From Isurus oxyrinchus (Eukaryota), in assembly GCA_026770705.1 (NCBI GenBank), contig JANJGN010000016.1:111848001-111912000 (forward strand): 64,000 nucleotides of DNA. Direction: 5' to 3'. Positions 1 to 64,000 of this stretch are shown piece after piece (within the stretch, counting starts at the first letter, position 1; each line of letters opens with the position of its first letter). The translations under genes were made by a program, and so were the position numbers. Under the pieces are notes generated by a model. That model saw only the letters and a program-made list of their open reading frames with translations, was not told the DNA's origin and searched no databases.

Positions 1-824
1 ACAGTTTGAGACTGAGAGACACAATGTAGTATCTGGTTAACAGCATAACCAGAATTAAAATTAAAGTCTAGACTCTTGTATTAAAGGCAGAGCAGAATTA
101 TTTCCCTGAAGTTACCTAGTGCTGGCGTTAGATTGGGAGTACTGGTACCTGGAAATTATAGGTATCATATTTTATTGTGGTTCAATATTCAATTATAAAC
201 AGGGTGTTTTACCAATAGCCTGGCCAGCATTAATTCCTCTCTTGAATATCACCAAAATCAGAATAATTGGTCACTCATCTCTCAACTATTTGTGACTTTG
301 ATACACACAAACCAGCTGCTACACTTCAAAGGTATACTGAAACACTTTTGAAAGTGCTGAGGACATGAGATGGTGTATAAATGTAAATTCTTGATTATCT
401 TTATCACTATCACAGACATATAACCAATACTTCATCCTAATGTTACATGGCTCAAAATTTTTTCAAGGCAACATTAACTTGGAAAGATTAAATCTAACAA
501 TAGCGTTGAATGATTCTTCCCCCAAAGGTCAAATCAATGCCGTATAAACATTTTTATGCACCCACGATAGGTACCTCAAATCCAGCTACCCAAAGTCCTC
601 CGGTGTCTGAAAACCAGACATTTTTGTGGTAGAGAACGTTACTATTTGAGCCATTACACACTAGTTTTTGTTTGTTTGAAAAATGCTTTCCCAGTTGAAT
701 GTCCACAAGGAAAACAGTAATATCAATATAAGTAACCGGATATGATTGAAATGGCATGTTGGTCAGGCATTGTATAGGTTGAGCCTCACCATGGATCAGT
801 TTTAGCTTACAGCACAAGGAACTT

Positions 825-960
825 AGATTTTTGACTAACCAGGGAGTCAAAGGTTATTGGGTGGGAATCTGGAGTTGAGGCCACAATCAGATCAGCCATG
901 ATCTTATCAGCGGGCTGGAGGGGACAAATGGCCTACTCCAGTTCCTAATTCATATGGTTT
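825..960 (+). mobile_element. CR1-type LINE 3' end
   Basis: Tail gatcagccatgatc...aatggcctactcc shared with other copies (3860-3930, 13690-13770). Confidence 0.75.
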
Positions 961-1499
961 GTATCATTGCTTGTTCCCTCCAACTCAGATTGGCAGCACG
1001 CCCTCAAAATGTAAAAAGTCCATTACAAAACTGCTAACTGAAGATCGATATTGTATGAGAGCTGGATATAAACCTGATACATTGAACTCTGTGACTGAAC
1101 CTACTGCATGGCAACAAAGTGGATTATTTTGAATGACACGCGAGGTTGGAAATCCAAAATCTGGGAAAATCCAAAGTCTGGCATGGTCCTGATCCAAAGG
1201 GTGCTTGATTTGGGGCACTGTACCAGTATTATGTGTTTACTGAAATCCTGGCATCAATACAAGGGCTTAATTGTGACATTAATTCTAAATAGTCGTAAAT
1301 ATGAAGAAAAATATGGAAAGGAGGCTCTATTTTACTTTATGTTCAGTTATTGTTCAAATAATGGACCAATGCAACACTTAAAAGATCAATGCCACCACTG
1401 AACTTAACTGAGATAATGTCTCCGTTCAAGTAAAGGGGATGCAAAAGTACCTTTGAATATTATCTAATTTAAAATTAAAATAGATCATTTTGCAGTGTT

Positions 1500-2950
1500 G
1501 AACATGTCCCTTCTAATTGGACAGACTGGAATACCAAGATATCCCACCCTGTTTTAGTTGCGCTGTATTCAAAGCTGAATACAAGCCTGGAGGTTGGACA
1601 TGGGTCTTTGATGGAGGCTTCTTCTTACTGCTGCTCCATGTGCAGCTCACTACCTAAGATGGCTGCTGCATCATGTGACATTGCATTATCTTCTGTGCTG
1701 ACAACTATTTACATAATCACATATTTAAATGAGTTTATCTTACACATTAGCAAGCAGACTATTACAACCTCCCCCCTTGAATAAAAAAAGCTCAATATAA
1801 TCTAACATACGTACATGAACTACCTTCAAGAAGAGTTTTTTTTTAAATCAAAAGGTGTGCAAGTTGAAGAATAAAAGGAATAATTAATAAACATTAGAAA
1901 CATGACAGATGAATTTTACTGTAGGTCATAAATCAGTTCCTAAATCAACCCAGGTGGGGTTAGTCCAGCACCCTTATAATTGAAAATGATCTGAAGAGTC
2001 CAATGTTGTGTTTTGTAGAAACCTAATATAATTGAAGTGACAAGTCCACAAACAGTAGCAAAATAAGCTTGTTTGTGGGCCAATAAGGGTTCAACACTTG
2101 ATAAACAAACTACAAGTATAAAACTGAGTAGTTATTCTACAAAGCTTTATTCATGTTTCTTATGCCTCATTTAGGGTTTGTGCATCTAACATTATGTTTG
2201 GAAATAAAGCTTTAAACATTACAGCTGAATTGCTTACAAGGTTCAACAAGACAATATTCTCTAAGTTTGTCCCTCAATTTCTAACAGTATCTCCCTCCTT
2301 CATGGAGGGTTAGTAGATTGTGCTTCTGATGTGCCCCAGGTTCCAGTGACATTGGCTTTTTCTCCAATGAAGGGGGCATAGCACTTTACTAACTGTGGAG
2401 AGCTTCTTTTGGTATAAAAGTAGCCGAGTGCTTTGAGATTCAACGGTTTGCTTGATCAGTGCAGCAGGAAAGCTGAACAGCAGATCCAGAACTCAATCTG
2501 GACCTTAGAGTCATATGGACTCGAAACGTTAACTGTGTTCCTCTCCGCAGATGCTGTCAGACCTGCTGAGTTTTTCCAGGTATTTTTATTTTGGATTTCC
2601 AGCATCTGCAGTTTTTTGCTTTTATCTTTGGACCTTCAATAGTAAAAGTCACTCTTGAGAGCATTCCTACCAAATACAATGGCTTCAAAATTATATTTAT
2701 TCTGTTTACTCCTGGGTGCTGGTAATGTCAAATAGATGTCAAAAAGACCCAGTCTTCTCAAACTTTTAAGCAGCACAGACGAAACATCATGATTTTTGTG
2801 TTCACACAAGCAGGGAAAAGCCATTAGACCCAAGAATCTCTGCTCTTTTTGGTCAGGCTATCTCAACTTTTCATCAGGAGATTCAATTCTTTCTACAGAA
2901 AGGTAATCAACTGCCTCCTTAACGCTTCTTTTGTTTCTTCACATTTCCCT
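1500..2950 (-). mobile_element. Highly decayed LTR-retrotransposon remnant
   Basis: Minus-strand PPT aaggggggagg followed by TGTAAT (LTR start at 1766). Weak gag-like peptide in ORF 2636-2833. Boundaries are uncertain. Confidence 0.4.
2507..2628 (+). mobile_element. Short Penelope-like terminal-repeat insertion
   Basis: Near-identical to 47674-47800. Flanked by direct repeat tggacctt (2499-2506 / 2629-2636). Starts with gagtc-atatg-gactc-GAAACGTT. Confidence 0.7.
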
Positions 2951-3319
2951 TTACCAGCACCACCCCTATCCCCCCAACCCCCGTTTACCTGAGCTAGAGT
3001 TTTCCACACATGCCAGCAACTTTCCGCTACTTCATGCATGGAGCCATTCATAACATTGAGCCTAGATAACAGGTGTTAACAAGATATTCAATCATGGATG
3101 GCCATGATACCGAGCCCATTACCACCATCTCCATCTGCAATGTCCAGCAGAATGCCACTGGATAGCAACTCAGAGTGGAAGAAAGTAACCCCTCTCCATT
3201 AAACTACATATAGGTGGATTCTGCATATACATGCAATGATTAAAACGGGCAGAGCCACTCTTCCCCAACCCCTATTCTATCCAAGCCACCTAACAAACGT
3301 TTCTTTTAAAATGAGATTG

Positions 3320-3935
3320 AAATTATGCAATCGCATGCTGGCATTTTTGGAAAGAGCTATAGAAGAAACTTACTTTAAAATAAAAAAAAACTGCACACTG
3401 ATAATCTCAACACCTGCTTACTATAATTTCTGAAAAGGATATGCTTGCCATAGAAGGAGAGCAATGCAGGTTCACCAGATTAATCCCTGGGATGGTAGGA
3501 TTGCCTTACAAGGAGATTGGGTCTGTATTCCCTAGAGTTTTGAAGAATGAGAGGTGACCTCATTGAAACTTACAAAATTCTTACAGGGTGTGACCAGAGT
3601 GGATGTAGATAAGATGCTTCCCTTGTTGAGTCTAAAATCAGGGGACATAATCTCAGGATAAGGGGTAGGCCATTCTGGACTGAGATGAGAAGGAATTTCT
3701 TCACTCAGAGGGTGGTGAATCTTTGGAATTCTCTACTCCAGGGGGCTGTGGAAGCTCAATCATTGAGCATGTTCAAGGGGGAAATTGCTAAGAATTTTGG
3801 AGACCAATGACATCAAGGAATGTGGAGGTAGTGTGGGAAAGTGGCATTGAGGTAGATGATTAGCCACGATCAAGTTGAATGGCGGAGGAGGCTCGACAGG
3901 ACAAATGGCCTACTCCTGTTCCTATGTTCCTAAAT
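3320..3935 (+). mobile_element. CR1-type LINE 3' fragment
   Basis: ORF2 C-terminal motifs (R.RGDLIETYKIL.G; R.NFFTQRVVNLWNSL) and tail ggcctactcctgttcctatgttcct. Confidence 0.85.
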
Positions 3936-6900
3936 GTACACAATCAGCAACTTGGGTAGAAACTGGGGAATTCAAATGACAAATTGAGCAACCAGTTTAT
4001 GAAACTAGCTACCTCCTCTAATAGCTTAGTGGCTAAATGTGCAAGCTAAGTGGGCACTCAAAAAAAAAAGATGCCAAAGATCAGTGGGAATATGTGAAAC
4101 TATATCCTACTATAACATAATAAGATTTTTTGGCAGAGAGAAGGCAGAAAGAGATAGACAGCCAGGCGTAAAGAGAAGAGGCAGAGAGAAGGCTAGAAAT
4201 CTGGAAAGACCAAAGTAGAAAGACCAAGTGGCTCACCACCACCTTCTGAAGGGCAATTAGAGTTGGACAATAAATGATGGCCTAACCAGCAACACCCACA
4301 TCACTTGAAAGAATTAAAACAAAGAAATCCCTCGGGCATTCATACCCAGACCAAGTTGAAATTCTATCAGAATCTAGCAACTTTAATTCAATGAACTGTC
4401 ATTAAAATAGATAAAATAATAATATTAAAGCAGTCACCATGCATCAACTGCAGCTTCAAAATGAATTTACAGAAAGCAACAGGGCAAGGGTTATCAATCA
4501 GTGTGCAGTAAGATCTGTGATAGCTCCCTGATGCTTTGTATAGCTGGGGAATCTGCTGAAATGAATTACACGTTCCATCGAGCAGGATACACATCTCACC
4601 TTTACCAAGTTCTAAACACTCCTGATTAATTTCATGTCCAAGAATTCACCTCCAATCTACCACATACCAGGGAACCTATGCTCACATCTGGATCTGTCAA
4701 ATCAAGGCTATTGTCAGGATATTACAATTTAATTCGATCTCAGTTCCACAATAAAACAGGCTCATCTTGAAAACTAGTTCCTCTATGACCACATTATATT
4801 AAATGTGGTCAATCTCCCAAAAAACTTAGACAATCTTCAATTATAAATCTTATAATCTCATCTGCATGTTTACACTTTCCATATGCATCCTGTAGTAAGA
4901 CAACAGGAGTGTGCTCAAGCAATATTAATCTACATCCTATAAGGATCTAAAATTATGATAATTTATACTGCTTGTAATAAGCTGTTATAGAAGAAAATCT
5001 GAGCATTTTTGCTAAATGGCAAGAACAAACCACCCAACTACTCCAAAATCTGTGGCATGGTTTAAAGAAATGTTAAAACTCTACGGATGATTTGGCACCA
5101 AATTCTGTTTCAATAGGAAACAGACATGACCGGCGCCCAGCACAGCAGCTGCAGAAAACGAGTTCATCAAGAGATCCTATAATCAGTGCATTCCAACTCC
5201 CATCTTTATGGGCTGAATGGTGCAATAACATAGAAACATGTTCCCAAAAAAATACAACTGCAGAGCAGCAGTTATAATTGCAGAGCAGGAGTGGCACGAA
5301 TTCAAATGATGCTCCGTGTTTACTACAACAGATATTCAAAAGTACTGTGATAGCCTCAACCCACACAGGAATCCTCCAGTTGTTGCAGTCTCAACTACAA
5401 GTAAAAAGCTGAAGAACCTCAAAGCTTTTACTGCACCCAGCATCGACCCTACACCTGCCTTTTCATATCTTGGTTTGTGCATTAGAGTTTCAAAGGGTGT
5501 GTGCTATAAATATGGAAAGCAAAGGGGAAAAAAAACATGCAGCTTTGAGAGATTTGGTTTCCTGTGTATTAAAAAAATATTTTATCCATCTGACAATTTC
5601 CTGATATTCAACTTAAAAGCAACCTCTTCAGCACATGTTCTGTTTTTCAAAACAAAGGAATTAAAACCTCAAACATAGAACAATTTTTCCTCTTTTCTCA
5701 TAACCCACTCCCCATTTTAGAATACTTCACACCACTGACTCGTGACCCACTCTTAAGGGTCGATTTAAAAAAAATTGGTGCTAGAGACAGACTCTTGAAC
5801 AAAATAAGAAAAATTAATTATAATGGGCTTTAACCAGGTCTTCCCCTTGCTCTATGTCTTACATCCGCACTTGACATCAAGGCTAAAATCAGGAACTAAT
5901 CTCAAGGGCAACTGTAGTCAGAGGCCTGCTATTTAACACATTTCTCTCTCACCCCTCCCCCTTGCACTATTAAGTCAACGTGAGGAAACAACACTCGCAC
6001 TGGCCAAATGACCGACAGAGACGACATGCATGCTATTTTTCCTTGATACACTTTTTACCCCCTCACCCATTAAGTATTCAGCGCCTCCAGAACTCTATTC
6101 ATTACCAAACACTCAAATTGCATTTCACCATCCTTCAGGTGCGCAGCACTTTCAGCACTGCAGTGCCTAAGTTCCATATTAATTTCTGTCTGCTATGCTA
6201 TCTATTGAACTCTTACAGCAATACATTTTGCATTATGTTCAGTCCCATCCAGATCTTCATGAGCTTGCTTTCAATCCCAGTTTGTAGTTCCAATGACCCT
6301 GACCTTCCACTTCATCCTTTTGGGTTTTCTCATGTATCACTATTTTAATAAACCACAGAAATAAAACCATTCACCAACTGTCCTGCTGTCTTGGTGCAAC
6401 AATACTTGTTTTAAGAGCTGACTATCAGCATGATTCAAGTTCTTTAGGCAGAAAAGCTTTGCACGAAATTATTTTCAAATGAATGGTATTAAAATGACAA
6501 AAAAATTCAAACAGTACCAGAGACAAGTTTCTGACCTAAATAAGATAAATAGTAATGATCTTTTATCAAGTGAGCCAATCAAACACGTTGTGGGGATTTG
6601 TAGTTTTTTTTTACACTTCTTTTTAATTGTTACAGGAGAAGAGGTTTAATATTACCTAAAATACAGTTCCATTCTCTAGGTTAAGCAGCAATGAGCTATG
6701 ACTCAAGAGTGCTAAGTTTCCAGGCTGTGCTCTAGCCACGCCCTCAGCATGGACAGGATGTGATTGTGCATTTCCAATTTCCTACACAATAGAGCCCTAC
6801 TCTCAGCTGTACTCTTGAGAGACAGGGTGACAGTGCTCCATGGAAAGGAAACTGCGATGCTTGACCCCTCACACACAAACAGAGCTGTAGCCAGCTCAGC

Positions 6901-8129
6901 TTTCATTTCACACATTGTTTTGAAGTTAGAAAATGAGCTTCCCGGGCATGTGCAAAGTCAAAAAAAAACTTCCAACTCTGCATCATAACACCATTAATAA
7001 ATTAAAAGGGCACAAATGTATTCATCAAAGCAGAAAAAGAAAACTATGTAAAAGACTCAGATATGATTCTCGTGCAGCATTAAATTATAAATAGAAAATC
7101 ATTTGCTGTTCCTAGTGTGACCATTGGACAAAAAAAGTTGATTGTTTGTGATAATTGATCTAGAATTATTAGCAAACATAATTACAAGCAGAACTCGGAG
7201 AGCCTCACACTTATACAAAAAGATCACACACTAGTGTGCAGATAACACAGGCTGTGCAATTCCTCCCCCCATAGAAATTTAAAATAACTTCTCAGCATTG
7301 GCATTACTGAACAGTCTAGCGATTACGCATCAGCCAAGCAGCAAGCAAATTCCATCTGTCATTTGAGAAAAATCATGCAATTCTACACAAAGGGCAAAAT
7401 TTTCAATAATGAAGCACAGTTGAGAAGCACACTAGAACTTGTTACTGCCGGCTCTTTTTAAAAAAAAGTAGTATCTTTTCAACGAAAGCATTTGTTTGCA
7501 ATCATTCTGCACATCGTCATCGATGAGGGCTGCACTTCTTTGTTAAGTTTTCAACTTATTCCAATGAAACTTTTGATCCTCTCCATCCTGCGTATCGAGG
7601 AGGACCTCTCCTTGGCTTTCAGAGATGGAGGCGGCCAATGGTTTTCTTTAAGGTTCTGACCAATATGCTTTGAACTTGTACAACTGAAAAGAAAGAAAAA
7701 CTAATCCAGAAACCAAAGGGGTGTGAAGTTTATGAAAAGTCAGGTCATATCTGACATGGTAACAAACCAGATCTATGGGAAAGGTCAAATGGCTTCCTTC
7801 TGTGCTCTCTGGTTCAAGTGCTCTTAATCCCACATCGTACTGAAGAGTCCCTAAGAATCCTCGATGTAGGTTCACAAACCTATACACATAATATCTCTTG
7901 TTCCATATCCACATGAATGTCTTTTCTTTTCATGCTCCATATTAAGATAACCTCCAGTCATGTGCCATCTCAAAAAATACATCTAACTTAATTTCATTCG
8001 TGAATTAAGGACAATAAACTGTTTCCTGAGGCAGGAAAGGAAAATGTCATAAAATCACAGGTTATGATTCTCACATAGTCTCAGCTTGCTGAAACAAGCA
8101 GGAACCCACAAAATAAACTCATTGAAACA

Positions 8130-8335
8130 AAGATGTGAGGGGGCTTCACAGGATAGATGCTAAGAGGATATTTCCACAACAAGAAAATCTAGAACTAGGG
8201 GACATGGTCTTAGACTAACGGAAATAATCCCTTCAATTGAGATGGGGGGGAACCTTCTTCACTTAGACAGTTGTGAACCTTTGGAATTCTCTACCCCAGA
8301 GGGTTGTCGACACTCAGTTGTTCAGTATATTCTGT
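8130..8335 (+). mobile_element. CR1-type LINE fragment
   Basis: gtgaacctttggaattctctaccccagagg (VNLWNSLPQ), homologous to 3710-3750. Confidence 0.7.
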
Positions 8336-8594
8336 GTCCATAACCAGAGAAGTGAACATGGCCACTGAGTTAGATCATGGTGTTTGAGGAGACCCCACAA
8401 ATTTTGGTTTAAGAACCAATTTTCAACTGGCATTTGTTTAGAATGAATTTGAGAACCTGCTCCCTGAATTTACATGACTACATCGGTCTTCCTTACCCTT
8501 GTAGCAGAACCAAAGATCCACAAAAGGCTTGATAATAAATTCTGCTGCAGGGAAATAACTTAAGATTTATTAGTGTAAATGTAAAGAAGAAGAA

Positions 8595-9005
8595 AATGAT
8601 CTTTCATTTATATAGCACTTTTCACGATCACCAGATATCTCAAAACACTTTACAGTCAACTAACTACTTTTTAAAAAAAATCTACTCTGTTGTAGTGCAG
8701 GAAATGCAGCAGCCAATTTGCACATAGAAAACGCCCACAAACAACAATGTGTTAATGACCAGATAATCTGGTTTTGTCATGTTGATTGAGGGATAAATAT
8801 TGGCCACCACATCGGGGGTAACTCACTTGCTTTTGTTCAAAATAGCACCATTGGATCTTTTACTTCCACCTGAGAGGGTAGATGGGGCCTCAGTTTAACG
8901 TATCATCCAAAAGACAACACCTCTTGACAGCACAGCATACCGTCAGAACTGGAATGTCAGCTTTGATCTTTGTGTCCAAGTCCTGAAGCGGGACTGGAAT
9001 CCAGA
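8595..9005 (-). mobile_element. Deu-domain tRNA-derived SINE (SacSINE1/AmnSINE-like)
   Basis: Reverse complement of the copy at 15100-15510. Core gatgatacgttaaactgaggcccc, tail gctatataaatg. Confidence 0.7.
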
Positions 9006-9499
9006 ATCCAAAAAAGGTGAAAGACGATAATGAAGAATTTTATGTTTTAATTCAGATGGCATCAGCATCATAACTTCCAACTTATTGCCTCATAACTCTG
9101 CCTATCACGAGAACAGGGTCAAAAACTAGTACACCTAACTAACGCAACTAACTTAGATTAGGTCAGAGAAAGAAAGAAGATGGAAAACAGGAAGGAGTAA
9201 AGCGCTTCAATGACTGCACTAAGTATTACTGACAGAAGTTTATAGCAAGCACAAATACACTTTGATCTGCAGCCAGTAAACCTTGAACCACAGCTCCCCC
9301 TTTTCATACATAATTCTCTCCACCCTTACTGATGTGAAGTTAGGAGCGTGCAATCAGTTTGAGCAATACAATAGCCTACACCATCTCCCCACCATGATCT
9401 GCAAATTAGAGGGGCCACATCCCAAGAGGAGGGGCAATCCTAGCTTCTACACAAGAGGCTGCTGGCAACAATTAAAGCTCATGAAATTGACATGAAAAT

Positions 9500-10720
9500 T
9501 ATTAATTGGTTAGGTTGTAGAAGACATATCATACAGATTATGTGTATGTATTCAAATTGTAAGGATGTGACTAGTTGGATCCCATGAGGATCTGTGCTGG
9601 GGCCTCAACTATTCACTATATTTATTACCAACTAAAAGAATAGAATCAGGCACATGGGAACACCACCATCTTCAACTAAACAACATCCTGACTTGGAAAT
9701 ATATTGCTATTTCTTCATCAACGCTGATCAAAATCCTGGAACTTGCTACAGCTGCGCTGTGGGCGCACCTGCAATACATGGGACTGCGGCAGTTCAAGAA
9801 GGCAGATCACCACCATTTACTGGAGGGCAATAAATGCTGGCTTTGCCAGATACACCCACATACCATGAACAATTAAATAAAAGAATCACGTATCCAAGTT
9901 TGCTGATGACAAAATAGATAACGTAGAGGGGAATGTAATATTACAAAGAGTGACTGATAGATCAAGTGAACATACTTGTGGCAGATGGATTTGAATGCAA
10001 ACACACACAGGGGTCACTCTTTTGCAGCCCAGCATAAAGCTAGGAACAGTGGGGATTCAGAGAGATCTAGGGTTCCATAAACACAGATCACAAACAGGTT
10101 ATATTTATGTACAAAAAATGACTAATAGAATGTTGGCCTTCATAAAGAAAGGACTGGAAAACAAAAGGGAAGAATTTTAGCTACAGCTATATAAAGCTTT
10201 AGTTAGACCACATCTGGGGTAGCCATCATCCTCAAACCGAGTGATGTCCGAGGACAACAGATCTTACCATCATACCTTAAAAGGAATATACTGGTCTTGG
10301 ATGCGGTGCAGTCTAGATTCACCAGAATGTTACCAGGGCTCCAACAGATACTGATTATGACAAGAGACTGCATAAAATAGACTTATATTCCATGAAACAG
10401 AGAAGTTAAGGGGTAATTTGATGGAGGTTTCAGGTTTTTAAAAAGGGAATAATAGGGCAGATAGAGAGAAACTTTTTCCACTGGTAGGGGTCAAGGACAA
10501 GGGGACATAACCTCATAACCTTAAAATCAGAGCCATGCCATTCAAGAGAGAAGCTAAGGCATACTTCTTCATGCAAAGGATGGAAGTGTGGAACATACTC
10601 CCACGAAGTGCAATTACTAATGCTAAATATGAGATTGACAGATCTTTGCTAGGCAAGGGCATAAAAGGACAAGGAGCCAATGCAAGTGGATGGAGTTAAG
10701 ACACAGGTCAGTTCAGAGTG
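9500..10720 (+). mobile_element. Decayed CR1-type LINE ORF2 (with a second-family tail inserted at ~9645-9880)
   Basis: RT remnants (GSVLGPQLFTIFI; SKFADDK; LYKALVRPHL) broken by frameshifts. Confidence 0.8.
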
Positions 10721-12880
10721 TAGAAGAGCATGCAGGGAGCAATACCAGGTATATTTAAAAATGAGGTGCCAACATGGTGAAGCTACAATATTCAAGTTAG
10801 ACAGTAGAAACGGCTTGCTATAGGCAGAGTTAAGTGTTCCCACAACCAGTAGATCAGATTTAAGCTCTGCAGGCTTGCCACACACAGTCATGAATGATAG
10901 TGCACAATTAAACAATTAACTGGAGGAAGAGGCTCCACAAACATCCTCAATGATGGAGGAGCCCAGTTCGTCAGTGCCTAACAAAGGTTGAAGCACTTGC
11001 AACCATCTTCAACCAGAAATGCTGGGCAGGATCATCCACCCTGGTCTCCTCCTAAGGTGCCCAGCATTACAAGTGCTACACTTCAGCTAATTCAATTCAC
11101 TCCATACGACATGAAGAAACAGCTGAAGGTACTGAATCAAGCAAAGTCTACCAACGCAAACAACATCCCAGATCTTTTCTCCAGAAGTAGCCACATCCCT
11201 AGCTGACCTATTCCATTATAACTGCAACTCTGGTATCTATCAGACAATGTGGAAAATTGCCCAAGTCTGTCCTGTCCACGAAATGCAGGACAAATCCAAT
11301 TCAGCCAATTACCATCCTAGTGTACTCTCAATCATCAAAGTGATGAAAAGTGTTGCCAATACGCGGCACTCACTGTGATGACCTGCTCATCAATGCTCAC
11401 TTTAGGCTCTGCCAGGGTCACTCGGCTCCAGAGCTCATTACAGCCTTGCTCCAAACATGAGGAAAAAAGTTTTATTTCGGAGAAGTGGTGAGAGTGACTG
11501 CCCTCAACATCAAGGCAGCACCTGACCTAGTGTGGCATCAAAGAGCCCTGGCAAAATTGGAAGTCAATAGAAATTGGAGGAAAACTCTCCATTGGTTGCA
11601 ATCACACATAGCACAAAAAGATGGTTGTGGTTTGTGGGAGACCAATCATTCTGGCCCAACACATTGCTGCAGGAGCTTTTCAAGGCAGGTGGGCCCAACT
11701 GACTGCAGTTGATTATCAATGGCCTATCCTCCAACGTAAGGTCATGATAAGAGTGCTTGGCCTAAATAGCCAAGTGGTTATGGTACTGGGTTTGTAACCC
11801 CAAGATTGAGAGTTCAAATCTCACAATGGCAAAACTATGAAACAATGTAACTTCATCTGAAACAGATGGAAATGGGTTTGTGCTCGAAAGAGTATCAAGA
11901 GTTCAAATCTCACAATGGCAACTATGAAACAATGTAACTTCATCTGAATAAACAGATGGAAACGGGTTTGTACTCAAAAGAGTTACAATCTGTGTCCTGT
12001 GTCTTTCTTGGAAAGGTATGAACTCACCACAGGGAGAAAGCTCCTGTTCTTATAAGGTCAAAAGTGCACTGATGATTGCAGTGTTCAGTACCATTTGCAG
12101 CTCCTCAGATACTCCAGCAGTCAGTGTCCATACATAGTAAGATCCGGACAACATTCAGGCTTGGGCTAAGTGGCAAATAACAGCTGTGTCACACAAGTGT
12201 CAGACAACGATCATATCCAACAAGCGAGAATCTAACCATCTCCCGTTGACATTCAATAGCCCACTATCAACATTCTGGGGGTTACAACTGAACAGAGAGT
12301 GAACTGGACCAGCCATATAAAAACTGTGGTTACAAAAGTAGGTCAAAGGCTGGGAATTCTTCAGCAAGTAACTCAACTCCTGACTCTCCAAAGCCTGCCC
12401 ACCATCTACACCGCACAAGTCAGGTCTGAGATGAAAAACTCTCCACTTGCCTAGAGGACTGCAGTTCCAACAACACTCGAGAAGCTCGACAACATCTAGA
12501 ACAAAGCAGCCAGCTTAACTGGCGCTCCCTCCACCATCAGCACATTGCAGCAGTGTACACCACCACCAAGACGCAATCCAGCAATGCACTAAGCTTCCTT
12601 CAAGAGCACCTTTCAAACAAGTCCTCTCTACGTGCCAGTTCCCCCCCCACCAAGTCACACACCATCCCAACTTGAAACTCTATCGCCACTCCTTCACTGT
12701 CAAGGCATGAAAATCCTGGAACTCACTCCCTAATAGTATGGTGGATCTACTGACATCACATGGACTGCAATGGTTAAGGCAGTGACTCAACACCATCTTC
12801 ACAAGGGCAATTAGGGATGGGCAATAAATGCTGGCCTTGTCAGCAACACCCACATCCCATCAACAAATAAAAAAAAAGCC
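10720..12880 (+). mobile_element. Second-family non-LTR LINE (CR1/L2 group), 5'-truncated, decayed
   Basis: RT motif remnant RVTALNIKAAPDLVWHQRALAKL (ORF 11485). 3' tail gggcaattagggatgggcaataaatgctggcc followed by an A-tract. Confidence 0.82.
11745..12055 (+). mobile_element. TSD-flanked insertion with tRNA-like head and 89-bp internal tandem duplication
   Basis: Interrupts the host LINE RT region, with direct repeat (taa)ggtca on both sides. A box tagccaagtgg, B box gagttcaaatc, TGT anticodon-like loop. Confidence 0.75.
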
Positions 12881-13094
12881 TCAATCCCACCGAAAGGGCA
12901 AACAGGTTCACAAGGCCGAAACAAAAAGCAGTCAACCTTGGACAACTTTGCTATAATCAAACCTTTGAACTTTACATCAAGAATCAAAAGAAACCACTCT
13001 CTCAAAGCAATATCAATTATATTGATTTGATACCAAAAGTACCAGTAGAAGCCAAGACCAAGGAATAAAATATTTGAACCATCACCACAGGTCC

Positions 13095-14245
13095 AAGAAA
13101 GGAGCACAAAATTACAAAGACATTAACAGGATAAGTGAATAGGCAAAATTGCGGCAGGTGAATTTCAATGTAAGCAGATGTGAGATCATCCACTTTGAGG
13201 ATAGAGTACTTTCTAATAATGGATAAATAGGTACAGGCATGAAGGCAAGGTACATAGTTTCCATGACATTTTAATAATCTGCAGGAAATAATCAAAAAGG
13301 CAGATGGAATGCTGTCCTTTCTATCTAGGCAGCTAGAATACTAAGGGGTAGAAGTCATGCTTCAGGTCTAAAAAGCCCTGGTTAGACGATACCTGAAGAG
13401 CAGTTCTGGACATCACACCTGTGGAAGGCTATATCGACATTCAAGGGAATGCAGCATTGCTTTATCAGAAGCGAGAGTGGCTCAGTTGGCAGCATTCCTC
13501 TTAGGTGGAAGGTCCCAGGGTTCACGACTTACTCCAGGACTTGTAACGCCATAGGAGCAGTGTTCATCTGGACTGAATTTTCACATGTTCTCTGACTATA
13601 TTTAAGGCTGGGATAGACACATTTTTGGACTCTCAGAAATCAAGAGATATGGGGAATGGATGGGAAAGTGGAGTTAAAAGCCCAAGATCAGCCATTATCA
13701 CATTGAATGGCAGAGCAGGCTTGATGGGGCATTAGGTCTACTCCTGCTCCTATCTCGTGTTCTTATGATACCTGACTGAAAGGATTAAATTATGAGGAGA
13801 GATTATATAAACTAGGGTTGCAAATTTAGAAGGCTAAGAGGTGATTTGATTGGAGCTTTAAAAACGTTAAGGAGAAATGATGGGGTCGATAGACAGTAAC
13901 TACTTCCAATGGTTATGGAGTCAAAGACATGATCTAAAAGTTAGATCCAGATCTTTCAGGAGTAAAATTACGAAGCACTTCTATACGCAAATGGTGATTT
14001 TTAAATCTGAGATTGATAAATTTGTTATCCAATGGTATATATAAAATATTAATTATATTTGTGCAAATGTGTTTAGATATGTAGTATATGCATTTATATT
14101 ATTATATAGTTCATATTATATATGCAATGATATAGAAATGGGACAAAGGCAGTTTTTTGGGGCTATGCTGCAGATCAGCTATGATCTCAGTTCATGACAG
14201 AACAGGCTCGAAGTGCTAAATGGCCATTGCTGCACTCCTATCATC
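13095..14245 (+). mobile_element. Nested CR1-type LINE fragments with a SINE head (~13475-13560)
   Basis: Two CR1 tails (~13770 and ~14240), ORF2 remnants, and a B-box-containing head gggttcacgact. Confidence 0.7.
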
Positions 14246-15094
14246 ACTGCTCAGAACACCATTAACCTCCAAGCTTAGTCACCATTCAGTCCGATGTAAC
14301 CATTTCACAGTTCAAATGCAGTAAACTCCAACACAAGGCTTCTCTGTACAAAACAATAAAACCAAGCAGCAAACCACTGATTGTAAACTGGAACCAGATT
14401 TAATTGCACCACTGCACAGCAGCAAACAGCACAGTTCTAGGATCTCACGTGAGGCCTCCCTGCTCGGTTTGCCTCATTTTAAGAGTAAGCCCTTATTTTC
14501 AGTAATTCCTTTTCGCCTACCAATACATTTAATTCAGCTGAGGCATACCACACAAAAAAAAAACACATTCAGAACCGTAAAAGCAGCACTGAAGTTTCAT
14601 AGCTCAGCCAGCTTCCAGGAGAGCCCAGACGCGACACATCTATGAAGCCACTCACTTGACTAGTTCTAATTATTTGATGTTTACAAGGCAGCTGCCGGGT
14701 GTGTATGGAGACCAAAAAATTGCAGGCCTCAATACCAAAGAGAAAGAAGATAGCACACACAAAAAAAACCCACATGTTATCTCAGATGTGCAATAATTTG
14801 CTGCATGCACTGGAGACACCAACCTAAGCAGCTACTTTCCTATGAGCTAACAGCAGTTTTAAACAGCTGTCAGCTTCATTTCACCAACAGGACCAATTCC
14901 CTCAATGCTGCAAAGCATCAACAAATAAAAGTCACACCAACACTACAGCCATTGAAAATAATTTAACCAACAGCCAACAAAACCCAAGAAATTTCCAAAT
15001 ATCTAATCATCACACATTCCACGGCACCAAACCTTCCCTCCATCACTGCACCCTCCAAAGACAAATGAAACATTTGGCAGCACTAACATTTGTC

Positions 15095-15510
15095 AGTCTT
15101 GATTTAGTGGTAACACTTTCACCTTTAAGTCAGAACATTATGGGTTCAAGTCCTACTCCAGAGAGCTGAGCACCTAATTTAGGCGGCATTCCAATGCACA
15201 ATGAGGGACCAATGCACTGTCATAGTGCCTTCTTTCAGATGAGGCACCTTCTCAGGTGGATGCAAGAGACCCTATGCCACTATTTCAAAGAAAAACAGGA
15301 GAATCTCCCCACTGCCCTGGCCAACATTTATCCCTCAACCAACATCACGAAAAAAAACATTATCTGGCCAAAATCTGCTATCCTTGCTGGCCAAATTGGT
15401 TGCCACAATTCTTATATTACAACAGTGACTACACATCAAAACTACTTAAATGGCTGAAAAGTGCTCTGGTGTATCCTGTTGTCATGAAAGATGCTATATA
15501 AATGCAATTC
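15095..15510 (+). mobile_element. Deu-domain tRNA-derived SINE
   Basis: B box gggttcaagtcc, body homologous to 8595-9005 and 34335-34755, tail gatgctatataaatgcaa. Confidence 0.72.
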
Positions 15511-16433
15511 TTAGAAAAAATTTCAACATAACAGTTTTTAAAAATTAGTTTTAACACACACATGTTGGACAATCCAATTATCTCATCACTTAAGGTCTCC
15601 CTTGGCATGCTAAACAACTTTCTATAAATCTGCCACATACAAATCAATAAATTTAAAAGGGAAATATAAATGTCAATGAGGGTTTGCAGAATTGCAATCA
15701 CTCCGATATCACTACCACATCCCAAAACAAAGTTCATGCCATTATTGGAAAGATAGTCAAAAGGAATATTTCCAAGTGCTTGGAACCAAACCAATGTCAG
15801 GTGGGCAAATAGTTTCAACAGTTCATTAGAATCAGTCTATCATGGTCTTAAGGAATTTATTTAAAAAGGAAACAGGCTGTTCTGATTTAGAACCAGGTCC
15901 TCCTTTATCGGGATGTCACAAAAAGAGTTTTTTTTTGGAATGGCTTGCGAACAGTTTAAAAAATCAACTAAGGAACCTGCTTTAAAACCATGAAATAATC
16001 AGAGAGATATAGAGTTTCAAGCAATACTTTACTACTTAGAATGAACTCCCTGAAATGATAAATCGCTCTTAATTGGGCAGCAACTGAACATGGCAAATTA
16101 AAGACACCCAACCAGCAACTGAATGCATTTCTCCAAGACTCAAGAATATAGCAAAAGCCACAATTTTAAATTCACTCCAAAATGTTACGGATAAGCCAGG
16201 AGTTGGTTCAGAGGCAGTTTGAGAACAACAGTGCACAAATTCATCATTAAGTACACCACCCAGCCACAATACAGACTGGCTGGCTGTAGAATGAAAAACC
16301 CAAACCCAGAGTGGAGGTTCTCTGTGCTCCTGCTTTCATTTGCCATTGTGGTCACGCAGCACTTCAACTAGGCTTTTTCAAATCAACTTTGGTGGATGCT
16401 CCTGTCAAAAAAGATACGTATCAATTTAGGATC

Positions 16434-19400
16434 CGTAGTTTTAGGGTGTTCAGGGCTAAAAGAGTTAATGTGTGGGACTGCAGAAATAGTATCATCAACA
16501 TGATGATGTACGAGAGTCACATGACTAGGAGAAAGCTCATGGGTAAGACTGAGTAATACCTGTAGTCTTGTATATCTGCAAATAGCTATATTTATACAAT
16601 AAACCAGTTATCGTTCAGGCATATCAATGTCTCCACAACCATTTCTTAGCCAGTCACAACCATGATACAACAGGGTGGCAGCAGCGAAGGACCCCGAAAT
16701 CTCCAAAAATCAATTTTCAAAAAGTTTGCAAGTCTGGCCTGAAAAAAAGTGCCAAAACTGAAGGCTTTGGTAAGACAGTTGAAAATCTCCAAAAGAGCTC
16801 CAGAGAGGGGGTGGAGGCTGAGAGGCAGAGAAGAAATCAACTGTTCAACTTACTAAGGACTACACCACAGCACGTGGTAGTCCATGAAATATCCCGATCC
16901 CAGCAGCACAGTCAAAGAACCTGGCGATGATCGAGGAAGGGTGAACAAATCTTGAAGAGGGCTTAAAAAAGCTTCATGTTAACAGTGCAGTAAGCATGCA
17001 GCACTGGGAGAATTCCATTTTAATGAGCGCAGTTTTGATACCCCCATCAGCCTGCGTCCGAGGTGGGTGCTATTACCTGTGGCGACCTAGTAGCTGCAAT
17101 TGACAAAAAAAAGGACTGCTCAAAACGATTCCCAACAGGAGGAAAGCAGTGAACTGGGCTTAATAATTACTCCCAGCAATTAATTTCAAAATTCAGCAAA
17201 GTTTAGGAACGACTACCAAAGGGGGTCAATGACTGCAGCGGACATCAATGGCAGCCTGATCAACACGGAAGAACTCCATTACTGCAAAAGAAGTTTTAAA
17301 AAAACCCAGGCCAATCCTCTAAGAGCTTAAAACATATATGGAATCCAAACTCATCTTGCCAGACCGATTTGGACCCATTTGGAAGGGCCAGATCAGACAT
17401 GGAATCAGGCACATGGAGGAAGAGATTTTTTAAGATTCAAAATAGTATCTGGATTAAACAATAAGTCAAAGGCTGAACAAGCCAATGCATTATTGTACTC
17501 TACTGGTGCAATTGCTGACGTGATGGCAAGGCAAGGTATTAATGAAACATCAGAAATTCGAAGAGGTTTTAAAAGTTTTTAATAATTATTTGAATTTACG
17601 GAGTAACAAAATATTAGAAAGAGCCAAGTCTGACAAAAGGGTCCAGAAACCTGGTTATATCTTTATCAATGATCTGTATTGACTGGCTGAAAATTGTGAA
17701 TATGGTGATCTTAAATCTATGACAAAGACCACATTGAATCCACAAGATGCCCTTTCTAAACTACTACAATCCAAAGACAGAGCTTTGGAGAGGGTGATAC
17801 AGTTAGTCAATCAGAGGTTCGTCAGCAAAATAGAGCCATTCTGAGAGGGCAAGGTAAACCATGGTCCAGAAAACTCCCAATGACAGTACAGCTTATTAAA
17901 CAAAGGAATGCCAAAGACACTATGAGACAAAAAAAGACCTTATGGAACAAAAGCTCAAGAGGCCAAAAAGCCCCACTGGCACAAACAGTGCCCTTCAAGC
18001 ACTGCAGAATGCTTTCATTGTAAAAGGTTTAGACACTTTGGAAAGATGTGCAGAACTAAAACCTCGTGAAACACATAGGATCATGAGAGAATCTTTGTAA
18101 GCAAGGACATTAATGAAATAGAACAATCTCACCAAAAAGAGGAACAACATTTCCTAGACGAAATCAAAGATCCAAGATACACTATCGAATGCGGACATTT
18201 CTGTCAATGGACAAATCACTAATTTCAAATTGGATGCAGGAGTAGGTGTAACAGTCCTGTCTGATTAAAAAAAAGTGGCTAGCAAACCTATGGCTGGGGA
18301 CAATTGGAAACCCATTACATAGTCCAGGAGGTCTTAAACTACTAGTCATAGGCATGTAACAAGCACCACTCCAATACAGGAACAGATACTGGAAACAATA
18401 AATGTGATTCGCAATTTTTCTTCTGGACCCCAAACCTCAACCTCATCAAAACAGCAGAAGACATCAATGAACTGACAGTCATCGATTATGCTAAATTGGA
18501 GGTCCTCAAACCATCCAAATACTCCAATGGCCTTGATTGGGACTTCAGTGCTGATTTTTCAACAATCTTTACTGAGGCCGATAATTCACCCTTTTTTCAA
18601 GATGACATCCAGGGCACAGAGTGAACTTGTTCTTACTGAAGTAGTAACACACCAATTGGGCCAAAGAATACCTGCGTGTGACCATCATCCTTCATCACTG
18701 TGCGTCAGCTGAGAAGGTGGAAGACAAAACTCAGGTGACAGAATACACTGGTACATTACCAAATTCATCTGACAGTGGTGACCCTTTAATAAGCACATCC
18801 ATACCTATCCATCCACCAAAAGTCGTCGTCCAGGATGAAGGCAGCCAAGCAGGTCCAAAACCAGAGACACAACCGAACCAGGCAATGTCCATCTCTTCCA
18901 TGTTGGAGGACACTGACCTTCCTGCTATACTGGGGTTACTGGAATTTGTGGGACAGCAAGATGTTGATCAAATGCCTTCTTCACAGCTTCCTGCCTTGCC
19001 CATGCAATTGTCTCCGGAGACAGCAGTTCAGGATTCCCCAAAACTTCACAAACCAGAGGCTACAAGGAGTCACTGCTCCAGAAGTAAAGAATGGCAGATG
19101 AAACCGTCAAAGGAACCAGGGTCAACTCAACAAACAAGGATAAGGAACACACTAAACATAAAGGGATAAACCCATAAAATCCGACCGTGAGAGAAAAACA
19201 ATTAGTTGAGAGAGCACAAAGAGGAAGAAGAGGATCAAGTTTAAACCCAGAAAAGAGAACCTTTCATTGTACATTTGGGAGAACCAAGTGCTGAGAGTCC
19301 AACTGACAATCGTAAGAGTAGCAGTACATGATGCAAAGACCAACCAAGTCAAACCAAAGAAGGCCAAAGGAAGACTACTAATCTTCCAAGTCTCACAGGC

Positions 19401-19706
19401 ACACCATCAGGGAGAGTCTTAACCTCCAGACCGATTAAACCTATGAAGTCAGAGACTTGGGGAGAAGGGGCAAGATGTAAATATAAACTTGGTGGGGAGA
19501 TGTTGGGCTGAAAGGATTAATGTGTAGAACTGGAGAAACAGTACCACCCACATGATGATGTAGGAGTCACATGACTAGGAGTCTAGAAGGAGAAAGCTCA
19601 TGGCCTAGACATGTATATCTGTAAATAGTTATGTTCATACAATAAACCAGTTATTGTTCAGATATATCTATGTCTCCACAACCATTCCTTAGCCTACACC
19701 ACTACA
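16434..19706 (+). mobile_element. Degenerate non-autonomous Gypsy-type LTR retrotransposon (gag + protease remnants)
   Basis: Two diverged LTRs (~16434/16447-16672 and 19501-19706). PBS-like ggtggcagc at 16674, PPT ggtggggaga at 19491-19500. Gag-like RFKIVSGL...QANALLYSTG near 17430, CCHC knuckle CFHCKRFRHFGKMC at 18010-18051, protease-like FKLDAGVGVTV at 18224-18256. Possible TSD ggatc (16429-16433 / 19707-19711). Confidence 0.88.
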
Positions 19707-19933
19707 GGATCAATTTTAGTTAGCAGATGAGAACCTGTGCTCATCAGGAAAAACAAGCAAAAAAAAATCCCAAGCAGAAAAATAGGAACCCATTCCAGCA
19801 GGCAACAACATCATGTTTCGAGAAAATCAGCTTTGAACCTAAAGGAAAGAGCTGAGCCAAAAACAAAATGCATGTTTATTGCCTCTGCAAAATGGTGAAA
19901 TACAGAAACCCTATCACTCTTCTAGTCACCTGC

Positions 19934-19956
19934 CACACACACACACACACACACAC
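19934..19956. repeat. (CA)n microsatellite
   Basis: Perfect CA run. Confidence 0.9.
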
Positions 19957-22900
19957 GCAATTAACTGCATCACAAAATGGAAAGCCAAAGTTATGCAAGC
20001 AAATTAACTTTACAGGTGTTTGCTCACAAGTTTATTCTAAAGGATGTAATATAGGGACTGGTTAATCTGCTCACTCACATCTGTCCTTACTTTTACAGAA
20101 GGGGAAATATTAACAATGTTACAATCTGTCATGACACTTTTCACAAAGTTAAAAAAAATGATGCATTCTCCCTCCTCTTATCGGTCTCCTAATTCTATCC
20201 CTCTTACTTTCTTTACTTAAAATAGAAAAGATTCTGTTGTAGTAGAGGGTCACTAATTCTAGGTTGCAAAAAAACACATTTTAAAATTTATTCCATAGCT
20301 TCCAACATCACTTCTGAAATATGAACGTATTAAATAGTTAAACATTTTTAATTAGCATTTCTTTAAGAACCAGGATTTCTCCCTCCTTAATAAACAGACA
20401 TTGGCCATTAGTTGGGGGGCAGGTAGGAATAGAAAGCAGGGTTAAACAAGATTTCTGCTGTCTACTTCCCAGAAGTCAGTTAGAGAGCGAGAGTTCAATT
20501 TGACCATCGTGGAGGTGTGGGGTGATGACAACTGAACCTGATCCTGTCCTAAAAACAGCATCCAGAAATCCTTCTGACCATAAGAAGGAAGCTAAGTTGA
20601 TTCTTCCCTCTGAACTCCCTTCCCTGCACCTTGTAACAAAACCTTTTCAACAATGCTCTTTTCAAATGCATCTTGAGACGCGACCTCACACCCTTTTTTC
20701 CAGTTCCTGTTTGATGTCTGAAACATCTCTTCTCTGCCACCACTCCCCCATGAGACACTCTGGGACATCTCAATATTTTAATGTGCTATATAAGATGCTC
20801 TGACCTTTAACTTACTACCATACCACATAGTCGATTGCATGTATATGTGCGAGTGAGATATAATTTTTCACATGCACAAGATGCAAAAGCTTCATGCTTG
20901 GCTTATATTCTTAAAGACCATAAAAAATTGGAATTGGACTTTCAATTCGAGCACACAGGTATACATGATCCAATCGGAATTGGGGCAGATTAGATCTGCT
21001 TCAGTCCAACTCCATAGGGATTGGCAATCTGCCTGCCTGCCAACCTAACCAATGCTTGATAAACCACATTTCACCTCTCAGCGCTTACCAGGTTCACCTG
21101 TGCTATGCACTAGTCAGCCCCACATATAATTCCACATCTGTAACGCACACCACAATCTGTGGCAGTTGAATTTATCTTCATCATGAGGAATTTGAGTGCC
21201 TGCTTTCAGAAAGCAATATTAGCACGTGGTACGCAAGCAAACCATGGCAGGCAGATTTGTGAATTGGATGAAACTATATGCTGCCTAACAGTGGGTTTAA
21301 ACTGTGGTCAACTCATTTTACAAGAATGGATGAGTGTGCGTATACTCCATGAGCAATGGATTGGAAAATTCATCTCTTTCCCATCCCTGCCTGCAAAATG
21401 CCCACCAACTTACACATTATATGTCTGCCAGATGACAACCATTTTGTTATTTAACCCTGTCCCTGGTTCCTCAATAAAATTATTTATCCACGACTTCAAA
21501 TCTCATATTCAACAAATCTCACAACATAGCAAACACATCGAAATCTTAAGATCACAGGAGCAATGAAACTTGATATTAAATGGGTCTTTATGGATGTTAA
21601 CAAGATTAAAATGGTTAAATTTTACCACCAGCATAGTATGAAATAGAATGAGAAGTGCATCACCACCAGGCATACTTTGGTGCAGACAGATGTCTGAGAA
21701 ATTCGGAGCACTAGCACTGCATTGTAATGCAACTTTGTCAGGAAGGGTGGGAAGGGCAGATAGGTTAAGAAGACAGGATGTAATGTGCATCAAGGAAAAA
21801 TATATTTGCCATATTTTTCAACGCAAATTTTTACAAAAAACTGGGAGATGTTTTCAATGGGATCACAATCGATTGATTGCCTTTCTCTTATAAAAATAAA
21901 TGCATTTATATAAATAAATTCTCGTTTTAAAAGCTACAAATTTATGTAAATTTTGTCAAACAACAGGAAAATTGCTCTCATCCCTCAAAATTGTTTCTCA
22001 TACAAAAAAAAGCAAAGTCTTGATCCTCAAGTGATAAAACATTTTTTTCTGAAAATACAAGGTGGCATTCTTTCAACTTTATTGACAACATTTGAAGCTG
22101 CAAAGTTGGTGCTGAAATAAAACACATCGTGAAACGCTGTCAACTCCAATTCCCTTGGCAACCCCTATGGCCCTGCTCATGCCCTTTAGCAAAAGCAGAA
22201 CCAGATGACAGATCAGCTACCAAGTAGCTACATGTGTCAGCAGGATGGAATGAACAGCCCGCAGAACAGTCCAGTGGCAATGGACCCGCTACATCAGGAA
22301 AATGGCCTAGAATCCACATTCCACACTTCTGTGGAACTATCTTCACTTGCCAGTTACCCCAGCGCAGCAATCACTTATACAAATAACAATTCCCTCTTCC
22401 CTTTACGTCCTGTTCCTCTCTGCCCATCCACCCACACATGCCTCCCCATCCCCACAAACCTACCCACACTGAGCAAACTGCACTTCATACACCAGACCTC
22501 TGCGCCGACAACTCGGTGGATGAGATGTGTGCACATAAATACACCAAAATATATCCTTACTTCCAAGGTCAACTAAACAAGAAACATGCAGCTGGGGTTC
22601 AAACTTACCTTTAGAAAGTTAAAAGTTGGTTAAAACTTTAATAAGATTTTCTGAAGCATCTGGATACTCCTGGAGCTCACTTGCTTTGTTCAAATTATGA
22701 ATAAACAAGGACTGCACAAGATTTTTCAGTGCCCTGCGCAATGTGTATTGGTATTTTCCTGGTTTGTGTACCTCGAATTCTATCCTTGGTCTTTGCTGAT
22801 CTCACCAATCTTGGCCATGGTGATGGCATGGGGTACAATTGTCATCAATGTTTCTAAGTTAGGGAACAATTATATCTCTTCTCGACTGATATCCAACAAT

Positions 22901-23269
22901 CTTGTTGGCAAGTGCACAAACAGGAACACTAAAGGAGGGAAGGATCAGGCTCACTTGTTACGGCTCCCATTGTTGAATCATCTGCCAATGATCACCGTCA
23001 AAGTTCACACTTCAGAAACAATCTAGTGGCTTCCCTAAGCAATAGGTCAGCTGCTTAATGCAATCAATAGTTAAATCATCAAACTAGAAAGAGCCCAAGC
23101 TTTACTTCTAATCTATTCCAAATTAATCATTCTTACCAGGGGTGGCAGTAGGGGTACTATAATTGCTCTCAGTACTCACTCCTGGCTGTTATGCAGCAAC
23201 TTAAAGAAGTGCACAAGCAAATCTACACTTATGACTGGATTGGATTTGTCTTTGATATTTCCTTGTACA

Positions 23270-23750
23270 TAGGAGGAGTAGGCCATTCAGCCCATCAATG
23301 AGATCATGGCTGATTTTCTACTTCATCATTTTCACGCACTAACCCCACATCCCTTGATATTTTTTAATATGTAGAAATCTATTGATCTCAGTCTTGAACA
23401 TACTCAATGACTGAGCCGCTACAGCCCTCTGGGGCAGAAAATTCCAGAGACTCATCATCCAACGAGGGAAGCAATTCCTCCTCATCTCATTCTAAATGGC
23501 CTGCCCAGTATTCTGAGACTTGTACCCTGGTTCTGCGCATCCCCCCAAACCCCAGTCAGGGGAAATATCCTCCCTGTATCTATCCTGTCGAGCTCTGTAA
23601 GAAATTTATGTTTGAATAAGATCACCTCTCATTCTTCTAAACTCCAGAGAAAAAGGACCCAGTCTATTTAATCTTTCCTCATAGGACAATCCCTCCATCC
23701 AGGAATCAGTCTGGTGAAGATTCGTTGCACTACCTCTATGGCAAGTAGTC
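23270..23750 (-). mobile_element. CR1-type LINE 3' fragment
   Basis: Reverse complement of the 3440-3930 type sequence (aggagtaggccattc; atcacctctcattcttctaaactc). Confidence 0.82.
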
Positions 23751-26124
23751 CAATAGCCTGCAAGCACCCATCCATCTAAACTCACAAGGAAAAGGTCTTT
23801 TGGGTGAAACAGCAGAAAGTTCCTGCCATCGGAACTTTCCCCTTCAAACTGTCAAAGCCTTTGTGGAGTAGGACAAGAGGAAAATTGGCATAAAAGACGG
23901 GCAAAAATATCCACTTGGGCAAGGTACCAGAGCACAAGTACCCCATCCCATCATGGGCTCACGTCTGCGGGGCAGACTATTTTGGCAAGGAAAAGGTGCA
24001 AAATTTTTAAAATGACAGTGCAAATGTATCACAGAGGAATCCAGCTACACTAGAAAGGCCGCAGGATCAGGTGCCAACTGCACTGACCTGGCATACTAAC
24101 AGGCACTGCGCAGTACACTTTGTGCAAAGTGTATAGTTGTCTCACTAGCAATACATTCATGGCCTTGTAGATGTTACATTCTTGTTGCAAAAGTGCTAAG
24201 TAAGGTATTTGTCCAATGGGGGCAGCAGAGCCAAGCCAGTTCTATGGTCCAGAACCATGGCCAACTTTTCCCTCCCTAGCTCAGGGGCATGCAGGGCAGA
24301 TTTACGGATTACTGCATGTTTAAGACTAGTATTACAATTAACTTGTGAACAACTTGTGAAAGATGCACATTGTTGAAACAATGCAGTTTTTGTATGAACC
24401 CCACCTGTAACTTAAGCCCGTCATGATCCACGCCCCCCAAAGTGAGGCACACTCCCATCATCTAGTTTGTGAGGTAGTCTGTGTATACACAAACACTTCA
24501 ATTCTGTAGACAGCAAACTACCTATATTAACTTAAAGCATAATTAACTTCAACAAAGCAATCTTCCCACAATTATAACCGGTTTGGAAAATTTATTCTCC
24601 AGCTTTAGAATGAAGCAAGTTTTACATAATGGGTAATGTCTTGCACACAATAATTCAGATTGCAACTTTTCCAATAGCTCATTGGGTCAATCCAACAGAT
24701 ACACTGAAATGTACAGGTCATGAAAGCCTCAAATTTAATCCCCAGTGTGTGATGAGTTAGCAAGGACAGCAGAGCGAGCAATTAGTGCCTTCAACAAAGT
24801 GTGGCCTGAGGGTGGTGGGGAAGGGAAGGGATTTGGGCTCCTAGTAGCTATCCAGACACACTACCCACTCAGAAGTGAGCATTCATACCGGTTTAGATGT
24901 GACATCCAACACAGCCACCACCGGTTCATTTAGCATGGTTCTGGAAAGCTGCCAGAACCTTTGGACACCTTCATGAGAGGAAGAAATAACTAGACAAAAC
25001 AAAAATGCAAAAGGTGCCCATAATTCACTACAAAAAGGGTAGGCAATCTTCGATTACATATTAACTTGTAAAAGTGCACAAAGGCCTTGGATGTACCCAA
25101 AGTGGCAACATATACAGCTCACATACCATTTCAAAACAAATATCTATTCATGAATGAAAGCAAAAGACCAGATGCAGAACCAAATCAAATATAAATGCCA
25201 ACAATATCTACAAAAACAACTTGGAGTATTCATATTGAGTCTTTAATGTATTAAAACATACCAAGACTCTTCACAGTCTTCAATGAGGCCACATACAAAA
25301 GGTCGAGTGGTTCCTGGCTGCAAAATCAATACATAAACTTCTAGAGACCTCACAAGTACACTGACACACATCCATCTGTCAACTGAGCAGCATAAATGGA
25401 TCAAGCAACATGCTCAACTCTGTCAGGCAGCCTGCTCAACAAAATTCTAGGCAGGCAAATTAACAGGTTTCCCCACCCCAGACTCCCTCCATCCACCATT
25501 TCCCTCTGCCGATGCCTCTTGCTCTATGCAGCTTCTCTACTGGGGAGGAATTTTAACAACTGAAGATACACAATTGAAAAACATAAGTTCTGTAGAAATC
25601 AGTGTGTATTCTGTACACTTTATTCTGAGGTTTAATCTTCAGTGAAGATTATTTTCTCTCAGCATCACAAATGGTGACCAGAAGCAGTGAACATTTTCTC
25701 ACGTTTTGGTCAATCCCCTTGAGTGAGACTGCCAGTTTATGACCAATTTGGGACAGTTTCATGCTGTGCCTGTACACACTAAGAACCACATTGCATCTTA
25801 TAACCACTGCTTACAACCAATACCGATTTTCATTCCAGGATGTGGTCTGAGTTTGAACCCAGATTTGAAAGGTTAGTATTTCACCCACTTCACCACTCAG
25901 TCCTTCATAAAAGCTTCATTTAAGGGCTCTACAAGAATCAACATTCCTGTGTGCAAGTGCTTTCCCAAAACATTCAGAACAGTGAAATCATGAGCCGTAC
26001 CAAGAAAGCAATTTTATCAACTTATTGTTTTATCTTTATAAAACAACTCTTGTCTGTAGCCTTTGATCTCAAGTTAAATGATATGGACCCAAGGAACTAT
26101 TCCTGAAATATTTTTTTTTTATCT

Positions 26125-26490
26125 ACACAGCCAAAGATCCCGAGTGCAGAAATGCCCAATTTTCTATACCTGCACACAGCTGAGTTAACCTGGTTTCAGT
26201 TAGGGTAACAAAGAGCAACTACTGCCTCCATATCGCCCGGGGGAAGGTGGTGGAGCTGTGCAACTAAAACGGCCTAAATTCACACTCCTGACTGCTGTGC
26301 AGTGACCTCTCGTTAGAAAGTACACATGGGAACATCGAGTAAGGAAAGGATTTGATTAGGCTGCTGCACTCCCCAGTTAAATTGCCCTCTGACACTCAGC
26401 ATCCAGAGTTACAGGTGAAGGAAAGCAAATTTGAGCAAGGTACCAGTGCCAAGAAACCACGTACTTCAACACCTTCGGAAAAAAGAAAAA
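26125..26490 (+). mobile_element. Old tRNA-derived SINE family, representative copy
   Basis: Shares gctgagttagctga...ggcctcagc...cagccagggt...tccagtgacccc...aatagcctgc...ccacttggg blocks with copies at about 23030-23260, 24700-24980, 33930-34230, 36600-36900, 37525-37870, 38190-38440, 55600-55800, 57950-58135 (+) and 35530-35870, 39500-39760, 43430-43620, 57330-57540, 62230-62460 (-). I do not recognise the family name. Confidence 0.65.
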
Positions 26491-27514
26491 ACACAATCAA
26501 AGCTGTGCAAAAGAATGAAAAGTAATTACACCTAAATTATAAAAGCTGCAGATAAGCTCAAAAGTTATCAATCACTATTCATTCCACGCAAACTAGTCCA
26601 GTTGGCAACAGATACACCTACAGCTAACTTGGTTCTGAGGACAAGGTCATCTCCATTTTGCTGACTTAAAGTCCTCCCAGCACCCAAAACCACATTAGCC
26701 AAACCTCATTCTGTATGCTGCAGGAGGGAAATACAAGCACCAAGTCAATTTCCTTGTTTGCCAGCAACCCACTGGTAGACTAAGCAAGACAACAATTTAC
26801 ATCAGCCTGTGAAAATCTTTTCCATAAAATATTAAATTACTTTAAGCCAACAAAACTTTGCATTTCTGACTGACAAGATTCTCTCCTTGAAACATTGGGC
26901 TCTTTTTCTATTTAAATGACATTTTGCTTTTGTTTAGGACTTCCGATTTACCAGACTGTTTATAGATAGGGAAGTTTCCTGTCCACAGTTCCATCATCAG
27001 TTCATTGTGAATACAAAGAAACCACTTAATTTTTAAGGGCCTGGTTCCCATCATCAAGGAATATCTGAAGGATCATTTAGATTTTATTTTTGGGATAAGC
27101 TTGAGAAAAGAAAAACACTTTAGAAACAAGAGTTTTCTTTTTGTTTTTAAATTCTGCTTAATTTTTCACCATATGGTCTCTCTCCTCTCAACATATCGCA
27201 AATCCATGTATCCTCTATAATTAATCAAAAGATCCAATCCTACATGGACATTTCGAATCGTCGCCACCTCCCCAACAACAGTGCATCTGCTGACAAAACA
27301 CTGCTGCCAATTTCTCAAACAGTTAATGCTCCCCTAGGTTAAACAGAAGGCATTCATTTGCAGGGTGTTTTCCTGCTCCTCTTTTCAGATGAAAGGGAAC
27401 CAAATATTGGAGCTCACAATTATCTAGAGCCTTAGTTTTCCCTTTTTTCACACTATTTATTATTGACAAGAACCAGAAACTCATGCTGAGTGAGATACTT
27501 ACTCAGAAACTGCT

Positions 27515-28020
27515 TTTTCGCAAAAAATACTTTCATTCATAAAATTTCTAAAAGCATTACAAAATATTTTAAAATGGTCATTACAGAAAGTGCAATGAAT
27601 TTCAAATTATCCACATAGATCATGTTGCACTCTTGACATGCTTCAATGCAATTGTAAGACATGCAATATTTACTGTATACGTTCAATGTGGGTCATGCAA
27701 ACCCAAGGGTTTCTGTAAAATTTCCAGCCCCTCGGTGCATGGTGGCTGAAGGGCCTTCGACAGCGACCTTCACCCATTGTGCCTCTGCAACGGCCGTCCC
27801 AAGCTTTAGTGAATCCCTCAGCAGATAGTCCTGGACCCTGGAATGTGCCAGTCTGCAACACCCGGTTGAGGACAACTCTTTGCAGTGGAAGACAAACAAG
27901 TTTCGGGCAGACCAAAGATCATCTTTCACCAAGATGATGATCCTCTAGCTACAGTTGACGTTTGTCTTGGTGTGTGTCCCTGGGAACAGCCCGTGGAGCA
28001 CAGAATCTTGCCCTTCCTCA
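27515..28020 (-). mobile_element. Tx1/L1-like LINE 3' fragment
   Basis: ORF 27693-27932 (KDDLWSARNLFVF...CCRLAHSRVQDYLLRDSLKLG...AQW) resembles Tx1-clade ORF2 C-termini, followed by an AT-rich 3' UTR. Confidence 0.65.
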
Positions 28021-28244
28021 AACAGGGCCTGACTGAAAAAATATTCAGTTATCATTCACACCAAGAAGGCAGATTGCAGGAATATTGACAGGAAACGTGA
28101 GATGCAAAGCTTTAGATCACTAATCCAAATTGGTCTAAGCATGATGTTAGACCAAGTCAGAAATTGGGAACTCAACACATTTACTGCAGACAGAGACAAC
28201 AGCACAAAGTTCATCTAAATTAACAAGGCAGGCATTTTTGTAAT

Positions 28245-28284
<40 letters not shown>
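28245..28284. repeat. G40 homopolymer
   Basis: Uninterrupted G run. Confidence 0.95.
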
Positions 28285-28285
<1 letters not shown>

Positions 28286-28689
28286 CTGATTGCTTCACTC
28301 AGCAAAAGAGACAAGTCGGGAAAATGTGTAAATTCCCCCACCCCAACCCCTCCAGATTGGCCTCCTGTTTTTTTATGTAAGTGACTTCTTGTTACCCTCA
28401 GGAGATTGGAGTCCAGAGCACGTCCAAGCTGCTATTATGATATGGAGCGTATTTGATGGAAAAGCTGGCCTTATCTTGTATTTTCTTTGTGTAAGGTTCT
28501 AATACGTTAACACCAAATTAGAAATAAATCATTCAGACATGTACACATGGTCCTACAGCAAACTCAAAAAAAACTTTACCACCCTGCAAAGCTTTTTAAA
28601 CTGTCATTATGTAAACTTACAAGCATTTACTCTGCATATTTTACAGTGTGAAATAAGCATTAATAAAGGCACATTATGTAAATGCAAGT

Positions 28690-30300
28690 TAAGATAGAAA
28701 GATGCCAAAAGCTACTTCACAGAGGCACAGCTGGATGCCAAACCAAAGGAGGAAATATTAGGAGAGGTGTTGAAAACCTTATTCAGAGATGGGATTTTAA
28801 ATTGAGAGGAAGGTGGAGGAGGTCAGTGAGGGAATTCCAAAGGAAAGGTCTGGACAACTGATGGTGCTTCTATCAACAGCAGAGTAAAAGAGAGAGGGTT
28901 AAGCCAGAAACAGGGATTTTTTGGGAGGGGGGGAGGTGTAAGGTCACATAGATTTGGAGAGAGAAAACCAGGAAGGGATCTGATGAGAATTTTAAATTGG
29001 AGATTTTGGAGGGTCAGGAGCCAATGTCAGTGAGAAAGACGGCAGTCCTTTTTTAAAAAATTCATTCAAGGGATGTGGGCTTCGCTGGCTAGGCCAGCAT
29101 TTATTGCCCATCCCTAACTGCCCTTACTGTGGTGGCAGTGAGCCTTGAATGAATAAAAAAACTCCTGTCTTTCTCCTAGCCCTCCAAAACCCCCTTTTTA
29201 AAATTCAATTTAAGGAGTGGTGGGTGAATGAGATAGGAGACAAGGCAAAGTTTTGTATGAGTTGATGGTTACAGAGTATGGAGGACACGAAGCCAGACAG
29301 GATGGAAATACAATAGCTGAGTCTGGAGGCGCCAAAGGTATTCTTGAGTTTGAGCAGAAGGATGATGCCACCATGTTGGAAGTCTTTGTGATAAAAATGA
29401 TTAGAGTTGAAAGCTCAGCTGAAATAGATGGTTTGCAGCCATGACAGTCAAATACAACTTGATACAGTGAGAAAGAGAGAGAGAGAGAGATACAGAATCA
29501 ACAACAGAGTTTGAGAGGGGGGCCAAAAGATGACACCTTCATTCTTCCCAAACCTTGATTGGGGGAAACTGTGGTTCAGGTGGGACTGGATTTCAGACAA
29601 AGCCAAGCAAAACAGGGGCAGAAGGAGAATTGAGAACTGATGGCAGAGAAGTAGAACTGAGTTTTGTTAGTGTACATGTGAAAGCTGACCTCATGTCTGC
29701 AGATGACATCACAAGGGGCAGCGCATAGATTAAATCTGAGGGGGCCCAAGGCGAATCTTTGGGGACTTTGAGGCAATGGTGCAAGGGCCAAAATAGAAGC
29801 CAATGGTGATGATGTTCTGACTATGATTTGATAATTAAGAGTGGAATCAAGTTGGACAGAACAAAGGCATTGGAAGAGTATGGTGTGATTGATCTTGTCA
29901 AAGATTGCAGAGTTCAAGGACTGAAAATGCATCAGTCACTGTAACAAATGATTTGATTTGTGTCTTATATCATCAGTTTAGGCTGTAGCAAAATGAGAAA
30001 CTTGATGAAGAAACTCAAACATGGAGTTGTAGAAAAAAAGGCCACAGATTTGGAAGGCAAATTCAACAGCTGTGAACAAGAGAGGGAGATTGGAAATGGG
30101 GTGTTAGTTTGCAAGAACAACATGGTTGAGGATTGGAATTTGAATGGGTAGGTCAGCAGTTTTGCAATGTCAGCTTGCATGGGGCCAAGGCATTTCATGG
30201 GATCAAGGAGACAAAAGGTGGAACTCATGGACAAAATCAGTTTGGAGACAGGATATGGGGAGATAGGAAAGGGACTAGAGAAGGACTCAGCAACAAGGAT
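28690..30300 (-). mobile_element. Old L2-type LINE fragment
   Basis: Decayed RT motifs in ORF 29576-29932 (SAIFDKINHTILFQCL; PQRFALGPL; RHEVSFHMY), corresponding to L2 motifs SAAFDTVDH.IL, PQGSVLGPL and HMYADDTQLY. Confidence 0.72.
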
Positions 30301-31226
30301 AATGCAAAAGGAAATTTTAGCTCCACCATGGCAGCTGTGCCTTTAGTTGCCAAAGCCCCAAGCCCTGGGAATCCCCTCCATTAATTTCTCCTTCATCAAG
30401 ATACTCCTTTAAACCTACCTCTGATAAAACAATTGGTCATCTGCCTTAGTATCACCATGTGGCTCAGAGACACGTTTTGGTTGATAACACTATGAAGTGC
30501 CTGTGGATAATTAAAAGCACTATACAAAATAAATTATTGTTGTAGGCAAAGGGAAATGGAGGAAGCAACAAAAGCACTTGGTCAGATAGTCTTAATCTTA
30601 GAGGCAAAGAAATCCACCAATTCATTGCAGTTTATGGTGGCAGGGAGTGGGGTTGAAGTGGATACTTGGTAGTTCAGAAAAGAAACTTGGGGGCAGGGAA
30701 CAAACAATAAAGATGGAGGTGAGGTAGCGGTTAATTTAAACAACAGATAAATGCAGATAAAATCTGCAGAAATAATTCAGGAAATAGTTAATATGCCAGT
30801 AACATTAATAGTGGCCGCAAGTCAACATAATTTACAAATGTAATAATTACATTCAACGCTATGATTCTGCTACAAACTAAATGCAAGTGAAACATTTCTG
30901 ATCTTTAACCGAGATGAAGTGCCGCAGCCGCAGGCGCCAGTCTGCCTGATACAGCAATGCTGTCCCAGATGAGTTCCATGTTGAACAGACAAAAGGAAGT
31001 CACTTGTCAGGTTTGGTGAGAATCTGGGATGAAGGAACACCCCTTCCTACACGCATGTAAACAGAGCATGGGGTCAGGATTGAACTATGAAAGAACAGTT
31101 TAGTTAAGATCTGATGAAGAGCTTTTGAAGCTATTAATCAGTATTTGCTGACAAACCAGTCAGCAACACAAGACAAATCCTTGGCGTTGGATGAAGCTCA
31201 GTCAGGGGAAGGGGTAGGAAGAGAAT

Positions 31227-31232
<6 letters not shown>

Positions 31233-31270
<38 letters not shown>
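31233..31270. repeat. (TA)n microsatellite
   Basis: About 19 perfect TA units. Confidence 0.95.
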
Positions 31271-31275
<5 letters not shown>

Positions 31276-34200
31276 GGGGCTCTCTCTTTACAAAGAAACT
31301 CCTTAAATGTTAAAGAATCTCCACAATTTCACAAAGTAAGCATAAGACCAGGCACTTTTTAAGCCACCACTTAAACAGGAGGTTTCAAACCTCAGGAATA
31401 CTTTTAGGCATGCGGTGTCTATAAAAACTGACCATAAGAATGCTACAATGTAATTTATTTAGCACTTATCACAAGTCAGCTGCTGGACCCTACTAAGGGT
31501 TCATATGCAGGATACTTGCTGACTGGTGCAGAACAGAGTCGACTCATTTCAGCGGAATTGACCTCTGTAGTTTAGTCTGGGAAGTTGGGAGGGGCGGAAC
31601 AGGCAGGGAGGCAGGTGAGGGTTGAAATCAGCCAAGATTCCACCCCTGGTCATCATCCCGTGACCCCCCCTGGGAACACACATATGAGGTGACGACAGAA
31701 TTAGCTGCAACATCTTCTATCAACTGACATTTGTTTAGGTCCCACCTGGATAGGCTAAATTTGGTGGAAAACACAGGGCAGTGTTCTTTTAATCCAATTC
31801 CATTTTTCAAAATAAAGTCCACTTTTAATTCCAAATCAGCAAGATTAGGTTTAATGTGGTGGTAAGGACAGGCTAGTTAGTACCTAGCAAAAAAACTTCA
31901 CTGCAGTGGATCCTTGCTAAAGCTGTTCACTCCTCCACTCAGCAAGTGAATGTTTTACAAGAGCCAAAACAAACCCAATCTCAGTAAAGATTACAAAATT
32001 CTGGAGGTGGAAAGCGTCTTGACAATTCACTTCCTCCCTCCTCCCCCTCTACCCCACTGTGCGTCAGGACTTAAACACTGAATGCTCGCTAGAAATCTCA
32101 GCAGGGTCATTGGCTAACTAACCCTCCCCCAACATTCTGAACTCCAAAAAAAAGCAAATAAATCCAGATACGCCACTACTTCTGAAAGCAAGGAGTGAGT
32201 TTACGATGTTTCACCAAGAGCACATAAGGGACAGATGCCCTGTTTGAATAGAAGAGCCCAAATAACTGAAGCTTTTTTTTGTGGTTCACAAAGCAAATCA
32301 TGCTGCAGCCCCCAATACGAATTGCAAATTTCCCTCCTTTGTCTTCCTTTTGTCCTTTAGAAACAGAGATTGTGGAGAGAACCTGGATGGAGGCCCATAC
32401 ACCATCAAAAACTACAAATCTGTGATTAAGTCTTTTTCCCTAAGAAAGGCTGCTGACCCCACCCTTCAAAACCCCACCCTGCTACCCTGGGAGGGTCAGA
32501 TACCTCAAGAGTGCAAATTAGCCAGCAATAGCTGCCCCCAAACTAACACAAAGGCTGATCTGAGTGCTGGCCCCTATTACACGTGGCCATGTCATCCTAG
32601 GAGCATACAATGAACAACATTCTACAAACAAAAGACTGCTCGCACTGGGCATCAGCCACGCCAAGCTCTGGTGCTATGAAAAGCAAACATTCGCTCGGCT
32701 CAAGGTTGGGGGGAATTCTTGCTCTGCCAGCAATATTTTAAACCAGTAGGAGGAAACAAAAATCAAGCGTTAGTGCAACAACTCATAGAAGAGTCTAAGC
32801 TGATAAACAATACTACCACCCGAAGCTCACAGGAAGCAGCTCAGTCTCACAGAGTGCCATGTCCACGCAGAGACTAATCAGATGTGTCGCTCAAATTTAA
32901 TGTTACCGCTCTAACAATTGTTTGCAAAGTACTGGATACGGCAAACATTTTACAACTATTGAGGCCAGAAACATCACAGATATATTAACTTTATACATTT
33001 ATCTGTGTGAAACATCAGTTAACACTCGGGTAAAACAGGGAAGGAGGGACGGGTAAACACGAATATCACTGCCAGGGCTTGTCTCTAAACACTGGCACAC
33101 AGCTATTCCAGGGTCATGGAGGAGCAGAGCTGAAAGGAAACTTTTGATTGCTGACACCCTAGTCATCCGTTCCATACGTTTTCCTTATCATAGCCTTACT
33201 TGTGAGGACTGCTGGATTAAATCGAGAACCACCCAGGAATCTGTACAGGGGATGTGGCCTTTATTCTGACTGTGGCGAGCATATATTGTCTTACCAGTTT
33301 TTTAAAAATATTCCTTTAATAAATAGGCACAGTTGAACTCAAGTGTTTAATTGCCATTAGAGTGCAGTCATTTCATTTCTGTAATTTTACTCAGTTTTGT
33401 TATCCATCGAACACCCCATCCATTTTAGTGAATGATTAGGTTCTACTAGCCCACTAATGTGCAGTTTTGGGAGTCACTTTTGAAGAGATCCTAAGAAATA
33501 GGCTTTTTCCTCTTGGAAGGAAAATCTATTACTATTTTCCCATCCATCTGCCTTGTCCTGGAGGACATGTTGGAGATTTAGATGACTTGGATATTTCCAT
33601 GTTCCTTCTAATGAAATGTCAGCACACACATTCTATCAAAAATTAAATATTTCTTTGAAAGAGAGATATTAACAAGTATAGTGTGGGACAATACTAAGTG
33701 ACTTGGGGAGAAAAACACTGGGACAGACTTGACAGACCTAATAAAACATTCCAATAATTTTTTGGCCTTACTGACTATAAGAACACAAAATATTCACAAT
33801 TTGCATTCTTTTTAGGAATGGTAGACACTTTTTAGGCATGAATGTTGACAATTGCATGGGTTATTCTTGTTTCAGGACAAGAGATTCCGACTCATCAATT
33901 TTGGTGCAAAAATGAGCATTTCAAGCTACCTTACGTTCAGTTTCAGCTGTGGGAGAAGTTAGATCACTACTAGTGGCCTCAGCACTCCTGAACTAACAAT
34001 GGAAAGCATCAGCCAGGGTCTCCACTCCCAGTGACTCCCACCGGAAAACGTACATATGAGCACAACACCTGAGAACAGGATTAGCTTCTCCTGGAATGCC
34101 ACACAGTCAATTAGCCTGCTGGCACACACAATCCAGGATCAGACACGCAAGGAATAGCCACTTGAATGTATAGCAAGTGGTCCTTGCAGAATGAGATTCC

Positions 34201-34334
34201 AATATAACTCAGCTCCACCATGAAGGGAGGAAGAGAAGAAAGAGAAAATATTTATGTAAGTTCAATAGTTTAAGACTCTGCAGCTACATAATGTTAATCA
34301 CACTAATATGTCTGCACAATTGTCCAAGTATCAT

Positions 34335-34755
34335 ACCTAGCAATGGTTAATACTCTAGCTTCTAAATCAGAAAGTTGTGAATTCAAGCCACATTCCAGGT
34401 GTTGAGCTCATAATCAAGGCTGACACCCCAGTGCAGCATTGAGGGAGTACTGTATTGCCAGAGGTGTCATCCTGCTGTCCTTCAGATGAGCCATTAAACT
34501 AAGGGCCAGTTAGTTACTAGCTCCAGTAGTTCAAGTGAATGTTGAAATGCAGTTGTAGAGGAAGTGTTCTAGCCCTCTACCACCACCAAAAAATTAATGG
34601 ACGGATCATCTCACTGTTGTTTGTGGATTCTTACTATCAATGAAATGGCTACCACATTTTCCCAAATATCAGTAAATGCACCTCAAATTATTTAGTTATG
34701 TCAATAATGCCCTTTAGAATGTGAGGTGCATAGATGACATACAAGTGCAACTCTC
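34335..34755 (+). mobile_element. Deu-domain tRNA-derived SINE
   Basis: A-box/B-box head, core ttcagatgagccattaaactaagggcc, diverged tail. Confidence 0.68.
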
Positions 34756-37700
34756 TTTTTGCTATCAGTACCATTTTGGGGAGGTACTCTTTGGGGGAAC
34801 AGAGGCACAGGCACCAAAGCTCCTCTTGTACATCTCATGTTGACGTTGCTGGAACTGGCTGACAAGTACACAATCTAGTGACAGCAGGTACATGTGACAG
34901 AGACACTGGGTGCTGGAGGTTGATGGGGCGGGGGGGCAAGAATGAAGGAAACAGGGAATGCAAGAAAGAAGCTAGGTATTTTGAAATTTAACACATCGCA
35001 GTAATTAGAACACTCCTGTGGAAAAACACACAACATTTTCATTTGTCTGACATATTACTGCAGTTATCAACGAGAGTTACACCCAAGCTAGCTTCTGTGT
35101 GCTGTCAGCAAGCCATTAGTCAGCAATTTTCCTCACAAAACACTAGAACTGTACCTCCTTCATACAAGTGAATCTATTCATCCACAAATTCATACACAGA
35201 ATGACACATCCGACAAAAGTTTCAATTAAGTTCACTACAGAAAAGGTCTGAAAACAACTTGCAGTTGAAGCCCAATAAACTGGCACTCTACTTCAACTCA
35301 ACTTGAGCAATTGCTTATGCCACATCAACACTTGTGCAGTTGAGGCACTCTGTTCAATCATCAGTTATAAAAGATCTACCAGAGAACAAATATGAAATTT
35401 GTGTTCCCAAAATAGGATTTATTTCCTTTAAACATCCAGTTTGAACAAAATAGAACAGTTCCAGTTGCCACTTGGTTTCAGACCAACATTTTTCTCCTCC
35501 TTTAACTGCCAGTATTTGCATCACCACCTTTTTTGAAGTTGATGATTCATCACTGGGTCACGGTTCCACAAGTGTTCTCGGGGATCTTGCCCAAACAGGT
35601 ACTAGACATGGATTAGTCTTTCCCATGTTGATTTCAGTGGATATCAAAGCTGACCCAAATTAAGTTCTCACCAATGATCCACACAAATGCACGCAAGATT
35701 CATAGAGATCAGAAAATCTGGTTTATCCCTGCCCCCCAAACTCAGGTAAAAATTGGGCCAATTAGTGTTCACGCCACCGCCCAACCACCCAAACCCAGCT
35801 GAATTCAGCCGTCAGCACAAGAATCAAATCTGGGATTCCTGGTCTGTACAGCTCAACCACTTGGAGCTACTGGAGGAGCTATAAAAAAAATTAATGCATC
35901 GAACCATCTGTTGCATGCGTAATACCCGAGTATCAGCCACACAATGCTGTATCAAGTGCTTACTTGCATCACTGATACCATTTCCAAGATACAAGGAGTA
36001 TAAACATGCTGGCCAGTTGCCTGGAACAGTTTGGCCATTCATTGTCTTTTACATCAGTACAACCAAACCTTCGGCTTTAGGTGGCAGTCATAGAAGTGGA
36101 CAGTGCAGCCCACTACTTATGTTGCATCGTTGCCTAGGATCAGTACTCAAATCTGCACAAACAAATTTGGCAGAATTCCTCCCCTTTTCTCAAAGGGTAA
36201 AACATTAACCTGACCTCACTCTTTCCAAATGTTAATTAGCCCATAATACAGTTCCAACATTCATATCATACTTCCTTTTTAATTTTACTAAAACCTGCAA
36301 ATATGTTTAAGTCAAATTAATCTGATGTGTATAAAATGCTGCTCAGCCATGACTTCAGCCCACTGAAATACAGGGTTATGGAACCTGAAGGGTTGATTCT
36401 TCTCCATTTGCTCTCAGTTCCTTCCCATGCTCTGCAGGATGCAGGCACCATGCTATTCCCTGGTTACATTCATTAATGTTTCAACAATCCGTACACACAC
36501 CTACCTAGTATATGTTCCCTACATTATAAATTTCTAGAGTCAAGCTTTCATGACAGAAGCCTCTGAAAAATTGATCCCAAAGCTCTCCCAGTGTCACAGA
36601 TATAAGGGATGAAGTGCAGAGCAGGAGGCCCCGTGTTTAACTCCTGCGTTTGTGTCAAGTTAGCTGAACTCAGTCAGAGCGATAACAGAGTCATTAAAAT
36701 TGGCCTCAGCAACAAGGAGTTAAGAAAAAGGAAATTTAACAGCCGCCACTTGAATATACATGTGTGATGTTGAATGATAACAACATAAAGATTCAAGTGG
36801 AATACCTTCCACAGTCAAACAGCCTGTCAATAATGTCTAGTAAGGCTCACATAGAATGAGGTCCCCTTGGCTGAGTCCACAGTCTTGTGGGACTGTGCAA
36901 TCTTCAAGATCGGGTAGAAAAGGGAGACGAGGAAATTCTACCTGCTTCTAACCCTGTGATAGCTGCTGCTCGAACACATGGGATAAGTGGCAGGAGGCTA
37001 TCAACTAGTAGAGGACAAGTTTTGAAATGCCACAATTTTACATTCAAAATAAAACTCTCACTTGGTCACTATATACAGTTTTTTTTAATTAAACCCCAAG
37101 CGGTACAGAGACAAGGAAACTTACAAGCATTCTAACAGAACATTTTGGTAATATTGCACATTAACGCACAATGAAAATGAGTTATAACCAGCGAACTAGT
37201 CCATCATTTTCCCTAATTTTTAAAGTAATTTTTAATGAACTGTGTCCAATGATTCAAAACAATGCAAAGTCAACTTGGCGGTCACCCATCTCATCTCTAT
37301 GACAAATTAAACCTCAGCAACTAACTGGCCCATTTCTAGTCATTATGGTTAAAACATTCCTTCCACAAAATGAAGCTCAAACCTCAGAAACTCAAACATT
37401 CAATTACATACTCCTTACAAGAGTAATGGTATAGTTGGTGCATGTTACAGAATGTATTACATCAGGAGCACCCACAATGAGTAGAACTCAAACAGAAAAC
37501 TATTCCAAGCCAAACTAGAGCTCTGCGATGCTGCACAGTTGGTAAGTGCACCAGAGCTAAGTGAAAGACCTGCAAAGTCCACAGTTTGACAAACAATATG
37601 TCCTTATTTATCCGATCTCAGCTGGGCATCAGCATGACGGTTCCACTGATAGAACAACCTCAGTGTTGCCGATGGCAACTAAAATCCAAGTTCCGGTTCT

Positions 37701-38727
37701 AGTGACACATGCAGGAAGAGATTGCATGCAGATAACCAGCAAGCCAGGCCTAGGCTCAACCATTGTGTTCTCATTGTTCCATAGCCTGCTGACAGTCACT
37801 GCCTGTGATCATAGTTTACGAATACACCCTTAGACCAGAACAAGTCTGGAGTTGTGTAGCTACGCCCCAAGCTCAAGTCAATGGCTTTGGGGTTGGCAGC
37901 AAGAAAAAGAACATAATTGCACATTCCAATTTTCAACCAAATGATTGCTCTGGTGAAATGGGTATATTAAACACCAATTCTAACTATCAGTAATCTACAC
38001 AAGAACAGCAGAGCAGTGCAGTTAGATTGACATCACGTGCATCACAAATTGCTGTAACTTGCCACAACATGGGACAGTTACACACAATTACTGCAAAAAG
38101 GACAAAGTGGTGATAAACCTCTGTTAATTGCATCTCTTCCAATGGAAACAGGTAAACACCATCCAATAAGGTACTACATCACCCAATCCATAGCATCTCA
38201 AATTCAAATCTCAGTCAAGTAAATCTCTGTGGGTACGGCTATTAGGATGATTCGCTTTAAGTTCCCAGGCCAGAGGCAAAAAACCCCCACAAAATTAAGA
38301 TAGATTCTTGTCCTTAATCATGATCCAGTGATCCCTGCCAGAAAATGCTCATATAGATTCGGTGAAGACCATCTCTGCTGCTGTGCCCACAGTCAAAAAG
38401 TCCATCGACACAAACAAGAATAAGCACTTGGGTAATGTACTGACTTCTGCTGAGCAAAGCCCTTTAAGCTGGAGCTGCTGTTGGGTCCCAATTTTGTGGT
38501 CTCAGAGAAAGCAAAACAGGAAATCTCTTGCAACGGAAGTTTGGTACACACATTATAACATCAATTCATAAACAGATGCATACAAGCCATTGAAAATTCA
38601 CATAAAACATTTAGCTGGTGCTTGTGATATTAATTCATGTAACCAGATTTTAACTATTAGGTCAGTGGCAGAATGAGATCTTGGACAGTGGTTCTGGATG
38701 CCTGAAAAAGGCAATCGCTTAAGAAAT

Positions 38728-38946
38728 AAAACAGAAAATTCTGAAGTGCTCAGTAGGTCAGGCAGCATCAATGGATGGAAACAGAGTCAATGTTGCAGGT
38801 CTGAGACTTTTCATGAATGGTTCTGGAAACAGGTCACATCCCTGAGACATTTAACTCCATTTCTCTCCATGGATGCTGCTTGACCTGCTGAGTATATCCA
38901 GCATTTTCTGTTTTTGTTTCAGATTTTCAGCACTCAGTATTTTGCT
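38728..38946. mobile_element. Fold-back (inverted) derivative of the same Penelope-like terminus
   Basis: Left arm aaaacagaaaatt...ctcagtaggtcaggcagcatc is the reverse complement of right arm gatgctgcttgacctgctgag...cattttctgtttt. Centre near 38820. Confidence 0.7.
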
Positions 38947-41900
38947 CTCAAATCACTTAAAAAAACCTTGAGAGAGAATGTAAGCATCCTATTCAACTGT
39001 AGACATAGATGCTCTATGATGTAATCTACCTCCAAGTAGACATACATGATGCAAACCTATAATCCCTTTGGGCACACTAACATGTGAGAAGTGCTATCAA
39101 TGATAGAGGCACAATACAGTTTTAATTGTATTCTATTATAAATTATCCAAACCATAAATATTCAAAATCATTGAAAAGTCACATTTTCATGGATCTGGCA
39201 AGCTGCCATTGAAAACTTTATTCACAACTGAATCCCAGGGTTCCAGCCTTCAGTGAACTTTTATTATAATAACAGCTGCTCTCTGGACCATCTATGGGCA
39301 ATGTAAAGATGCCTTCTGGTCTTCCTACAGAATCACTGGCCAAAGGGTTGTGACGGTAACCACACCAGCATTATATAAGCTTTGGTAAAGAAAGCTGATC
39401 AACATTGGGCACTAACACTGAGCAATGATCTCCCAGTTCTGGAAGTTGACCCATTTCTTCCCAACATTCCCCCCTCTTCTTTAGGCAACTAATCATCCAA
39501 GTGGCCATTTTTTAATTCAGATGCCTAGGCAATGAGACCAGTATCATGGCCAAGTCCAATCCTGCTCTAACCCAATATCCCATTTCCAGTAGGAATTACT
39601 ATAACAGGAGTTGATTTTACGGTGCTAAAATCCAGAGGTGAGTAGCCAATTTTAACGCCCTAACTGCTACTTCAATTAAAAGCAGTTAACTCACGATTAA
39701 GGCTGGAAGCTTCTGGTTTGACTTTGTGCAATACCAAATAAGGTCTTAATTAAAAAACTAAGTAATTAGGAAAGATCTGAACGAACCATATTCAAGTTCA
39801 GGCACTAGACATGCTTGTTTTACATACAGGGAAGTCTAACTTTGGGGCAAAAAGATTCCAAGGAGCATTGGAAATAATTGTTCTGTCATAATTGTCCTGA
39901 TTCTGATGAACAGCTACCTCACTAAGAGAAATGAAGCCAACATCTTCCAGGTCTGTATTCCTCAATACCACAAAACCAATGCATTTAGGCAATGAGTTAC
40001 TGAGACTCAAGACAAGATTCTATTAACCTAATGCTTTTTTTTGCTTAAAATTGAAGTCTTGTCTGTAATTGCCAACTTTTACATTCAAAACTATTCACCT
40101 CGGAGCTATTGTATTGCAAAGAAACACATTTCCACGATAGCTACCCTTTATAGGTCATCCGATAGTTACAGCAGACGAAACACAGAACTTGGCAAAACTT
40201 GCAGGTAAATTGTGATTTACATGAACAACTTTAGCAACGAATGCACTGAAACTTAGTGTAGCCTAGAGTTCTATCAACACCTTCAACTTTTTATCCACTT
40301 TTTATTTGGGTAACAAATTAAATTTATAAAACACAAGAAATGAAAGATGTACAGTTTTGTCCCACTGATGGAGTACCTGCATAGGCTACATACAAAACTA
40401 AAAATAAGAGAATTAATAATGTCAAACTGCATTTTTCTCATGTGTTGCTGCACATATGTGACATTATACGCCATATATGCTTCAACACCTTTTCCAACAA
40501 GTTTGGTAAACTATCGTTACTCAACCGGTCACTTTAGCCTGGCTCCAACCGCTCAGTTCCACCTGCAGTTCAGTTAATCATAAACAGGTTGTTGTCACTT
40601 GGCCAACAAATAAAGCCTCATGCCAGGGTTATAAATTTTCTAGGCTCTAGCATAGTGACGCTGGGAAGGTGCAGCTCTCACTCTTACACAGGCACACTGA
40701 CTTTACTTCATGTTCCATTAGCAAGCAGATGAGAGAACAGAGCCCGACTCAAGAGTTGAACAACAGACATACCAACAGTTATCATTGAGCTACAGAGCAC
40801 ACCAAACAGTAATAGCAGTACGATGACCAGGCCTAACCTACTAAACAGCATCACAATATCACAACATCTGTTAGCAGATATCCTGTGTATTCTGGGCCTC
40901 AAGTTGGTTATTATTTTTATTTTAAAAAACTTCTGTCTACGTAAGCATCTGTTCTGACCCAGCCATTTAAAGTACAGCTGTAAGTGAAACAAATTAATTT
41001 TTGAAACAGCCGTACACACACTAACATGATAATTTTCCAAAATAAATGACTCCCACAAAGGCAGCTTGCTCTTGTAGCACAAGCTTTACACTGAGGAAGC
41101 AGCTTGTACTATTTATCATTCACTATCGCTGACATACTAAGTCAAGGCATCCCAGCGCTCAAGTATTAACTATGCAGAGCATGTGTCAGCAGCCAGTCGA
41201 ACCCATCAACAAAAACAGCCATTCAGCAGGGAAGAAGAGCAAAGCAAACTAACAATCTGTTACAAACTCTGCTCCAATACGCATCTCATTTGAGCTCAAT
41301 TCACAATTGCCAAGTGCCTTCAAAAAAAATCTCCCTGCTGGGTTGTCAAATTATAGAAGTTTCCATTTTCTTTTTCATCACGGGATCTATTTTAAAACTA
41401 TATTTTTGATATGCACGAGAATTATTTCCATTCTGTGAGAAACACATTTCCATAGATTGTTCTTCAATAATGCAGATCAATCTCCAACCTCTATCAATGT
41501 CTACTGATCAATGTCTACTGAAAGTTTAAATGCTGGATCTTAGATACAACACAGGTTTATCCTGGATGCTTTCGCTGCACTGACATGCTCCCGGAACCTG
41601 CTGAAAACGATATGTACCAGTACAGAGTAACGACAATAACCAAAAGGCAACAGTGGCAAATGATCTTTCCTATGAACAGACCAGAATTCAAGGTTTATGT
41701 CAAACAACAACATGCCCAAATGTAACTCAAATACCTTAGAAATCTTTATTTTAAAAGAACAAAAGTACACAATTTTATCACAAAATCTTTCTCAAACCTT
41801 CTTTCGTTTGCTTAGTTATAACGAAGCAGCGCCATCAGAGACTGGCAGCACCCAACAAAGCCAAACCAAAATCTCTTACCAGTCAACCAATATTCATTTA

Positions 41901-42131
41901 GGCTAGAAAGCCACAATCAATCATTTCAAACTATAAACCAGTAAATTCCTGTAAGATCTGTATTAAACAGGTTTTATAAACAATAAAATTCTTCCCTCCT
42001 GCAAAAAAGCTAAGTATCTGCAAATGAGCATCACTGTCAATTTCAGAAATGACACTCCATTTGGCAGCCATTCTCTCTGTACCCAACAGAATTATTTAAA
42101 CCTAATTCACAGGAATTTTTAAAAAACTCAC

Positions 42132-42216
42132 ATAATCATGGAAGGCTTTTGCTTCACTCGAATGTTCACATGTGTCTCGCCTTTCAGGAGCTGCACAGTA
42201 AAGGTCCCAAAATACA
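42132..42216 (-). CDS. SSBP3: SSBP3 coding exon 4 ([28 protein letters not shown])
   Basis: Acceptor cccccag|TGTA, donor TAT|GTGAGT, 85 nt. ERRDTCE is the SSBP3-type variant. Exons 1-4 total 276 nt (92 codons). Confidence 0.96.
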
Positions 42217-44729
42217 CTGGGGGAGGAAAAAAGATTGTGTTACTATTTCTCTTACTCTCAATGCAAAAGATAATATACCCCAGGCATGCACATGCAAAAC
42301 AGTGTTCTGTTCACAAAGATCATTAGGCTGCAATGCACAGTGCTCAAGAGAATACACTACTCTCAATGATAAGCTATATAAATACAGGATGTATACTGGC
42401 AGCAAAGCCACAAGAACAGCTACGATTTTTAAGTAGTAGTTAATAAATTCACAGCTTGAAAAAGCAGATTGAACAGAATGCAACTCAGTTCATAACATTT
42501 ACAACAAAATGACAGAGCTAAAAAAGGTAATATTACTTAGGCCAAGTAACAATTAAATAAATTTATGCTCATAGGACTTGACTGTAAATGCTAACTGCTA
42601 GGAAACAAGTTACAATTCCAACCCATAACTTCTCTCAAGGCATTTGCTCAGTTCCATTCATACTGTCTGCTGCACATTCACAAATCCCCAGGTTCCACCC
42701 CAAGCCTGTACCTGCAGGTGCTCAACTAAAACATTTACCTGACTGAACCCGTAAATTTGCAAACTAGTCAGTCATTATTCCATATAATTAGTGTCCCGTT
42801 GACAGCTCTCCAACTTGTACTATATATAATTCACAGCCATCAAACCAAAATCCTGCTTTATCTTAAACAGGCCTACTTGTGAGAATTCTTAATTAATAAT
42901 TAGGGACAGGTTATTGTAAACGTGATAAATAAAGCTGATTTCCACACACCACCTTTTTGTCAGAAATTCCAATCCTCTCAGATGGCCCACATTCATAGAG
43001 GTACAATTTCACAGGCACCAGTATCTTCTAAAAGACTAGTCCATCTAACAGTGGTGGCAAGCAAGCTACTCCACTACAGCTATGTGTCATCTAAACTTCA
43101 TCTTATCCTTCACAAAACCCCATCTTGCCCTTACCCACTTCACAAACACAATCAGATAAACACAGAAGACAGTCATTTGCACCATTCAGTTCAACCATAA
43201 AGCCTACAATCTCCCAACTGGCTGCCCCTTGAATGACTCCCAAGCTTTCACTACCACCACTTAGCTAGAAGACCATTCTAACTACTTTTTACCTGACATT
43301 AGTCTAGAAGTTGCCTTCTGTTGCTTTATATATATGTTTCAGTCCTGTTTCTACTACCAACTTTTCTACTTCTCCTGGTATTTTATTGAAAGCTCTAATG
43401 TCCCTTTACATTTGCCTCCATTCAACAGACACCCTGCCAGCAGGAGTTAATGCATAACAATAACTAACTCTAGCTGGTTCTACCCCACCCTAGCCTGGAG
43501 TCACCGAGGACAACTATAGCACCCTACTGCTTAGGCCAACATTAGCACAAATGCAGATTGAACCTAATCTATATGGCTCAATCTCACACTGGACAGTGTA
43601 TCTAACCTAACCATCTTTCAGGAAGGTTAGAAGTGCTTAATCACTAAAAATATTAAACATTGCTCCCAGGGCTATGTGGTCTTTCAGCTTGCTCATTGGA
43701 CATGGAACATCAGGCAAACCTTACCACCTTCACCCAACTCCCTCCCATAGCACTGCAGATGAGATCCCAGAGTGACTGATGAAGGTGGGGGTGGGGGTGC
43801 GAGGCACATTTTTTTTTAAAGTTTAGTTATGGAATGTGGGTGTCACTGGCTAGGTCAGCATTTATTGCCCATCCCTAATTGCCCTTAAGATGGTGTTGGT
43901 GAGCCGCCTTCTTGAACCGCTGCAGTCCATGTGGTGCAAGTATATACACACACACACATATACACACACACACAGTGATGTTATGGAGGGAGTTTGAAAC
44001 TAAACATGCATGCTTTGTGCTGCTATTGCACCTTGTATCAGTGCTTAGCCTGTCAATAGATTTTTTGTATACTTAAAAGATTCTGGTATAATGGTTCCTA
44101 TTAAATGCAAATAAAATATGATCATGAGATTCTCACAATTATGCACAGTACATAATTAGATTCAATTAAGTCCAAAAAGATGATAAAATCTATATAGAAA
44201 TCCTACAGGTTCCAAACATTAGGTGCTGTTCAGCTGGGATTAGCTTCAGCACAATTTTAAGTCAATCACTTCTATAAAACTAAGTGGACTAATCAGTAGC
44301 AAACTTAGAAAAAAACAGAATAAATAAGTACACCTTCTGGCTTCTATCAGTAGATGAACCCATATGATATTTATTAGTACAACACACAAACAGCTAAATT
44401 AGTCACTAGGCTTCACAATCTTTGCCCCACTGAAGACTCGAGCTTTTTATCAACACACAGAAGGGCCAAAGAAAATCACTGAGTTTAGAATTGAGGGGGT
44501 GAACAAACAGTTCAATAGTTATACCAGAGACTCTCCAAAAAAAAATCCAGACAAACAACGGGCTGTTCAAATGTTACAAAGAGAGCAATATCAAAATGAC
44601 ACACTTTGCACATTCAACTACAAGGCAATACAAATCTGTATCAACTTTCCCATCATCACTGAAGCCCCCTCAAGAGAGGCTTTTATTGAAGAGAGAGAGA
44701 AAATGGGAGACTAAAATAGAATTTTGAGC

Positions 44730-46295
44730 CCTCTCCAACAGTTTACTGGGTTGCGTGCCGATAATGTGCCAGCTCAGCCTTCAGCCAACTGAGGATGAGT
44801 ACTTCAGGGCCAGGATCTCAAACCCAACACTAAAGTCATGGCCTACCAGGCAGCAGTGATCCCCGTGCTTCCACATACAAACATACAAATTAGAAGCAGC
44901 AATACCCATTGTGGCCTCAACTTCACATTCTACCTGCCCTCAATAGCCTTTGACTCCCTTGTTAATCAAGAATCCATCTGCCTTAAAAATACTCATTGAC
45001 CCTGCCTCCACCAAGGTGGGGAAGAGGGCTCCAAAGATTCACAATCCTCAAGAGAAAAAAATTTCTTATCATCTCCATTTTAGACAGGGGACCCCTTATT
45101 TTTAAACTATTCGCCCTAATTCTAGTCTCTCCCACAAGGAGGCATCCACCCTGTCAAGTCCCTTAAGGGTCTTATATGTTTCAATAAGATTACCTCTCAT
45201 TCTTCTAAACTCTAATGGATACAGGCCCAGCCTGTCCAACATTTCCTCATAAGATAACCCCCTCCACCCCAGGTATCAATCGAGTGAACCTTCTCTAAAC
45301 TGCTTCTAACGCATTTATATCCTTCCTTAAACAAGGAAGCCAAAACTGTACACAGTACTCAAGAGCTCACCAATGCCCTGTACAATTGTAGCAAAACATA
45401 CCTACTTCTCTACACCATTCCCCTTGCAATAAACAACAACATTCCATCTGCCTTCCTAATGACTTGAAGTACCTTCATATTAACTTTTCCTGATTCATGT
45501 ATCAGGACACCCAGGTCCCTCTGTACCTCAGAGTTCTGCAATCTCTTTCCATTTAAATAACATGCTACTTTTCTATTCTTCCTGCCATAGTGGACTAGTT
45601 CACATTTTCTCACATCTGCCAAGTTTTTGCCCACTCACTTAACCTACGTCCCTTTGCAGGCACCCAATGCCCTCTTCAAAACTTATTTTCCTACCTATCT
45701 TTGCTTATATGCTTTGGAGAGTTGAACAACCCACAGCACATCAAAACACTGGAAAAGTACCACCAGTGGTGCCTTCACAAGATCCTCCAAATCCAGTGAC
45801 AAGGAAGGTGGTCCAGCAACAGCATCCTCATCCAAGCCAACTTGCTTAGTCTCAAGGTGCTAATCACTCAAAACCAGCTTCATTGGGCAGGACATGTAGT
45901 TCATGTGCCTGATACCAAACTCTTGAACTGCTCTACTTGGAGCTTGGTTGCAGCAGGAGACTCCCAGGAGGACAGTGGAAATGTCCTCAAAGCATCCCTG
46001 AAAAGGTTAGGCATCCCCACCGACTCATGGGGGTCTCTGGCTTGTCACCAACCAAAATGAAGAAAGTTCATTCAGGAAGGCACCAGACACATCATGAGAC
46101 TTCACCAGGAACATGCTACAGCAAAGTGAAGGTGTCAGAGGGGGCGCATAAAACTCAAAAACAACTCATCTACCCAGCCCTTCAAGCACCACCTGCCCCA
46201 TATGTTGGCGAGTCTGCAGATCACACATTGGACTTATCAGCCATCTCAGAACCCACTGAACCAAAGTGGAAGTGAGTCATCATCGATCCTGAAAG
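44730..46295 (+). mobile_element. RTE-clade LINE 3' fragment interrupted by a CR1
   Basis: QLHWAGHVVHVPDTKL and G.R.PGGQWK...LKASLK motifs typical of the RTE ORF C-terminus. The 5' part (44730-44870) resumes at ~45700. Confidence 0.78.
44875..45700 (-). mobile_element. CR1-type LINE fragment inserted in the RTE
   Basis: ORF 45410-45634 (KCELVHYGRKN...YLNGKRL...QRDLGVLIHES...KADGMLLFI). Tail ends in ttgtatgt repeats. Confidence 0.85.
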
Positions 46296-47673
46296 ACAGT
46301 TTAACAGAGAGAATACACATCCATGCAGACTAGAAGATCTGAGGTTCAATGCTAATTTGATCAATATCAGCTGCTATAGCAACTGATGTGGTAGAATTGG
46401 CTTCTACACTCTTTGGCTTGGGGGGGGGGGGGGGGTGCGCAATCAAATATGGTTCCATTGTTGACTTCTGTTAAGTAACTTCTGCATATAAGGGCGTTGG
46501 ATGACTTATTACATTCCAATTTACATATAACCGGTGAAGTAATTGATCCTTTTGTGATGGGGGTGAGGGGGTGGTATTGTTTGTACTGCCTGATATTCAG
46601 CACCAGTAAATCAATCCCTATGAAGATATGGGCCCCAAGTTTGGTTTGTTATGCAGCCAAGACTAAATAGTGTGGTATAGCGGTGCCAAGCAAAAGCAGA
46701 TGCCCTGCCCATGAAGAGTGATGGAGAGGTGGTGACTGGAAGGTTGAAAGTGGAAAATGGTTCAAGATGATCTGCTGGACTTCCTTCCGGCACCTTAGCA
46801 TCCAGCCCACAGTGACTGATACAGCAGGCCAATTACTGTAAATAACTGAAGGCTGGCCAAAATTTTACATATAAAATGTATAAATGCAAGTATACTAATA
46901 AATAAATGTTTATCAACACTTTAATTCTGTGACAGGGGTTACACAGAAACAAATTGCTCCACGTCAACAATCTGTTTATTCAGAAGATAGTTTTACACAT
47001 CACAGTCTAATGTAGATGTCAGTCATGTGTATGGTATGGAACTCACAATCCACTTAAAGTATGTCCAGTATGAATTTCCCCTGTATCTTTCCCACCCCCA
47101 TACATCCCTAAACAGCTGCCATTTCCTCTTTTAGTTTCAGCAGGACTGTATGGATGGCTGTTAAGCTGCAATCAGCATCGCTCTGTAATCAGTTAATAAA
47201 ATGAATACCATTGTGGGAACGCCTCTCAATTTTTCACTCCAAGATGTTTAACTGCAACTTGGGGGTTGAATTCCGTCCTGAATGAATTTTTAGTTCTCTC
47301 AGTTTTTCTAAGACAATATATTGAAACACCACTGAAAAATTCAACAATTCTATTTCACCCCTCTGCCCTCAAAGCAGAGAAACCACCACTATGTGGCCCT
47401 ATCCAAATAGCTAACAAACCAACAGGCAAAACTGATCCCAATAAAGTAATTCTGCTGTGAAAGTGAGTCAAAGAATGCAGATTCCAACTTCAACCTCCAG
47501 TCTGTACTGGGTTGTACCCCAACTGGCAGGGTGGGAATGACGACAGTCTTTTCAGGGGTGGGGGCTTTGGAGAAGTTAATTATTTAGGCACGGTGCCCAT
47601 TCAACACACTAACTCCTACTTGAAAATGGGCACGTGTGGGCATTGGGCAAGAACCCAATCAAACTCGCCTGTG

Positions 47674-47800
47674 TGTGAAGGGTCATTCGGACTCGAAACG
47701 TTAACTGTGTTCCTCTCCACAGATGCTGCCAGACCTGCAGAGTTTTTCCAGGTATTTTTGTTTTGGATTTCCAGCATCCGCAGTTTTTTTGTTTTTATTT
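47674..47800 (+). mobile_element. Short Penelope-like terminal-repeat insertion
   Basis: Near-identical to 2507-2628. Flanked by direct repeat tcgcctgtg (47665-47673 / 47801-47809). Confidence 0.7.
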
Positions 47801-48607
47801 TCGCCTGTGATATCATTCATGATTAAATAGTTTGCCAACTCCCACATGAAGAATAGTGACTTGGGTGAGGTCTTGGAAAATTGTTACCACCTGTGGAACC
47901 ACATAGCAGCAACAGGCAAAGTGTTCATTAAAGAGGATAAAAATTGGAAGTTGCATTCTTCTTAGGTTTTAAAGAATCAGTCAGGGTGGCATTCAACCTC
48001 CAAGGTGCACTTTACCACTTAACCAACAAGTTCTAATAAACCACCAAAACAGCCAGGATTTCTACCCATTTTAACAAAGTAACGTCAGATCCAAGAGCAT
48101 GAGGTTTTAAAAAAATTTTAAACCTACGTGATAAACAGATGCATCTGAATCTTAAAACCAACAGCAAAGCAGCTAGAGTTTGGAAGCACTATCCAGTACA
48201 GTAACTTGGGGGAGGGGAAAGAGGAGTGATTCACACAGGTAATATTTCTGTCTCTGCAATCGTTGCAAAACGTTCTCATCTACACTTGCAATCGCAGCAT
48301 ATGGCTGCATGGCTCACAGTACAATTTTGAAGATAACCCATGAAAGCAGTATTTAAAAAAAAACCCCACAGCGAATAAGTAACGAAAGAACGTTTAAATC
48401 AACACCAAAACTTCCGATTTTATCAAGAGGTGCCTGTTGCTATTAGAGCCTTTTGTGTTGATTCCCATTATCTGTGCTTTCTGGTACAATGTTGCCAAGA
48501 AGTTCCAAGAGAAAACAGAAAATAAAAAGTATCCACATTTATCACTTGGAGCGATGATGGGAACTCTGCACAAGCCCAATGTGGGACACTTAAAATTATC
48601 GACTTAC

Positions 48608-48669
48608 CACCACCAGGAGTGTAAAAACCCAGGAGGTTCTCCTAATGTAATATTTTTCTCCCATCGTAT
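48608..48669 (-). CDS. SSBP3: SSBP3 coding exon 3 ([21 protein letters not shown])
   Basis: Acceptor ttttgcag|ATA, donor TG|GTAAGT, 62 nt. SSDP family peptide in the correct phase. Confidence 0.96.
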
Positions 48670-48945
48670 CTGCAAAATAAAAAAAAACAAACACTCAGAA
48701 AAAGTACAGAATAGGGGGGAGTGGGAGAAGGTGGGGAGGGGGGGGGGGTGGGGGGAAAAAGAGAGAGAGAGAGAGAGAGCGGGGAATGAGGGGCAGGCTG
48801 CATTCGGAACTAGTCAGCTGAATAGATTCCTTTTTGTTTTGTAGCCACAATAAATGGCAAAAGGTTAACACAATTCAAAATGGAGGCGAGATTGTCCGCC
48901 CGAGAAACAAAGGCTAAAGCGGAGCGAATGGAGACATGCAGTTAC

Positions 48946-49018
48946 CTCTGAGAGGAAGGTCTGTGCAGATTTCTGTGCCCCGACATGAAGCAGATATTCG
49001 TACACGTACAGAGCCAAC
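48946..49018 (-). CDS. SSBP3: SSBP3 coding exon 2 ([24 protein letters not shown], LisH/LUFS domain)
   Basis: Acceptor ccgcag|G, donor GAG|GTAAC, 73 nt, phase-compatible with exon 1. Canonical SSDP LUFS peptide. Confidence 0.96.
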
Positions 49019-49091
49019 CTGCGGGCGAAGGAGACACAAAAGAAGGAGCCGGTTACCAGGCTTTCCATTTATATTACAGCGGGAATGCAGA

Positions 49092-49252
49092 AAGAGAGAG
49101 AGAGAGAGAGCAAAGGGGGGTGGGGGGGGGGGAGAGCTGGTGGTGCTGGTGGTGGTGGTGGTGGTGCTGGGGTGTGTGTGTGTGTGTGTGTGTGTTGGAG
49201 GGGGTTGTTGGTGTTGGTGTTGGTGGTGGTGTTGCTGGTGGTGGTGGTGGGT
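49092..49252. repeat. Compound microsatellite in intron 1: (GA)n, poly-G, (GGT)n, (GT)n
   Basis: Directly visible. Confidence 0.9.
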
Positions 49253-49636
49253 TTGTCAGCGAGCGGCGCTGCACCCCCAAGCCAGCCCCCGCCGGACACA
49301 ATGTTTCATTCAGTTTCTTTGCAGAAGCGGAAACCCCACAAGCGCTTGTGCGACTCAGAAAGAAACAAATAATTATAACCATCACGGCAACCAGAAGAGA
49401 TTTAATTCCCCGGGATCTGCTGCGGCGGCCGCTGTCCGGCCCCGGGGAAGCCCAGTTAAAAAACGGGGGGGGGGGGGGGGGGAGGGAAGGAGGGAGGAGG
49501 AGGAGGGGGGGGGGGGTTGTTGGGAGGGAGGAGGGGGGGGAGGGGGAGAGGTGGTGGTTGGTGGTGGTTGGTTGGGGGGGGGGGGGGGAATTTTTCCTGG
49601 ATGGGCATAGACAACAAAAACACCATTAAAACTTAC

Positions 49637-49692
49637 TTTTCTCGAGCCTGCCCGTCCGAGGGCACCGCCGAACCTTTGCTTTTGGCGAACAT
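49637..49692 (-). CDS. SSBP3: SSBP3 coding exon 1 (MFAKSKGSAVPSDGQARE-K)
   Basis: ATG at 49692 on the minus strand (context gagcATGt), 56 nt, then donor AA|GTAAGT. The peptide matches the SSBP3-type N-terminus MFAKGKGSAVPSDGQAREK rather than the SSBP2 start MYGKGKSNSS. Confidence 0.93.
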
Positions 49693-49959
49693 GCTCTTTT
49701 TTTTTTGGGGAGGGAAAGGAGCTTGCCTTGGCGTCGGGCACCTGTCAAACCATCAAACCCGGGGCGACCCCATCGCCGCGTCCGCGCACGCAACAAACGC
49801 ACAACAACGCGCAACAACGCAGCCCCAGCCCCGGCCCTGGCCCCGCCCCGGCAGCGGAAAGGGCGCGGCCCTCGGCCCCCACCTCCGGCGCCGGACCGGC
49901 CAATAGCCGGCCGAGCTTGCCCGTCACTCTCCCTTCCCTCCCCCCCTCCCCTCCCCACC

Positions 49960-50228
49960 GGCCGCCGCCGGCCAATTGGTAGCCTTCCCTGCCGTGTCAA
50001 TCAGCCACGGGTCCCTCCTCTCTCCCCCCTCCCCCCCCCCCACCGCCGCCGGCCAATTGGTAGCCTTCCCTGCCGTGTCAATCAGCCACCGGTCCCGCCC
50101 CCCACCGCTGCCGACCAATTGGTAACCTTTCCTGCCGTGTCAATCAGCCACGGGTCCCTCCTCCCTCCCCCCCCCCTCCTCGCCGCCGGCCAATTGGTAG
50201 CCTTCCCTGCCGTGTCAATCAGCCACGG
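49960..50228. repeat. Four copies of a ~45-bp module ccgccggccaattggtagccttccctgccgtgtcaatcagccac with variable C-rich linkers
   Basis: CCAATTGG starts at 49972, 50053, 50115 and 50190 (periods 81, 62, 75). Copy 3 has a few substitutions. Confidence 0.95.
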
Positions 50229-53200
50229 AGTCGCTCCCCACCCCCCCCCCGCCACCGCGCGCCTCCGCCAATCAAGCCCAAGCCGGGGTGGGCGGGAGTT
50301 CCCCCCCACCCCCCCCCCCCCAGCCGGAGTGACTGGCCAGTTTTGCTTACGGAAGAAGGGCCGCGCTGATTGGTCGCCGGCTGAGATACCTCAGCCTGGG
50401 GAGCCTGGAAACCGCGTGCCCAGCAGTTTCCAAAACCCCCTCCCCCTTATGCTATTCCGGGCGAGGGCGGCATTCCCCCTGCTCGGTGGCTGCTGTAAAA
50501 ACCTGGGCCGGAGTGCTGCATAATGTCCAAACAACAACAAAAAAAATTGAACAAAATCCTCTGGTGCAAACGCTCAATTTATTCCCCCCCCCCCCCATAT
50601 CGCATGCATTTTTGTCCCGGTTCAGCCTTGTCAATGTTGCATTTTTTCCCCCCCGTTATTTTCCCGGTGGTAATTGATGTTTTATTGTTACTTAATTAAA
50701 ATGGATTTTTTTTTCTCTGCTTTAACAAAGTCGACCTCCGCCCCCCCCCCCCCCCCCCATCCCCATCCCCTCGGGCAATGAAAAGGAGATGCTAGGTTCA
50801 TACAGAGTTAACTGCAGATCTGTACAAAACCCCCCTTCTGATTACTCGGTTTTAAAATCAATGTTGCAAGGTCCCAACTCAATGAACAAAAAGCCCATGC
50901 AGCGCAAAGCATGTGCTTCAGGTAGAAATACAGCGAGCCGAGAGAATAGAACTGCCACCAAAAAGTCATTCAATATTCGCGATGTTTTAATATCTTTATT
51001 TTACTTATTTATTTATTTTTGGTGTGGTGTTATACACCCGTCTCCCCTTTTTCTTTTAAGACTCGCGCGAATCAAGAGGACGAGAAACGCAACAGTTTGG
51101 AACTGATCGAAACCGGTTTGCATGCACGTGATGGGCAGTAGTTTTCCATTCAGCTGGACCTGGTTCTGCCGACTGCCACTCATTCAGGAATAGACCCGGC
51201 CGGGAACCCAGTAGCGTTTCCCGGATTGCTAAATCCTTCTAGATTGTAACAATAGCGGACTCTTATCCAACAATAGCGAGAAAGCTTGGGCCATCCTATG
51301 CAACATCAATGTGAGGCTTTTAAACCTCTAGACCTACGTTTAACTTCTCGAGTTTTTAGAGTGGTTTAGTAAATTGTTCAGAAACCGGCTTCCTGTGTGC
51401 ATGAAGCATAAACATGGGTAGATCGGTCGGTAATTTCTGCGATCACAACCAGAATTATTGCCTGAATCTATGTGTTTTGCCATGGGTCGGTTTTAAATTC
51501 ATTCGCGTGTGTTTATTCAAGATCTGTTTGTTTGTATATTGCAGTGCATATAACCGTGTAACCATAATGAAATACAAGACATTTAAAACTCTGCTTTACG
51601 AATACTGTTCAGGCAACAGTCAAAACCATCCCCTTCTTAAAGACGTTACAATTCTCAGCTCAGGACTTGAATGAATTACCTTTGTGAATAATTACTTCAA
51701 TTTTTTTAATAAGGCAGAAATCTTGAACCGTATCCTCTTTGGTTTAAACCTGGTGTCAATATTAAATGTACCGCACAAACTGCTCCAATGCATCATGGTC
51801 TGTCTAGACAACTTAAAATGCTTTTTTTTTAAATGGCTTTTAATGCCAGCCTTCGAAGTCTGAATTCGGGGGACAATCAGATGCGTACATACACGAACCG
51901 AAAAATACCGGTTATAATTTGCATAACCACAGTCCATGCAAGCTGCAACTAAATACCAGTACAATACTGTGATGCTATTTTCCAAACTCACCTATTAAAG
52001 TCGTCTAACACAACATTCCATTGAGCTTTAGGGGCAGAAGATTTCTGTTCAACTGCTACTCTGATATGATAAAGACTCTATATCTGGGACTTGGTCTCTT
52101 TTCAGATACTAACAGACGCAAACAGATACGTTTTCAATATTTTGGCTTTATTTCAGATTTTTTGTATTTGCAATTTTTCGTATTGGAGTTCGCAGCAGTC
52201 CTGTAAAGTGGTCAGAAAAAAATCTGAGTACTTTTGTTTTAGTATTGAATAGCAGGCTTAAAGTCCAGTCATGTATCACACAAAGTATTTTAATTGTTCT
52301 TGATCAGCTAAACAATCTTCAGAGTCTTCTATGTGTCATTATTGCTTGATTTGGGTTCTTTTGATTTCATGCTGCTTCTATGTAAGCAGGGTCTCCTAAG
52401 GGATGAGATTTAACCATGGGAGATTGGGGTTCAGCCCATCCTCTCTGGCAGACTCAACAACTTGTTACATGAGCCAGAGATGTGCACAGTATGCCAGGGC
52501 ACTATTATTACTGAATTTGGCTGGCCCAACATTGGAATTTGGAGGGAACCTGTCCCTGGAGCCTGAGACTTTTCATATTTGCTTCCAGATCATTCTTAAA
52601 GAAGTGAGGCTGTAACTGGACAATCAGTTCACTTGTGTTCTGTGAGCAGTTCTAGATGGTTAAATTGCAACAGCATCCCATAACATAAATTTTATGGGTG
52701 TATGCTATGGGAAGAGATTGTGCACTCCAAATGAGACAATTCAAATCTATACGTTGATGAATTTTCTAATAGTTTAATTTTGAAGATTCTTACACATGGT
52801 GTTGGGATTCCACATTTAATAGACTTGAGACCAAGCAAAGAAAAGAAGCATGTGATCTGCAGAATGCATTCATTGGCTAACAAAACAATCACAAATAACT
52901 GGCTGAAAATAAATAATTGACTTATTAATTAATTAATAGATAGCTTTATAGTTCTTTTGACTAAACCTAAACCTCCAACGCATATTCATTGCAGGCAGTG
53001 TATCCATACAGATTTAAAAGCTTTTCACAGGTTCAATGTTAGTTTGTCCTCAAATCCTAAAACTGCTTGTGTAGGTAAATGGAACTTAGAACAGCATTCC
53101 TAAATTCCTTCTTCTGTACAAAATTAATTATTGGTGAGGATGCCAGGTCCCCAGGATATTAAAGGTGGTAATTAGCCCTTTGTCTTCCTCAGGAACATAT

Positions 53201-56200
53201 TATTAATCTGTTTTCAAACAGGTTTTAAAAATCTTTTTGGCAATGGATAGATGCATATGTTGCAATGCCTCCTTTGTAAATGAGAAAAAAATAGACTATA
53301 TACTGTTCCTTTCTTAATTTTAGTAGCAAAATCGCAGTTGCTCTTTCATGGCCTGAAAAAGTGCTTGTCAAAGCATCAGATTGTGCACAGTCATGATTTT
53401 TGTGACTTTTTTCTGCGGAATTCTGCTAAGTCCTTAAGTTCTAGAAGAGATCTGTTAACTACACACTATTATAGATGCCTAAAAAAATCTTCAAGTTCTT
53501 GCACTTGCTTCTTCACTGTGTATCTCATACTGTACCTTTGAAAGTCCTTTCAAAGTGCAGTATTTGTATAATGCAGGATGGAAGTTCCAGGCATCATTGG
53601 GAGTTCTGAAACTTAAATTTAACCAATGAGATTCAAGAATTTTGCCAATCTTTTGCAGTTTGACTCACAGCTATCTTTTGTTCATTGTGGGCCATTTTAT
53701 TCAATGAATATAGTAATTCAATAGAAGACTTCAAATTATTGATTCCGTAAATCTCTTCAATTGTGGTCTGTACAGCCGGTTCAACATGAAGAACAGAACA
53801 GTCGCAGGTAGCAACTGAGCTTGGAATCTCATTTTTAAACAGGGATGGCTTATTTGGTTTATTCCCAAACATCACAAATGCATGTCACTGTGCATTTTTT
53901 ATCCAAATTTCTTGTAGATCTCTCATTATCCCCACAATTTTCCAAGTAATGCCCAGAAGATCTAAGTTGATTATAGTGGCTGTAGCTCTACTGGTAAAGT
54001 TCAATCAAGCTCAGGAAGACAGTTCATCAGTTTATAATTTCAAGACGTCATGCAGATACAAATCAATGTACACAGGTTACTGAGGATTGTGCTTTCATTA
54101 ATGAAAACGTTTGTTGATACCCCTGTTGCTTTTATTCAGAACTTCCTTAGCTGCCAAATGTGCACAATTTGCTTTGTGTTCCAGGATGTTTTTTGTCAGT
54201 TTTTCATTATGAAAAATTGCTTTCTTCTCTGACTTTTCCTTCAATCCATTCTTCTGACAAATACATTTACACATTAGTTTACAGTTTTAATGAAGAGGCT
54301 CTCACATACTTTGATATATTTGCAAACTGAGCATTCCGGATAGGGATTCTCCAAAACTAGTGCCTCTTTGCAATACTGTACATCTATTGCTCACTGCTCC
54401 CGGAACCAGGGAGCTGAGAACAAACCAGAGATTCAACAAGGCTCCCCTAAGGTCAGTGCTGGGTTCACATCTCCGTGTTCTGGTATAACCCGCCTATCAT
54501 GTTCAAAAATGTGTTCGTTCTAGCAATCAAGGGTCACATTCAATCACAATCGAAATTTCACAGATAGATGCTCGCAGCAATTGGTTGCTTACTGTAGAAT
54601 GTTTAGTTTCAAGGTTTGTAATTTGCCCATCTTGTTTCTGTTCATTAGACAGGTATGAGAACAAAGTTGTTTGCAGCTGGTTTTCAGGCATCTTGAGTTA
54701 CACAAAAAAGGTAGAGGTGTGGCAATATCCATTTTAACCTCTGTCAATGCCTAACTTTCATTAAGATTATTTTTTATCGATTCTAATTTTTATGAATGAA
54801 TGATAATTTATTGAAGTTTTAAATTACAATTCAATTGCCAAATTTTTCTGGTGTATCGCCCGGCTTCCTAACCACAATCTGGGATAAATTGTGACAATGT
54901 GAAGCATAAAGTACATAAATTAGAATACAGGGTATACATCACTATGAACTTTCCAATACTGCTCCCTCATGCATGGATATTAAGACTGAAAAACATGGTA
55001 AAAATAATAAAGCTTTTACTATTCAATGGTGAACTGTGGGCTGACCTTTTTGAAAAGCCCTGTGTGATCAATAGTTGACCATCTGCTATGACTTGCTGCT
55101 ATTTTTTCCAAAACTGTGGCATTGTGTGAACCATGAGCTCACAGATTTCTGTCACATGGAAAACAATACAATAACAGGCTGAAGATAGGGTGGCGAGCAA
55201 GCTAATGTTGGATTTTGCAAGCCATTGTTGGCTGTTGGATTGTACCTTTTTGATTCTTCTTACTTTTTGATGAGGGTGCCTTGTTCCCTCTGTGTATCCT
55301 TACCTAATTTGTAGAAAGTGAGTGTTCATACTGCTCTGTGTTACTTGATATCCTACCTCCACTCTTGCCTTTCACTGGGGTGTGGTTCCACCAACTCAGC
55401 ATGCACTGTACTAAGACAAACATTGGCAAATGTTAGCTTGGCCTGCTTCCACCAATTGACTTTCACCACTGAGAATACAAAACACAGATCAGTATACTTA
55501 ACGGTCAGTCATAGAACTTTTATCGGAGTCCTAGTGTGATCCATTTCAACTTGCCACAAAAAAAAATCAAGTCTCTAAGTTATATACATTAAATACAGGT
55601 GAGCAGTGTATGTGCTATCTTTGGCCCCAACAACCTTGAGCTAAGGAGGGAAAATCAGCCAATGTTACCAGTCTGAAAAGTGACCAAGTGGATGTCACTT
55701 GTGATACCCTCATGGTTAAATAGAGTGCCAACATTCACTGGTTCACACTTGATAAAAGCCACTTGGGCACAATATCAGAAGGTGACACAATTGGAACCAC
55801 AATTGGAAACCAGGGTACTGGTTTCCCTTTAGTGTAACACCAAAGGATTCTTCTTAATGTGAGCCAGCCTATTCAACTGTGGGGTCATCAAAGGTAACAA
55901 TGCTCTTCTCACCTTAATATACTCCAACTTGCACCCCTCAGCAGGTGACACCAGATAGGGATCTGAAACACTACTCAGAAACACTGGCATAATTTGTACG
56001 ATGCTAACGGAGTTCAACTATCTCAGTACAGGTGAGGAATCAAACCTGGAACAACCTTGGTCTCTATGGCTCAGTACCAAACCAGATAGTGAAAATTCTC
56101 ACAAAACCACTGAGCAGCTTTATTTTCAGTTTTTATGAGTTGTATTTCCTCATTTTTAAAGGTCATTTTGTATTGCCTCTAAACATGTTCAAAAGAAAGG

Positions 56201-59200
56201 TTTTTCTGTTTGAATGGAAAAGATTAGACCATAATGGGTTCCTCGAAGTTTCCTTTGATCAGTAGCTAATGTAAAGGGGAGTTTCAGGTTCAGGATGCTT
56301 CATTAGTTACAGGATGAATGTTTCTTTATAATTCCAGTTAGATGTATCATACTGAAATTAATAAATTGCTTATTGCAGTTGAGACTCAAGTTAGTGTCCC
56401 TGAAGGGCCTGAGATATCCCTTGATAATGCTCAAAGTCATTCTGCTTTCAGTTTTTAAAGAAAGGTCCATGATTCTGAATGTATCGATTTTCGATCTTTG
56501 CTCTCTCAGCCAATACAGTTTGGCTCAAATCCATTAAAATGTGGGCACTGGAATGAAATCTCACCTGAGTTCAATCAGCATTCCTACAACGTCCTAGGGT
56601 TTTTTTTTATAAAATAGAGGGCAGAGCACAGGAAGAAGCAGTATGAATGGAGACCATAAGAGGGGTTTATATAAAGGATACACTCTGGAGATCCACTTGG
56701 GATGCAGAGGGCACAGCGTGTTACAGACAGCATACTATAGTAGAGAATATATGAGGAGGAGTGTGAATTTCCATTTTCTCACTTGCCCAAACTTTAAGGT
56801 GTGTTCTTCGCCTATGGTCTACGCTCCATCTGCATTCCGCAACCTCTGTATCCCACAGTGTATCATTTATACCATCGCTTTTGCTGCCCCCATAGCGAAT
56901 TGCGGTGTCGCTCCATTTCAATTGTGCTGAATCAGGCTGCGGGCGGGGAAGCTGTGGTATTAATGAGCTGTTACAGGAAGTTCCCTTTTAACAGGATTGC
57001 CTTTGAGGTTACTGAAATCCAATGGCTGACATGACCAAAACAAATAGTAGCAGACTTGTGTTTTGAACAAACTTACACATTAAACAAACCAATCTGCAAA
57101 AATTAAATAAATTAACGAGTCGTATTGTAACCCACATTTATGTGGTTGGGTTTGAGAATCTCATTCAGGAGGAAATGTACTATAATACTATGTAACTAGC
57201 CACATTGAGATATCATATACATTTATTTTAAAATAACACAAACTATTAACACTGAATTTTCATCGCCTCCATCAAAAGAAACTGACCGATTCCGTGTCCT
57301 GCCAATGGTAGCTGTCTGTACTTTATTTAACTGGCCGTTCATTGTGTCTATGAGACATTGTGTGTTGGCAAGCCATTTGATTACATAGCACATCTGAGCC
57401 CGATTTTATTGCTATCTGACGCATTGTGTAGCAGGAATCACTGGATAGTGGAGAGGATTGGAAGCCTTGATTCATTCTTACCCCTCCCTAGCCAGGAGTA
57501 TAATCCTTTATAGTCATCCTGCTGTTCAGCTAATTCCAACGTTTGTTGGGAAAACCAAACCTTGGGTCTCCTTGGTGTGCAGGGCTTGGTACTTTACCAG
57601 GTGCTACACCCTGCAGATTGCCCGCCTTTGGGATTCGCTGTCAACAGATGTATCATTGCAGAATCCTACTTGAATGGATATCATGTACTTTGATGCTTGC
57701 ACAGCACACCCACAAAAAACCATGAATTGGGCAGATACGGGTAGTGAAGTGAAGACATTAAGGCATTGATGATCTCACTATGCCTAAAGAAAAGCTTGCA
57801 CTTATATCGTGCCTTTCACAACCTCAGGACATCCCAATGCCCTTTAGAACCAATGAAATACTTTGAAGTGTAGTCATTGTTGTAATGTAGAAAGAAGACG
57901 ACAAAGTTTATCTCCTAGATGGCTTAACCAATAATTTGTGCACACCGGAAGATTTGATCTCCAATCCGTACTAAACCAGCTAACCTTAAAAGGAGCAGTG
58001 GCAGGGACACTACAATTGGCTTCATTACCGTGAGAATCAGACAAGGGTCCTGCTCCTGATCTCTATCCAGGTACACTCGCTAAAAGTGCTCGTGTTTGGA
58101 CACCAGGGAATGACAGAATCAGATATGGTTATGTTTTAGCTACAGGAGATTCTCACCGACCTTTTTCACTGCTTGTTTAGGCTAAACCCAGCTATGTACA
58201 ACTTCATTGGCTTGTTTGATCTTGAGTATAGCTTCAAACTCACGCACAGCCCGTTGCCAAGACCAGCATTTTCTACCTCCATAATATCACCTAGCTCTGT
58301 CCCTTCCCCACTACCACCCCTGTTGAAACTCTCAGCTCCTGCCTTCAATCATCCATGGCTTCAACGTCTCCAGCGCTCTCCTCTCCTCACTGGCCTTGCA
58401 AGTTTAACCCTCCGACAACTCATTCAGACTTAGTCCTGTTCATTTATTCTCTGTCCTTGCAGACTTTTCATTGGCTCCCCGTCCCCAGTGCCCTGATTTT
58501 GAGCTCCTTTTCACCGATTAGCAGTGGCATCGTGATATTTGCCCACTCTGCACCCAGCTCATAGCTCCCACTGTTCTGGGTCCGGATGATTGGGATTCCG
58601 ATCCACCTTCCAACAGAGCTCAGCGCCGGAATTTTTTTTACCGAGGCCCTTCCTTCCTCGAGCACCTTCTCAAAACCCCTCTTGTGAATTCTCGCTATTT
58701 TAGGGAACTTTATAAATTGAGGTGATTGTCGAATAGGCTCAGTGTGAAAGAGCTCACACGTGGAAAGAAAGACAACCATTCGGGCCAGGTAACCAGGTAA
58801 CCAGATAACCAGGTCATCAATAAACCAGATGGAGGGAGGAGAGGGAGAGGTCACCCAAAAGGACTATTAAGAAACATAAGGTGCGTTTGATTTGTTTACA
58901 AATAAGCTCAGCGCCACAGGAGCACAAACCCTATTTATTTATTAAACATTTTTCCCGTCAGTTTTTACCATGAAGGATGTTTGCAGATTTTTGGTAAGAG
59001 TTTTGATAAGAGTTGTGCGGATTGCCAGTCATGTTGAGCAGGAGGAAGATTTTATTATTCTTCCAGAGTTTGCAAGGCTGCACAGTCCCGGCCGGGGTCC
59101 AGGGGCAGTATAACCTTCAATAACACCCACGCCCCCCCCCCCCCCCCCCCGACCCCACCCCACCCAGGAAAGGGCTGCATCGGTCCCAGCAACACGACCC

Positions 59201-59499
59201 TGAATCCAGATCCAGCCCAGGAATAGCCCGGGGCCGCATTCCGTGCAGAGGCAGACGGATTGTCTCGGCCTCCTCCCGACCCTAAACAGGCTCCGGCTAC
59301 CGACTTCCCGGCGTGTGGGACCCCCTTCAAACCAGATCAGATCCTGCTCTGCCGCCCCCCTCCCACCCCCCCCTACCCATATCCACCCCGGCTGCCAGTA
59401 CCCATTCCTGCCCCCTCTCCCCAGCACCCCCACTGCCCACCTGGCGCCTCTACCCATTCCAGACCCCACTGTCTATCCAGACCCACCCCAGCCTCACGC

Positions 59500-59672
59500 C
59501 TTCTGGTTCACTAATATCCTTCAGGGGAGGAAATCTATCTGCCATTCTTACCTGGTCTGGCCTACATGTGACTCCAGACCCACAGCAATGTGGGTCTGAA
59601 CAAGGGCAATTAAGGATGGGCAATAAATGCTGGTCTAGTCAGCGGCACCCACACCCCACAATCGAATTTTAA
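59500..59672 (+). mobile_element. SINE fragment sharing its 3' tail with the 10720-12880 LINE family
   Basis: Distinct body (tggttcactaat...ggaaatct...cctggtctggcctacatgtgactccagac) joined to gggcaattaaggatgggcaataaatgctgg. Confidence 0.65.
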
Positions 59673-59675
59673 AAA

Positions 59676-60447
59676 GGCCTCACTACCCACCCCGGTCTCA
59701 CTGTCCACCCTGGCCTCACTACCCACCCCAGACTCACTGCCCACCCTGGTCTCACTGCCCACCCCGGTCTCACTGCCCACCTCGGTCTCAATGTCCACCC
59801 TGACTGCCCAACCTGGCCTCAATGCCCACCCCAACCTCACTGCCCACCCCAACCTCACTGCCCACCCCAACCTCACTGCCCACCCCAGCCTCAGTACCCA
59901 CCCCAGACTCACTGCTCACCCTGGCCTCACTCCCCACCCCGGCCTCACTGCCCACCCCGGCCTCACTGTCCACCCCGGTCTCACTGCCCACCTCAGTCTC
60001 ACTGCCCACCTCGGTCTCAATGTCCACCCTGACTGCCCAACCTGGCCTCACTGCCCACCCCAACTGCCCACCCCGATCTCACTGCCCACCCCGGCCTCAC
60101 TGCCCACCCCAACTGCCCACCCCGATCTCACTGCCCATCCCTGCCTCACTGTCCACCCCGGCCTCCCTGTCCACCCCAGCCTCCCTGCCCACCCCAATCT
60201 CACTGTCCACCCTGGCCTCACTACCCACCCCAACCTCACTGCCCACCCTGGTCTCACTGCCCACCCCAACCTCACTGTCCACCCCAACCTCACTGCCCAC
60301 CCCAACCTCACTGCCCACCCCGGCCTCACTACCCACCCCAACCTCACTGCCCACCCCGGCCTCACTGCCCACCCCGGTCTCACTGTCCACCCCGGCCTCA
60401 CTGCCCACCCCGGTCTCACTGTCCACCCCGGCCTCACTGTCCACCCT
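59676..60447. repeat. 18-bp minisatellite (cctcactgcccaccccgg variants), about 43 units
   Basis: Direct tandem repetition is visible and explains the stop-free ORFs on both strands. Confidence 0.96.
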
Positions 60448-60524
60448 GCCAGCAGTTGATGGTTTTGCAGTGGGATGGAACTCACAGGTGCTGTGGGACC
60501 GTGGGACTAAAGTCAGGCACTTAA

Positions 60525-60960
60525 CCCTTGTCACCCTCCTCCCCTCACCACAGGCTCCAACTTTCTCCCTTCCCTCCCATTTTTATCTCTTTATCATTTA
60601 TTTTCCTGTCCCTCCCTCTGTCTATCATTTTACTGGATCTTTTTTCTTCTCTCACTTAATCTGTTTCCTTCCTATTTCTCTGTCACTGCCTCTTCCACTC
60701 ACTCACTCTCTGTAATTCTCCCAGGCCTCCCTCTTTCATACCTCCGTCCTCCTTCTTGCTGTCATCCTCTCTTCCTCTCGCATTCTCTCCCTCTTTTTTC
60801 TCTCCCTTATTTTTAATCCCTTGTCTTTTTCTCACCCCTTCCCCTCATTTATCCATCTTTGTCCCACCCACCCACCCACTCACTCCCTTCTCTCTATCTC
60901 TCTCTCTCTCGCTTGTTCCCCGTCTTCCCCTTTCTGTCTCTGTTGGTTTTTTCCTTGATA
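60525..60960 (+). repeat. Long polypyrimidine (CT-rich) low-complexity tract
   Basis: About 430 bp strongly depleted of purines on the plus strand. Confidence 0.8.
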
Positions 60961-61321
60961 TCACCATTGTGCACAACACTGGAGAGTCGCAGCGAGGAAA
61001 AGTTTCTGTTATATTTTTGCAGCCCTCCTCTTCAGCCTGTTTGTAACATGTTAGACCTGAAATATCTGAAGCTGCACATTTTACGCAAGATGCATTCCTA
61101 GTCAACAAATAAAATATTTTCGAGGAGTTCCAATGCAAAAAAAAAGCAAGTTGCAAATCGAACTTGAAGCCTTGTAAAGTACGGCTGGGTCTCTGTACAT
61201 GTGCCTCTCTGTAAAGGAAGAGTGGGGGGGGGGAAGTGGAACAATAAAGCGGGCCATACATTGTGTAAATTGCATTGCGATGAAGAATGTGCTTGAGAAA
61301 TACATTTAAAGTGTGAGCGAC

Positions 61322-61335
61322 GCGCCATCTGGTGG
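61322..61335 (-). promoter_or_regulatory. Candidate CTCF site
   Basis: Minus strand reads CCACCAGATGGCGC, a full match to the CTCF core consensus CCASYAGRKGGCRS, in a locally CpG-retaining unique segment. Confidence 0.6.
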
Positions 61336-62969
61336 TAGCTCTAAACCACACGTCCGGAAAGGACTCCCACTTAACCTGCAGCAAATAATACTGCAGATAA
61401 AATCTGCAGTTAATGCTATGGGTCTTATCAAATTATTGCTGTACGAATATTTTGTTGTTCATGTTCTAGGGGAAAAACACAGCTAATGCTACAGATTTGT
61501 ACTTATCTGGCAACAAGCTGCCATTCAATTTACAGATAGGAACAATATGTAGTCAAATAAGTCTAAGCAGTGTTAATGTTATATGCAGAATCTGCAGTTA
61601 TGCTATAGAAATGATCACAGGTAATGATTTAGGAAACCTGCAATTATTAGTATAGGAATAATAATGGTGCAATGCTATAAAAATCTGCAGTCATTGTTTT
61701 TGGTACAATTTATAGTTAAACTATGGGAATAATCATCAGTATTCCTACAGGAAATCTGCAGCCATTGCTGTAGGTACAATCTGCTTCTAACAGCGCTTTC
61801 ATTTTTTATATACAGACAAAACAATCTAATTGCTCTGAAAGTAAATCTTATAATGACAGACTATATTTAGGTTAACAACTAGTTACAGGAAGCAAACTCA
61901 AATTACAAATTGTACATTTTCATGTTTTGGCATGCATTTCTTTCTTGAAGGTGTGTTTTGTAGAATGCAATTCCAGTTTATACCTGCTGAATTCAGATAA
62001 GAAAGCTTGTTTCGGCAACAATGGAATGAAAGGACTGTAAGATAGTTTGAACCAGTTACAAGGATACTAAGAACCCTTGGAGGGTCTGTGTGCAGAACTG
62101 CTGAAAAGGATTTGATCTGGGAAAACCTGTGGTCAGATAAGAATTTTTCCTTCTCCAATTTCCCTCTGATTTGTCTTTTACCCCTCCTTTCCAGAAGCTG
62201 AAGGCTCATCCTGTCATACTGTTCTGCAGTGCCAGAAGCAGTCTCTTCATGTTTGTGCAGGAGTGTGATTCCTGAAAGATTTTTTTCCCTCTCCCTCCCT
62301 AGCCTAAGCCTACAATGGATGCCAGTTTTAGCCCCCACTACTGCTGCTCCACCTGAGATCAGCCAAATCAGCACAAACCACGGATTGAATCTAGGACTTT
62401 CCTGATCTATATGATTCATTACCAGACCAGGCAATGATTTAATGGGCTAAACCATTGGGAAGTCATTTTTTTTTTTGTAAAATGTTTAAAGTGCACAATT
62501 GCATTTCTGATTTCCATTGAGTATAGTGATTTTACTAAAGATAACTCAGAGCTTTCCTGGGTTATTTAATCCTTGATTTGGCAAACCTCTTCCAATCACA
62601 GAGTTCAATCTATTGTAGAGAACTGAAGGTAGAAACCTCTTAACATCCAATTCCATCTTATTACAAGTATAATGCGAATGTTTTGGAAGCTTCTATCTGT
62701 ATCCGTTTTTTAACGTACAATGTTTGATAATGTCTATGACTATGACTTGATCATTTCAGTGCACCTTACAGAGCTTTTTAAACTCTCCAGAATGGTTCCA
62801 TGTTGAAAGCCATCATGAAGTACAGTAGTCAGTTTTACAGATCAAAGGGACCCAGGTTCATGTTTTGTTCTGTGCTAAGTTATTTGTTCTCAGTGAGAGC
62901 AGCAAAAAGGCACTTACATCTGGTCTCAGCTCCTCTTGGAGGGGATGCAACAAAAGTTTACTAGATCGA

Positions 62970-63350
62970 TTCCTGAGACGAGAGAGCTGCCCTAAGAGGA
63001 GAGGTTGGGTAGAATGGGCCTGCATGCCCCGGAATTTGGAAGAATGAGATGTGATCACATTGAAACATATAAAATTTAGTGGACTTAACAGGGTGAGATG
63101 CCTAGAGGCTGTTTCCCTTGGCTGGGGAAGTTTTGAACTAAGGGACGTAATCTCGGGACAAGGGGTCAGTCAATTAGAAATTATGTGGGGAGAAATTTCT
63201 TCTTTCAGAGGGCTGGGAATCTCTGGAATTCTCTACCCCAAATGGCTGCTGTGGATGTCCAGTTTTTGAGTATATTCCAGGCTGAGATGAGTGGATTTTT
63301 GGGCATGAGGGAAATCAAAGGATATGGGGATAGGATGGGAAAGTGGAGTT
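62970..63350 (+). mobile_element. CR1-type LINE 3' fragment
   Basis: MGRNFFFQRAGNLWNSLPQ (ORF 63185). Confidence 0.8.
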
Positions 63351-63599
63351 TATTCTGTGATGCCATTAACAGTTGAGTAGCCTAGAGCCAAATATGAAGA
63401 ATCATCACTTGGATTATGTACTGGAAAGTAGCTTGTGCTTGCGCACTGTGCTGTAGCATGAATCAGCACTTTTAAAAGAGGTAGAGAATTGGAAGGAAAC
63501 AGCTTGTAATTGATAGCAATGTACCTGACACTGATTGTATGGCAAAGGTTTAAAAAAAATAACAAAAAAAAACCTTGGAGACCCCAGAAGACTGAAAAG

Positions 63600-64000
63600 C
63601 AGCTAATCGGGCACCAATCAGTAAGAAACTTTACAAATTCTAGACCAGTGAGCTTAACCTCAGATTTAGTAAAACGAAACGATTATTGCAAAGGACTCAA
63701 TTCAGGGTCAGCCTATGAAAATGTAGATGAGACATAAACTTAACATCAGTTTACAAATGAGAGATAATGTCCTACTGGTTAGTTAGATTTTTCTTTCCTG
63801 GAGAATGCAATTTAGTGTTTGGTACACAATTTTAAAAAAAGCAACATTTTATTTGACTTTCAAAAGGCGTTTGATACATCACCCACTTTGAGATACTTCA
63901 TGAGGTAGGGAAGATGTGATTTCAGTTAAGGAATACCTCAAAAACTAGAACAAACAATGTTTTGACAACACAAATTGAAAGAAATTATAAATATTATTTG
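63600..64000 (+). mobile_element. Very old CR1-type RT remnant
   Basis: NSRPVSLTS and DFQKAFD-encoding segments (gactttcaaaaggcgtttgat). Confidence 0.55.

Follow-up and report, generated by a model that had tools for sequence, protein, structure and literature searches.

In Isurus oxyrinchus, the CpG-island promoter of an SSBP-family gene, whose product is a partner of the DNA-looping protein LDB1, contains four near-identical tandem copies of a unit of about 49 nt in which a CCAAT box is combined with a DECA word of the TALE type. The tandem amplification of a single such unit, proposed in an earlier note on this DNA, is supported. The explanation that we favor, and to which we give about an even chance, is that local tandem duplication created a redundant cluster of independent putative PBX/PREP and NF-Y sites that would act without an Sp2 bridge. 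The array is likely an ordinary promoter repeat adding redundant candidate sites and not a special tuning device. All positions refer to the window, namely, the entire stretch of 64,000 nucleotides that was analyzed.

Structure of the array and identity of the gene

On the minus strand, which is the gene strand, TGATTGACA is followed after 15 nt by CCAATTGG at 49972-50003, 50053-50084, 50115-50146, and 50190-50221, and 0 of 100 shuffles reached four matches. The four near-identical modules with a fixed 15-nt gap and periods of 81, 62, and 75 are therefore present in the assembly as originally described; they are arranged head to tail at one locus upstream of the gene, 270 to 536 bp from the ATG at 49692. 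Module 1 (49962-50010, minus strand) has its DECA word at 49995-50003 and CCAATTGG at 49972-49979, with 16 bp from GAC to CCAAT. The corresponding positions, also on the minus strand, are 50076-50084 and 50053-50060 in module 2 (50043-50091), which has one change, at 50090; 50138-50146 and 50115-50122 in module 3 (50105-50153), which has four transitions outside the motifs; and 50213-50221 and 50190-50197 in module 4 (50180-50228). The modules are separated by linker 1 (50011-50042; 32 nt, 75% C on the plus strand), linker 2 (50092-50104; 13 nt), and linker 3 (50154-50179; 26 nt, 77% C). Overall, the linkers are 69 to 77% C on the plus strand and form G runs on the gene strand. Between 49860 and 50340, the inter-module G runs of the minus strand score 2.3 to 3.0 in 25-nt windows of the G4Hunter type, a score by which the gene-strand linkers could form G-quadruplexes. 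Promoter and exon 1 lie in a CpG island (49001-52000) with a CpG observed/expected ratio of 0.57 to 0.95 in 500-nt bins, as compared to 0.28 for the whole window. An 18-bp minisatellite of ~44 copies is found at 59676-60446, 10 kb upstream of the gene.

The DECA core GAnnGAC is present in 4/4 modules, each time as GATTGAC, and in 4/4 modules CCAAT is located downstream on the same strand. The word had been presented as the decamer TGATTGACAG; GAnnGAC is indeed kept, but the modules read TGATTGACAC, with C and not G as the tenth base. Likewise, the claim of a CCAAT core on both strands is correct in that CCAATTGG is a palindrome. The palindrome, however, offers two orientations for one NF-Y and not two seats, since CCAAT boxes less than 19 bp apart are not doubly bound by NF-Y (PMC4889920). 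We propose that one PBX/PREP dimer would occupy each GAnnGAC and one NF-Y trimer each palindrome, in a single orientation. RRCCAAT is the NF-Y flank consensus, and T after CCAAT, as in CCAATTGG, is a poor flank. The opposite-strand box is the more likely orientation; its 5' flank fits RRCCAAT, and it is kept by the older left copy described below. Together, the sites might help to hold the promoter open and add activation in a roughly additive manner.

The coding part of exon 1 (49637-49692, minus strand) corresponds to MFAKSKGSAVPSDGQAREK, with its last codon split by an intron. Three further exons follow; exon 2 (48946-49017) matches SSBP2 structures with an E value of 1e-10 and is identical in all three SSBP paralogs of the genome. 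A Pfam search with the exon peptides returned a weak LisH match only, and the exon-4 peptide had no PDB match. Based on its N-terminus, we take the window gene to be SSBP3 rather than SSBP4. That it is one of the two paralogs other than Ssbp2 is indicated by the promoter of the C4 paralog, which matches the chimaera Ssbp2 row of PMC10735318.

The "Ssbp2 promoter" element in Fig. S32 of PMC10735318 is conserved across bilaterians, is of Precambrian age, and contains CCAAT and RFX words as well; its core is labelled PKNOX/MEIS/TBX/E-box, with one human and one chimaera row. TALE and CCAAT words figure there as old inputs of Ssbp promoters. A proximal TALE/E-box word of the window, TGATGGTTTGACAGGTG (49739-49755, minus strand), is shared with the C4 paralog at p = 0.002. 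The sequence TGATGGYTTGACAGGTG has 3 matches in the genome, 2 of them before SSBP start codons, and a TGACAG core occurs 33 to 59 nt before the ATG in 4/4 promoters compared. The sequence comparison thus places the deeply conserved TALE site at 49739-49755, outside the array, as a paralogous copy of the published Ssbp2 promoter element. A shorter TGACAG core precedes the C12 paralog and is also found in L011, a related promoter on a metagenome contig; the figure in PMC10735318 names Ssbp2 only.

A gene-strand CCAAT is found at -96 in one paralog promoter and at -101 in the other. The window gene, by contrast, has none closer than -287, and its nearest CCAAT on either strand is at -212. Because the proximal gene-strand CCAAT is missing here, the array and its left outlier hold the nearest CCAAT words of the gene, which would raise the prior that the array is used. 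The module was not found at the paralogs or at one distant promoter (p = 0.34 for C12, 0.07 for C4, and 0.30 for L011). L011 has no array in 482 nt and contains a single near-canonical pair; homology between its promoter and the module, suggested by a shared 8-base word beside CCAAT-like letters, was rejected as not significant (p = 0.30). The L011 pair, at 296-330, consists of TGACTGAT followed after 11 bp by CCAAT; it lies on the opposite strand, ~180 nt upstream of the ATG, and resembles the left outlier CCAAT at -212 in place and strand, although this homology is not significant. Being absent from the paralogs and from L011, the array is best read as lineage restricted and not ancient.

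Duplication, motif retention, and DECA-bearing minisatellites

The copies may have been made by slippage at the G/C runs or by unequal exchange there, processes that may still alter linker length. Slippage at the C runs is suggested by the fact that the linkers are C rich and differ in length between the assembly and sequencing runs, while the module is constant; a contig of run X1 has two extra C in linker 3, and the periods in organism B, a close relative, are ~61 and ~71. The favored explanation draws further support from GAnnGAC, which is preserved in each of the four copies as well as in the left outlier. A second reading, which we consider possible but doubtful, shares this origin and holds that the array is a nearly neutral minisatellite, that is, a promoter piece duplicated by slippage at G/C runs whose extra copies have no measurable effect, with the CpG island and the conserved proximal element as the drivers of the gene. 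In favor of this neutral reading, the four copies hardly differ over the entire 49-mer, including its spacer, as is expected of young or homogenised copies. Copy 3 has 4 substitutions (50109, 50114, 50125, and 50130), each a C>T or G>A change. With one further substitution in copy 2 and one in copy 4, 0 changes fall in 68 motif sites and 6 in 128 others. The observation in the earlier note that the changes in copy 3 avoid both motifs is therefore true of their positions, but such avoidance is not significant: it arises by chance with p = 0.17 for the four changes of copy 3 and 0.065 for all six (Fisher 0.074). The deficit at motif positions is a trend only. The neutral reading is also consistent with a spacing outside the known grammar, detailed below, and with periods corresponding to 7.7, 5.9, and 7.1 turns, by which helical phasing of the modules was rejected. 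The four C>T/G>A changes in copy 3 lie in a stretch of 22 bases, and the corresponding letters of organism B, behind the same linker, are unchanged; the cluster is possibly due to chance, a private allele, or an error.

Against neutrality stands, first, the left outlier. The earlier note suspected degenerate copies on both sides of the array. On the left, this was borne out by a local alignment of 49889-49929 (minus strand) to the module, with p = 0.006 in 2,000 shuffles as one of 4 tests, and we consider this segment likely to be an older, diverged module copy. It keeps GAnnGAC and the opposite-strand CCAAT (49900-49904), while the gene-strand CCAAT is missing and the rest has drifted; this retention is the best hint of function that the sequence offers. 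The right-hand candidates did not align to the module beyond shuffles (p = 0.54, 0.07, and 0.27). The segment 50270-50325 on that side, which has a three-base repeat at both ends, is absent from an organism B contig, and the CCAAT at 50268 is thereby lost. The second counterargument is the lack of any other CCAAT near the start codon.

The third concerns the genome-wide distribution of the DECA word, which bears on both sides. At least 28 triple TGATTGACA arrays with unrelated units were identified in the first 100 of 2,427 overlapping matches. The raw triple-array counts (2,427 for DECA, 301 for the reversed control, and 10,050 for a null word) were rejected as a measure of enrichment because they are driven by a few long satellites. 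When distinct arrays were counted on C1 and C3 to C7, 17 contained the DECA word and 5 the null word (p = 0.008 against one null word); this comparison omits C2, where the null list consists of 40 rows of a single array, and C8 onward, to which the null list does not extend. DECA-bearing minisatellites are thus common in the genome, and the excess over the null word argues against the neutral reading. Conversely, the null word forms arrays too, and since TGATTGACA arrays also exist outside CpG islands, amplification of the word does not require a role in a promoter. Of the 10 arrays examined, 5 had a 500-nt window with a CpG observed/expected ratio of at least 0.7 in the surrounding stretch. 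On C22 near 61731300 (L052, 780-1075), ~nine near-identical 32-bp units each carry a DECA-like word followed at 7 bp by CCAAT, in DNA that is otherwise poor in CpG.

A more far-reaching version of events, which we consider unlikely, is that the lineage remodeled the promoter of an essential LDB1 partner, in that it lost the ancestral proximal CCAAT and amplified a TALE/NF-Y unit half a turn off the Sp2 geometry, so that output would be noncooperative and graded by copy number, and the array would be one case of a genome-wide building of CpG-island promoters from DECA minisatellites.

Single locus and copy number

In the 4.98-Gb genome, a pattern of the 32-base core had 4 matches, all 4 at the array locus, and a genome search with 281 nt matched itself only, in a search that skips simple repeats. 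A dispersed TE fragment, which the earlier note had listed among the possible objections, is ruled out by the restriction of the module to this locus. The further objection of an assembly duplication was answered in part: public contigs support at least three modules, so the array is not wholly such a duplication, but none of them shows the variant copy 3. In run X1, the left flank is covered without differences at a depth of 5.8, the flanks range from 5.7 to 5.8, and the module contig has a depth of 18.2. Separate records of this run, with depths of 4.4 to 4.6, read as linkers 1 and 3, which implies at least three modules; the differences that define linker 1 are carried by an 82-nt X1 contig, according to our reading of a record placed on linker 3. 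X1, X3, and X4, which stem from one sample of the same species, contained neither linker 2 nor the four changes of copy 3, and these changes were shown by 0/6 DNA runs compared. Only 76 to 88% of each run was read and some records were lost, so that the gap over linker 2 and copy 3 carries no evidential weight.

In organism B, the module is unchanged over 47 to 50 nt, a stretch over which its contigs are identical to module 1, and run X7 contains linker 2, one base shorter, followed by an unchanged module. This conservation carries little weight because the flanks differ by only 2 substitutions in ~417 bases and 2 to 3 in 230 bases, a divergence at which identity is expected (P = 0.53 to 0.79).

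The earlier note had gone further and suggested a possible copy-number-tunable promoter for a stoichiometry-sensitive LDB1 cofactor. On this view, module number would differ between individuals or species and determine how much of a dosage-sensitive LDB1 partner is made. We regard this as quite improbable. It is compatible with the variation in linker length between species and between assembly and reads, with an X1 contig graph that can be walked with three modules, and with an X3 contig that joins 49962 to 50181, skipping 218 bases or three periods. There is also a precedent in the ABO NF-Y minisatellite, with 1 or 4 units depending on the allele (PMC7187371). However, X1, X3, and X4 come from one sample, and 48 letters of the X3 joint fit either side, which is what a collapsed graph gives; its interpretation as a one-module allele was therefore rejected. 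The X4 module contig, in turn, ends exactly at the linker-2 branch point. Contig depth was rejected as a measure of copy number, the ratios ranging from ~0.5 to 3.2 across runs, and with respect to unit number by allele, contigs assembled from short words are interrupted or collapsed at the module. Furthermore, the influence of the number of units is described as controversial in ABO itself (PMC7187371), and neither "stoichiometr" nor "dosage" appears in the single SSBP/LDB1 paper that was searched.

It is very unlikely that the fourth unit, namely, linker 2 with copy 3, is an assembly error or private allele and that the common array has three units. Such a view would account for the lack of coverage of 50070-50123 in the X1, X3, and X4 records, for the unchanged letters in the X1 record over copy 3, and for a module depth of ~3.2 times the flank, but three unchanged copies and one variant also predict an approximately threefold depth, the runs were read incompletely with some records dropped, linker 2 exists in organism B, and the X4 contig ends at the linker-2 branch point.

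Spacing of the words and comparison with known systems

The published TALE/NF-Y/Sp2 composite is GAnnGAC-11 bp-CCAAT (bioRxiv 10.64898/2026.02.16.706105; PMC7793273). In the models of the preprint, Sp2 stays on at 10 to 12 bp and leaves NF-Y at 13 bp, and its section 22 predicts that gaps above 12 bp result in independent binding without Sp2 association (bioRxiv 10.64898/2026.02.16.706105). The EMSA described there concerns the natural probe only, and the same source reports three DECA-CCAAT pairs in the mouse Sp2 promoter. The modules have 16 bp on the same strand and 19 bp to the opposite-strand box; 16 bp is half a turn off 11 bp. There were 0 canonical pairs in the 908 nt upstream, and none of the 11 CCAAT words in these 908 nt had a GAnnGAC with fewer than 2 mismatches at 10 to 12 bp. 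The identification of the unit with the known PBX-PREP/NF-Y composite is consequently not supported, because the defining 11-bp spacer is absent and the spacing is 16 bp in 4/4 modules. The modules are thus set apart from the known PBX-PREP/NF-Y/Sp2 composite by their spacing. In line with the prediction for gaps above 12 bp (bioRxiv 10.64898/2026.02.16.706105), binding at 16 bp would be independent and without Sp2, as the favored explanation assumes.

The genome-wide search for GCTGATTGACA-N6-24-CCAAT returned 149 matches, as compared to 22 for the control. Among the 100 of the 149 matches listed, 38 had a spacing of 11 bp, while the other spacings averaged 3.2 matches each, and the 16-bp pairs were the four array modules only; that no other listed pair uses this spacing is a counterpoint to the favored explanation. 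A separate set of 44 matches included 13 at 11 bp, 20 at 13 bp, and 6 at 16 bp, the last with the four of the array. Among the 11-bp matches of this set, 5/13 had shared flanking homology and 4/13 were CpG rich, and the 11-bp peak of the genome thus appears to be partly repeat borne. Most 13-bp sites belong to a dispersed family of ~370 bp, 65 to 85% alike (L032-L049), in which the DECA word lies 13 bp before CCAATTGG; in a second family (L012-L014, L016, and L017) the pair has the canonical 11 bp. A preferred opposite-strand spacing was rejected, as there was no peak at 19 bp (119 matches; 9 among the 100 listed, 4 of which are the array modules). In a CpG island near 52801000 on C18 (L021/L054), ~six diverged TGATTGAC words occur, two of them in 11-bp pairs with CCAAT.

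True DECA-CCAAT composites, with cooperative binding of PBX/PREP, NF-Y, and Sp2 of the kind described for the mouse Sp2 promoter, are therefore highly improbable. Both words do occur in the canonical order and strand, and the grammar is used elsewhere in the genome, as the 38 listed pairs at 11 bp illustrate, but the 16-bp spacer, the 0/11 CCAAT words with a near-DECA at 10 to 12 bp, and the modeled departure of Sp2 from NF-Y already at 13 bp (bioRxiv 10.64898/2026.02.16.706105) all argue against them.

A literature search found no SSBP3 promoter repeat at the level of the listings. Several known systems are nevertheless similar in part. The array shares with the DECA-CCAAT composite of the mouse Sp2 promoter the same two words, their order and strand, and the presence of several pairs per promoter. 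The composite has a spacer of 11 (or 10) bp (PMC7793273, PMC6023610), against 16 bp in the array, where, in addition, the CCAAT is palindromic and near-identical tandem units take the place of the diverged sites of the mouse Sp2 promoter that are conserved across mammals. The ABO CBF/NF-Y minisatellite, consisting of four 43-bp units, likewise places four CCAAT-bearing tandem units upstream of a gene, and a copy-number effect was proposed for it as for the array (PMC7187371). The ABO repeat is ~3.8 kb upstream, its binding by NF-Y was shown, and its unit number is allelic (PMC7187371), whereas the array, with its putative factor sites, is located in a CpG island and carries a DECA word. Multi-CCAAT platforms also have several CCAAT boxes per promoter with TALE words nearby; their boxes are spaced in classes of 24 to 28, 35 to 37, and 43 bp (PMC4889920), whereas those of the array are 62 to 81 bp apart and belong to none of these classes. 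The four natural, nearly identical units with their 16-bp spacing provide a ready test of the predicted loss of Sp2 cooperativity at gaps above 12 bp; the array is equally suited to testing whether such repeats add activity per copy. Lastly, the core of the bilaterian "Ssbp2 promoter" (PMC10735318) is matched by the proximal word at 49739-49755 and not by the array; unlike the published element, this copy precedes a second paralog, and a shorter one precedes the third. The Precambrian Ssbp2 promoter core is also found before the other two vertebrate paralogs, and the Ssbp2-type core at 49739-49755 is the site most likely to matter for the gene.
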